Assembly: GCA_951406725.2 (NCBI GenBank)
Contig: OX597830.1
Coordinates: 74,400,001 to 74,464,000 of the forward strand
DNA length: 64,000 nt
Direction: 5' to 3'
DNA from: Octopus vulgaris
Lineage: Eukaryota
The position numbers and the translations under genes were made by a program. Position 1 is the stretch's first letter. Every line of letters begins with the position of its first letter. Under the pieces are notes generated by a model. The model made no database searches. It saw only the letters and a list, made by a program, of their open reading frames with translations, and was not told the DNA's origin. Of this stretch, positions 1 through 64,000 are shown in pieces.

Positions 1-2120
1 ATATTTCTTTTCCTTATATATTTTTTGGTGATTTCAGTTGGGAAGGGTTTCATCTTGTGCTACAATTAAAAATCCTTCGCTCTCTGTTTTGAGTCCTGAG
101 CTTCCCAACTATTGTTAGGATTTTTGCTTTGTCTATATCTTTTCTGTTTAGATTAGCCTAATATTCGCTATGTAGGGGCTTTTCTTGTCATCTTTTTATC
201 ATGATCCATTGCTCTTACAATTTTAGTTTAGATTTCAGTTGTATTATAGCTTTTGTTGTTTCTTCTTTTCCTTCATAGTTGTAAGGTACTATGACTCCTT
301 TTTGTATTTTTCAGCTACTCTAAAAACTGAAAACACTTTATTTTTCGTATTTTGTGGCTATTTGTATTAGTTTGCGTTGCTTCTGATGTAGGTATTTCTG
401 TAGTCCTATGGATGGTTATATTGTAATAGTTTTCTAGCTGTGTAAGGCCTCTACCACCTTCAATACGTTGTATATATAGTCCCTCTATGTCAGAATTTGG
501 GTGGTGCAGCTTAAATCCTGTAACAATTTTTCTTGTTTTCCTGTCTATTTCAATTAGTTCATTTAGAGTCCAGTTAAGAATAGTGAAGCAACAAATTTTG
601 ACTTTGACGTCTACATTGTTGATAACTACTATCTTGTTATTCGTATTGATCTCTGTTTTAAGCATGAATCTAACTCGTTTATAGTATTCCTTTTCTATAT
701 TCTCTTTCATTTGTTTGTGCTGAATCGCATCTAGTTCATTGATTCCTAAGTATTTGTTGGTCTGGCTTCGATCTAATTCTCTTATTTCATTTGATTTATC
801 TAGTGTGACGTTGCTACTCTTCATTAGTTTTCCTCTTTTCCGGATCGCTTTGGCACAATTTTCTAAGCAGAATTCCATGAAAAATTTTATTGGTAAATCC
901 ATGTACTATCTGTGGTAACGTTTCCAGTTGTTTGTCATTTGTAGCATATACTTTTAGGTCATCCATATACGAGAGATGGCTGATTGTTTTGCGGTAACAG
1001 TTGTATCTACATCCTGTTCTGTTTAGCATACCAGATAAAGGTGTCAGTGCCAAGCTGAAGAGGAGTGAAAAGTGTGTGTCACCCTGGAATATTCCTCTCC
1101 TAACGAGGATCGGTTTGGTTTCTATGAATCCTTCTTTATCTAGAGCTGTAGTTCTGTCTGCCATTTATTCATGGAATGTTTTACATATTTTTTTGATTAT
1201 TGGTGCTACCATGTTCATAGCTACTGTTTCTAGGATGCATGAGTGGGGAATACTATTAAAATCCTTTCGGTAATCGATCCAGGTCATACTTAGACACTTC
1301 TTCTTTCTGCGGCTGTCTTCAGTTATGGCTTTATTGACCGTATGAGCCCTTGCAGCATACCTTCTGCTCTTCTCGAAACAATTTGTTTCCTTCCAGATGT
1401 TTGCCTATTCACTGCGATATTATTGCAGTAAAGGTTTTGTAAGTTGTAGAAAGTCAAGTTATCGGTATCGTTCTGTAACTTTGTAGGTTTGCAGATTCAG
1501 TGGATTTGGGTATTAAGATAGTTTTCCCTTCCGTGAGCCATTCAGACATATTCTATGACTCTGCTAGTATTTCATCAAATTTATCAGCTTGCTTTTATGT
1601 GTTCCTGCTTGGCATTTTAACTAGAAATTATGGTTCTTGTTGTGCACAGGTGCATCCCAGTTGCTTAGTTTTTGCAGTGCTTGATTGACATTTTCAGGTT
1701 GTTATAAGGATCCAGAGTTGTTCAGGTGCTGTGTTCGTTGTTTTGATAGGTTTATTGCTCAGGTTGTTCCTTCGCCGACCATATTTCTTTCCAAAATTCT
1801 TCCACTTCTGTTGGTGCTGCATTGAAATCTATTTTATTTTCGCCAAGTTCTTGGTAGAATCTTTTGGGTTTGGAGTAGAAATGATGATTCATTCATAGAA
1901 ACTTTGGCGTTTCTCAAAAGAGAGTATTCTTTGTGCTTTGACAAATATATGTTGCTTTAGCTTTTCTTTTACCTCAGGCATACCTTCTTCTCTAATTTTG
2001 TATTTGCGTAGTACTTTTCTTTTTCGTTTTGTTGCTTAGTAGTGTTCATTGTCTACCAGTTTCATTAAAGGTTGACAGATCCCTTCTGTTATTTTCTGTT
2101 GACTGATACTTTCCGTATTC
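1..2120 (-). mobile_element. Decayed R4/Dong-clade (RLE-type) non-LTR retrotransposon, RT region; runs off the window start
   Basis: Minus-strand frames give RRGIFQGDT..LLFSLALTPLS and SHLSYMDDLKVYA (814-1164), KYLGI and HHPNSDIEGLYIQRIEGGRGL (315-902), and GLKTESEGFLIVAQDETLP near 40-105. Frameshifts and stops throughout. Confidence 0.9.
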
Positions 2121-2166
2121 TATATTGACGGATCCTTTCTCTTACTCTTATTTTCTATTTCGTTCT

Positions 2167-2438
<272 letters not shown>

Positions 2439-2439
<1 letters not shown>

Positions 2440-3320
2440 GTGAGAGAACAGTGCATGCCATCAAAGTGACACTGGGGTAAAATATACGAAGCCCAGTATA
2501 CCCATCATGACTAAATGCCTGATAAGGGTACACCAGGCACATGCATCACAACCATATGTGTGCGACACGGTGATCTCATATCAAGATAAACAGCACATGA
2601 CCTTGCAGGTGGGGCCCAATTAGAATTTTCTTCTGGTCGAGCAACCCATCCTGCTCAAAAGGTCTCTGAATTAGGGTTGTTTAGGGATGTCGAACGAAAC
2701 ACGCATGTTTCCAGAGGTGAATTATCCAAGCCACAAAGGATCCCTCTCAATACATGGTGTATGGTGTCCGACTACACGATCTGTCTGAAAAGCATTGTCC
2801 CAGAGTATCATTACTTTTCCATCCTCCTGCATAACTTTACTTGTACATGCTCATAGCACTTCTCAGTTACTTCATACTGGTATTTACAGCATAAGAGCCA
2901 ATGAAGATACTCACAGACTTTATCGTGGTGGTCATTGTATTCCTTTTGTGCAAGGCTCTCACATCTACTTACCAAATGGGTCACATTCTCCAGACTCTTT
3001 CCACAGTATCAGAAGTTTTATAAATATCATACTTCACTGAATTGGTAGCAAGAGCCTGGTCTTGTGCAGCAATGATCAGGCTTTCGATGGTACGCTTCAA
3101 GCCACCTCGCTGAAGCCATGCCTACGATGCTGTATTATCCTTAACTTCCAGTGTATTCCTTTTAAACTGTCCATGCATTCTCATTTCAAGAAGGTCTTCT
3201 TTTCCCTTCTCTTCAGTTTAAACTCTTCCTTACCCATTCTTTCATCGGCATTTACACCCATATCTTTCTTGGCATATTGCAGTCGGCCTTCATCGCTATT
3301 TATCAAATACTCGGCTAGAC
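2439..3320 (-). mobile_element. 3' end of a second R4/Dong-like LINE (CCHC knuckle, start of RLE domain, 3' UTR ending in TAA repeats), internally deleted
   Basis: Minus strand reads ESLIIAAQDQAL (~3050-3086), RYCGKSLENVTHLVSRCESLAQKEYNDHHDK (~2920-3010) and ILWDNAFQTDRVV (~2770-2808), then non-coding sequence ending at the (TAA)n tract. Confidence 0.85.
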
Positions 3321-3329
3321 TTTGGATAT

Positions 3330-3992
3330 ACTTGTGTCTGGTGACGAAAAATAGATGTTCTATTGAAATGTTAAACGCCGTAAACAGTGACTTGGTAAAA
3401 GGGAAAACAACTTAACCTCAACTGAAAAGGGAACTTCATGGGAAAAAGGTTCTTCTCTCTATCTGGTGGTATTGCAAAGGAGTCATTCAATTTGAGTTGT
3501 TACCACCTAATGCAACAATCAATACTCAAGTCTTCTGTCAGCAATTAGAGCGTTTGAGCCAGGATTTGAGGAAAAAAAGATTAGCTTGAGTGAATCGAAA
3601 AGGAGTGATGTTTCATTAGGACAATGCGTGACGCCATACTGCAAAGATCACATCACAGAAGATCGAAGAACTTCGTTAGAAAAAAAATTCCTCATCCACC
3701 TTATTCCACCAAACTTCCTCCTTCATACTACCATTTATTTCGTAGTTTACAGAATCATTTGGGGGACATAACTTTCGCAAGCCAGGAGGAGGTCGAAACT
3801 GACATTTCAGAGTGCTTCGCTTTGAAAACAAATGCACTTTGCATTGACGGAATGAAAAAGTTTGTATATAGATGGAAGGAAGTCATAGATAAACAGGCTA
3901 AGTACATTGTTAATTAAATTTCATTGAAATATAACATTTGATCGCTTGTTCTCTTTATTTAAAATTCGGACAGAACATATAGGATGACCTTA
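3330..3992 (+). mobile_element. Mariner (DD34D) transposase pseudogene, C-terminal half plus probable right end
   Basis: GDEK*MFY, KKVLLSIWWYCKGVIQFELLPP, and HPPYSTKLPPSYYHLFRSLQNHL (degenerate HPPYSPDLAPSDYHLF). Confidence 0.9.
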
Positions 3993-3994
3993 AA

Positions 3995-6140
<2,146 letters not shown>

Positions 6141-6575
6141 TTGCATGCACACACGTATTACACCTATATCCGCACAACCTTGTAGGCTTTTTCACTGTTG
6201 GCACTTCTGTCGTTATTCAATGTTAGATGACGTATCCGATGTCAGCTAAAAATCATTGGAGAGGAACGTCACATTTTTCGCGGCAAATGAAACAAAAGAC
6301 AAAAAGAAAAAGAAAAACAAACAAACACACGTAAGCCAAATAAACTAAAAAAAAACACACAAATAAACAAACAAGCAAACAAACGAACGATCGAACGAAC
6401 GAACAAACATAAAGAGTCAACAAACAACTCGCTAAAATTATGGGGAAAATATGAGCAAGACGATTTACGAATCGTAAAAGGAGTCAATGTTGATATAGTT
6501 AATTATGTAGTGATATTAGTTTCGCTTCATATCAAAATGAGGAGATAAACAGAAATATATAAAATAAATATAAAT

Positions 6576-6669
<94 letters not shown>

Positions 6670-6903
6670 GTATATATATCAATAAATATAAAACAGTAAT
6701 GAATAAAATAGAAGATAATAATAAAATATATATCCTTTAATATATACATTTCAGGGTGACATTAGCATTAATCGATTGAAAAATTTCTAACACCACAACA
6801 GATTAAAGTTTCGTTTGCGCTCGCTCATTCCTTTTTTGCTGTAAAATAAAATAAAATAAAATAAAATGAAATAAAATGAAATAAAATTACAAATACTACT
6901 ACC

Positions 6904-7880
<977 letters not shown>

Positions 7881-8448
7881 GTATATCAATAGTTTTATTA
7901 AGTTCATTCATTGGAGACTATCCGTGTTAGAGCCTCTTCCGATGAGGGTGACATCGGACAAATCTGCGACAGTATTTATACTAAGGCCGCTATATTATCT
8001 TCCACCATTTTTTGTCGAGTCACCAAATTATGTGCACATAAGCAAACAAACATCGAATGCCAAGATGCAGATGATGACTAACGTAAATAAACACTCGTAT
8101 ATACACGCAAATTTACCCCATCCCACCCAAACGCACACACTCGCACACATACGCACGAATACACACACATACACGGACCCTGGTGCTACGCATTTCCACG
8201 CGGTTACCGTGTATCTAATTCAATCGGAATTTCTCGTTCTGCCCAAGGAGTAAGCTACTGGTCAAAGTGCCATGCAATGGGAAAGAAAACGACACACGTT
8301 TTTGTTGAGCTAAGTTCTCTACCAAATAGCTCTGCTTCTGCCAATAATATATATGCATACATATGTGTATCTTTGTATGTATTTTTCACATTTTATATAT
8401 ATATGCATATATATATACATACATACATACATATATATATATATGTAT

Positions 8449-8840
8449 ATAGTGAGAGTTTACGAAAATAAAACAAAAGACGAAGACTGGTGATGTACAA
8501 AACAAACAGGTGTATTAGTATAACGCTCAGGAATAGAAAAAGTATTTTACGTTTCGAGCTTACGCTCTTCTACAGAAAGGGACACAAAAAAAACAAGGAG
8601 AACAAAAAAGTATGCAGTGGCTAACGATCTATCATGGCGACTAGTCCCGGACAGAAGGGTCACCCACGAGAAGTAAAGTAGGGGAGATAACTAGGTAAAG
8701 TATATAGTGAGAGTTTACGAAAATAAAACAAAAGACGAATACAACACAAACATATATATAACGCTCAGGAATATATATATAGCTTACGCTCTTCTACAGA
8801 GGGACACAGAAAACACAAGGAGAGAAACAAGGAGAGAGAT
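8449..8840 (-). mobile_element. Penelope-like pLTR-type repeat in partial tandem (full copy plus deleted copy), same family as 63295-63497
   Basis: tatagtgagagtttacgaaaataaaacaaaagacgaa occurs at ~8449 and ~8703. Strong similarity to 63295-63497. Embedded in (TA)n and carries a hammerhead-like motif. Confidence 0.6.
8543..8580 (-). ncRNA. Minimal hammerhead-like motif, variant core CUGUAGAA
   Basis: Minus strand: ccttt CTGTAGAA gagc-gtaa-gctc GAAA cg T A aaata. Confidence 0.45.
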
Positions 8841-9654
8841 ATATATATATATATATCACACACGAAGTAATATAACAAGGTAAAGATAGATATATATATA
8901 TACATATATCTGTATGTGTGTGGGTATGCGCGTGTGTGTGATAGTGTGTCTTGTGCATGTGTGTACAAATACAAGCAAAGAGGAACTCATCTCAAGTATT
9001 AAGAATTAACCTAAATTTAAATGCCATGAAGATAAACTTAGTCTTAGTATCAGGAAATAGAAATACAGCCGTAGACACGTTTATCTGGTTGAAATAACTC
9101 CATCGAACTTAGTGGTATAACACTGTCAAACTCACATACTTGCACGTGAGGGCGCACACACACACACACACAAACGCACACACATATACACAAACGTATT
9201 TATATATAAACAAATCTCCGTACATGTATAGATAGGTGTGTATTTGTATATATGTCTATACACATTCATACATACAAACACACACACGCGCGCACGCGCA
9301 CACACATATATAGATAACTTTTATCGTATATATGTTATTTTTTAAGTAATTTTTTATTTAACACAAATTTATTGCATTACTTGAGGGCACAAATTATAAA
9401 CTAATTAAAAAGTCGCAGAAAATTTGGGAAATATATTAAGTATTTTTTTTTTTATGTGCGACTATTAGTTATGCCATGAGGGCAGTGCCTGATGATTGAG
9501 CTGAGACACCAGACGCGTTAAAGAATACTGTCTGGCATGCTCTCACCACATATAAACAATAGTAGCACATAAAAAAACATATATTGTGTCAATTAAATAG
9601 TATTTATCTCCCACCAGAGTACATTTTTTGCTGATCCTACCATTTCAGAAGATT

Positions 9655-9719
<65 letters not shown>

Positions 9720-9773
9720 ACTTTTATTCCTCTATATGCGTGAGCCTTGAGGCTGCGGATATCCTGGGGCACC

Positions 9774-9804
<31 letters not shown>

Positions 9805-10147
9805 TGCATATATGTATATATATTATGTCTTGGGCGTAGATTTAATTGTTCGATTGCAACTGTTGCGTCTAAAACTTCACGTAGCGCATGATCAGCCAAA
9901 CGTCTTCAACCAATGTGATGTGTATACTGTTCTTAAAAATATTAATGAGGAGAAATTACGATAAACACAATTTTATATCATTTGTTCCCTTCGAACGCTT
10001 CTCCATTACTTTTATTTTTAGCCACTATAACATTAGACGTTCCAGGTTTCAACTACATGCTGATCAACAACAGATTATTAGCATATCCAAATAAACAGAC
10101 AAATAGATACTATTCACTGAATCTAATTCTATGACATATTTCCGTGT

Positions 10148-10453
10148 GGAGGCACATGGCCTAGTGGTTAGAGCAACGAACAAGCGGTCGTGGGACCGCA
10201 AGTTCGAATCTCAGACCGGGCGATGTGTGTGTTTATGAGCGAAACACCTAAGCTCCACGCGGCTCCGGCAGAAGGTAATAGAAAACCACTGCTGACTCTT
10301 TCGCCACAAATTTCTCTCATTTTTTCCTCCTGCATCTTGCAGCTCACCTGCGACGGACCGGCGTCCCGTCCAGGTGAGGAACCTATACGCCAATGAAACC
10401 GGGAAACCGGCCCTTATGAGCCAGGGATGGCTCGAGAAGGAACAAACAAACTA
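10148..10453 (+). mobile_element. tRNA-derived SINE (family 1) with 14 bp TSD
   Basis: A-box tggcctagtggttaga and B-box gttcgaatc. TSD acatatttccgtgt at 10134-10147 and 10454-10467. Homologous to 22455-22766. Confidence 0.9.
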
Positions 10454-12777
10454 ACATATTTCCGTGTACCTTCAAAATTTATTCTTCGATTATCTCTATT
10501 TGGAAAATATGAACTGGAAATATTAAATTAAAATTCCCTCCAGTCTTGCAAAATTAACAAAAGTCTTCCAAAATTTGTATGTCAGTGACACAAAATATAC
10601 CATTTGTAAACATATCCCTTCGTAACTGCCAATTGTATAGTTTGTCTCCATAAAAGATGGATGTATTAAGACATTTCAAACATTCATTCTATTCTACAAT
10701 TTAATAATGAACAATAATGCAGTAGCGATGTTCACCTAAATAGCCAATTAATCAGTAATTGCCCAATTAACTCCATATTTACTTTGCTGCATAAATTTAA
10801 AGCTAATAGCAAACTTCATAACATGTGAAATGTTCTAGATAAACAGAAGGGGGAGATTTTTGTAATGAGATATCCTCTCTTCCATTACTTATTATTTCAC
10901 CATCGTACAAAGATATCCTATATATTCATTATTGTTCTAACTGTCGAGATGCACTCATAAATTATATTTAACCAAAATATTACACGACCTAGCTACGTGC
11001 AACTACTCAGAGCCTTATAAATTTTATATATTTTGCACATTTCATATTGTATGTAACATCCTTATTACATAGTCAATCACATTCTACATTTGTATATTAG
11101 TGCATGATACAAAAGCAATTTTTTTTTACCATCTGAATTGAAGTTAAAATATGCTTGAGAAAGATTTGAACATGTAAACGAGTTTCACTGTGGATTGTAG
11201 TGGAAAACATGTCTCCATTAAGAGAAGGTGTTAGATACCGTTAAGCGAGAAATTTTTCTCCACGACAAATGGCAGCGAAAATCTTTTACAAGTTCAAATG
11301 TATCACAAGCAATTTTGAACGGGTCTTCAGTTTGCATTCTTGCCATCCCTGCTCGACACACTCTTTGTATAATAAATCAGGTTTTACAACCGCTTTTTTT
11401 TTTTTTACCTGTGGACCATTTTAATTCCTATTGTACTCGAATGGACCTTCATAGCTATTCAATATTTGAAATATTCTATTATAATTTTGTAAGTAGAGAT
11501 TTTTAGGAATTGCATAAAATATTTGGTGTATTGTGAAAATATAACCAACGTATTGCATATAAATTCTAACAACAAAATCTTATATCAACCCACAACAGCC
11601 TTAGTGACCCCGGTCGAGAAACAGTGGTATAAACTCAGCCATCATTTAGCATCTGAGGAACCTCCATCCCAATAGAAATACAATGGATATACACCTAGTT
11701 ATTTTATATTAGCTCAAAAATAAAGCCAATTGTACGTTTTTATGTAGCAAGATTTGGGAACTGAAAGAAAACAGAATCAAATTTAGCCTTAAATGGGATA
11801 TTATAAGGAAATCACAGCCTTATAGAGATACGGTGCGAGCTGTGCTCTATGGAATCTTATGAAATTATTAAGTATAGGGACAAGAGCAACCTGGTTAATA
11901 ATACAGTAGACCTAAGTGTATCATGCGTACATAGGGTCACCCGTACATTTAAATATTTTCGAAATTAGCATTTGTAGTAGCTGCACTTGAACCTGGATAA
12001 GAGACATTAATTTTAGTGTCGTATACTATGTGTACTTAACCCCTAGTCGTGTTGTTGCCTTTATTGAACTCATAAAGCAAAATATGCCGAATGTGCTTTT
12101 TGTCACCTCCATTATAGCTTTGAAAAACTAACAGTTAAAATCGAACTGCACTCTTCAAAACTTGTACTAAGAAGAAGGCTTTTAGAGCAAGTTGATGCAG
12201 AAAGTTTATCCTGTCCCTTCCGGTTTTTAGTTCAGGCAACTGAAAAAAACGCATTATTTATGGGATGACCCAATATATGTTAATATTTGGACATTGGGTA
12301 TATATCTATCAGTATGACGATTAAAGCACATTCACCGTTTGGGCTAACTGATGTCATCTACAGTTACGATATAATTTTCACTGGATCTACGTGACGAAAC
12401 CTGCAGTGTTTGTTGAATTTATAGCTAATGACCCTTTTCGAAACCATCGTCGCGCTGAATATAGATTCGTAGTAGATCCACCTTTTGTTTCCTGAATCAA
12501 TTATGTGTGTGTGTACGTGTGTGCGTACGTGTGTGTGTATGTGTGTGTATGATTTTATCCTATAAAATCCTTAGCCATACCTACACTGAATCTTCTGTTC
12601 TCCATCTAATCATTATATCTGGTAACCTATATAACATGGTATTTGCATTACTGTACATATTTTCTACATTTTACGAAAGACCTTTCTGTAAAAGTAAACT
12701 TTAGTAAACAACACATTAAACATTTCAACCTAAATTACGCATGTAATATTCATACTAGCACCAACTGTGTTTTATAT

Positions 12778-13178
12778 TCTTTTCTACTCTAGGCACAATG
12801 TCCGAAATTTTAGGGGGAGGGGACCAGTGGATTAGATCGATCCCAGTACGCAACTGGTACTTAATTTATCGACTCCGAAAGAATGAAAGGCAAAGTCGAC
12901 CTCGGCGGATTTTGAACTCAGAACGTAAAGACAGACGAAATACCTATTTCTTTACTACCCACAAGGGGCTAAACACAGAGAGGACAAACAAGGACAGACA
13001 AACGGATTAAGTCGCTTATATCGACCCCACTGCGTAACTGGTACTTAATTTATCGACCCCGAAAGGATGAAAGGCAAAGTCGACCTCGGCAGAATTTGAA
13101 CGCAGAACGTAACGGCAGACGAAATACGGCAACGTATTTTGCCCGGCGTGCTAACGTTTCTGCCAGCTCGCCGCCTTA
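12778..13178 (-). mobile_element. tRNA-derived SINE (family 2, Meta-like central domain), dimer
   Basis: Reverse complement: ggcggcgagctggcagaa head, gttcaaattc B-box, gcctttcatcctttcggggtcgataaattaagtaccag core repeated twice, with two different tails. Confidence 0.9.
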
Positions 13179-13941
13179 AATGTGTTTTATATTACGTTAT
13201 ATTCTTCACAGTCAGTACTTAATCTAACAAAATTTCTTACTATGTCAAACACATTCGCTCTTTATTTGTATGATCCTTGTGTAAGAATCTATCGCCACTT
13301 TTATTTATATTCAGTATCAACTGCGATGCATTAGTTCCTCCTACTCTAAATCATAGAGGACCTCACAATGACATTGAATCAAACATATACTTTTAATATA
13401 ATAAGTTAGAATGAATTAACAAGGCTTTTTCACACATTTGTTTCTTCTATTCTCAAATAATTACGTTTTCCTATATCTTTTCATATTCCCAGCAGTTTTT
13501 CTTTCAACGTTATTCTGCATATTATAGCACAATACATATATGATAATTCCATAATTCACTTTATTAGAAAACCCAAAAACTATTTAATTCTATTATACCC
13601 TTATAATTATAGATATCAACTTGATTTTGTAGGCCTATTCATATTGTAATTTCTTTATTTGTTGTGGCTAACAATCATCGAATTATCGATATACGCAAAA
13701 AAAAAAAAAAAACTAATTGGAAAATTGGAGAAATGTAATCAGAGATGAAAAATTATTTCTATTAAATCTGAAAAAGAAGCACAACATCAATAAATTTGGA
13801 TTTAGGACACAAAAAGACCCACCTTGTATCAAGTGATTTAAATATTTTGAAATAGTATACAGGCGCACTCACCAGACATGAAAATATAAGGCAACAAAGA
13901 AATCATTTACAGCTTGAACTAATCACAGATATATACCCAAC

Positions 13942-14005
<64 letters not shown>

Positions 14006-14880
14006 TTATATACACTCACATAGATATGTCTACATGTATCTAGGAGTGTATGTATGGGGAATGGTTGCATACGTTCATGCAGAATGCACAAAGAAAACAC
14101 TGGGAATTAGAGTGACACCCACAAATAAGCATGATTTCAAAATTTTATAGGGAAACTATTACTAATATGGACGCTAAAATGAACACCACACAAGCCTCAA
14201 TGGAGAAAAAAATCTAATAAGTGTGCTTTTAACAGTAATGTAAGAGAATTCGGAACTATTTCTATAGCCGCTTTATCACACAATTACTAACTTGTACGAG
14301 ACTTATACTTGAGCGGTCATATGGAATCATGATCGAAATTGACGCAGGGAGCATGGAATTTCAAACGGGAACTTATAAATTTATTATAAGATAAATTATA
14401 TCTTTATTTTTAGAGACTGCATAAAGGGTGGGTGTCGAATGCGTAATCGACAGTCAGGAATGAAGAAAATGAAAACACCACAGCCTTATACAAATTACTG
14501 TAGTTATTCGAATACCATTCTGTTGTACAATTCAATATTGAAACAGTCAATACTAAAACAGTTAAGTCACTTATAGAAATTAATGAAGATAATACCAAAT
14601 CAAAAATAGTTTAGAGCAAAGAAGAGAGATAAACTCAAGATGTCGTAAAGAAAGCAAATACCTCCTGGCATATTACAAAAGCGAACGAGGAACTGAGTTT
14701 TAAAACCCATGTAAATGAATAAGATCAGTTATATGTTAACCTTGTGTCGCCTTGAGGAAATACATGTGATAGTTATTGCCATGTCATTTTCCGAAATACC
14801 CATGCAAGTCATATAATCTGATTAACACTTAGGACACAATGGAAAAATAATGAACTTTAAAAATAAATACAAACGCACAA

Positions 14881-14911
<31 letters not shown>

Positions 14912-14921
14912 CAGAGAGAGA

Positions 14922-15045
<124 letters not shown>

Positions 15046-15613
15046 TTATATATATATGTACATATATTTACATATACATAATGATAAACATAGACGTACA
15101 CAAATACACATATTCGTCTATGCTAATAGATAGATATTATTATGTATAGGAATATTATTTTAAACTATATTACATCTTATGGACAGAAGTGCGTTTGTAA
15201 TTTTCCTTACGTCACACATTAATATAGTTATATGAACAAAAACCGATTAAGTAAATTGCTGTTAACCGTTTATCATATTTCAAAAATATTTTATATAGTT
15301 CCAGGTCATATCATTCTGTTTCCTATGGTGATGCGTCCACTCCCAGGGATAATGCTTGGATGAAGGAATTTGATGGATTTAATTCTAGATTTGCCACACG
15401 TGTATTTTGATAATCTTATGTCTATCTTTCACTTTTTTACACTTTTCTCTCCTTATCTGTATGCATACGTACATATATACATACATGCATACATATATAT
15501 ATATATATATGTATAAACATATGTATATATTATGCATATATATGCATGTACATATATAAGCATGTGTATATGTACATGTGCATGCAAATATGTATATTTC
15601 TCTCTCTCCTTCT

Positions 15614-15704
<91 letters not shown>

Positions 15705-15732
15705 CTATCTATCTATCTATATATATATACAT

Positions 15733-15812
<80 letters not shown>

Positions 15813-16652
15813 ATGGATAAATACTTATGCATATACCTTTAATCTTCACTAAAAACATCGTCATTCTCTTTCTGTCCTCACTTTTTCGTCTAGTTCTCCA
15901 TCACAAACTATCGTGTCACCACCCAGTTACCACACAGCCATACACCCGTACGCTCGTTATTACTCATCTCATACCAGCATCCATTTCATTAGTAATAACT
16001 CTACCTCTACCTTAACCTGCACCTCTCACTCTATCTCAATCTCTATCCATAAAGTCTCTCACCCTCTCCTGTTACCACACACCACCTCTACGACCGGATA
16101 TAAAATGACGTACATGAATGTGCGGCACACCACTCTCAAATCTTTTTAGTATGGTGGATCTAACATAAAATTTGTCAAATAATTTTATGAAATCATTGAT
16201 ACACTAGCATTATATATTTTTGTTGTATTTTTCTCCTTATTTTACGTTAACGTGACAATTTAAAAAAAAAATTCTTTTAAGGTTAAATATTTTCATAATT
16301 TGTCTTTTATCTTATGAAAAGCTTTATGATAAAATTGTTAAATGACAGATTGATAGAAGTAGGATATTTTTATTTGTTGTTGTTCTGGTTGTTGCGGGGT
16401 TTGCATTATTTTGCTAGATTTTGTTGACAATTCTATTTTTTATATATTTTTATTTTTGCTTTAAATATTCATTGTAGAGCGCTTAACTTTGGTCTTCTTG
16501 TAACGAAATACTATAGAATATATAATTGTGGTATGGCGTAAGTGTGAGAGCGTTTGAGAGCGTGCTGTATGACATATATATATATATATATATATATATG
16601 TATAAATAAATATATGTATGTATGTATATATATATATATATGTATGTATATA

Positions 16653-16684
<32 letters not shown>

Positions 16685-17372
16685 CACAGATATAAACACA
16701 CACACACAGATACATACACGCACACACTTAGGTAGTCACATATGTGTGTGTGCGTGCGTAGTTGCACATATATAAATATATTTGTGTGAGTGTGTGAAAA
16801 ACGCTTTTGTCCAAACTCGTCGAATTTATTTACATAAACATGTAGAAATTTGCAAATATATAAATATCTAAGTATAATTATGTAAATAACGTGTATATAT
16901 AAATATAAATGCATATATATGTGTTTTCGTTTATATGTTAGTGTAACTTTGCGTAGATACCCGCCCGCGTGTGTGTGTGTGTGTATAGAGAGAGTTAAAA
17001 CTGAGGTTGTACGAAACGTCATTTTTGGTATATATGGACGTAGAGCTACTAGCACATATGCTTTCGCATACATCTTTATATATTTAAAATTTTTCCGAGG
17101 CTATATTTTTGAAATACTCTGCTTAGATGCAATTTTGCATTTTGCAACAAGGGTGTTGCTTTGGTTTGTTCGTTCATTCTATGTTCATATTATTTATTTT
17201 ATTCTTTTAAAAACAAAAAAAAAAAAAAAAAATTCATGAAGTTTTAAATATCCATTTCAATTATTTAACAGATGAAAACAGCGCAAAGTTATAAAATGGT
17301 CGCTTGAATTTCGAGAGGAGTAAGAAGTATATTATTCCCCGCCACACACACACAAAAAATAAATAAATAATT

Positions 17373-17607
<235 letters not shown>

Positions 17608-17724
17608 CATATATGACTTTAAAATATATGCATTATTAGTAACATGTTGGAGACGGTAATTGCAAACTGGAATCCTATACGCATATGTATACATATGTAT
17701 ATATGTATATATATAACACATTAT

Positions 17725-18525
17725 ATTGTTAGTTCTCCGTCGTTGTCGACGATGACCAAGAACATTACTTAGGAGAAGAAGACGGGCACGTTGTGTATGG
17801 CTGCTGCCAATCAATCCGATGCGTGTTTGAAAGGTTCTGCCGGCCAGGCACTAATGATGCGCAAGTACGGAAGGCGAGGATTTGACTCTGCACATGCACA
17901 TTTCATGTTCTCTGTCACCTTGCAAACCTGTTCTGTTCGTAGGAGATGGAAATATTTTTTGGGGGTGTAGCTTCACCAAGCAGGGCCGTCTTGCGCTTTA
18001 GTTTACCACGTATCAGGGTTAATCTCAAAACTATTAAGGTGAGATTTTAGTGTATACTTGAAGCGCTTTTTCTGTGAACCTAGAGTGCACATGCCTTCCG
18101 CAAGTTCGCAGTGCAAAATACTTTTGAGGAGTCGTGTTCGGGTATCAGAACAAAGTGGCCTATCCACTTGATTCACACTCTCCTCGGCAGTTTGTAAATA
18201 TTTGGCGGATCACCTCCAGAGAGAACCTCTCATCTTGTCTGGCCAGGGGATTTTCAACAGCTCTCTCAGGCGGTTTATGTGGATGGTATTTAGCTTTTTG
18301 GCGTGGCGTTCGTAAAGCGTCCAAGACTCGCGGGCGTACACTGGCGTAGGTAGTACAAGTGCTTGGTGCACCTTCAAATTGGTGACCAGCTGAATGTCTG
18401 ACCTCTGCTCCACTAATTCACGTTGCCGCCCGAATGCTGAGCTTCTTTTGGCGATGAGTTTGTCGACTTCAACATTCATATTCACAGGTCCACAAATTTA
18501 CCACCAAGGTACGTGAACTTATCAT
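17725..18525 (-). mobile_element. RTE/BovB-like LINE 3' fragment
   Basis: ORF 18210-18485 VEVDKLIAKRSSAFGRQ..LKVHQALVLPTPVYARESWTLYERHAKKLNTIHINRLRELLKIPWPDK matches the RTE thumb region. RTE-style 3' end ggtcatcgtcgacaacgacggagaact near 17730-17758. Confidence 0.85.
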
Positions 18526-18569
18526 CAAAATTAAGAGACTTTAGAGTTTACTGTGATAGTGTGTGTGTA

Positions 18570-18607
<38 letters not shown>

Positions 18608-19023
18608 TTTGCGTATATGTGTGTGTATACATACATTATACACACATTATATATATATACATATATATATATATACAAATATGTAAACACTTATATATAC
18701 AGAGGTGGATTCACATACTACTGTAGCTCATTCAGCGGTGGTGTCCTAGCATGGCCGCGGCCTTAGGGCTAAAACATTTTTGAGGATTAAGGATTTTAAG
18801 GATACATATATATGTATATATACATATATATATAATAATAATGTTAAGGAATTTGATTCCAAACTTACAGGGAAAAATTCATTTTGATTTGATTTTGATT
18901 TTTCCAGTTTCAGCTTATGAGCTGTGGCCATGCTGGGGCACCGCCATTGAGTAATACTAATTCAAATTTCACAATATGTAGTCTATCATTGTTGAATTGT
19001 TACATGGTGGTTCTTCTCTAATT

Positions 19024-19129
<106 letters not shown>

Positions 19130-19156
19130 CGTATATATATATATGTATGTGTAAAC

Positions 19157-19733
19157 GCGGCGAGTTGGCAGAAACGTTTGCATGCCTTGCGAAATGCTTA
19201 GCGGTATTTCGTCTGCCGTTACGTTCTGAGTTCAAATTCCGCCGAGGTCGACGTTACCTTTCATCTTTTCTGGGTCGATAAATTAAGTATTAGTTACGCA
19301 CTGGGGTCGATGTAATCGACTTAATCCGTTTGTCTGTTCTTGTTTGTCTCTTCTGTGTGTAGCCCCTTGTGGGTAATAAAAAATAGGTATTTCGTCTGCC
19401 GCTACGTTCTGGGTTCAAGTTCCGCCGGGGTCGCCTTTGCCTTTCATCCTTTCGGGGTCGATTAAATAAGTATTAGTCACGCACTGGGGTCGATATAATC
19501 GACTTAATCCGTTTGTCTGTCCTTGTTTGTCCTCTCTGTGTTTAGCCCCTCGTGGGTAGTAAAGAAATAGGTATTTCGTCTGTCTTTACCTTCTAAGATC
19601 AAATTCCTCCGAGGTCGACTACGCCTTTCATCCTGTCCAGGTCGATAAATTAAGAACCAGTTTTATACTGGGGTCGATCTAATCGACTGGCCCCCTCCCA
19701 CAAAATTTCGGACCTTGTGCCTAGCGTAGAAAT
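19157..19733 (+). mobile_element. SINE family 2, trimer (one head, three bodies)
   Basis: Body restarts at ggtatttcgtctg at ~19203, ~19386 and ~19570. The first two units end in the LINE-like tail ...aaagaaata; the third ends in ggccccctcccacaaaatttcggaccttgtgcctagcgtagaaa. Confidence 0.9.
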
Positions 19734-19735
19734 GA

Positions 19736-19782
<47 letters not shown>

Positions 19783-19843
19783 CGCACATACATATTTATT
19801 CACTGAGTGATGTGATGCAGCAGTAACAGCAGCAACAGTAGTG

Positions 19844-19893
<50 letters not shown>

Positions 19894-20126
19894 TTTAGTA
19901 GTAGTAGTAGCTGCAGAATAATGATGAGAATGATGACGTTGATGACGAAGATGATGTATAGCTTGCGAGATAAGACTACAGCATTATTAAAAAGAAAAGA
20001 CTTCTTAATTATTACATACCCCATAAAATAATGGTTGGGCAAAAGTGGACCAATCGTACTTATTTTAAAAGACTGTTACTAATAAGTACTGGTGTCGAGT
20101 TGTTCGACAAGTTCACTCAATCTACT

Positions 20127-20460
20127 TTAGGGTTAGGGTTAGTTAGGGTTAGGTTTAGTGGTGGGAGGAAGGGCGTCTTTTTTTTCTTCAGAAATGTAAA
20201 TAAACACAATCTGTTTCTTAAACGAGGGACATATTCATACGGCACAGAATGTTCTTTACCTCAATGGACGTCAGTGATTGGTTGAAATTGCAGAAATTGA
20301 AGAAAAAAAGACAACAAATATCTTACAAACTATAGAATTTTCTCAATAAAGCCAAGAGAAAAAGATGTTTAATAAACACATTCTACCAGTATACGAAGTT
20401 TAAAATTGTTTAGTTACCTAGAAATTATGTTAAGGACTGCCGTTCAAACCGAAAAGATCC
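20127..20460 (-). mobile_element. Partial copy of the GGATC-TIR MITE (same family as 23327-23734) with TTAGGG repeats
   Basis: Reverse-complement match to 23327-23655. Ends ctgccgttcaaaccgaaaagatcc. Confidence 0.85.
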
Positions 20461-21703
20461 ACAACTTTTTATAGTGAGGTTTTGATTATAGTGAGAGGAA
20501 CCTCAAGCTGTACCCATCTACCGGTACCAATCGGTTATGGAATTGGTTGCTCGGTATACACAGTTCCCCTCACTTATCAGCTCTTCGTTAGAATGTATTT
20601 TAGCATTTTGTCCCACTAAACAAGCCTTTCACTCTCAGACCTTAGCCTAGAACTAGTTTCTAAGAATCATTTAATTTCTATCAACAGGGCGTATAAATCC
20701 TTAATAGAATAGCTGTCCTTTATCTTTTTCTAGAAGAACACAATATATAACAGTGTTAAGAAACGAAACAAAAAACTCTTCAATTGCTCACTAGGCTCTA
20801 GACTTGAACGTATGACCATATATCTATTTATTATGTATGTCTTTCTGTATGTTTGTATGTGTGTATGTGTGTGCATGTATGTGTGTGACATAAAACTCTA
20901 TTTGAATCTATGTGTACGTGTACATAGATATACATACACACACAACTATGCGTGCATATATGTAAATAAAACTATACATTATATAGTGTGTATCTTTAGT
21001 CATTCATGCAAACCTAATCATACACACGTGAGTTTGTGCGTGTGTATATGTGCGTTCGTGTGATTGTGAGCATGCGTGCGTGCGTGTGAGCAAACCGGTG
21101 TGTCGCGGTTCATTGACCATATAACTATGTTTGAATTTTACTTTTAATTTTTTTCTTAATTAGTATTATAATTTCAGTTCTGTTAATGTTGTGTTGCGTT
21201 TTTTTTTTCCTTGTAGGTGGGTGAAAATTAGTAATTAAGACTTTGACATTAAATAATTATTTACTGTCTTTTGGAAACATTAATTGTAAGAGACAACATC
21301 CAAAACTAATGGACCTTTTAATTCAAGATAAATGCACCGAATATCTTAAAAATTAATATTTATAGGTTTTTATATTGTCTCCAGTAGCCAGGTGATGGGG
21401 AAGTGTGTCGGGGAGTGGTACTAGTCATCGCTGTGTGTTCAAATACCACCGATGTCCACTTAGTACTTCAAATTTTCCAGGGTCAAAAGAATGACAAAGA
21501 ACATGATTTATTTTCTTCCTTGCAAGCCTTCATCACTTGATTAACAAACACTAAGTACAATATATTTATGAAGAAATGCAAAATTGGTTTACCTGCTGCC
21601 TTTTTGGGGGGGGGAAGATTTTCTGAGCTTGCTACAGATTTGTTCGCCATACCAGTAATTGATACTCTAGACGTAAAAGAATAGAACGAGTACAGTATAT
21701 ATA

Positions 21704-22120
21704 TATTTCTTTATTGCCCACAAGGGGCTAAACATAGAGGGGACAAACAAGGACAGACAAACAGATTAAGTCGATTACATTGACCCCCAGTGCGAAACTG
21801 GTACTTTATTTATCGACCCCGAAAGGATGAAAGGCAAAATTGACCTCGGCGGAATTTGAACTCAGAACGTAACGACAGACGAAATACCTATTTCTTTATT
21901 ACCCACAAGGGGCTAAACACAGAGCGGACAAACAAGGACAGACATAGGTATTAAGTCGATTACATCGACCCCAGTGCGTAACTGGTACTTAATTTATCGA
22001 CCCCGAAAGGATGAAAGGCAAAGTTGACTTCGGCAGAATTTGAACTCAGAACGTAACGACAGACGAAATACCGCTATGCATTTCGCCCGGCGCGCTAACG
22101 TGTCTGCCTGCTCGCCGCCT
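21704..22120 (-). mobile_element. SINE family 2, dimer with ~13 bp TSD
   Basis: Two bodies, both with the LINE-like tail. Flanked by agtacagt(a/g)tata at ~21689 and ~22124. Confidence 0.9.
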
Positions 22121-22454
22121 TCAAGTACAGTGTATAATGTTTTCTGACACTCCTACAATTTCACCAAAACCGTTCCTCTGCAGTGGTAATCATTTTGTTA
22201 ATCACGAAATAATACAAAAGTAAAAGTGAGGTTGGCGAAATTTGAACACAATACGTAGAGTCGGAACAAATATCCTTTCTTTTTTTGGCGCAAGACCAGC
22301 ACTTTTGAACGGTGGTGGGGAAGTCGATTACATGAAACCAAGTGATCAACTGGTACTTATTTTATCGAACTCAAAAAGGGAGAAAGTTAAAATCGACCTC
22401 AGTTAAAGTCAGAAGAACACACAACCAAAGTCAGAAGAAATTTTTTTAAAAAAT

Positions 22455-22766
22455 GTCATGCGCCCTTTTTCAAACGTAGCCAGTCTCATGGTCCCGATTT
22501 CCCTGTTTCTGTGGCGTATGTGTTCCCCCCAGCTGAACGGGACGCCAGTCCATCGCAGCGTTACTCAAGAAACAGGAAGAAAGAATGAGAGAAAGTTGAA
22601 GCGAAAGAGTACAATAGGGGTCGCCACCCCCACCCCCTGCCGGTGCCTCGTGGAGCTTTAGGTGTTTTCGCTCAATAAACATACACAACACCCGGTCTGG
22701 GAATCGAAACCGCGATACTCCGACCGAGAATCTACTGCCCCAACCTCTGGGTCATTGCGCCTCCAC
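22455..22766 (-). mobile_element. SINE family 1 inserted into an older, degenerate family-2 SINE
   Basis: Homologous to 10148-10453. Flanked by caaagt(ca/tg)gaagaaat. Degenerate family-2 pieces at ~22280-22400 and ~22770-22830. Confidence 0.8.
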
Positions 22767-23326
22767 AAAGTTGGAAGAAATGCCGCTAAGTATTTTGTCC
22801 GACGTGCTTATAATTCTGCTAGCTCGCTGACAGTCGGGACAAATATCGCAAGGTATTTTGTTAGAGACTTTGAAGGATTTTATTTAATTTGCCGCCTGAA
22901 AATTTAAGTAAAGATTTATTTTTTATTTTTAAATATGTAATTCATTATCAGCTAATTACGTTCGAAATCCATATTAAAATTATTAGATGTTCGAATCACA
23001 CTGAAGCCAACTCGAATATTTACACTACTAGTCGATAAAATAATTATCAGTCAATTCCTGAAGTTGTTATTATCACTTGTTTCCTCTCCTAAAATAGTTG
23101 GTCATGTGTCAATAATTAAAAATACTAATTATTTGAAAAGTTCTCATCTCATCGGTATCGACTTTACAATTAGATATTATGAAGTCGTAAAGTACTAGTT
23201 TGAAGAAAATCGCCTTTATTTTCAGACTCAATATTGAGGCCATGTAAGGAGGTGAGCTGGCAGAATCATTATCACACCAGGGAAAATACCTTGCAGCGTT
23301 TCGTCCGTATTTACTTTTGACTTAGC

Positions 23327-23734
23327 GGATCTTTTCCGTTTGAACAGCAGTTTTTAACATAATTTCTAGGTAACTAAACAATTTTAAACTTCGTATACTG
23401 ATAGAATGTGTTTATAAAACATCTTTTTCTCTTAGCTTTATTGAGAAAATTCTATAGTTTGTAAGATATTTGTTGTTTTTTTTCTTTAATTTCTGCAGTT
23501 TCAACCAATCACTGACGTCTATCGAGGTAAAAAAAACATTCTGTGCCGTATGAATATGTCCCTCGTTTAAGAAACAGATTGGGTTTATTTACATTTGTGA
23601 AGAAAAAAAATACCCTTCCCCCACTGCTAACTCCAACCCTAACCCTAACCCTAAAACAGATTGAAATGCAATAGATCGATACTAGAAATGCAATAGATCG
23701 CTAGAAAAAACTGCCGTTCAAACTGAAAAGATCC
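23327..23734 (+). mobile_element. Non-autonomous TIR transposon (MITE), Merlin-like: ~29 bp GG..CC TIRs and 8 bp TSD
   Basis: Starts ggatcttttccgtttgaacagcagttttt and ends aaaaactgccgttcaaactgaaaagatcc. TSD gacttagc at 23319-23326 and 23735-23742. Inserted in a degenerate family-2 SINE. Confidence 0.85.
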
Positions 23735-23847
23735 GACTTAGCTCCTCCCTCAAAATTGCTGGTCTTTTGCCAAAATTTGAATTAATGCTAAGCCCCTTAA
23801 GCAGCACTGAACAAAGTATGTTGGGTGCTCAGTAACGTCTCCAAATA

Positions 23848-24095
23848 GTTCCGGGTTCAGTCCCACTGGGTGGCACTTTGGGGAAGTGAGATTTAGTAGA
23901 CGGAAAATGAAAGAAGCCCTTAGTATATAGATATGTCTGTGAATGTGTGTTTCTGTGTCTGTGTTGGTTCTCCGCCACCACTTGACAACCGCTTTTGCTG
24001 TGTTCACGTTCCCATAACGTACAGGTGCCGATATATTCGACTAAAAATTCCTCAAGGTGATGCCCCGCTCTAATGAGTGAAACAAGTGAAAGGTA
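23848..24095 (+). mobile_element. Degenerate SINE family 3 (CORE-like)
   Basis: gttccgggttcagtcccactg..tggcac..tggg; similar to 51426-51840. Confidence 0.7.
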
Positions 24096-24184
24096 AAAGG
24101 TATTCAAATATCACTGCCTGATTTTTTCGTGAAAACGTATAGCCCTTTGTCACTGCTGCCCAGTTACATTATTATGTCCATATG

Positions 24185-24400
24185 TAAGGCGGTGAGGTGG
24201 CATAACCATAAGCACAACGAGCAAAATACCTTGCGGCATTTCGTCCCTTTTTCACATTCTGAGTTCAAATGCTTCCGTGGTTGACTTTGCCTTTCAGTAT
24301 TTCAGGGTCCATAAAATAAGTCCTCGTCAATTACTGGGAATCGATGTATTTGAATTTCCTCGCCCCTCAAAAACTATTGGCTGTGCGAAGATTTGAAATT
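24185..24400 (+). mobile_element. Degenerate SINE family 2 monomer
   Basis: aaggcggtgaggtggca..ttctgagttcaaat..gactttgcctttca. Confidence 0.7.
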
Positions 24401-24474
24401 ATTATTGTCACGATATATTCATAAATTACAAGGTCACTCTCTCGCACCGTTTCTCTCCCCGACTCAGTCTCACC

Positions 24475-24522
<48 letters not shown>

Positions 24523-24919
24523 CTATGTATGTATGTATCTATCTATCTGTTTTCCTGGAAGTACAGGGAAACTTGGTCGTGTGTTCGTTTAAAAAGCTCA
24601 CGGTACACTTGTGTCATTTTTGTTTCGATGATATTGCGCCCCCATATTGAGTGTTTACAACAGTTGCCTCCGGTCGATCAGAATCTCATGAATGCAAACT
24701 GGAAGAGAAAAAATTTCAAACCCGTCGATTCACTTGGCAATATCCGATATAATCGAAGGAACAGAGTATTGGCCACCCAGCCAAGTGGTCTGTCGTGCAT
24801 AGGGATCAACCCTCGACCTGTAGACAAAAAAAAATTATCGAGAACCACTTATTTAGATAATTGATTCAATGATTAATCGTTCTGTCAATCAATAAGTTAC
24901 GATTGTATGGGTCCTTTCA

Positions 24920-25140
24920 CCTATTTCTTTACAAGGGGCTACACACAGAGAGGACAAACAGACAAACGTATTAAATCGATTACATCGAGCCCAGTGCGTA
25001 ACTGGTACTTATTTAATCGACCTCGAAAGGATGAAAGGCAAAGTCAACCTCGGCGGGATTTGAATTGAGAACGTAGCGGCAGACGAAATACCGCTAAGCA
25101 TTTCGCTCAGCGTGCTAACGTTTCTGCCAGCTCGCCGCCT
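24920..25140 (-). mobile_element. SINE family 2 monomer
   Basis: Near-identical to the other family-2 copies. Confidence 0.9.
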
Positions 25141-26307
25141 TTACGACTTCATAATAATTGTGTGGATCCTTTCACCGCCAACCACGACCTCATCAATGAC
25201 AAGCTTTCTCTACTACAGATCTGCATCAGGCCTGCTTCAGGTCTGTCTGAATCAGAACCAGTGCGTGTTTTATTTAATAACATAATGACCCTCACACAAT
25301 ACAACAAAATCTGCTTCAACACACTAGTACACAGCTATAATATTGTTAAACGAAACACAAAAATGAGAAGTCAGTTCCTTTTTTGTATATGCAAAATGGT
25401 AAATACCCGTTTCGGAGGTGTACTTGGGAAATGACTTGCTCTGAGATACTGTGTTTAAGCCAGAGCACTTATATACTTGAAGAATTATTTCAGTTCTTTG
25501 AAATAAACGAGAAATCGTTTGGATTCAATGTTAATTTATTTCGTGAGGGGGTTCAATTTTCATGGACCAAATGTGATCTGGTTACCGACTGAATACCATC
25601 ATTGCAGTAGAAAAGTGTCAGTGGTCAAGGAGCCGTTATCAGACGAATGTTTGGACATCTCATAGAATGAAATAGAAGTGAATTTAACAGTTATTGTAAA
25701 TGAGCAAATGACAAGAATGGCCATTACTCATAATTTTCTTTTCAGAAGTGACCCTCAGCTCCCCTCTCAACACCGACCGGAAGATAGCCAATATATTGAT
25801 TTCATAATTTTCCACAAGGCAAGCAATGTCGGGTAGGTATTAAGTCGATTACATTGACTCCAATGTTTAACTGGTACTTATTTTATTGACCACGAAATTA
25901 TGGTGGAGTAACGATTCTACCAGCTCGTTGCATTAGATTATCCATATATAGCCAATATATTGTAGATTAACAATTAAAAAGACAAAAAACTCTTTTTAGC
26001 TAATTAGTATATTCTTAGAGATGAGGTGTGAAATAATGTCATATTCCAGGACATCATAATTCAAGAAAGGAAATATTGTTTGACGATATCTAACCGAGTA
26101 CTGATGGTTTGTCTGGTATTTCTTTGTGAAATTTCTCCTGGAATTATTTGGCTGGTACACGCTATTTTCTTTTTTTAATTTGACTCGGATTATGTTGAAT
26201 AAGGTAGGTCTATTTAAAGTGAGAATTTTGTGAGACAAGTATTGTGTAATGCGAGTTCGATTTTTAGAGAGACGTATGTCTCGAGGGTTAGTCTTGGATA
26301 TATACTC

Positions 26308-26693
26308 TCTCTTTTACTCTTTTACTTGTTTCAGTCATTTGACTGCGGCCATGCTGGAGCACCGCCTTAAATCGAGCAACTCGACCCCGTGACTTATTCT
26401 TTGTAAGCCCAGTACTTATTCCATCGGTCTCTTTTGCCGAACCGCTAAGTGACGGGAACATAAACACACCAGCATCGGTTGTCAAGCAATGCTAGGGGGA
26501 CAAACACAAACATACACGCACACATATATATACATATATACGACAGGCTTCTTTCAGCTTCCGTCTACCAAATCCACTCACAGGGCTTTGGTCGGCCCGA
26601 GGCTATAGTAGAAGACACTTGCCCAAGGTGCCACGCAGTGGGACTGAACCCGAAACCATGTGGTTGGTAAACAAGCTACTTACCACACAGCCA
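26308..26693 (-). mobile_element. SINE family 3 (tRNA head, CORE-like ggcaccttgggcaagtg, internal microsatellite); resembles the octopus OR2-type SINE
   Basis: Full-length match to 38210-38641 and 51426-51840. The family name is from memory and unverified. Confidence 0.88.
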
Positions 26694-27400
26694 CAAGAAT
26701 ATTAATGATAAGGATTGCATGGTTGCATAGCATTACCTTTAATTATTTAATATATCTACCGCCCTACATAGGCCAATACGTATTTCAGTTTGCACTGATT
26801 AGTAACCGTTGCAATTGCAAACTTACTATATAACCGGTGCAGTTTCTCCATGGTCTTTATTTGATACCCTGGATATGACTTATAAAAAATTTATTTTATC
26901 TACTCTGCGTTGTACAATGTAGAGTTGTCCGTTAAGTTAGACGCGAAAAATCTCCATTTCAAGATCTTAGTAGATAATTATTTTTAGCCCGTCGTTTTAA
27001 AAGCTTCTACAGTTGAAATGACATTCATATATACTTAGCAAATATGAATGTCCTCGTGTGCAAGTATCTCAGTGCTGATTCCTGTTTAGAATTTATTACA
27101 TTAACCTTGGATGTAAAAATTCGGTAAAATTCTCCTAAACACGTTACAACGATAGGTTCCAAGTCTGTATGGATTTGCTGAGCAAATAAACTCCCATTTA
27201 ATAGTATAGTGCTGGTTACTGTCCTTAAAAGACCTGATTAACTTGCCGAGGCTCGTTTGGGACCCTTTATCATTGACTTTAAATTAAATGAACTCAAATG
27301 ATTTACCAGCCTCATGTTGAAAATTAATGGTGTCCCACCGATGTAAATTAATTCCATACCCCCAGATGTAACTTTACATCTATATATTACATTTTTAGTC

Positions 27401-27625
27401 GGCGAACTGGCAGAAACGTTAGCACGCCGGGCGAAATGCGTAGCCGTATTTCGTCTGCCGTTACGTTCAGGGTTCAAATTCCGCCGAGGTCGACTTTGCC
27501 TTTCATCTTTTCGGGGTCGATAAATTAAGTACCAATTATGCACTGGAGTCGATGTAATCGACTTAATCCGTCTGTCTGTCCTTGTTTGTCCACTCTGTGT
27601 TTAGCCCCTGTGGGGTAGTAAAGAA
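27401..27625 (+). mobile_element. SINE family 2 monomer with 19 bp flanking direct repeat (TSD)
   Basis: atatattacatttttagtc at 27382-27400 and 27626-27644. Confidence 0.93.
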
Positions 27626-27649
27626 ATATATTACATTTTTAGTCACTTA

Positions 27650-27830
27650 CTTTCGAGTATTGTCGTTCAGCACTCGAAATGAGGAGCAGAGAGACAGCTG
27701 ACAACTGATGAAGGCTAGTTCTTTGTTTTTTATCATGTTTCCCATTTGTTTCTCTCGTTGTTTGCGTATTGAACTCATTTTTTTCTCGTATTTCATGTTG
27801 TTTACTGTTGGTGATGCTCTGTATCCATAT
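27650..27830. repeat. Interspersed repeat abutting (TA)n, related to 58440-58665
   Basis: Shared cagc(t/c)gacaact(g/a)atgaagg, ccatttgt and tcgtatttcatgttgtttac segments. Confidence 0.6.
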
Positions 27831-27877
27831 ATACATATGTGTATGTATGTATGTATATATATATATATATATATATA

Positions 27878-27943
<66 letters not shown>

Positions 27944-27958
27944 TATATACATATATGC

Positions 27959-28086
<128 letters not shown>

Positions 28087-28208
28087 TGGCCCAGCAACAA
28101 AATTTGCTAAGGGGGTGCAAACCCAGGTCCTAATTTTTTTAATGAAAAATGTGGATTTTTCCAATGTTAACATTAAACCAGATGCAGGTATAATAATTTT
28201 TATTATTA

Positions 28209-28710
28209 TGAGGGTCGGCTGAAATATTCCTAATCTGAGCAAGACACTCTGAATGGAATGTGACCAAATAAAGCTCATTTTCTAACATAGTTCCTCTTAC
28301 TGTCCACACACTTCCATTATTAGTTGCAATGCTTGGGTCGCACTGGTGAAGAAACTTTTCTGTTGATCAAAATGGTCATCAACAACAGATAAGATGTTCT
28401 CATCATAGTGATACTGGTGCTCAGCTGAGTTTTTTTCTATGTTGGGAAGCAGATGATAACCAGAAGGAACCAAATTACTAACATAGGGAGCATGATCAAC
28501 CAGTTCAAAGCCAGTCACATACAGCAGCCATTGAAACGAAGGACTTGTGTGCTGAAGCATTGTCCTAATGAGACAAGACCCCATTCATCAGTTTTTCTGA
28601 ATGTTTGGTCTTGATAGCCTTTCATAACTGCCTTAGGAAGTTGGTATTGAAGTTTTCCATTGATGGTGTGATCATTTTGAAGATAGCCAATAAACACAAT
28701 ATTTTTTGCA
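28209..28710 (-). mobile_element. Mariner (irritans/Hsmar2-like) C-terminal remnant plus TIR
   Basis: GFELVDHAPYVSNLVPSGYHLLPNIEK. TA followed by TIR-like tgagggtcggctgaaa. Same family as 51870-52235. Confidence 0.85.
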
Positions 28711-29029
28711 TTAATGCATAGTATATATAATAATGTGAAGTATATTTTGCATATTAAAATGTTTCATTTTGGAAATGTATCAAGCAGAGCTAAATTAAGC
28801 AGTAAAAATACAAATTACAAGCATTGCAAAATGTGGGACACTACATGACAAAAACTAACAAAAAAGAAAAGGAAGAAAATAGTGGTGCTTATGTTCCAAA
28901 GGTACAATGAGAAGGCTCAGAAGAAGGATAGAGAGATGGGGTAGAGGGAAGGAAGTTAGAAGGAAAGAAAAGAATGAAAAGTGAAAAGATAATTGGGGAT
29001 CTGAAATGAGTACTAGGCAGGAAATTAGC

Positions 29030-29215
29030 CCCTGTGCCGGTGGCACGAAAAAGCAGCACCCACTACTAGTGGTTGACGTTAGGAAGGGCATCCAGCTGTA
29101 GAAACATTGCCAGATCAGACTGGAGCCTGGTGCAGCCTCCTAGCTTCCCAGGCCCCAGTCGAACCATCCAACCTATTCTAGCATGGAAAATGGACATTAA
29201 ACGATGATATCTTAC
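29030..29215 (+). mobile_element. SINE/LINE 3'-tail fragment (RTE-type tail)
   Basis: gttaggaagggcatccagctgtagaaa..agcatggaaaatggacattaaacgatgat, ending in short GAT repeats. Confidence 0.55.
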
Positions 29216-29599
29216 CTATGCACTGGTCAAGTAGAAAAACGATGAGTGACAAAAAACTGGATTGTGTTTGGTACCAAAAAAGTGAAGAAAGAGAGTAGAG
29301 AAGGTTAGGGAAGAGCAAGTAGAAAACAAGAGAGAGTGCGGAGAAATAAGGGAATAAAGATAGACAGTAGGTAGTTGACAGAGATGGACAGAGGAAGAAA
29401 TGGAAGGCAGTAAAGAGGGAAAAGCAGCAGATAGGTAGAGAGGTAGATAGAGGGGAGAGGAGAAGAACAGAGAAATAGATAGTAAAGAGAGACAGTCTTG
29501 CACCAAATATTGAACACTGCATAGGGTAACACTGAGTGGGAACACAAGTGAGCGTGTGACACTACATTGACTAACTGACCTAAAATACTGCACAGAAAG

Positions 29600-30487
29600 T
29601 CAACAAACACACATATATAATGATAAAGGAAATTGTTGCATACAGTGCTCAGGTGCACTACAACTAAAAAGAAAAAAATGGCAATCAGGTGTATTGTTGG
29701 CGGATTTCAGGACACATGGAAGTTTTGAAGGATGTAGTGTCTTGACAGCTAACAACTGATGCAGGTGGTATATTCCTTGCTTCTGCAATTCTGAGCATGA
29801 AAAATTGTCTCCGAAAGTCATGGGTGCTGTGTTGTTTTTTGATTTTATAAGCGTGTCCGTGAGTGTTTGTCATATGGAATTCAAAAAGGCACCCAAGGTT
29901 GTTGGAAATATGGTGGATAATCTTGTGGGCGTCAATCAAGTCAGTTGCCAGACGTCTGGGCTTCAATTTATCCATGCCCAGGAATGCAAGACGTTCAGAG
30001 TATGGTAGATGTCTAACGGTGGGTATTTGCTTTGTTGCACATTTCTGAACAGTTTCCAGGAGAATTATATGCTGAGAAAGAGAGGGGTTCCAGACTGGCT
30101 ATGCAAATTCCAAGTGTGGACATACCATTGTTGTATACATTTTAAATAGATAACTTGAGAGTGGCTGACAAATGTCTTACTGAGTGATGCTACCACCACC
30201 TCAGCCTTTTTGACAATCTTAGATATGTGGTTTAACCAATGAAGATTGTTGTTTACAATAATACGCAGAACATGTCCACCAGAAGAATACTTGAGATTAG
30301 TGAAGCTGAGGGATTACGTAAAAGCTGGATTTTCCTCTCAAAATAAAAGGTTGAAGACGTGTTTACATATAGCTGGAGTTGCCAGTCAGAGGTCTACTGC
30401 TGCAGTGTATCAAGATGTGATTGCAGGATAGTATATGTTCTTTTTATTTCAAGGTACAGCTTAGTATCATCTGCATATTTCAAAACT
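29600..30487 (-). mobile_element. CR1-like LINE, RT C-terminus and 3' end, cut by the satellite
   Basis: KYADDTKLY (30394-30600 frame) and RRLATDLIDAHKII..TNTHGHAYKIKK..FF (29685-29975). Confidence 0.85.
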
Positions 30488-33400
30488 AAACTTCCCGAAA
30501 TTTTCGACGAAACTTCCTGGACACTAGAAAATCCACGGAACGTCCCATAAAATTTTCGACGAAACATCCCGGAAATCAGAAATTCCTTGGAACTCCCCAT
30601 GAAGTTTTCGACGAAACTTTCCGGAAGTCAGAACATCCTCGGGACTTCCCCCTGAAATTTGCGACGAAACTTCCCGGGAGCTAAAAATCATTGGAATTTC
30701 ATATCAAGTTTTCGACGAAACTTCTCGGAAGTCAGAAAAACATCGGAACCTCCCATGAAGTTTTCGACGAAACATCCCGGAAGCTAGAAAATCACCGGAA
30801 TTTCCTATGACGTTTTCGATAAAACTTCCCGGAAGTCAGAAAATCATCAGAACTTCCCATGAAGATTTCGACGACATTTTCCGGAAGTCAGAACATCCTC
30901 GGGACTTCCCCTGAAATTTTCGACGAATATTCCCGGAAGCTAGAAAATCATTGGAATTTCCTATGAAATTTTCGACGAAACTTCCCGGAAATCAGAAAAT
31001 CATCACAACTTCCCATGAATTTTCCGAAGAAACTTTCCGGAAGTCAGAACATCTTCGGGATTTCCCCTGAATTTTCGACGAAACTTCCTGGAAGCTACAA
31101 AATCATCGGAATTTCCAAGTAAATTTCCGACGAGACTTCCCGGAAGTCAGAAATTCCTCGGAATTTCCCATGAAGTTTCGACGAAACTTCCCGGAATTCA
31201 GAAAAGCTCGGAACATCACGTGAAGTTTTCGACGAAACTTCACCGAAGTCACAAAATCATCGGAACTCCCCATGAAGTTTCAACGAAACTTTCCGGAAGT
31301 CAAAACATCCTCGGAATTACCCCTGAAATTTTCGACGAAACTTCACGAAAGCTAGAAAATCATTGGATTTTCCTATGAAGTTTTCGTTGAAACATCCCAG
31401 GAGTCAGAAAATCATCGGAACTTCCCATGAAGTTTTCGACGAAAATTCCCGGAAGCTACATGGTGGACATGAAGATTTCGACGAAAATTCCCGCAAGCTA
31501 GAAAATTATCGGAATTTCCAATAAAATTTTCGACGAAACTTCACAGAAGCTATAAAATCATTGGAATTTCCTATGAAGTTTTCGATGAGACTTCCCGGAA
31601 GTCAGGAAACCATCGGAACTTCCCATGAAGTTTCGACGAAAACTCTGGCAAGCTAGAAAATCATCGGGATTTGCAATGTAGTTTTCGACGAAATTTACCG
31701 GAAGCTAGAAAATCATTTGAATTTCCTTTGAAGTTTTCGACGAAACTTTCCGTAATTCAGAACATCCTCGGGAATTCCCCTGAAATTTTTGACGAAACTT
31801 TACGGATTCCTTGCAACTTCCCATGAAGTTTTCGACGAAACTTACCGGAAGTCAGAAAATCATCGGGACTTCCCATGAATTTTTCGACGAAACTTTTCTA
31901 AAGGACGAAAATCCTTAATTTCGACGAAACTTACCGGAAGTAAGAAAATCGTCGGAATTTCCCATGAAATTTTCGACGAAAGTTTTCGAAAGTGAGAAAA
32001 TCCTCGGAATTTCCATGAAGTTTTCGACGAAATTTCCCGGAAGTCAGAAAATTGCCTTTGAAGTTTTCGACCAAACATTCCGGAATTCAGAACATCCTCG
32101 GGATTTCACCTGAAATTTTCGACGAAACTTCACGGAAGCTAGAAAATCATTGGAATTTCCAAAGAAATTTTGAATGATACTTCCCGGAAATCAGAAATTC
32201 CTTGCAACTTCCTATGAAGTCTTCGACGAAACTTACCGGAAGTCAGAAAATCATCGGGGCTTCCCATGAATTTTCGACGAAACTTTTCGAAAGTAAGAAA
32301 ATCCTTAATTTCGACGAAACTTACCGGAAGTCAGAAAATAATCGGGACTTCCCATGAATTTTCGACGAAACTTTTCGAAAATCAGAAAATCCTCGGAATT
32401 TCCGTGAAGGTTTCGACGAAACTTTTCGGAAGCTACAAAATTTCCTATGAAGTTTTCGACGAAATTTCACGGAAGTGGGAAAACCATTGGAACTCCCCAT
32501 TAATTTTTCGACGAAACTTCCCGGAAGTCAAGAATTCCTCTCTATTTCCGATGAGATTTTCAACGAAACTTCCTCGGAATTTGCAATGTAGTTTTCGACG
32601 AAACTTACCGGAAGCTAGATAATCATTGGAATTTCCGTTGAAGATTTCGACGAAACTTTCCGAAAGATCAGAATATCCTCGGGATTTCCCCTGAAATTTT
32701 GGACGAAACTCATTGGAATGAAGTTTTCGACGAAATTTCCCGGAAGTCAGAAAATCATCGGAACTTCCCATGAATTTTTGCACGAAACTTCCCGGAAGTC
32801 AGAAAATTCTCGGAACTTCACATGAAGATTTCGACGAAACTTACCGGAGGTCAGAAAATCATCGGGACTTCCCATGAATTTTCGACGAAACTTTTCGAAA
32901 GTAAGGAAATCATCGCAATTTCCATGAAGTGTTCGACGAAACTTCTCGGAAGCTAGAAAATCATTGGGATTTCCTATGAAGTTTTCGACGAAACTTACCA
33001 GAATCGTCGGAATTTCCCATGAATTTTTCGACGAAAGTTTTCGAAAGTGAGAAAATGCTTGGAATTTCCATAAAGTTTTCGACGAAATATCCCGGAATTC
33101 AGAAAATCATGGGAATTGCCCTTGAAGTTTTCGACGAAACTTTCCGGAATTCAGAACATCCTCGGGGTTCCCCTGAAATTTTCGATGAAACTTCACGGAA
33201 GCTAGATAATCATTTTAATTTCCTATGAAATTTTCAACGAAACTTCCCGGAAATCAGAAATTCCACGCAACTACCCATGTAATTTTCAACGAAACTTCCC
33301 GAAAGATAGAAAATCATTTGAATTTCCTTTGAAGTTTTCGACGAAACTTTCCGTAATTCAGAACATCCTCGGGATTTCCCCTGAAATTTTTGACGAAACT

Positions 33401-34830
33401 TCACGGATTCCTTGCAACTTCCCATGAAGTTTTCGACGAAACTTACCGGAAGTCAGAAAATCATCGGGACTCCCCATGAATTTTTCGACGAAACTTTTCT
33501 AAAAGAAGAAAATCCTTAATTTCGACGAAACCTACCGGAAGTAAGAAAATATCGGAATTTCCCATGAATTTTTCGACGAAAGTTTTCGAAAGTGAGAAAA
33601 TCCTCGGAATTTCCATGAAGTTTTCGACGAAATTTCCCGGAAGTCAGAAAATCATGGGAATTGCCTTTGAAGTTTTCGACCAAACTTTCCGGAATTCAGA
33701 ACATCCTCGGGATTTCACCTGAAATTCTCGACGAAACTTCACGGAAGCTAGAAAATCATTGGAATTTCCAAAGAAATTTTGAACGATACTTCCCGGAAAT
33801 CAGAAATTCCTTGCAACTTCCTATGAAGTCTTCGACGAAACTTACCTGAAGTCAGAAAATCATCGGGACTTCCCATGAATTTTCGACGAAACTTTTCGAA
33901 AGTAAGAAAATCCTTAATTTCGACGAAACTTACCGGAAGTCAGAAAATCGTCGGGATTTCACATGAATTTTTGGACGAAACATTTCGAAAGTGAGAAAAT
34001 CCTCGGAATTTCCATGAAGATTTCGACGAAATTTCCCCGAAGTCACAAAATCATCGGAATTCCCCATGAAGTTTTCGACGAAACTTTCCGGAAGTAAGAA
34101 AATCATGGGAATTGCCTTTGAAGTTTTCGACCAAACTTTCCGGAATTCAGAACATCCTCGGGATTTCACCTGAAATTCTCGACGAAACTTCACGGAAGCT
34201 AGAAAATCATTGGAATTTCCAAAGAAATTTTGAACGATACTTCCCGGAAATCAGAAATTCCTTGCAACTTCCTATGAAGTCTTCGACGAAACTTACCTGA
34301 AGTCAGAAAATCATCGGGACTTCCCATGAATTTTCGACGAAACTTTTCGAAATTAAGAAAATCCTTAATTTCGACGAAACTTACCGGAAGTCAGAAAATC
34401 GTCGGGATTTCACATGAATTTTTGGACGAAACATTTCGAAAGTGAGAAAATCCTCGGAATTTCCATGAAGATTTCGACGAAATTTCCCCGAAGTCACAAA
34501 ATCATCGGAATTCCCCATGAAGTTTTCGACGAAACTTTCCGGAAGTAAGAACATCCTCCGGATTTCCCCTGAAATTTTGGACGAAACTTCACGGAAGCTA
34601 GAAAATCATTGGAATTTCCTATGAAATGTTCAACGAAACTTCCCGGAATCAGAAATTCTTCGCAACTTCCCATTTCATTTTCGACGAAACTTGCCGGAAG
34701 CTAGAAAATCCTCGGAATTCCCCATGAAACTTCCCGGAAGTCAGGAAATCATCGGAACTTCCCATGAAGTTTTCGACGAAAACTTCCGCAAGCTAGAAAA
34801 TCATCGGGATTTCCTATGAAGTTTTCGACG
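30488..34830. repeat. Satellite array, ~52 bp unit (consensus ~gaagttttcgacgaaacttcccggaagtcagaaaatcatcggaacttcccat) with higher-order repeats
   Basis: Directly visible tandem units, roughly 80-90 of them. Identical 62-aa ORFs at 33661 and 34112 show a 451 bp period. A block at ~31721 recurs at ~33322. Confidence 0.95.
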
Positions 34831-34834
34831 TAAG

Positions 34835-35055
34835 TCCTCGTGTATGTGGCGGTATCTGGCGAACTTTGATAAAGTATGTTTAATGATATCACGGGGCAGT
34901 TTTTGCACGTTCTTTAGCTATATAACTGGAATACTATTTGATACAGATGCTGATTTTGGGTCTAAATCATTAATAGCCGCAAGTATATCAACTTTCATGA
35001 TATTAATTTTAAGTTGTGTCTCTGCAGATGAGTTGTGGGATCAAAGAATTCGCTT
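34835..35055 (-). mobile_element. CR1-like RT domain-0 fragment
   Basis: Minus strand INIMKVDILAAINDLDPKSASVSNSIPVI*LK (degenerate KSAGPDGIP motif). Confidence 0.6.
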
Positions 35056-35059
35056 GGAT

Positions 35060-36170
35060 TATGCATGGGGCTGCGATTGTGACTGAGAATATGGCCTTAC
35101 GCCTGTTGAAACAAAAGTGTCGTGGATAGATTTTGCGATCATGCCCACGAAGACTTTTATCCGGCGCAGGGGATGAAAATCTTCGCAAATGGTAGGCTTA
35201 CATGTCCGTTGAAGATGCTGAAAGTCGGATGAGATCTCCCTGCATCCTCCGTTGTTTGAGTGAAAGCAATGACAGCCGTCAGAGATGTTCCTCTTATGCA
35301 AGTTTAGACAAGCCCTCGCCCATTCGAGTGGCCAAATGCTGAACCCATTCCAGGTGCTGAATGTCTTTCTGGAGATATGGGTTTGCGGTTTTGATGTAAT
35401 ATTCGAGGATGGGTCGAACTAGAGTGATATATACAGGCCAAAAGACGTCCATTGAAAGGTTAGCAAAGGATCGGTGGATGAGGAAAAGATTCCTTCTGGC
35501 TTTGTTCGAATCCTCGATACCCTGCCGTGGTGGTTTGAAAATAGTATCGATCATTATGCTGAGATCCTTTTCTTCAGTGACCATCTTAAGATGTTGATGT
35601 GGCCAATGGTCAAGGGAGAGTTTGGAGGTGAACCTATTGGCAAATGGCTGCATTTTGAGGCGTTCAAGTTCAGATTCTATTCTTCCGCCCAATTCCAAGC
35701 TCGGTTCAGCGACAATTGGATTATGTAGTATTGATTCCTAGGTGAGACTAGTTTGACGTCGTCTGCAAATAGAAGAACTCTTCCATCAAGAAAATATGAC
35801 AGGTCGTTGATATAGAGAAGGAAAAGTATTGGCCGTAGCACCGACCTCTGGGGAACGCCGTTGCATGCATTCGTCTCCGCTGAGAGATCTCCATTTATCT
35901 GCACCCAAAAGGTTCGATAGCTCAGGAAGGAAGAAATCCACAAAGTCAACAATGGATGAATCTTGAATGCTCGAAGTTTGCACAAGAGAAGTCAGTGATT
36001 AACAGAGTCAAATGCCTTTGCGAAGTCCAAAAATACCACGCCCACCAAGTCTTTTTCATCCATGGTCCTTATAATCCATTCTTCAAGAAGGAGAAGATTT
36101 GTTAGGCAAAATCTTCAGGGTAGAAATCCATGCTGCGAGTCGGATATTTCTTTGTACCATATACAGATAA
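35060..36170 (-). mobile_element. Second CR1-like LINE (RT core through C-terminus), decayed
   Basis: QHGFLP, LDFAKAFDSVNH, GVPQRSVLRPILFLLYINDL..LLFADDVKL, LVRPILEY, and C-terminal RRMQGDLI..LRGHDRK. Confidence 0.9.
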
Positions 36171-36184
36171 TTGTATAATGCTTT

Positions 36185-36560
36185 GGTTAGAAATAGCTGT
36201 GGGAATGACGTGATCATTGTGAATAAAAACAAAGTCAAGTATGCTATTTTCCCCTAATTGGACAGGTAATAAGTTGATGTATGGGAAAGTATTTTGCTGT
36301 ATCGAGGAAAGGGTTCATATCCCTCCACATCAGTTGCTTGGTTCCAGGCTGGATATAATCCTCTGACCAGCTAAGATTAGTAAAATTAATCTTAGCCTGT
36401 GTGCTCGCCTCAGCTAGGGTTAGACTTGTGAGTAAAAAAAGCACCTCTGAAGTAATCTTCGTGGTTAACCGCGTCAGGATGACGGTAGGTAATGCTTTCA
36501 ATATCATTTCCTTTTTATATAAATTAGTCTGAAATTGTCGAATACATTTCTTTGCAAATT
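36185..36560 (-). mobile_element. LINE APE endonuclease fragment (CR1-like)
   Basis: ITYRHPD (YRPP motif, alternate frame), NFTNLSW (DFN..W), and HQLITCPIRG(K/N)ILDFVF (Q.V..PTR..ILDLV). Confidence 0.7.
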
Positions 36561-37955
36561 GGATAATTTCGGAGTTGGTCTGCAATCATTTATAGTTAAA
36601 TGTTTCCTTTCAAAATCCTTTTTTTTTTTTATTAAACTGGACTAGTATTTCGAATGAGCAATAAGTATCAAAGCATTTAACAATGAGCATTAAATATCAA
36701 AGATAAAAATAAATCATTTTGTTCCCTTGTCAAACTTTAGACCTAACAACCTAAATGAGAAAACCGATATGACTGAAATAATTATTAAAGGGCATTTATT
36801 TTTAGGCTGAGGTCAAACAGTCGAATCCATTCAACCATGTCGTCAGTCTTTAGCAACATCAACTTCAAAGAACTTGAGAGAGGTGACAGACTGATACAGG
36901 ACAAGAACCTTCACACATTTTCAGCATTGCAAGATTTTGGAGTTATTTTTGTCAGAATAGAGCTGTCTTCAAGAATCCAAGTAATGCTATGTATTGAAGA
37001 GTAGCCGTAGATGCTGGTCATAATGTTGTTCTTGTTGTTTGCTGCTACTGTTGTTGTTGTCACATACTTTTTATTTTGACGCTACTATGCTTCAGAAGTT
37101 GGTTAGTCATAAATTCCCTTGGGAATTTTAAGCCCTGCTTCATCACTTTTATTTATCTATTTTTGCTCTTTGTTTTTGCTTTGAAACGAAATCCAGCTTC
37201 AAGCATCTTATACAGATAATTTTTTGACACTATTTTCTGAAACTGGTAAAATTATGTAGGGGGCGTAACTTTTGATATTGCACCACCTGAAAATTCCAAG
37301 GGGTGCAGGTGCACCCGCTGCACCCCCTGTTCCCGGGCCCTTGTATATATACACACACAAAGTATGGGGTTTAGTTCACAGGTGATCTAAACGATATACA
37401 TTATAACGTTTGTGTGTATACACAATTATATATATATTGATCTAGAAAAAAGGAGATCATCCACAACAGTTGCAGGACATTCCAAAGTCGCCGGGAGATC
37501 CTCGCTGAAGCCAACGGTGATTTTATTGAAGAAATTTCCTCTTTAATATTTCAGGCAAATTTTCATGCGATTTTGGTAAATATATGTTAAAATGAGATGT
37601 AAGTATTATTTTCATTTTTGCGAATTTAGTCACTGCACTCTGTGCATATATTTTCCAACTTATTATGAACAAAGAAATATGTCTGAAAAGTTGGATTCTT
37701 AATACATGATGAGAAATCATTACAAAATTTATGGAATAAGTTTTACCGACGCATGCAGCCGAATGTTATTATGTTTAGCTGTAAAATCTTGATGGGGTCA
37801 TAAGAGAATCAATCAGTAACACAGCATATTTTTGATTTCTATACCTTGTGGAATGCTGCTGTCACCAGATGTAAACGCAACCGAAGTCTCATAGAGAGAA
37901 ACAAAATCAAACAAATAGTAGAAGAACCGATTCTGGATCTGCACTGATATCTTAA

Positions 37956-38109
37956 CCCTTCGAGCCCGTAACACCGGTTTACCAGTGGATGGCTTATTTT
38001 TCTCTGTACCGTAGCACCGCTCTATACCGTAGCACCGCTCTATACCGTAGCACAGGTGGAGTGCCAGGTATATAGTAAAATAAGGCTAATGAGGTCACGG
38101 CTCAAAGGG
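37956..38109. mobile_element. piggyBac-type MITE, 154 bp
   Basis: TTAA|cccttcgagcccgt ... acggctcaaaggg|TTAA. Internal 18 bp tandem taccgtagcaccgctcta, ~2.6 copies. Confidence 0.85.
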
Positions 38110-38209
38110 TTAATTATCAGACACCACAATAAAGTTAGCTCCGAAGGTTTAAGGACTCTTCTACATCAAAATCCTAGTTTGGAATCCGGAAGCGGACATA
38201 GCCAATTTA

Positions 38210-38418
38210 TTCTTTTGCTCTTTTACTTGTTTCAGTTATTTAACTGTGGCCGCGCTGGAGCATCGCCTTTAGTCGAGCAAATCGACACCAGGAATTATTC
38301 TCTCGGTCTCTTTTGCCGAACCGCTAAGTTACGGGGACTTAAACGCGCCAGCATCAGTTGTCAAGCGATGTTGGGGGGACAAACACAGACACACAAACAC
38401 ACACACACACATATATAT

Positions 38419-38487
<69 letters not shown>

Positions 38488-38641
38488 CGACAGGCTTCTT
38501 TCAGTTTCCGTCTACCAAATCCACTCACAAGGCTTTGGTCGACCCGAGGCTATAGCAGAAGAAACTAAGGTGCCACGCAGTGGGACTGAACCCGGAACCT
38601 TGTGGTTCGTAAGCAAGCTACTTACCACACAGCCACTCCTA
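38210..38641 (-). mobile_element. SINE family 3
   Basis: Matches 26308-26693; its internal microsatellite has expanded to a long (TA)n. Confidence 0.88.
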
Positions 38642-38870
38642 CCCCTTTATTAAACTTCTACAGTTGTTTCTGCAAGATACGTACAAGAATGCTAGTTGTT
38701 ATTAAGAACAACTGGATGGTCACGGCCGGAATGCTGTTGGTAGTAAGTAGGTTTAATACGAACAGCTTTGACTCGAAGCTAAGCGACAATGAACAACAGC
38801 AACCCGCAACAACATCATCAGCACCAACAAGAACAACACGACTGTTCCTCCGAAAGGAAGATCAATATAT

Positions 38871-38914
<44 letters not shown>

Positions 38915-39524
38915 CTGGACAGAAGGTTTTGCTTATAGAAACAACTAAGATTAATACATTATTCCAAGCAGCAATATAATTTTCGGGGTTGTGCCCTGAC
39001 CTAGATGGGTCAGACATTACATCCACCCTGGAATGACCCTGCCAGGTATGGTTTCACCCGGTCATCTAAGTAAAAGCAACGTAAGCATACGACCATGACG
39101 GCCAACACGAATATCACTATTCATAGACCTCATAGCTTTCACTCGGCGAACAATGACGTGTCACGAATTGTTTTTGTTGTTGTTGTCTGTTCGTGTTATT
39201 TTTGTTCTATTTCTAGATCTATATGTATATAACTGTGCATACACACAAACATATATATATATATATATGACTTCTTGTGTGTATGTGTGTTTAGTGTGAG
39301 CGTAAGTATAACTCTGTGTGTGTCTGAATTTCTCCAAATTTTGTTACTACATGCAATATGTATGTTGACGCGTTATATGGTGGCATCTGACTCACACATA
39401 CACACGCGCACACACATACACACACAAATATATATATAGGAGTGTATAGTATGTTTGTGTAAAGATATACATACATACGCACGTACGTACACACACATAC
39501 ACACACACACAGACAGACAGACAG

Positions 39525-39589
<65 letters not shown>

Positions 39590-39594
39590 CTGGA

Positions 39595-39857
39595 TGCGGT
39601 GAATATATAGTGTATATACTGATAAAAATGGTAAGACAACAAAAGAAAGAAAGAGACCTCGATATTATGTAAATAGAGGAACTTTATCTGTAAATGTAAT
39701 ATGTGACAATTATTCGGTAGCCATGATAAAACTCCGAGTTTCGGATGCCGAGGTGGAAATCCACACCACCATCTCTTCAGTTATCCGCGTGGATTTCCTC
39801 CTAGGCATCCGAAACTCGGAGATTTATCATGGCTATCGAATAATTGTCACATATTAC

Positions 39858-39862
<5 letters not shown>
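39595..39862 (-). mobile_element. Penelope-like pLTR fragment with ~75 bp inverted duplication
   Basis: 39691-39764 and 39789-39861 are near-perfect inverted arms. The region carries a hammerhead motif and is flanked by microsatellites. Confidence 0.65.
39725..39785 (-). ncRNA. Minimal type-I hammerhead ribozyme motif, canonical core CUGAAGA
   Basis: Minus strand: gataa CTGAAGA gatg..catc c GAAA ctcggag T T ttatc. Stem I is gataa/ttatc; stem III is palindrome-like. Confidence 0.65.
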
Positions 39863-39921
<59 letters not shown>

Positions 39922-40634
39922 TTATCTATATATATATTTGAAAGAATTTTGAAAAAGCAAACGTCTTTTAGAGATGTTTATTGACTTGACCGGTTTCACG
40001 TTTCTAATAAAAGATTATAAAATATAAAATGTAAGGTTTTGTATAAACTTTGTTGTGTTAAAAAATTGTTAACACAAAAGAATTAAAATACAATTATGCA
40101 GTCTTTGATCATGATAAGAAATTGTTAAACAGTTCACATGAAAGTATTTAAGAAAGGGAATAAAATAAGTTTTCTGAGTTCAATAAAAATCATGTTTGTG
40201 TCCTTCTGTACATATATGTATATACACGAGATATATTACAGAATTTACAAAACATTGGAGAGGAAAAGCTGACTATCTGATATTTTCTGTCTTGTGTGTA
40301 CCTAGGGAACTATCAAAAACTGTCCACACACACAAATACTTGCACATATATATATATACATACACACACATAGAGATGTGCACAGACACACACACGCACA
40401 CGCTCACACCATCCAGACCTCTAAAACCAGTCCCCAAAACCACTGAAACATGACAGACTAGCCCAGAAACAAAAAATTCTTTTGATTCCACATAGATATT
40501 CCCTGCCCAACCAACCTCCCACACTGTTCCTTAAAAAAGCAAACATTCCTTAGCTACACATAAGACAGCAAGTTTCAGACAGACAGGTCAGTTATTCCTC
40601 CCCAATTTTTTGTGACTTCTTAAATATATCTCCT

Positions 40635-40734
<100 letters not shown>

Positions 40735-40758
40735 TAGATAGATAGATAGATAGATTAA

Positions 40759-40809
<51 letters not shown>

Positions 40810-40810
40810 T

Positions 40811-41288
40811 ATTTCTTTATTAGTCACACAGGGCTGCACACAGACGGGACAAATTACAAGGTAGAGCTTTTCTTTTTGGGGATGGAAAAAGGGGTATGGT
40901 TTTCGATCAAAAGGGATCGTAAAAGGAAAGAAAGAGGAAAGCCAAAAAAGGGAGGATAAAAATAAAAGGAAAAAGAAAAAAATCGATCATTAGGGATCGT
41001 TATCACAGAAATGTCAAGATAAAGTGTAAAGGGGAGGACAAGTGAGATTTACCCGTGGAAAAAAAGCCTACGGAAAAGACCACGGTAACCTCGGCCAATG
41101 AAGTCACATGTTATATTTTTTTTACAAATAAGCAACTCTGTATTAATTGTTACGGTTCATAGGATCATAGTCAAGGTGGCTTCGTCATTCATACGTGCCA
41201 TCCTTGCTACATTCACCCATCTTTTTTTAAGACATTCACTAGACAAAACTTGCCTCTCTACTCTCAAGTGATACTTGAAGAAGTTGAT
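40811..41288 (-). mobile_element. Tx1/L1-like LINE 3' end, copy 1, in (GATA)n
   Basis: Minus strand RVERQVLSSECLKKRWVNVARMARMNDEATLTMIL*, then a T-rich 3' UTR ending aataaagaaat followed by (TATC)n. Confidence 0.7.
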
Positions 41289-41311
41289 GATAGATAGATA
41301 GATAGATAGAC

Positions 41312-41428
<117 letters not shown>

Positions 41429-41429
41429 T

Positions 41430-42021
<592 letters not shown>

Positions 42022-42782
42022 CCAGGCTGGTATTTTTGAAAAACTATGGCTGATATTACAGACGCCACATAATTTCAGCGACTCTGATAGGATGAATTGC
42101 TAAGTTGACCTTAGCTAGTTCTGAATCGAAATGTAAAGAACCGGATGAAATGCTACCGATCAATTTGTCCGAAGCGCTAATAATTCAGCCGGTTGCTCGC
42201 TAGGCAGTACACTTTTATTTTGTATCTATGCACGTGTGCGCGTGAAAGAGAGAGACAGAGAGACAGACAGACAGAGACAGATAGACACACTGACAGAAAC
42301 AGAGTGAATGTATGTGACTTTCAACAATTGTATAGATATGAGTGTGTGTGTGTGTGTGTGTGTGCGTGTGTGTGTATACGTATGTGAGTACCTGTTAGCA
42401 TCGGCCACTAGATATGCTAATAATGGTATTTGTATAATTATGTGTTCCCATACGTACATTTTGTACCCCCCAACACGACCACTACTACTATCACCACATA
42501 AATCTGCTGTGCTTTCTGAGTGGGAAAAACACAAGATGTAAGTGCGTAAGAATGTATATGTATATATGGAAGGCAGAGGAGACTTATTCTGGTCAAATAT
42601 AAATCGAACAAAGAAATAATAATTCCCAAGGCGATTATTCATAAAATCGTAATCAAATTAGGTATGAACATAGAAATATGACTGTATGCATTTATATACA
42701 CACACACACACACACAGACACACACACACACCTACGCACGAACACTTTTATATATATATGACATACATACATAAATACATAC

Positions 42783-42836
<54 letters not shown>

Positions 42837-43670
42837 CCATCTCTCTCACACTCTCTCTGTACGTGTGTGTGTTTTATATGATTGTATGTATGCGTTTATC
42901 TATTTCTATATAAATATATGTGTATATATGTATGTGTATTTGTATTCATAGATGAATGAGTAGATATGTAAATATATAGACATATAACCGAATGCGTATA
43001 TAATTTACAATAATGGGTTACCACTAACAGGCAAGCACGCTCTCACAAAGATGCGCACATGCATACAAACATATATACTTATATTCTCTTCCGCGTATAC
43101 ATAGGCTTGCATATACACATATCTACATGTGTACATACAGATATAAATAGATGGACATATATATATATATGTACATATATTGCTACAGAGATACATGAAA
43201 ACTTATATCTATGTCAATACAGGACACTCTCGCCTACTCATACACCGAACATCCTACGAATATCTGGCTGTTTGCATTGGGGCTGTCTGTTTGGCCAACA
43301 AGAACCGTCAAATGTTTTCCCCAATACAGGCTATATTTTATTTCAAACACTTAAATGTTCACCTATTTTACAAAAGCAATTATTGTGCGCTGAAATGAAG
43401 AAAAAGTAACGATATATTGCCATTCAAAGCTGCATCAGTGATTTGAAGGAACTTTGCTAGCTCAACAAGTCTGTCATTTTAAATCTTTGCCCACCGTCAA
43501 AAGCGACATGTTTGAATGTATTATAGGCGGTTTTTAGTCGTTTTATACACCAGTAAATTCAAAACTTGTCAAAGGAACTTCGAATTCATTATGATAAAAG
43601 ACTATTTAACAGTGTATATGTCTCCCTTGCCCTCGTGTTTTGTCTTCAGAGTATGTGTCTATATATTCAA

Positions 43671-43711
<41 letters not shown>

Positions 43712-43802
43712 TACACATACATACATAACCACATACATACATATATACATACATATATGCATATATATATATATATATGTATGTATGTATGTATATATAT
43801 AC

Positions 43803-43862
<60 letters not shown>

Positions 43863-44237
43863 ATTATGTGTGTGTATGCATTTATATATATGTGTGAGTT
43901 CTTGTGTATATCTAAATGTCTGTATTTAGTCTTGCGATGAGAGCATGGTAGTTATACTGCGTTCTGAATAAATAATTGTTGATGTTTGTTATGTCTATAT
44001 TTTTCTATTTAGTTTTATTTTTATTTAGTTTCTCTTTATTCTATTGTCGCTTAGTTTTAACTCAGAACATATATATATGAAAACTTCAAACGCACGCACG
44101 CGTTTACACGTACGTCTAAATGTAGGCACTAACCATGGACGCACGCACGCACACACCAACCATATGTATGTGTATGTATTTATGTATACTTATCATTCCT
44201 TGTAAATGTATCTATAAACATACAGATATATACACAT

Positions 44238-44278
<41 letters not shown>

Positions 44279-44369
44279 GAGAGAGAGAGACGGAGAGAGA
44301 TTAAATACATACATAATACAGTAGTAGATATACATGTATATATAAACATACATGTGTGTATATATATCT

Positions 44370-44582
<213 letters not shown>

Positions 44583-45119
44583 CCTTGCACGGAATTTATA
44601 TGCACTTAATGCATCACTGCGCGCGTTTCTACAAATCGCATGACTCTTAAGATCATAGCTCGTATTCCTGGAATGATTACAGTGTAATCCACAGTATCAA
44701 TGGTCATCCGGTTGATCGCCATCTTTGATTCATTTTTTTCAGCTGATATCACATAATTTGATGTACAACAAATGGATGCTTATCCTCTTTTACCTCTATG
44801 AAGGTCAAGCAAGTTCTGTGGGTATTTCTGTTTGTGGTTGGTGGGAATATTAAACATGTATGTTTGCGTGTGTGTAAATATATAAATATATATATGATAG
44901 TATTGTATATGTGTAAATTTCATACCGTATTTTATTGGAATGTCAGAGGGTTGTAATAAAACCACAGTGTCCTATCTGGGAGCGTTTGTCCCATGCACTC
45001 AATCTCTATATGTAGCACTCTTTGAAACACATGTAACAAGAGATAGAGCAGATAAAAACACATAAGAAATTATGTTGTATTACGAAACAACAGAAAAGAA
45101 AGGAACCATAGTGAATTTC

Positions 45120-45435
45120 TGCGAATGCTGCCTGCCTTCGTCCCTTCGTCCGCTGCCGTCACCGGCGGCGCGCGCAGTGCTCTTTCGGTCGTCGTTGTTT
45201 CTTCAGCGGCGGTCGTCGGGCGCTCACGTCGCGCAGTCGGCCGGCCGGTTTGATGTCGGGGTGTCGCGCGCGTTTGCGACGATGAAAAACCGCCACTTCC
45301 GTAGTTTCCTCGCTCACTCGATGGAGAAGGGATCGGGCCGTCGCCGAGCGGTGGTTCATTATCTGGTGCGAAGCGCGCGGTGCATGTCGAGCGCCTTTGC
45401 GGGCGCCAACGCAGCCGATGCGCGGCCATATTAAA
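45120..45435. other. Isolated GC/CpG-rich island of unknown origin
   Basis: Abrupt switch to CG-dense sequence (ggcggcgcgcgc, ggccggccgg, gtcgcgcgcg) in an otherwise very AT-rich window. Confidence 0.8.
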
Positions 45436-45799
45436 CGTTGATATGGTACCAACTAATGCTACATATAAAGCTATTCAAAATAGTTACATGCACTACATAA
45501 AGTGCACCAGAATCTCAAAATAGAATATATAAGTCAGCCTTAAAGATACAGAAGTATTAATTAAATTTGATCAGCACAACACTTTAGTCTTAATGGCAGA
45601 CTTCAATGTATACTGTGTTAGAAGGCTTGAAGGCCATTTCTCTCAAGAATGACTGAACGTGAAGAAAATCAAACAAAATCCATGTTCCTCAGCCCCGAAA
45701 TGCTGTTGATGGAATGAGCAGTAATCCTGTGGATGATAACAAAATATATTCTGGATTTCTGCTTCATGTATAATATGATACTTTGTGGACTACCATGGT

Positions 45800-46039
45800 C
45801 TTCCCTCAAACGCAGCATGGATTCACGCCACTTGCTTCTCCAAAACTCATGATCGTCCTCAACTTTTTTCCTTTACACAGACACCCACTCTTCTGAAACT
45901 GTTGAAACCACCGTAGAATTTTCTGAGGAGAGGGCGGATTAATGTCGAATCACCTTCGAAAATCAGGCTGGACCGTGACAACCGAATTTGTTTTCGCGAA
46001 CTTGAGAACGCAGAACGCCTTTTGCTGAGGACTTGCCAT
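45800..46039 (-). pseudogene. Tc1/mariner-superfamily transposase N-terminus (DUF4817-type HTH)
   Basis: MASPQQKAFCVLKFAKTNSVVTVQPDFRR*FDINPPSPQKILRWFQQFQKSGCLCKGK from the ATG at 46039. Confidence 0.85.
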
Positions 46040-46099
46040 TCACAGTGAAGAACGATGCAACTACAGCGCCCTTGTGGCATCCAGTCAAAATTTAGAAAA

Positions 46100-46257
46100 C
46101 TTCGCCGCTACTCACTAGCCTCGATTACCTTAAGCATCGAATAACAACTGTGATCAACTCAGTGGATGATGATATGCTGATACGAGTCTGGTAGGGATTT
46201 TCTTATCGCATCGATGTTGCCCGTGCTGCATGAGGTGGCCACATGGAACACTTGTAA
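46100..46257 (+). pseudogene. C-terminus of the same DUF4817-type transposase family
   Basis: LKHRITTVINSVDDDMLIRVW*GFSYRIDVARAA*GGHMEHL*. Confidence 0.8.
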
Positions 46258-47595
46258 AGAAATAAAAGTTGATTGTGAGTAAATAGATGTGACTTAGCTG
46301 GAGCTTTCAATTGCTTTCCCTGCGTAATGAAATCGGTTCATTCTTTTTGAGTAATCCTGAATAATCTATGTGTTTTGTTTATATGCCTATTTGCTGTGGT
46401 GAAGCATCCTAGGAAACGTGCCTTCTTGACGCCACGTATTAAAAAAAAAATAACCACTAAATGTCTCAGACCAGGCGTGACAACTCTCCCCTAATGAACA
46501 AGAAATATGGATATTGATATTTCGCTTTCTTTCTTATCTTCTTTATCGTGCACTCTACTCACCTCGAAACGAACGGAACTTGCGGTCTGACGCATATATG
46601 CAAACAGTGTAAAGTCGCTTTGTTGATTGGCTATAGCGTTGCACAAGTGAAGCAAAATCAAATTACGTATTTATAGAAGGCAGAGGAAAAGCTTAAACTT
46701 TTCCAGACAAAGTTTCTTGACTTAATATGTTGCATTGTCTGTAAAACGGTTTGGATGTAATAAGAGAGAGAGAGAAAGCGACAAAGACAGACATAGAAAG
46801 ATAGAGAAAGAATTTGATTGTCTGTTCTACCATATCACGTAATTTCGTATTTATCTCTGCGTGTGGTTCTTTTGTTTGTTTCAGTTATTTAATTCTTGCC
46901 TTGCTTCATCTAAAAGCGCTTGCCCAAGCGGCGTTTCATCCGCGACCATTTTGTATTATTTATATAGTTTTACATGCTCCAAAGTGTTCTTTCTTTTTCA
47001 TTTTGCAGTGGTGTGGTGGGGTAACGTTTCAGGGACATTCGTTGTCTGTCTTAACAGTACTAGCAACCACGTGAAGGCTCCTGTACTTCCTTAAGTGTGT
47101 GTGTATTTGTCTATGAGTTTGTTTTTTGAATTTATTTCAACGATTAGAAAGTCATTACTTGTATTTTATTACGAATATATCATGTTCATGTTATTTACAA
47201 CCAAGTTAAATAACCCTCACACACATCCGCATACACGCACACACATGCACACATACACACATACACACATACACACACTCGCGTTCATGTCTATAGAGAG
47301 TTACAGATAGTTCCATGCAAGCAGACAAGCTAAAATGCTGTTTTATATACACAGAATCACGCACTCTGACACTGTTTGAAATAGAGAAACAGAATGAAGA
47401 GAAGAGAGAGAGAGAGAGATAGAGAAAGACAGGGAGAGAGACAGAAATATATAGATAGACAGAAAGATAGATAGATTGATAAAGATAGGGAGGGGAAAGG
47501 AGAGAAGGAGAGTTTAACAGAAATACAAGAAGTCAAGGATATACTCATGTTTTACAGGACTTTCTTTCTGAGCGACAGTCTTGTTTATGCGAATG

Positions 47596-47781
47596 CCTTC
47601 TTCTTTTTCTTCTTCTTCTTCTTCTTCTTCTTCTTCTTCTTCTTCTTCTTCTTCTTCTTCTTCTTCTTCTTCTTCTTTTTTTCTTCTTCTTTTTCTTCTT
47701 CTTCTTCTCCATTTAGTAGCATTTATGCTAGTGTCCGCATCACCATCATACCACCACCACCACCACCATCACCACCACCAC

Positions 47782-47848
<67 letters not shown>

Positions 47849-47870
47849 GCTGCTGCTACTACTACTGCTG

Positions 47871-47906
<36 letters not shown>

Positions 47907-47995
47907 ATAATAATAATGATAATAATAATAATACTGCTGCTATGGTAGTAGTAGTAGTAGTAGTGGTAGTAGTAGTAGTAGTAGTACTAGTAGTA
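47596..47995. repeat. Compound (TTC)n/(CAC)n/(CTA)n/(CTG)n/(TAA)n/(TAG)n microsatellite
   Basis: Directly visible. Confidence 0.97.
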
Positions 47996-48422
47996 AATTA
48001 TGCCTCTTAAATTTTCGAAGTTCAAGTGAAGCACATTTTTTTTTTTTTGGTTTTCGCTGATTTCTAAAATGTATGTCACACAGCTGCTGCCAGCTTGTTT
48101 AGGGCGGATCCGTCTAGAATTATTTAAAAATCTAGCTTAACAAATCTTACGACGTCGTACCTCTTTGATGAGAAAGTCCTACTAACTTTCTTCTTACAAC
48201 GCGGAAAGGAGAGAAGGAGAGTTTTTGACGGGATTGAGAAGATAGACGAGAATTCTTAAACATATCAGACAAGCATTCATCGACTTCATCAATAACCATT
48301 TGATAGGGAATGTGACGTTCTTTACCATTACATGAAGTCGAAGTAAAAATTCTAAATCTATATCAAAATCCATTTCGCCTTTGATCTCTCATTCCCGAGA
48401 GCATTTTTTTTTTTTTTATTAA

Positions 48423-49007
48423 CCCCCTTACCCGGCAGAAACGAATATATGCGTTTTGACCGAAATCGTTTTTTTTCTATCTCTGGCGAGTTAACTCGTC
48501 AAAAGATAGACTAGCCAAAATCGACAGCAAACGAGTTCCTTTGTCTATTATAAACTCTTTTTTGACATATACGAGTATATTCGCTCACTTTATACGTCTG
48601 GCAGTGACGATTTCTGCCACCTTTCGCTTGAGTAAGGCATTGAAGAACCGAGTATGATTTAGTCACCTGGAGACAGTCGAAGGGTTGGAAGGCACATTTT
48701 ATGAATAGAAGTATTCACTTTGTTTTTACGTTGTTTTTTTTATACCTTTATATTATAACCCCACCATGTCGATAACCAAATAAAATAACATGATTTTTTG
48801 TAAAAGTAATATGATTTATGAAAAAACCGGTTAACTCGTTTCTGCCCAAAGCGGTAATTTAAAATCAATATTATTGAATTAAAATTCATAATAAATAAGG
48901 TTTGAAATATACCTCGAAATCACCATTCAAAACATAGTAAAATAAAACAATTAAAAAATATGTCTGAAAAAATACATTTATTTTCAAAATAATTGTTGGG
49001 TAAGGGG
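48423..49007. mobile_element. Non-autonomous piggyBac-type element, 585 bp
   Basis: TTAA|cccccttaccc ... gggtaagggg|TTAA. Subterminal inverted motif ggcagaaacga / tcgtttctgcc. Confidence 0.85.
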
Positions 49008-49182
49008 TTAAGGTATTGAAAAACTTGTAAACTAGTGAAACCTAAACTAGAACATTATTGGTTCCTTACAAGAGAATTATTCCGTGTATGAGGTCTACTA
49101 CGTTAGGTTTGTAAGTCTTAAATCTTACAGATACCCTCTTTAAGGCACTGTCGGTCTGGCTGCTTCTCTGTCTCACTGTGGC

Positions 49183-49312
49183 TTATACTTCCTCACCACA
49201 TGATTCTGGGTTCAGTCCCACTACGTCGCACCTAGAGTGTCCTCTAGTATAGCTTTGTGCCAACCAATGCCTCGTGAGTGGATTTGGTAGAGGGAGCTGA
49301 AACAAGACCAGC
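49183..49312 (-). mobile_element. Degenerate SINE family 3 head/core fragment
   Basis: gggttcagtcccact..gtgagtggatttggtaga matches family 3; it reads in the same orientation as the + copies, so the strand call is uncertain. Confidence 0.55.
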
Positions 49313-49315
49313 GTG

Positions 49316-49377
<62 letters not shown>

Positions 49378-50193
49378 AGAATAAGGTGTACGTACGCCGC
49401 TAAAATATATATATATATATATAAATACAAAATGGGACAAGAACGCAAAACATTCAAATAAACGATACAAAAAACACGGACAGGTCATTCGAAGTCTCTA
49501 ATCTTCATTCAAGAACCGGATCAACCTCCCAATTTCGGCTGATTAATCTTGGCCAGCCCCAAGGAAAAACTATGCTACGAGCATTAGATTTCTTGGAAAA
49601 GGGATTGAATATATACGAAACAAGGACAGAAAAACGGACGATGTTACACGAATATAAATACAAAAAAAACCCAAAAATAATACGATGGCGAATACAATCA
49701 TTCTGCGAAGCAGTAATCGTGATTGTTAATCGATCCCGTATTTGATAGATTAAGCTTGTATAGAGACAATATATTTCAGAAAGTCCAGCTTAAACTGAAA
49801 GCCAAGATGTCGAAAGCAAAAGATAGTCATAACAAATACGGGAAGTGAATGCAAAATTCCGGCATGTAGATTGGTGCTAGTAGATGGGCATCACAAGTTA
49901 CACGTGTTCAAGCTATGCTTCGAGGCTGAGTATAATTTTATTCCATCAGAATGAGAAATCATACCTCGCTTCATGGGAGCTACTCTTCTTCTTCTCAATA
50001 GGCCATTATATATATATATATTTTTATCACAGCGATGCATTAAAATGAGTTGTTATTAGAATAAATGTATACGGCTTTCAATGACCCAGATGTATGTCGA
50101 GCAGTAAAACTCGAAGAATTTATTGAGAGTTAGCTGGATGCAAAAAAACCGCATGTATATATAAATATGTGAGTGTATGTCTATATACATACA

Positions 50194-50299
<106 letters not shown>

Positions 50300-50319
50300 A
50301 GATCACAACATACATGTAC

Positions 50320-50605
50320 ACTGTAACATAATTTCTTTTCCTCAACAGGCCCTGCCCTATTTAACATTGTCCCGAGGGAGATCAAAGAGGAAAAGGATCC
50401 CATCAACTTTAAACAGAGTCTGGGTAGATTCCTTCAAAGAATACCAGATAAGCCACCCATATTGGATACAACTCACCCAACAAGAACTCACTACTTGAAT
50501 GGACCATAAACAAAACTTGACTTAAATAGGATTCGAATAATCCTATCAGGTGGTGCTATTTTGTATCGTATTTTATTAAACATATCTAAGTTTATCTAAG
50601 TTTAT
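50320..50605 (+). mobile_element. CR1-like LINE 3' end with (atctaagttt) tandem tail; same family as 63572-64000
   Basis: Reads FSSTGPALFNIVPREIKEEKDPINFKQSLGRFLQRIPDKP. Shares aactcactacttgaatgga..aatcctatcaggtggtgctatt and atctaagtttatctaag with 63572-64000. Confidence 0.7.
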
Positions 50606-50626
50606 TATATATCTATATCTATATCT

Positions 50627-50689
<63 letters not shown>

Positions 50690-51425
50690 TATACACATAT
50701 ATATAATCCAAATGTTTTCAAGACTTCGAAAAAGAAGAAATTGAAAGTAAAGTGCATAAATGCAAAAAAAAAAAGCAAGCATTCATAAATTACCGACGGA
50801 TAGCTTACGGAGAAGTAAGTAATTTTATCACCATGTATAAAAATGTATAGGAATGCGCAATATTTATTAACACCAGAATTGTATAATTTATACAGTCATT
50901 GAAAATTAAAAGATCATATTATTTTTATCAAAACAAGATTAATGAATGTTTTATTATCTTAATTAAATAAAGAAATACATATATAAACCATATCGACATT
51001 AGATTAATGCAGTTTATATGTAGCGATTAAGAAGTAGTAGGCAGACTTTTATTCACATTATATTAAGAAAATTTAATTTGACCTAATAATATATATATAG
51101 AATCATATAATTTTTACAACACCATATTAATACCCTATAAAGCAGTTGCTCTCAATCGAGGTCTTTATGGATCTTAGGGTTCATATGAGATTTTACTGTT
51201 AAAATTGACGTGCAATAAAATGCTTATACTTCTAAAATGCACTAAGTATTTAATATTTTCTAAATAAAATTCTAAATAATACTTTCTGCTCAAGGCAAAG
51301 GATCAGAAATTTTGTGGGAGAAGACTAGAAGTTTACATCGATCCCAATATTTCACTGGTACCATCATTGGAGAGAATTATACCAAAAAATGTAATAGCTG
51401 CAAAGTTTATGAACAAAACGGCTGA

Positions 51426-51840
51426 GGCGCAGGAGTGGCTGTGTGGTAAGTAGCTTGCTAACCAACCACATGGTTCCGGGTTCAGACCCACTGCGTGGCA
51501 TCTTGGGCAAGTGTCTTCTGCTAGAGCCTCGGGCCGACCAAAGCCTTGTGAGTCGATTTGGTAGACGGAAACTGAAAGAAGCCTGTCGTATATATGTATA
51601 TATATGTATTCTGTGTGTATGTTTGTGTGTCTGCGTTTGTTTGTCCCCCTAGCATTGCTTGACAACCGAAGCTGGTGTGCTTACGTCCCCGTTACTTAGC
51701 GGTTCGGCAAAAAGAGGTCCGATAGAATAAGTACTAGGCTTACAAAAATAAGTCCCGGGGTCGATTTGCTCGACCAAAAGCGGTGCTCCAGCATGGCCGC
51801 AGTCAAATGACGGAAAAAAGTAAAAGAGTAAAAGAGAGAG
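51426..51840 (+). mobile_element. SINE family 3, full length
   Basis: ggcgcaggagtggctgtgtggtaag head, CORE-like segment, and tail ggtgctccagcatggccgcagtcaaatga. Confidence 0.9.
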
Positions 51841-51869
51841 AGAGAGAGTAAGTAAGGGAGTGTTGTTCT

Positions 51870-52235
51870 CTGAGGCCAGAGCAACGCTTCAGCACACGAG
51901 TCCTTGGATGTTGTGAGTGACTATGGCTTTGAACTGCTTGATCACTCTACCTATGTTCTTGATTCGTCCTCATATAAACATCCTCTGTCCCTTACCATAA
52001 AAAAAAACGTGTTGCATGGGAATCAGTATCAACGTGATGATGCCGCCGTATTTGCTGTTGATGACGTCATGTCTGTTATTGACGAGCAGGATGAAAGCTT
52101 CTTCATCAATGAGCTTCAACATTGAAGGAAGAAATGTATGGAATTCAAAGGCGACTATGTTGAGAAATAAGCCTCATTTAGTCACATGCTCTGGAAGTAT
52201 CATGATCAACCTATGGAATTTTTAGCCAACATTCA
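51870..52235 (+). mobile_element. Mariner C-terminal remnant plus TIR
   Basis: DYGFELLDHSTY..GNQYQRDD..DEQDESFFI; homologous to 28209-28710. Confidence 0.75.
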
Positions 52236-52243
52236 TATATCTG

Positions 52244-52277
<34 letters not shown>

Positions 52278-52586
52278 TACCTGTCTATGTATGTATATGT
52301 GTGTTTATGTATGTCCTTATAACTGTGTGTGTTTGTGCGTACGTGACGTATATGTGAAATACACACTGACATCTGTGTACGAAGAAACATTTTTATGGCA
52401 ACGGGAAAAGCGCAAACAGTTTATGACCGATATAAACGAAATTCTCGTGGGGCATTAAATAACACAGTTCTTAGACACAATTTCTCATACATATTTACAT
52501 ACCTACATACCTACCCACCTATATACACACACACTCACACATTTCTACACTCATGTATAAGTAGATTAGCAAATAACGGCAATATA

Positions 52587-52650
<64 letters not shown>

Positions 52651-52653
52651 TAT

Positions 52654-52691
<38 letters not shown>

Positions 52692-53255
52692 GTGTATGTG
52701 TGTGTGTGTTTGTGTGTGAGTGGGTGGATGTTTGTGCGTGTGTACATGTAACATAATTCTCTCCCATACACTTACTTCATATACCCTTACTAACACATAC
52801 AGTACAATAAAGAAAAAAAAAAACAACACAGCAAAAGCACAATTTCTTACTGACAGACTCTAAACCTTGTAATTGTTTTCAAGATTGCGTTACCACAGAC
52901 GTATTTCACGATAAAATCTTATGAATTAAAATACCATTTTAAAGTCTTTGACCATTCGGTCAAGTTCAACCAAGTAGAATATATTCATCTCACTCTCCTA
53001 AATAGATTAAGGAGATGGTAATGTATGTGCTGAAGATACAGAAGACTTGCCAAACTTCAATTGGTTCGATGGCTTAGTGTATGACATTCGTTTTTTTTTT
53101 TCTTCTTGTGGTGTCCGTACATACATATGTGTGTGCGTGTGTTTGTGTGTGTGTGTAAAAATATATTTAGAGAAGGATATATGTATACATATGAATATAT
53201 ATATATATATATTGTATACATATTTGTGTTTACATATAGATTATGCACACACGCA

Positions 53256-53300
<45 letters not shown>

Positions 53301-53326
53301 CATATTATATACATATGCATGTATAA

Positions 53327-53357
<31 letters not shown>

Positions 53358-53405
53358 TACATTTACCTATACGCATATATATATTATATACATACACATG
53401 TATAA

Positions 53406-53472
<67 letters not shown>

Positions 53473-53580
53473 TGTATGTATATATATATATACATACATG
53501 GGTAAAATGCCTAAGTGTACAGATTTCATATCATATCTTTGAAGCATAAACGCTGAGGTCGAAAACAAAACCTTATCTAG

Positions 53581-53581
53581 C

Positions 53582-53622
<41 letters not shown>

Positions 53623-53710
53623 AGTGGTGGTGGTGGTGGTGGTAGTGGTGGTCGTGGTGGTCTCAGTAGTGGTGGTGGTCTCAGTAGTGGTGGTAGTGGC
53701 AGCAGCAGCG

Positions 53711-53800
<90 letters not shown>
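53581..53800. repeat. Compound (TAG)n/(GTG)n/(CAG)n microsatellite
   Basis: Directly visible. Confidence 0.97.
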
Positions 53801-54650
53801 ACATGCAAAAATATCAATAATACTTTTAATAATAGTAATAAGGATAAGTATTATGTCAATATAATGGTAGCCCCTGACCCGTGTGGTTATAGTTTTCACA
53901 CTGATGCAATAAAGGGACAGAATCGTCATGTATGATTCTCATCATGAATAAAATTTCCGTTTTTGCCTTTTTTTTACTTACATTCCGTCTCCGTGTGTAA
54001 TTATATAAAAATGCATCACAACACGCGCAAAAGCGCTTACATAGATACATACTCGCACATACATATATATACACACATGCATACACACATATGTACATAC
54101 ATATACATAATATATTCATATGTGTATAAATGTGTGCGTACATCTGAACATATATACTCATGCTTATATATGTGTGTTTGTATGTGCGTGTGTAATATTC
54201 GTGTGTCGTTGTGTATATTTGTGCTCACGTGTATGTATATTTATGAGTGTGTGGGTATTTGAGGACATTTTCCTTCCATGCGTTAAAGCACAACAGGAAA
54301 CATAAATATAGGCATGGTGTAGATTATGGCATATACCACATGAACTTACTGACACAGTAAAATCCCTTACCAAATATAAGCCTAGGCAGTAACATCCCTG
54401 AGAGTTAGACAGATTATTTTCCGCGCAATTTTCCAAATTGAAATTTTTTTATCATCCATACTTTTTCTTTCATCATTCATGCGATACATTAGGCGAAATC
54501 TGGCGTTTCTTCGGCTAGAAATTTTGTGTCCAAGTAAACACCATCACCCTACAAATGCTGCATGATCAAATCCTACCGTAAGAATATTGGACAATTTCAA
54601 TCTCACGGACTGCTATAACGATAAATGAAACAAACACATTATGAGCATAA

Positions 54651-54717
<67 letters not shown>

Positions 54718-54773
54718 TATATGCGTGTGTGCGTATGTTTGTAGATGTATGCATGTATGTATATATGTATGTA

Positions 54774-54808
<35 letters not shown>

Positions 54809-54918
54809 CATAAAGGATCGTGGGTAGGCGAAAACAATGCGAAGTAAATGCAAGATAACTCACAAAAAAACAAATATGTGAATTAATGTTAATTATTAAC
54901 AAGGTAAAAATACACTCA

Positions 54919-54960
<42 letters not shown>

Positions 54961-54982
54961 CACACATACATACACACACACA

Positions 54983-55016
<34 letters not shown>

Positions 55017-55393
55017 GTGCGTGTGTGTATCTATGTATAAATGTATATATATGTATGTATATATATACGTATGTATAAACATCTGTGTGCGTGTGTGTGC
55101 TTCCTTCAAAAGGAGTTGAACTACCAGCTTTGTAAAAAAAAAATTGAATTTTGAGAACAGGTGTCAGGAAACAAAATATCATAAAAATTCTGTAAATGTT
55201 CTTTTCTCTTCTTTCATGAACAAATTGTCTTATTGAACAATCGTAACTTGATGTGTATTTCGAAAAAAGAAACAATGAACATATTCTCTGTCTCCTGACC
55301 ATGATAATATTCTTATACAATGTTCTACTTTCTGTTTAGTCCTATAATATAAATAATTATAATTGTGAAAACAACACTTCCAAGATATGCGTG

Positions 55394-55495
<102 letters not shown>

Positions 55496-55510
55496 ACTAT
55501 CTATCTATCA

Positions 55511-55546
<36 letters not shown>

Positions 55547-55592
55547 ATTTATATATATATATATATTATATATATGCATGCATTTCTATATA

Positions 55593-55638
<46 letters not shown>

Positions 55639-55752
55639 GATATATTTTATAATGTAGGCTAGAGTTTGGGTAGCTAATTTGAGCAGCTGTTTGAGTAGCT
55701 AATTTCACAAACATTGCAGTGTATAATTGGCTGCCATTTGGGACTGGCTTTA

Positions 55753-55788
<36 letters not shown>

Positions 55789-55925
55789 CGGAGATGTACT
55801 TGCATAGCAAGTGACCTGATCTGAGATCGTGTGCTGGAACGAAAAAAATTGCAGCGTGGAAGGTGATTATAAGCCATTTAAGAAACACACAAAAACCATT
55901 AGATTCATTTCAACATTTAAATTTT

Positions 55926-55980
55926 ATTTTGTCAAAATATTTTCGTCGCTTTGAGACCGCGACTTGTTCACTGACAAAAT
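55926..55980 (-). ncRNA. Minimal hammerhead-like motif with swapped G3-C8 core (GUGAACA+A), inside a repeat spanning ~55785-55990
   Basis: Minus strand: attttgtca GTGAACAA gtcgc-ggtctcaaa-gcgac GAAA atat T T tgacaaaat. Confidence 0.6.
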
Positions 55981-56589
55981 TCCGTGCTGCATCTTTTACT
56001 CTTTCTTTTAGTCACTCTCATACCTTCTTTTTTTCTCTCGCCTCTTTTCTTTTTCTCGTTATCCCATTCTCATATTTCTTGGCCCTCTCCTTCTTTAACT
56101 CCCACTTTTCCTCCTCGTTTATCTCTCATGTACCTTTCCCTTTGTCTCGTTAATTATTTCTAATCCATCAATCCCGCTACCCACTACCCCTCTCTCCTCC
56201 TTCTACGTGTTCGGCCAGCTATAATCTTTGTTGCTTGGCCTGACTGCCGACCGCCAATTCCTCTTATGTCCATCTCCTATGTCCTTGTCTTTAGGCTTTC
56301 ACTTTATACACGCCAGCTCAAATAGATTCGTTCTCAGGTATATTCATGTTGTTTGTATTTGTGGTTGTGTACCATGTTCTCCGTTTTTTTTTTTTGCCTT
56401 TGTTACAAACATTCGCTAACTTTCTTACAAAAAAACCTAATGCTCTTAATTTTAGACATTTTGGTGGTGCAATCAGATTGAACAATATCAAGTGAAACTG
56501 CCCGAAACTGTAAGGACATCGGATAACTTGACTGACGAAAGAAGGCCACCCACGACCCGTCCTTTTTCTGCTATCCCTCTAATAGTAAC

Positions 56590-56780
56590 TCCACCAATAG
56601 TAAATCAACAGAAAAATAGTTATGAAGTAGTATCCTATAACAGAACCTTCACGGGTATGCAACATATACCTTGAAGAAACTTTGGAAACAATCACATCTA
56701 GGGAAAACCAGATAAATAGACACTCTGAGATGGTCATATCATATAAGCATAGGAACAAAATATCATTCATGGAAATTTGA
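56590..56780 (+). mobile_element. Penelope-like GIY-YIG endonuclease C-terminal remnant
   Basis: VCNIYLEETLETITSRENQINRHSEMVISYKHRNKISF resembles the PLE C-terminus C.LCLEEK....LN.RSE....C.H.NK. Confidence 0.6.
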
Positions 56781-57595
56781 AAAATATTTTGAAACCAAAT
56801 AGCTAATACACTCGAACAAATAAATGAACATACCAATGTTTAAGCTGATACACACAATACCAAATACAATGGAAATGTCACCATAAGAGGGTAGAATTAA
56901 TCAATTCGGTGGAGAAACCCCAATATAGAGTAGCTGACCTCATGTTCGGATTAAAGAGTGTCAGGTCTTGAATGAAATAGAACAAGGAAATGTACTACTG
57001 TCCTTAAATCTGCTGAATGAATGACCAGCCTTAAAATCTACAGGATAAATAGTAAATAGATCCAAGACCACCACACATACACCTCCATCTCCATATTACT
57101 ACCATTTCTTCCTCTACTACCATCACTTGCCCCCCCACTACCAATTACACAGAGAAATACTCACGTAGCTCTATTGGCCTTCATACTAGCAAAAAGGGAT
57201 AAGCATCCCTCTCTTATTCTTCCACTAATGCAATATCGCCTGATGAAATGAATCAATGATGATGACCTACCGGATAGTGACGGATACTACGAACTATACT
57301 GTACTCATCCTAAGGATATAGACTCTGATGTTATAGTCATGCGACCTGTGGAAACGCTCGTAGCGATGTATTATATATTTATAAATGCCATCCTAGAACT
57401 TATATTACTATATGTATCCTACATTACATCGGTATAACCATGATGCAGCTCCGAAAAAATAATTCACTAGTCAGTATTATTAAACGGTAGCCGGCATAAT
57501 GAAATAGGAGCTTTATTTGCATATCCTTAACGTTACCATAAACGAATTAAAAATATGTATGTATATGTTTATATATGTATATATATGTGTGTATG

Positions 57596-57661
<66 letters not shown>

Positions 57662-58097
57662 TATGTGTGTGTGTACTATAAATTATATATAGGTTACATA
57701 TGCATATATTCGTATATATTTGTAAGTGTGTGTGCATATACAAGCATACATATATCATACACACACTTCCATATACATTCAATATGTAGCTGCGACAACA
57801 TTAATTCTGAGTGCCTTTAAAATATTTCGGTACATTGTGGCTTTCTGTTACATTTCAACGTATAATGAGGTTTTGTGCTATTTACAGAAACGCTAATATC
57901 TTCATTTTAAAGGATAATGGAATGGCCAAAATGGTAGAATGCCAGGATAAGCATTTCGTTGTTCTTTTCTTTGTCACATTATATCCCTCCGAGGTTCTCT
58001 TTGGCTTTCATCAACGAAGAATCAATAGATTAGTTCCTAAGGCTTTACTCATAAAAATGATGCCATTTTCAAATTTGAAAGAAATGAATAAAAGAAA

Positions 58098-58275
58098 TAG
58101 GCGTAGGAGTGGCTGTGTGGTAAGTAGCTTGCTTACGAACTACATGGTTCCGGGTTCAGTCCCACTGCGTGGCACCTTGGGCAAGTGTCTTCTACTATAG
58201 CCTCGGGCCGACCAAAGCCTTGTGAGTGGATTTGGTAGACAGAAACTGAAAGAAACCTGTCGTATATATGTATAT
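58098..58275 (+). mobile_element. SINE family 3, truncated at its internal (TA)n
   Basis: Near-identical to 51426-51600. Confidence 0.9.
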
Positions 58276-58714
58276 AGGATCAGCCGCAGGAATAAGACGC
58301 ATTCTTGTCTCTATCCTGCCAGAGCTTGTTCCTCCGCGTTCTCCGCCTTGTCTCGTTTAGGCCTAACAGCTCTTCTTGTTTGTTTTTACCGTCCTGTTTT
58401 CGTTACCAACTTTGACCCACCATAAAATCCCAAATTTTACTTAATTTGCTTTCCGGGAGGAACTATTTTGTTGAAGACGTATCTTGTCATGAATTGCACG
58501 AAATAAGTAGGAAAACAGCCGACAACTAATGAAGGGTCGTTGCTTATTTTATGTTGCTTGTCTTCTTTTCCATTTGTCTTTTCGTTATTCGCAAAAAAGT
58601 TCTTATTCCATGTTTTCGTATTTCGTATTTCATGTTGTTTACGTTCTGTGATTTCCTGTGCCCATATATGCATATATATGTAAGTATGTACGTATATGTA
58701 TGTATATATGCATA

Positions 58715-58771
<57 letters not shown>

Positions 58772-58951
58772 TATTTTATTATTGCGAAGTATATTTGCCA
58801 CTTAAATGTGGCTAACCCTTAAGGGTGGATGCTACTGTTGCTTGTAGCCCCAGGAGGACACCTCCTCCAGCTGGCTATTGACACACTGTCTGTGCCCTAT
58901 CAGTATTTGCAAAGGGAAGCCATCCTTCCCATCTTCAATCTAACATGATAC

Positions 58952-58994
58952 ACACGGACTCGAGTTTCTGGGTATTGACCCGTCATCACCGTGT
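58952..58994 (-). ncRNA. Minimal hammerhead-like motif (GUC site, one core mismatch) inside a GC-richer repeat at ~58805-59420
   Basis: Minus strand: acacg GTGATGA cgggt-caat-accca GAAA ctcgag T C cgtgt. Confidence 0.6.
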
Positions 58995-59484
58995 AACAAT
59001 TACCGATTGTCGATAAAAAGTGGGAATGACGGGATCTCTGGAATGAAGATATCCTCACTCTTACAGTTCCACTCATAATTATTTCCCCTCAGACATGGGG
59101 TCGCATTCGCATTCAACACCAGTCTGGTGCCATTGCACAGACAAGTTGGAACCAGATTCCTGAGCAGCATGTTTGGGGCGCCCTTTTAAGTGTTAAGTGG
59201 TGAGGTAGCATCCCAGATGGCTGTAGATAGTTCAGAAACTCAGTTGGAAAAACTAGAGCTTGGGCCAAATCAATGCCAGTGTCGAGGGATTTGAAAGACT
59301 GCTCTTGCCCGGGTGACAGTGCAAGCCATCCCTGATGATTCTGTTGACAGCATCATTACGTGGAGCTAAGATGGCTCGCTCACAGAGCCATTGACTGTTG
59401 CTAAAATGTTGTGCAATTTTTGGTCAGCACATGTATTATGAGTTCATTGATAGTTGGTACTGCTTCACCACAGGCCCCTTTCTA

Positions 59485-60605
59485 CCGATTTTGGATGATG
59501 GTAACTTTCAGAAAAATGGATATATTTTAATAGAATTTTCAACGAAAATGTGTTATATCACGTGTATTCCGAATATACAAAATGTAGGCGAGGATTTTCG
59601 GAAAATTCACAGGTTTCCACTTCAATTCGTCTTAACTTTCAGGAAAAGGAATATATTTTAATAAAATTGTCTACAAATATACCTCGGACTATGAGGATTC
59701 CAAGCATATAGGAATTTTGGGAGAAAATTCAAAAGTTAAAGAGTGGGTGTATTAAAAAGCCTAAAAGAGGAGTTTTTTGCTTATTCAGAATCTCCGTTGG
59801 AGTCAAGGTCAGAAACCGTAGGAAAAAAAATGCTTTTTCTCAGTGTCCTCTCACACGCACACACACACGCACACACACATACATATATATATAATGAAAA
59901 ATTCTAAACGGGGAATTATTCCTTTCAGTATCATGTTTATTATAGAGATTATGTAACAAATTATACTTTACACTTCTATGCTTAACTGTGCGTGTATATT
60001 CCCCATTTTTACTGGTTCTTCTGACTTTCTATTTACTTAAAGTGAAAATAAAATCATATGCAACAGACAAGTCGTCTTTATGACATATATCTCTGTACAA
60101 GACATTTGGCTGTTAGTTTTAGCTTGAGTTTTCTGGTGAGGGCTTCATTTGCCATCATTGCCTGTTGCTTCAGTAGAAATTCACAGATCCACAAACGCAC
60201 AAAATAGAGAAAATGTAACAAATATCGACGAATTGTTCCAAAACACCCGACTAGGGAACAATTCTCCGAAATAACCTCCCAAAATTCCTACATGCTCGGA
60301 ATCTACAAAGTCCGAGTTATATTTGTAGACAATTTCATTTAAAAATATCTATTTTCCTGAAAGTTAAGATGATTTGAAGTGGACTCCGGTGAATTTTCCG
60401 AATACCCTCTCCAATCCCACCCATCCTAAAACACTTTCCTCCCAAAATTTTGTATATTTAGAATCTACATGATATAACACATATTCGTAGGAAATTTCAT
60501 TAAAAAATATCCATTTTTCTGAAAGTTATCACGTTCCAAATTCGTAGAAAATTTCATTAAAAAATATCCATTTTTCTGAAAGTTATCACGTTCCAAATTC
60601 GTGTG
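59485..60605. mobile_element. Foldback/long-TIR non-autonomous element with ~250-330 bp imperfect inverted arms
   Basis: 59485-59730 is the reverse complement of ~60275-60540 (e.g. taactttcagaaaaatggatat / atatccatttttctgaaagtta). 57 bp tandem duplication at 60483-60602. Confidence 0.75.
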
Positions 60606-61386
60606 GGGGCGGGCAGAAATTTGTAGTTATGCCCTGCTGATAATTGATCAATTAAATGAAATCTCCGTATGAACATTTATTTCTCTCACACATACAGTCA
60701 CATGGGTAAATATCTTACACAATTAGAAAGCCGGAGAAGAATATTAAAAAATGAAAGTAACTTTAGAACTTCTTTTTTATCTGAAATAGTCACAGCTGTA
60801 ATGATGTATACATACTTGTGTGTGTGTAAATAGCTGGTTACTTAGTTACTATGTTGACATTGAAAAAACAGTTAAGTGAAAGTGTTAATAAGTCGATTTG
60901 CGCCAAGAATAATCACATGAGATTTAAATGTGAAATATGAAGTCTCAATAAGGCGAATTGTTCCAAAAATGTCCGAAATATGTATTGGAAAAATCAATGT
61001 ACAATATATAGTACCCCATTTAATTAATTGAGAAAAAGGTGTCTATCTCCATATGGAATTTTTTTTCTGACATGAAAGTACATTTAGAAATACTTTTTTT
61101 TTTTTGTCATCAGAAATCGCCACAACTGTAATGATGTATACATACGAGTGTGTGTGTGAAAATAGCTAGTTAGGACGCCAAAGACAGGAAGTTCAAACAC
61201 AGGAAGTTAAGAAAACGATTTGAAGAAGTGAATCATTATATACAGAGCAATTATATTATTTATTGTTGATTAAAAAAAATAAATATATCAAGGCCAAATT
61301 ATTCATGTACCCCAAGTATGGTACATATTGATCCAGAGGTTTGAGCGTGCATTGACAGGGTATTTTATGTGTTAAGATGCGCCTTG

Positions 61387-61618
61387 AAGGCGGCGAGCTG
61401 ACAGAAACGTTAGCACGCTGGACGAAATGCCTAGCGGTATTCTGGCTGCCGTTACGTTCTGAGTTCAAATTCCGCCGAGGTCGACTTTGCCTTTCACCCT
61501 TTCGGGGTCGATAAATTAAGTACCAGTTGCGCACTGGGGTCGATCTAATCGACTTAATCCCTTTGTCTGTCATTGTTTGACCCCCTCTGTGTTTAACCCC
61601 TTGTAGGCAATAAAGAAA
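61387..61618 (+). mobile_element. SINE family 2 monomer with 14 bp TSD
   Basis: taagatgcgccttg at 61373-61386 and 61619-61632. Confidence 0.93.
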
Positions 61619-62449
61619 TAAGATGCGCCTTGCTATGCGTCTTGTCGCTCGGTCAGTAGGAATGTTATCTTGCACAAGGTGCTAAAAGATTTGGATACAG
61701 TTGATCAAGTGTATCCGTTCCTTTACTACGGCGATAGGACAAAAACCGATGATTGGTTTTCTTAATCATTCAGATTGTATAAACCAAGTACCAGTTATAT
61801 ATTGGCTGATTTAATCGATTGCACCTACTCCCTGAAATGCTTTCGGTTTGATTCGCTGTGGTTTTGTCAGTTACCAAATTCTTACTTGCAACATAATATA
61901 TTTTTTGGTGATTTCAAATTAAAGCTTGCTCTAAAATTCCCGTAAGTAATATCTATTATAATATGTACAATACATTTTGACACAGTCGTTCAGTCTTTCA
62001 AAGAAAGATGTAGAGAAAGAGGCTGAGACCTTTCTAGGCTATTGTCGTCGGCAACAATAAAAGCAATACAGGGTATTACAAACATCAGGAGAATGTCTGC
62101 CTCTATGGCGCCAGACTAACAGTGTGTGGGAGTGGGGTGGAGGGAAATTTTGAGAGGGAAAGATTGAGAGCAGAAAAAGAATGAGAAAGAAGAAGAGAGA
62201 TAGACGGAGAGGGAGAGAAGGAAGGAGAGAGAGGAAGAGAGAAAAGGAGACTGATATGTAGTCTGAGAAAATGTATGTGAATTTGCTAATATGTGGTTGT
62301 GAGTATATATTTGTGCGTGTGTATATATATGTATATATACATAGTTATATATATACAAATATATATTTGTGCGTGTGTATATATATGTATATATACAAAG
62401 ATATATATACATTGTGTAAATATATATACAAATATATATATATATATAT

Positions 62450-62490
<41 letters not shown>

Positions 62491-62545
62491 AATGTATATA
62501 TATATACACAATGTATATATATATATATATATATATATACACTAC

Positions 62546-62593
<48 letters not shown>

Positions 62594-63173
62594 ATGTATG
62601 TATGTATATGTGTATACTCACACTTGTATACACACATATGAGTGCATATATGCATGTGTGTACGTATGCACTGTGAATGCGGCAGTGTGTTATTTTCTAT
62701 AGTAAAACATGGTTTAAGGTAGAAAGACTAGTTTTGCTGCTTATTTAATTGATATTCAATAGCAATATATTACGTTGTGTGAGCGATATCTAGGTCTGAT
62801 GAAATGGTCTGCTTGCAGAAGGTGGAACTCAAGAATTTGGCTTCAGATTACCACTTTGGGGATATAGATAACATCAGCTGAGAGAACTAGTATTACCAGT
62901 GAAGTTGGGAGTAGCTGTTTTCATGTGTATGTTTCAGTGTGTGTGTGTAGATATATGTATATATATATATATACGAGAGAGAGAGGTAGTATAGAAACTG
63001 TGTATTATATTAATGTGAGTTACAGAGAGCTTTCGACCGATAGATTGGTGGAATTTATATGTGTATGTAGATATACATAAGTGTGTGTGTGAATATTTCT
63101 GCATGTATATATGGGTATGTATATATATATGTGTGTGTGTGTATGTGTGTGTGTATGTGTGTGTGTATATATT

Positions 63174-63210
<37 letters not shown>

Positions 63211-63244
63211 GTATATGTGTATGTATATATATGTGTATGTGTGA

Positions 63245-63294
<50 letters not shown>

Positions 63295-63296
<2 letters not shown>

Positions 63297-63497
63297 CGGG
63301 AAGGTTTACGAAAATAAACAAAAGACGAAGGCAGGTGGAGTACAAACAAAAAATGTATCAGTATGGCGCTCAGGAATAGAAATAGAACAAGTCTTTTACG
63401 TTTCGAGCCTACGCTCTTCGACAGAAAGATACACAGAAAAAAACAAGGAGAGAAAAAAGGAGAGAAAAAAATGCGTGTAGGAGCTAACGATCTATCA
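63295..63497 (-). mobile_element. Penelope-like pLTR-type repeat with a hammerhead-like motif at 63392-63429
   Basis: Same family as 8449-8840. Minus strand: tcttt CTGTCGAA gagc-gtag-gctc GAAA cg T A aaaga. Confidence 0.6.
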
Positions 63498-63499
63498 TG

Positions 63500-63571
<72 letters not shown>

Positions 63572-63574
<3 letters not shown>

Positions 63575-64000
63575 AAACTCTACTCTCTCCTGCGCAGCCG
63601 CGAGCGGTACATCATTTGTACGATGTGGAGAATATACCGCCAGCATTGCCCAAACGACCTGAAAATTAGTTTCAAGGTTCATCCAAGGCTGGGACCACGG
63701 CCTATACGTCTCCTGCTCAATTCAGGATCACACCATATAGGTACACTGCGACACAATTTCTTTTCCTCAACATGCCCTATCCCATCACCTTTAAACGGAG
63801 TCTGGACAGATTTTTTTCAAGGAATACCGGATAACCCACCTATACGTGGATGCAACTCACTCAACACGAACTCACTACTTGAATGGATCATAAACGAAAC
63901 TTAACTTAAACTAGATTTAGATAATCCTATCAGGTGGTGCTATTAAGTTAGACATGGCCTGGACGAATCTTTGGTCGAAATATATCTAAGTTTATCTAAG
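63572..64000 (+). mobile_element. CR1-like LINE 3' end
   Basis: LKLYSLLRSRERYIICTMWRI..HPRLG..IPDNP..NSLLEWI. Shares its UTR and tail with 50320-50605. Confidence 0.75.

What the first reader, a model, noticed from the sequence alone, without database searches (positions are those of the whole stretch)
19157..19733. SINE that grows into dimers and trimers, always rejoining at the same internal site (possible self-targeting)
Seen: family-2 copies occur as monomers (24920, 27401, 61387), dimers (12778, 21704) and a trimer (19157). At every multimer junction the LINE-like tail ...aaata is followed by ggtatttcgtc, the same point inside the tRNA-like head. In 12778 and 19157 the last unit ends in a different tail (ccctccc..aaaatttcggac..tgtgcctag.gtagaaa). 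Inference: the LINE-tailed form inserts site-specifically into its own family's head, or a master element arose that way and was re-amplified. Known: Tx1-clade endonucleases are often specific for tRNA, snRNA or repeat targets.
Basis: partly seen in the sequence, partly recalled or inferred. Interest (0 to 1): 0.7.

Follow-up and report, generated by a model that had tools for sequence, protein, structure and literature searches.

The report
SINE that lands in its relatives
A short jumping repeat in this animal genome (likely an octopus) is joined about 40,000 times or more to one exact base inside older members of its own family, through many separate events rather than one ancestor, likely because its RNA runs on into that same site and pairs with it during insertion.

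Summary
Observation confirmed. The trimer (19157-19733) and both dimers carry one head followed by 184-bp units, joined at head position 47 (GGTATTTCGTC). The exact junction occurs 39,269 times in the genome. A single master is refuted: the two units of a dimer are as unlike as random copies, the downstream unit is usually older, and no sister copies were found among 64 sampled downstream units. DNA-level insertion at this base is shown by copies with a doubled head and a target-specific 12-19 bp duplication (16 of 30 loci; 0 of 10 at a control site). The preference is a short motif (about GGTATT) also used in unique DNA. A second tail variant uses a second self-site, position 14. Trimers and longer arrays grow partly by local duplication. 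No LINE was found at the site, although Tx1-like LINEs with a similar tail are strictly specific for microsatellites. How the single-headed majority forms is inferred, not shown: in-place insertion with annealing at both ends, or a template jump between RNAs. This scan reported the same system before on other DNA of this genome, and similar ones in other genomes. New variant of a known kind; interest 0.58.

The parts
19157..19202 (+). Single tRNA-like head (positions 1-46) of the trimer
   Evidence: A/B-box reading is inference; ARAGORN finds no tRNA
19203..19385 (+). Unit 1: positions 47-229, core plus LINE-like T1 tail; core 5.0% from the all-unit consensus
19386..19569 (+). Unit 2: T1 unit joined at position 47; core 9.2% from consensus, 10.9% from unit 1; shares one rare TT variant with unit 1
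19570..19733 (+). Unit 3: T2a-subfamily core and T2 tail, joined at position 47; core 14.3% from the all-unit consensus (about 10% from its own subfamily)
12781..13174 (-). T1-T2a dimer, junction at 12945/12944
12766..12778 (.). 3' copy of the 13-bp duplication around the whole 12778 dimer (5' copy at 13181-13193)
21704..22118 (-). T1-T1 dimer, junction at 21889/21888; 13-bp outer duplication with one mismatch (21689-21701, 22124-22136)
24920..25138 (-). T1 monomer whose duplication in unique DNA begins with GGT
27400..27628 (+). T1 monomer, 18-bp duplication, TAT-type flank; head variant 42G/47C
61390..61620 (+). T1 monomer, C-variant tail, AGA-type flank, 14-bp duplication
24189..24410 (+). 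Old T3-subfamily monomer (core 19.5% from the all-unit consensus), the kind of copy that serves as a target
41429..41910 (-). 3' fragment of a Tx1-like LINE with a tail similar to T1, inserted in (TATC)n
40810..41294 (-). Second tandem 3' fragment of the same LINE

Best explanation
The young T1-tailed SINE is joined to older family members at head position 47 through many independent events, some of them visibly insertions into genomic copies, and it likely gets there by target-primed reverse transcription in which its RNA pairs with the target at both ends. Shown: fixed junction, independent partners, younger unit upstream, doubled-head insertions with a 12-19 bp duplication, and a short target motif tied to the tail variant. 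Inferred: a Tx1-like LINE protein nicks the DNA and binds the tail. The RNA runs on a few bases into GGUAUU and pairs with the nicked strand. The new cDNA then anneals in the homologous old head, giving one, often chimeric, head, and gives a doubled head when annealing fails. Arrays of three or more units grow partly by later local duplication, and some multimers likely move again as whole units.
For: Independence: T1-T1 dimer units differ by 0.110 against 0.111 for random pairs (n=38). 0 of 2016 pairs among 64 downstream units share 4 or more rare variants; 0 of 990 in an unselected set. Age order: downstream unit more diverged in 27 of 31 T2a, 12 of 12 T2b and 2 of 2 T3 cases, and in 54 of 70 old-type junctions. 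All 44 T2b/T3 monomers are 9% or more diverged, while upstream units average about 4%. DNA-level insertion: 273 doubled-head pattern hits, 53 of the first 100 with match lengths of 34-38, i.e. an upstream copy of about 14-18 nt. 16 of 30 loci have an upstream copy matching the 3' flank better than the inserted element, against 0 of 10 at a control motif. Annealing signature: heads of T1-old multimers are old-like at positions 3-12 (0.159 vs 0.099 in T1 monomers, p=0.006) and young-like at 35-46 (0.081 vs 0.181 in old monomers, p=3e-6). The old-type 18T occurs in 17 of 35 vs 16 of 73 T1 monomers (p=0.007). Doubled heads occur in 7 of 65 headed old-type junctions and 0 of 87 young-ended multimers (p=0.002). 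Motif: tail T-variants join position 47 (219) and not 14 (2); the C-variant joins 14 (18) more than 47 (8). 15 G-start-class target sites match GGTATT at 12, 11, 12, 12, 9, 9 of 15 and then fall to background. Precedent: R2 with 3' and 5' homology gives mostly seamless 'anneal' junctions and a minority of duplicated joins (PMC11371274, passages).
Against: Outer duplications around T1-old multimers look as well kept as those of young monomers (9 of 14 detectable ones at 13-14 of 14, vs 6 of 19 for old monomers; p=0.06). This suggests many were inserted anew as whole units rather than formed in place. 15 of 40 single heads over old units carry the donor-only 42G, and some heads are wholly young (L309). 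Direct RNA-templating evidence is weak: 3' copies follow the RNA at 5 mismatches, 5' copies at 2, neither at 2. The first three motif positions were partly selected by the class definition, and one of the 15 sites is a SINE target. Visible doubled-head copies (roughly 400-700 estimated) are about 1% of unique-DNA GGT insertions, no more than the 1.3% share of GGTA sites that lie at position 47. In unselected T1-T1 dimers the age order holds over the full unit (23 of 35, p=0.011) but not for the core alone (19 vs 14, p=0.31). The mobilising LINE was not identified. The rule behind 16 of 30 is crude and errs both ways on inspection.
Confidence: 0.55

Rival explanations
1. Most single-headed dimers are made by the reverse transcriptase at a new genomic site: it starts on the 3' end of any family RNA, copies back to position 47, and jumps to the 3' end of a T1 RNA. 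In-place insertion is then only the minor doubled-head class.
For: Whole-element duplications are as frequent around multimers as around monomers (12 of 42 and 12 of 31 vs 14 of 36) and look young even around old last units (p=0.06). The head goes with unit 1: 47C in 29 of 106 multimer first units vs 12 of 46 monomers, and 2 of 153 internal units. It also predicts no sister copies. Position 47 starts the 3' arm of a predicted strong hairpin.
Against: It needs a second switch to explain old-like 5' head ends. It does not explain why doubled heads are commoner when the partner is old. It needs transcripts of old T2b/T3 copies to be copied in the T1 era. Doubled-head cases prove DNA-level use of the same base.
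Confidence: 0.22
2. A Tx1-clade endonuclease specific for GGTATT sets the site, and a second LINE sets position 14; RNA pairing is incidental.
For: Two Tx1-like lineages here have fixed 3' ends and tails like T1. One ends before TATCT or a one-base variant in all but three of the 39 tail ends listed from 30 loci; the other ends before (ATT)n-type repeats in most of 30 loci. Tx1 families that target transposons, with SINE passengers, are published (PMC4494074, passages and section 16). Earlier scan notes report LINEs inside a SINE head in this genome (unchecked).
Against: No LINE among 30 of 47 loci with a LINE-type tail motif before this site; 28 were SINE variants. One search (112 hits, a strict pattern with low sensitivity) gave mostly indel variants. 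Bases upstream of the site show no preference. Both searches could miss a LINE with another tail.
Confidence: 0.18
3. One or a few multimeric masters arose once and were re-amplified; arrays then grew by unequal crossing over.
For: The junction is invariant. Whole-element duplications exist. L027 ends 29 nt into unit 2 before its duplication, so multimeric RNA was copied. Neighbours in arrays of three or more are often near-identical (20 of 61 under 4%). Weak same-site association between dimer units at 3 of 18 sites (p 0.02-0.04, uncorrected).
Against: No sister downstream units. Last units span T1, T2a, T2b and T3. Downstream units are older than upstream ones. The strongest cross-site linkage (p=0.001) lies within the permutation range. 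Nested copies carry target-private duplications.
Confidence: 0.05

Closest known systems
SINEU-1/2/3 and Tx1-Mar of crocodilians (Kojima 2015, PMC4494074; passages and section 16 read)
   Same: A SINE thought to be moved by Tx1 LINEs, with a target preference inside a repeat, two preferred regions, and tandem copies from sequential insertion.
   Different: There the target is another transposon (Mariner-N4_AMi), tandem copies are whole elements around a duplication, and LINEs share the site. Here the target is the SINE's own family head, most products keep one head, and no LINE was found at the site.
R2 / PRINT insertion with target homology (PMC11371274, passages); SART1Bm and R1Bm 3' annealing (PMC7265360, passages)
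   Same: RNA 3' bases pair with the nicked target; 5' cDNA annealing gives seamless joins, with a minority of duplicated joins.
   Different: These are autonomous, endonuclease-specified elements or engineered templates aimed at rDNA or telomeres. Here the homology would be the element itself, and pairing is inferred from genomic footprints only.
Head-to-tail B2, Dip and Ves multimers and SINE-derived satellites (PMC8466645, PMC10702118; passages)
   Same: A large share of copies in multimers; tandem arrays derived from SINE parts.
   Different: Those multimers are described as full-length units, with insertion into the tail versus dimeric templates left open. Here every added unit lacks positions 1-46 and joins at one base.
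Octopus tRNA-derived SINEs OR1/OR2 and Deu/Nin-domain SINEs
   Same: Recalled resemblance only: a shared head and core with alternative tails, and a core that looks like the Nin domain. PMC4824008 (passage) lists OR1 as a CORE-SINE; PMC13282606 (passages) lists tRNA-Deu SINEs and L1-Tx1 in an octopus.

Membership tests
SINE (tRNA-derived, LINE-tailed) | Short, dispersed, non-coding, high copy | tested here: met
   About 230 bp; 45 headed full-start cores in 380 kb of random sequence; 39,269 junctions
SINE (tRNA-derived, LINE-tailed) | Target-site duplications | tested here: met
   14 of 36 T1 monomers vs 0.7 shuffled
SINE (tRNA-derived, LINE-tailed) | tRNA-derived head with A and B boxes | tested here: inconclusive
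   Box-like motifs by eye (recalled consensus); ARAGORN and Rfam find no tRNA
SINE (tRNA-derived, LINE-tailed) | 3' tail shared with a LINE | tested here: met
   77-82% identity over 44 nt to the 3' end of an endonuclease-RT LINE; the exact partner was not found
SINE (tRNA-derived, LINE-tailed) | Pol III transcription | not testable with these tools
   No T4 run in the unit consensus, so read-through is possible; not observed
Tx1 clade (the LINE in the window) | ORF1 plus ORF2 with APE endonuclease, RT and zinc finger | tested here: met
   1152-aa ORF2 with PF03372, PF00078, PF13966; best PDB match human L1 ORF2, E 2e-54
Tx1 clade (the LINE in the window) | Target-sequence preference | tested here: met
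   Ends before TATCT or a one-base variant in all but three of 39 listed tail ends
Tx1 clade (the LINE in the window) | RT phylogeny with named Tx1 families | not tested
   No named Tx1 reference held; the Tx1 label rests on architecture and recall; the atlas gave no clade name
SINEU/Tx1-Mar-type target-specific pair | LINE and SINE share the insertion site | tested here: inconclusive
   No LINE at position 47, but neither search is exhaustive
SINEU/Tx1-Mar-type target-specific pair | More than 20% of copies flanked by the target repeat (Kojima's criterion) | tested here: met
   14 of 33 T1 ends in random sequence join family sequence, 13 at position 47; includes locally duplicated units
Dimeric SINE amplified from a master (Alu type) | Position-specific units of equal age from one or a few masters | tested here: not met
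Ribozyme-driven tandem retroelements (retrozymes, recalled) | Self-cleaving ribozyme in each unit | tested here: not met
   No ribozyme family at E up to 10 in Rfam; undescribed ribozymes are not excluded
OR1/OR2 or Deu/Nin-domain SINE | Homology to the published consensus | not testable with these tools
   Consensus not available

The most novel reading that the evidence does not exclude
The SINE carries a heritable RNA guide: the few bases after its tail choose the landing site, each tail variant has locked onto its own spot in the family head (47 or 14), and full-length homology lets a new copy splice itself seamlessly into an old one, rejuvenating its head, with no LINE specialised for that site.
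Probability: 0.33. Interest if true: 0.8.

Novelty: new variant of a known kind. Interest (0 to 1): 0.58.

Why it matters
If true, tens of thousands of natural events show how much RNA-DNA pairing, as against endonuclease specificity, fixes a retrotransposon's site. That question also underlies R2-based gene insertion. It gives a route from dispersed SINEs to tandem arrays and a way for a young family to overwrite old promoters while adding no new loci. Two tail variants with two sites make a ready swap experiment. It also means SINE copy counts and ages in this genome are distorted by composite elements. My 8 paper searches listed no SINE that targets its own head; the library lacks most subscription journals and Repbase reports.

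Tried and rejected
Ribozyme or rolling-circle origin: no Rfam ribozyme, and dimer units are not alike. Seamless insertion that keeps the target's whole head and first 16 nt: rejected, since old-type first-16 bases occur in only 3 of 48 first units while 26 of 45 last units have them. T2 tail derived from the L127 LINE: withdrawn, because the 30 best hits to it mostly end in a T1-like tail before (ATT)n. Partner LINE: protein searches returned TATC- and ATT-targeting lineages only (150 scored of 12,725 and 22,372 candidates); patterns found none at the site. A search for T1 tails without a SINE core across the genome was not run, which leaves the partner open. Control motif (85 hits): the 10 loci read were 5' partial duplications or unclear, not insertions at that motif. 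Orthologous-site test with public contigs: swamped by repeat copies; no contig showed an empty or monomer allele; two related organisms share the L309 junction, and the most distant one did not cover the locus. No RNA holder listed. Duplication age in the smaller set did not separate groups. Supplement search for a published consensus was blank (one file not searchable).

Full report
Observation. The window lies in a 2.8-Gb, microsatellite-rich animal genome, likely an octopus (inference). The element is a 46-nt head, a 119-nt core and one of several tails. T1 is the LINE-like tail; T2a, T2b and T3 are alternatives of increasing age. Added units are positions 47-229, a period of 183-184. The exact 20-nt junction occurs 39,269 times, control 0. 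Of internal units in held loci, 184 follow a T1 tail, nearly all in register, and 1 follows T2, elsewhere. In unselected DNA, 15 of 31 T1-headed elements are multimers, and arrays reach six units.

Is there one master? No. The two units of T1-T1 dimers differ by 0.110, random pairs by 0.111, and none of 38 is under 0.04. Last units come from all four subfamilies. With loci picked for a doubled head removed, the downstream unit is more diverged in 27 of 31 T2a, 12 of 12 T2b and 2 of 2 T3 cases. For T1-T1 dimers the order holds over the full unit (23 of 35, p=0.011) but not for the core alone (p=0.31). I sampled 70 of 587 junctions into old-type units. Among the 64 with a full core, no pair of 2016 shares more than 3 rare variants, with a mean of 5.6 per unit. 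So each junction has essentially its own partner. The window trimer fits: core divergence rises from 5.0% to 9.2% to 14.3% from first to last unit. Arrays of three or more differ: 20 of 61 neighbours are under 4% apart and share rare variants along the whole unit, which points to local duplication.

Does it insert into genomic copies at that base? Yes, at least in part. A pattern for the site followed by a new head gives 273 hits, with 53 of the first 100 implying an upstream copy of about 14-18 nt. In 16 of 30 loci the upstream copy matches the sequence after the inserted tail better than the inserted element's own, often with private target bases on both sides (for example L031, L040, L044, L053, L060). 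Of the other 14, 6 scored as own-copy, 2 tied and 6 unclear; the rule is crude. At a control motif (85 hits), 0 of 10 loci behaved so; most were 5' partial duplications.

How specific is the site? It is a short motif. In 380 kb of random DNA, 33 T1 ends gave 13 at position 47, 1 at position 14, 7 before GGT in unique DNA and 12 others. Fifteen G-start-class target sites match GGTATT and then drop to background, with no preference upstream; positions 0-2 are partly selected and one site is a SINE. The tail variant predicts the site: T-variants join 47 (219 vs 2), the C-variant joins 14 (18 vs 8) and AGA flanks (junction-selected loci inflate the counts at 47). Nested copies at position 14 also exist (71 pattern hits, several of 20 loci read with a matching 3' junction), and tail-to-14 joints appear in contigs of four other runs. 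Against strong targeting: visible doubled-head copies, roughly 400-700 by my estimate, are about 1% of unique GGT insertions, close to the 1.3% of GGTA sites that lie at position 47. The large excess lies in the single-headed junctions, about 40,000 exact and perhaps 100,000 in all (13 per 380 kb).

How do single-headed multimers form? The 3' part of the head and the first bases of unit 1 come from the young donor: 47C is in 29 of 106 first units, 12 of 46 monomers and 2 of 153 internal units. But over old partners, the 5' part of the head is old-like (0.159 vs 0.099, p=0.006) while the 3' part is young-like (0.081 vs 0.181, p=3e-6), and 18T is intermediate (17 of 35 vs 16 of 73 and 58 of 70). 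Doubled heads occur in 7 of 65 headed old-type junctions and 0 of 87 young-ended multimers (p=0.002). This is what annealing of the cDNA in the old head predicts, failing more often on diverged targets. R2 behaves so when given homology at both ends (PMC11371274, passages), and 3' pairing is proposed for SART1Bm and R1Bm (PMC7265360, passages). Against it, outer duplications around T1-old multimers look young (p=0.06 vs old monomers), and L027 shows that multimeric RNA was copied. A template jump between RNAs at fresh sites therefore stays open, and some re-mobilisation is likely. The unit has no T4 run, and the junction is followed by TATTT. TATTT is described as a Pol III terminator in mammalian SINEs (PMC8466645, passages). 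A transcript ending there would carry about the six bases that match targets; this is inference.

The LINE. Two 3' fragments at 40810-41910 share the tail at 77-82%. Full copies encode a 1152-aa endonuclease-RT protein and end before TATCT or a one-base variant in all but three of 39 listed tail ends. A second lineage mostly ends before (ATT)n. So site-specific Tx1-like LINEs with fixed 3' ends exist here (clade label from architecture and recall). None was found at position 47: 28 of 30 loci with a LINE-type tail motif were SINE variants, one was an ATT-type LINE next to a SINE and one was unclear; one search gave mostly indel variants. These searches are not exhaustive. Earlier scan notes describe LINEs inside a SINE head in this genome; I could not reproduce that for this site, and they may concern another SINE or another tail.

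Comparison and verdict. The closest published case is SINEU with Tx1-Mar (PMC4494074, passages and section 16), where the target is a different transposon. Mammalian SINE multimers are full-length units (PMC8466645, PMC10702118, passages). PMC13282606, PMC4758252 and PMC4824008 (passages) do not mention this behaviour in the passages seen; their supplements were not read, except a blank search of 2 files of PMC4824008. OR1/OR2 and Nin-domain identity is recalled and untested. The scan has reported this system before on other DNA of the same genome. This report adds the sister test, the chimeric-head and doubled-head statistics, and the caution that visible nesting is no more than the short motif predicts. 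New variant of a known kind; interest 0.58.

Noticed in passing
window 40810-41910 (-); L091-L122: Tx1-like LINE that inserts before TATCT in (TATC)n, without poly(A); many copies with an open 1152-aa ORF2, and fragments of related families stacked in the same microsatellite.
   Followed up: partly
L211-L240; G000:C4:93804801-93834448: Second Tx1-like lineage (open frames up to 1145 aa) ending before (ATT)n; six hits lie in tandem at about 5.87-kb spacing on C4 (not fetched, assignment to this lineage inferred from scores).
   Followed up: partly
L271-L290; head position 14: Second self-target used by the C-variant T1 tail; some T2a tails are also followed by head sequence from about this position.
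   Followed up: partly
L062, L063, L064, L068, L069, L050: Partial 5' duplications of the element inside one outer duplication, often restarting after CCTTT; likely reverse-transcriptase restarts.
   Followed up: partly
G000:C6:27514188-27514662; C8:16138599-16139189; C11:81438136-81438776; C15:52495169-52495522: Small satellites built from head or head-core pieces of this SINE, with periods of 72, 135, 121 and 23 bp.
   Followed up: no
window 30489-34830: 4.3-kb minisatellite with a 52-bp unit and higher-order periods.
   Followed up: no
window 35800-36153 (-): Fragment of a distant reverse transcriptase (30% to the Tx1-like ORF2).
   Followed up: no
window 20127-20159: Short interstitial TTAGGG run.
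   Followed up: no
window 26309-26694: A second, more abundant short repeat by contig depth; not analysed, possibly the SINE that earlier notes say LINEs target.
   Followed up: no
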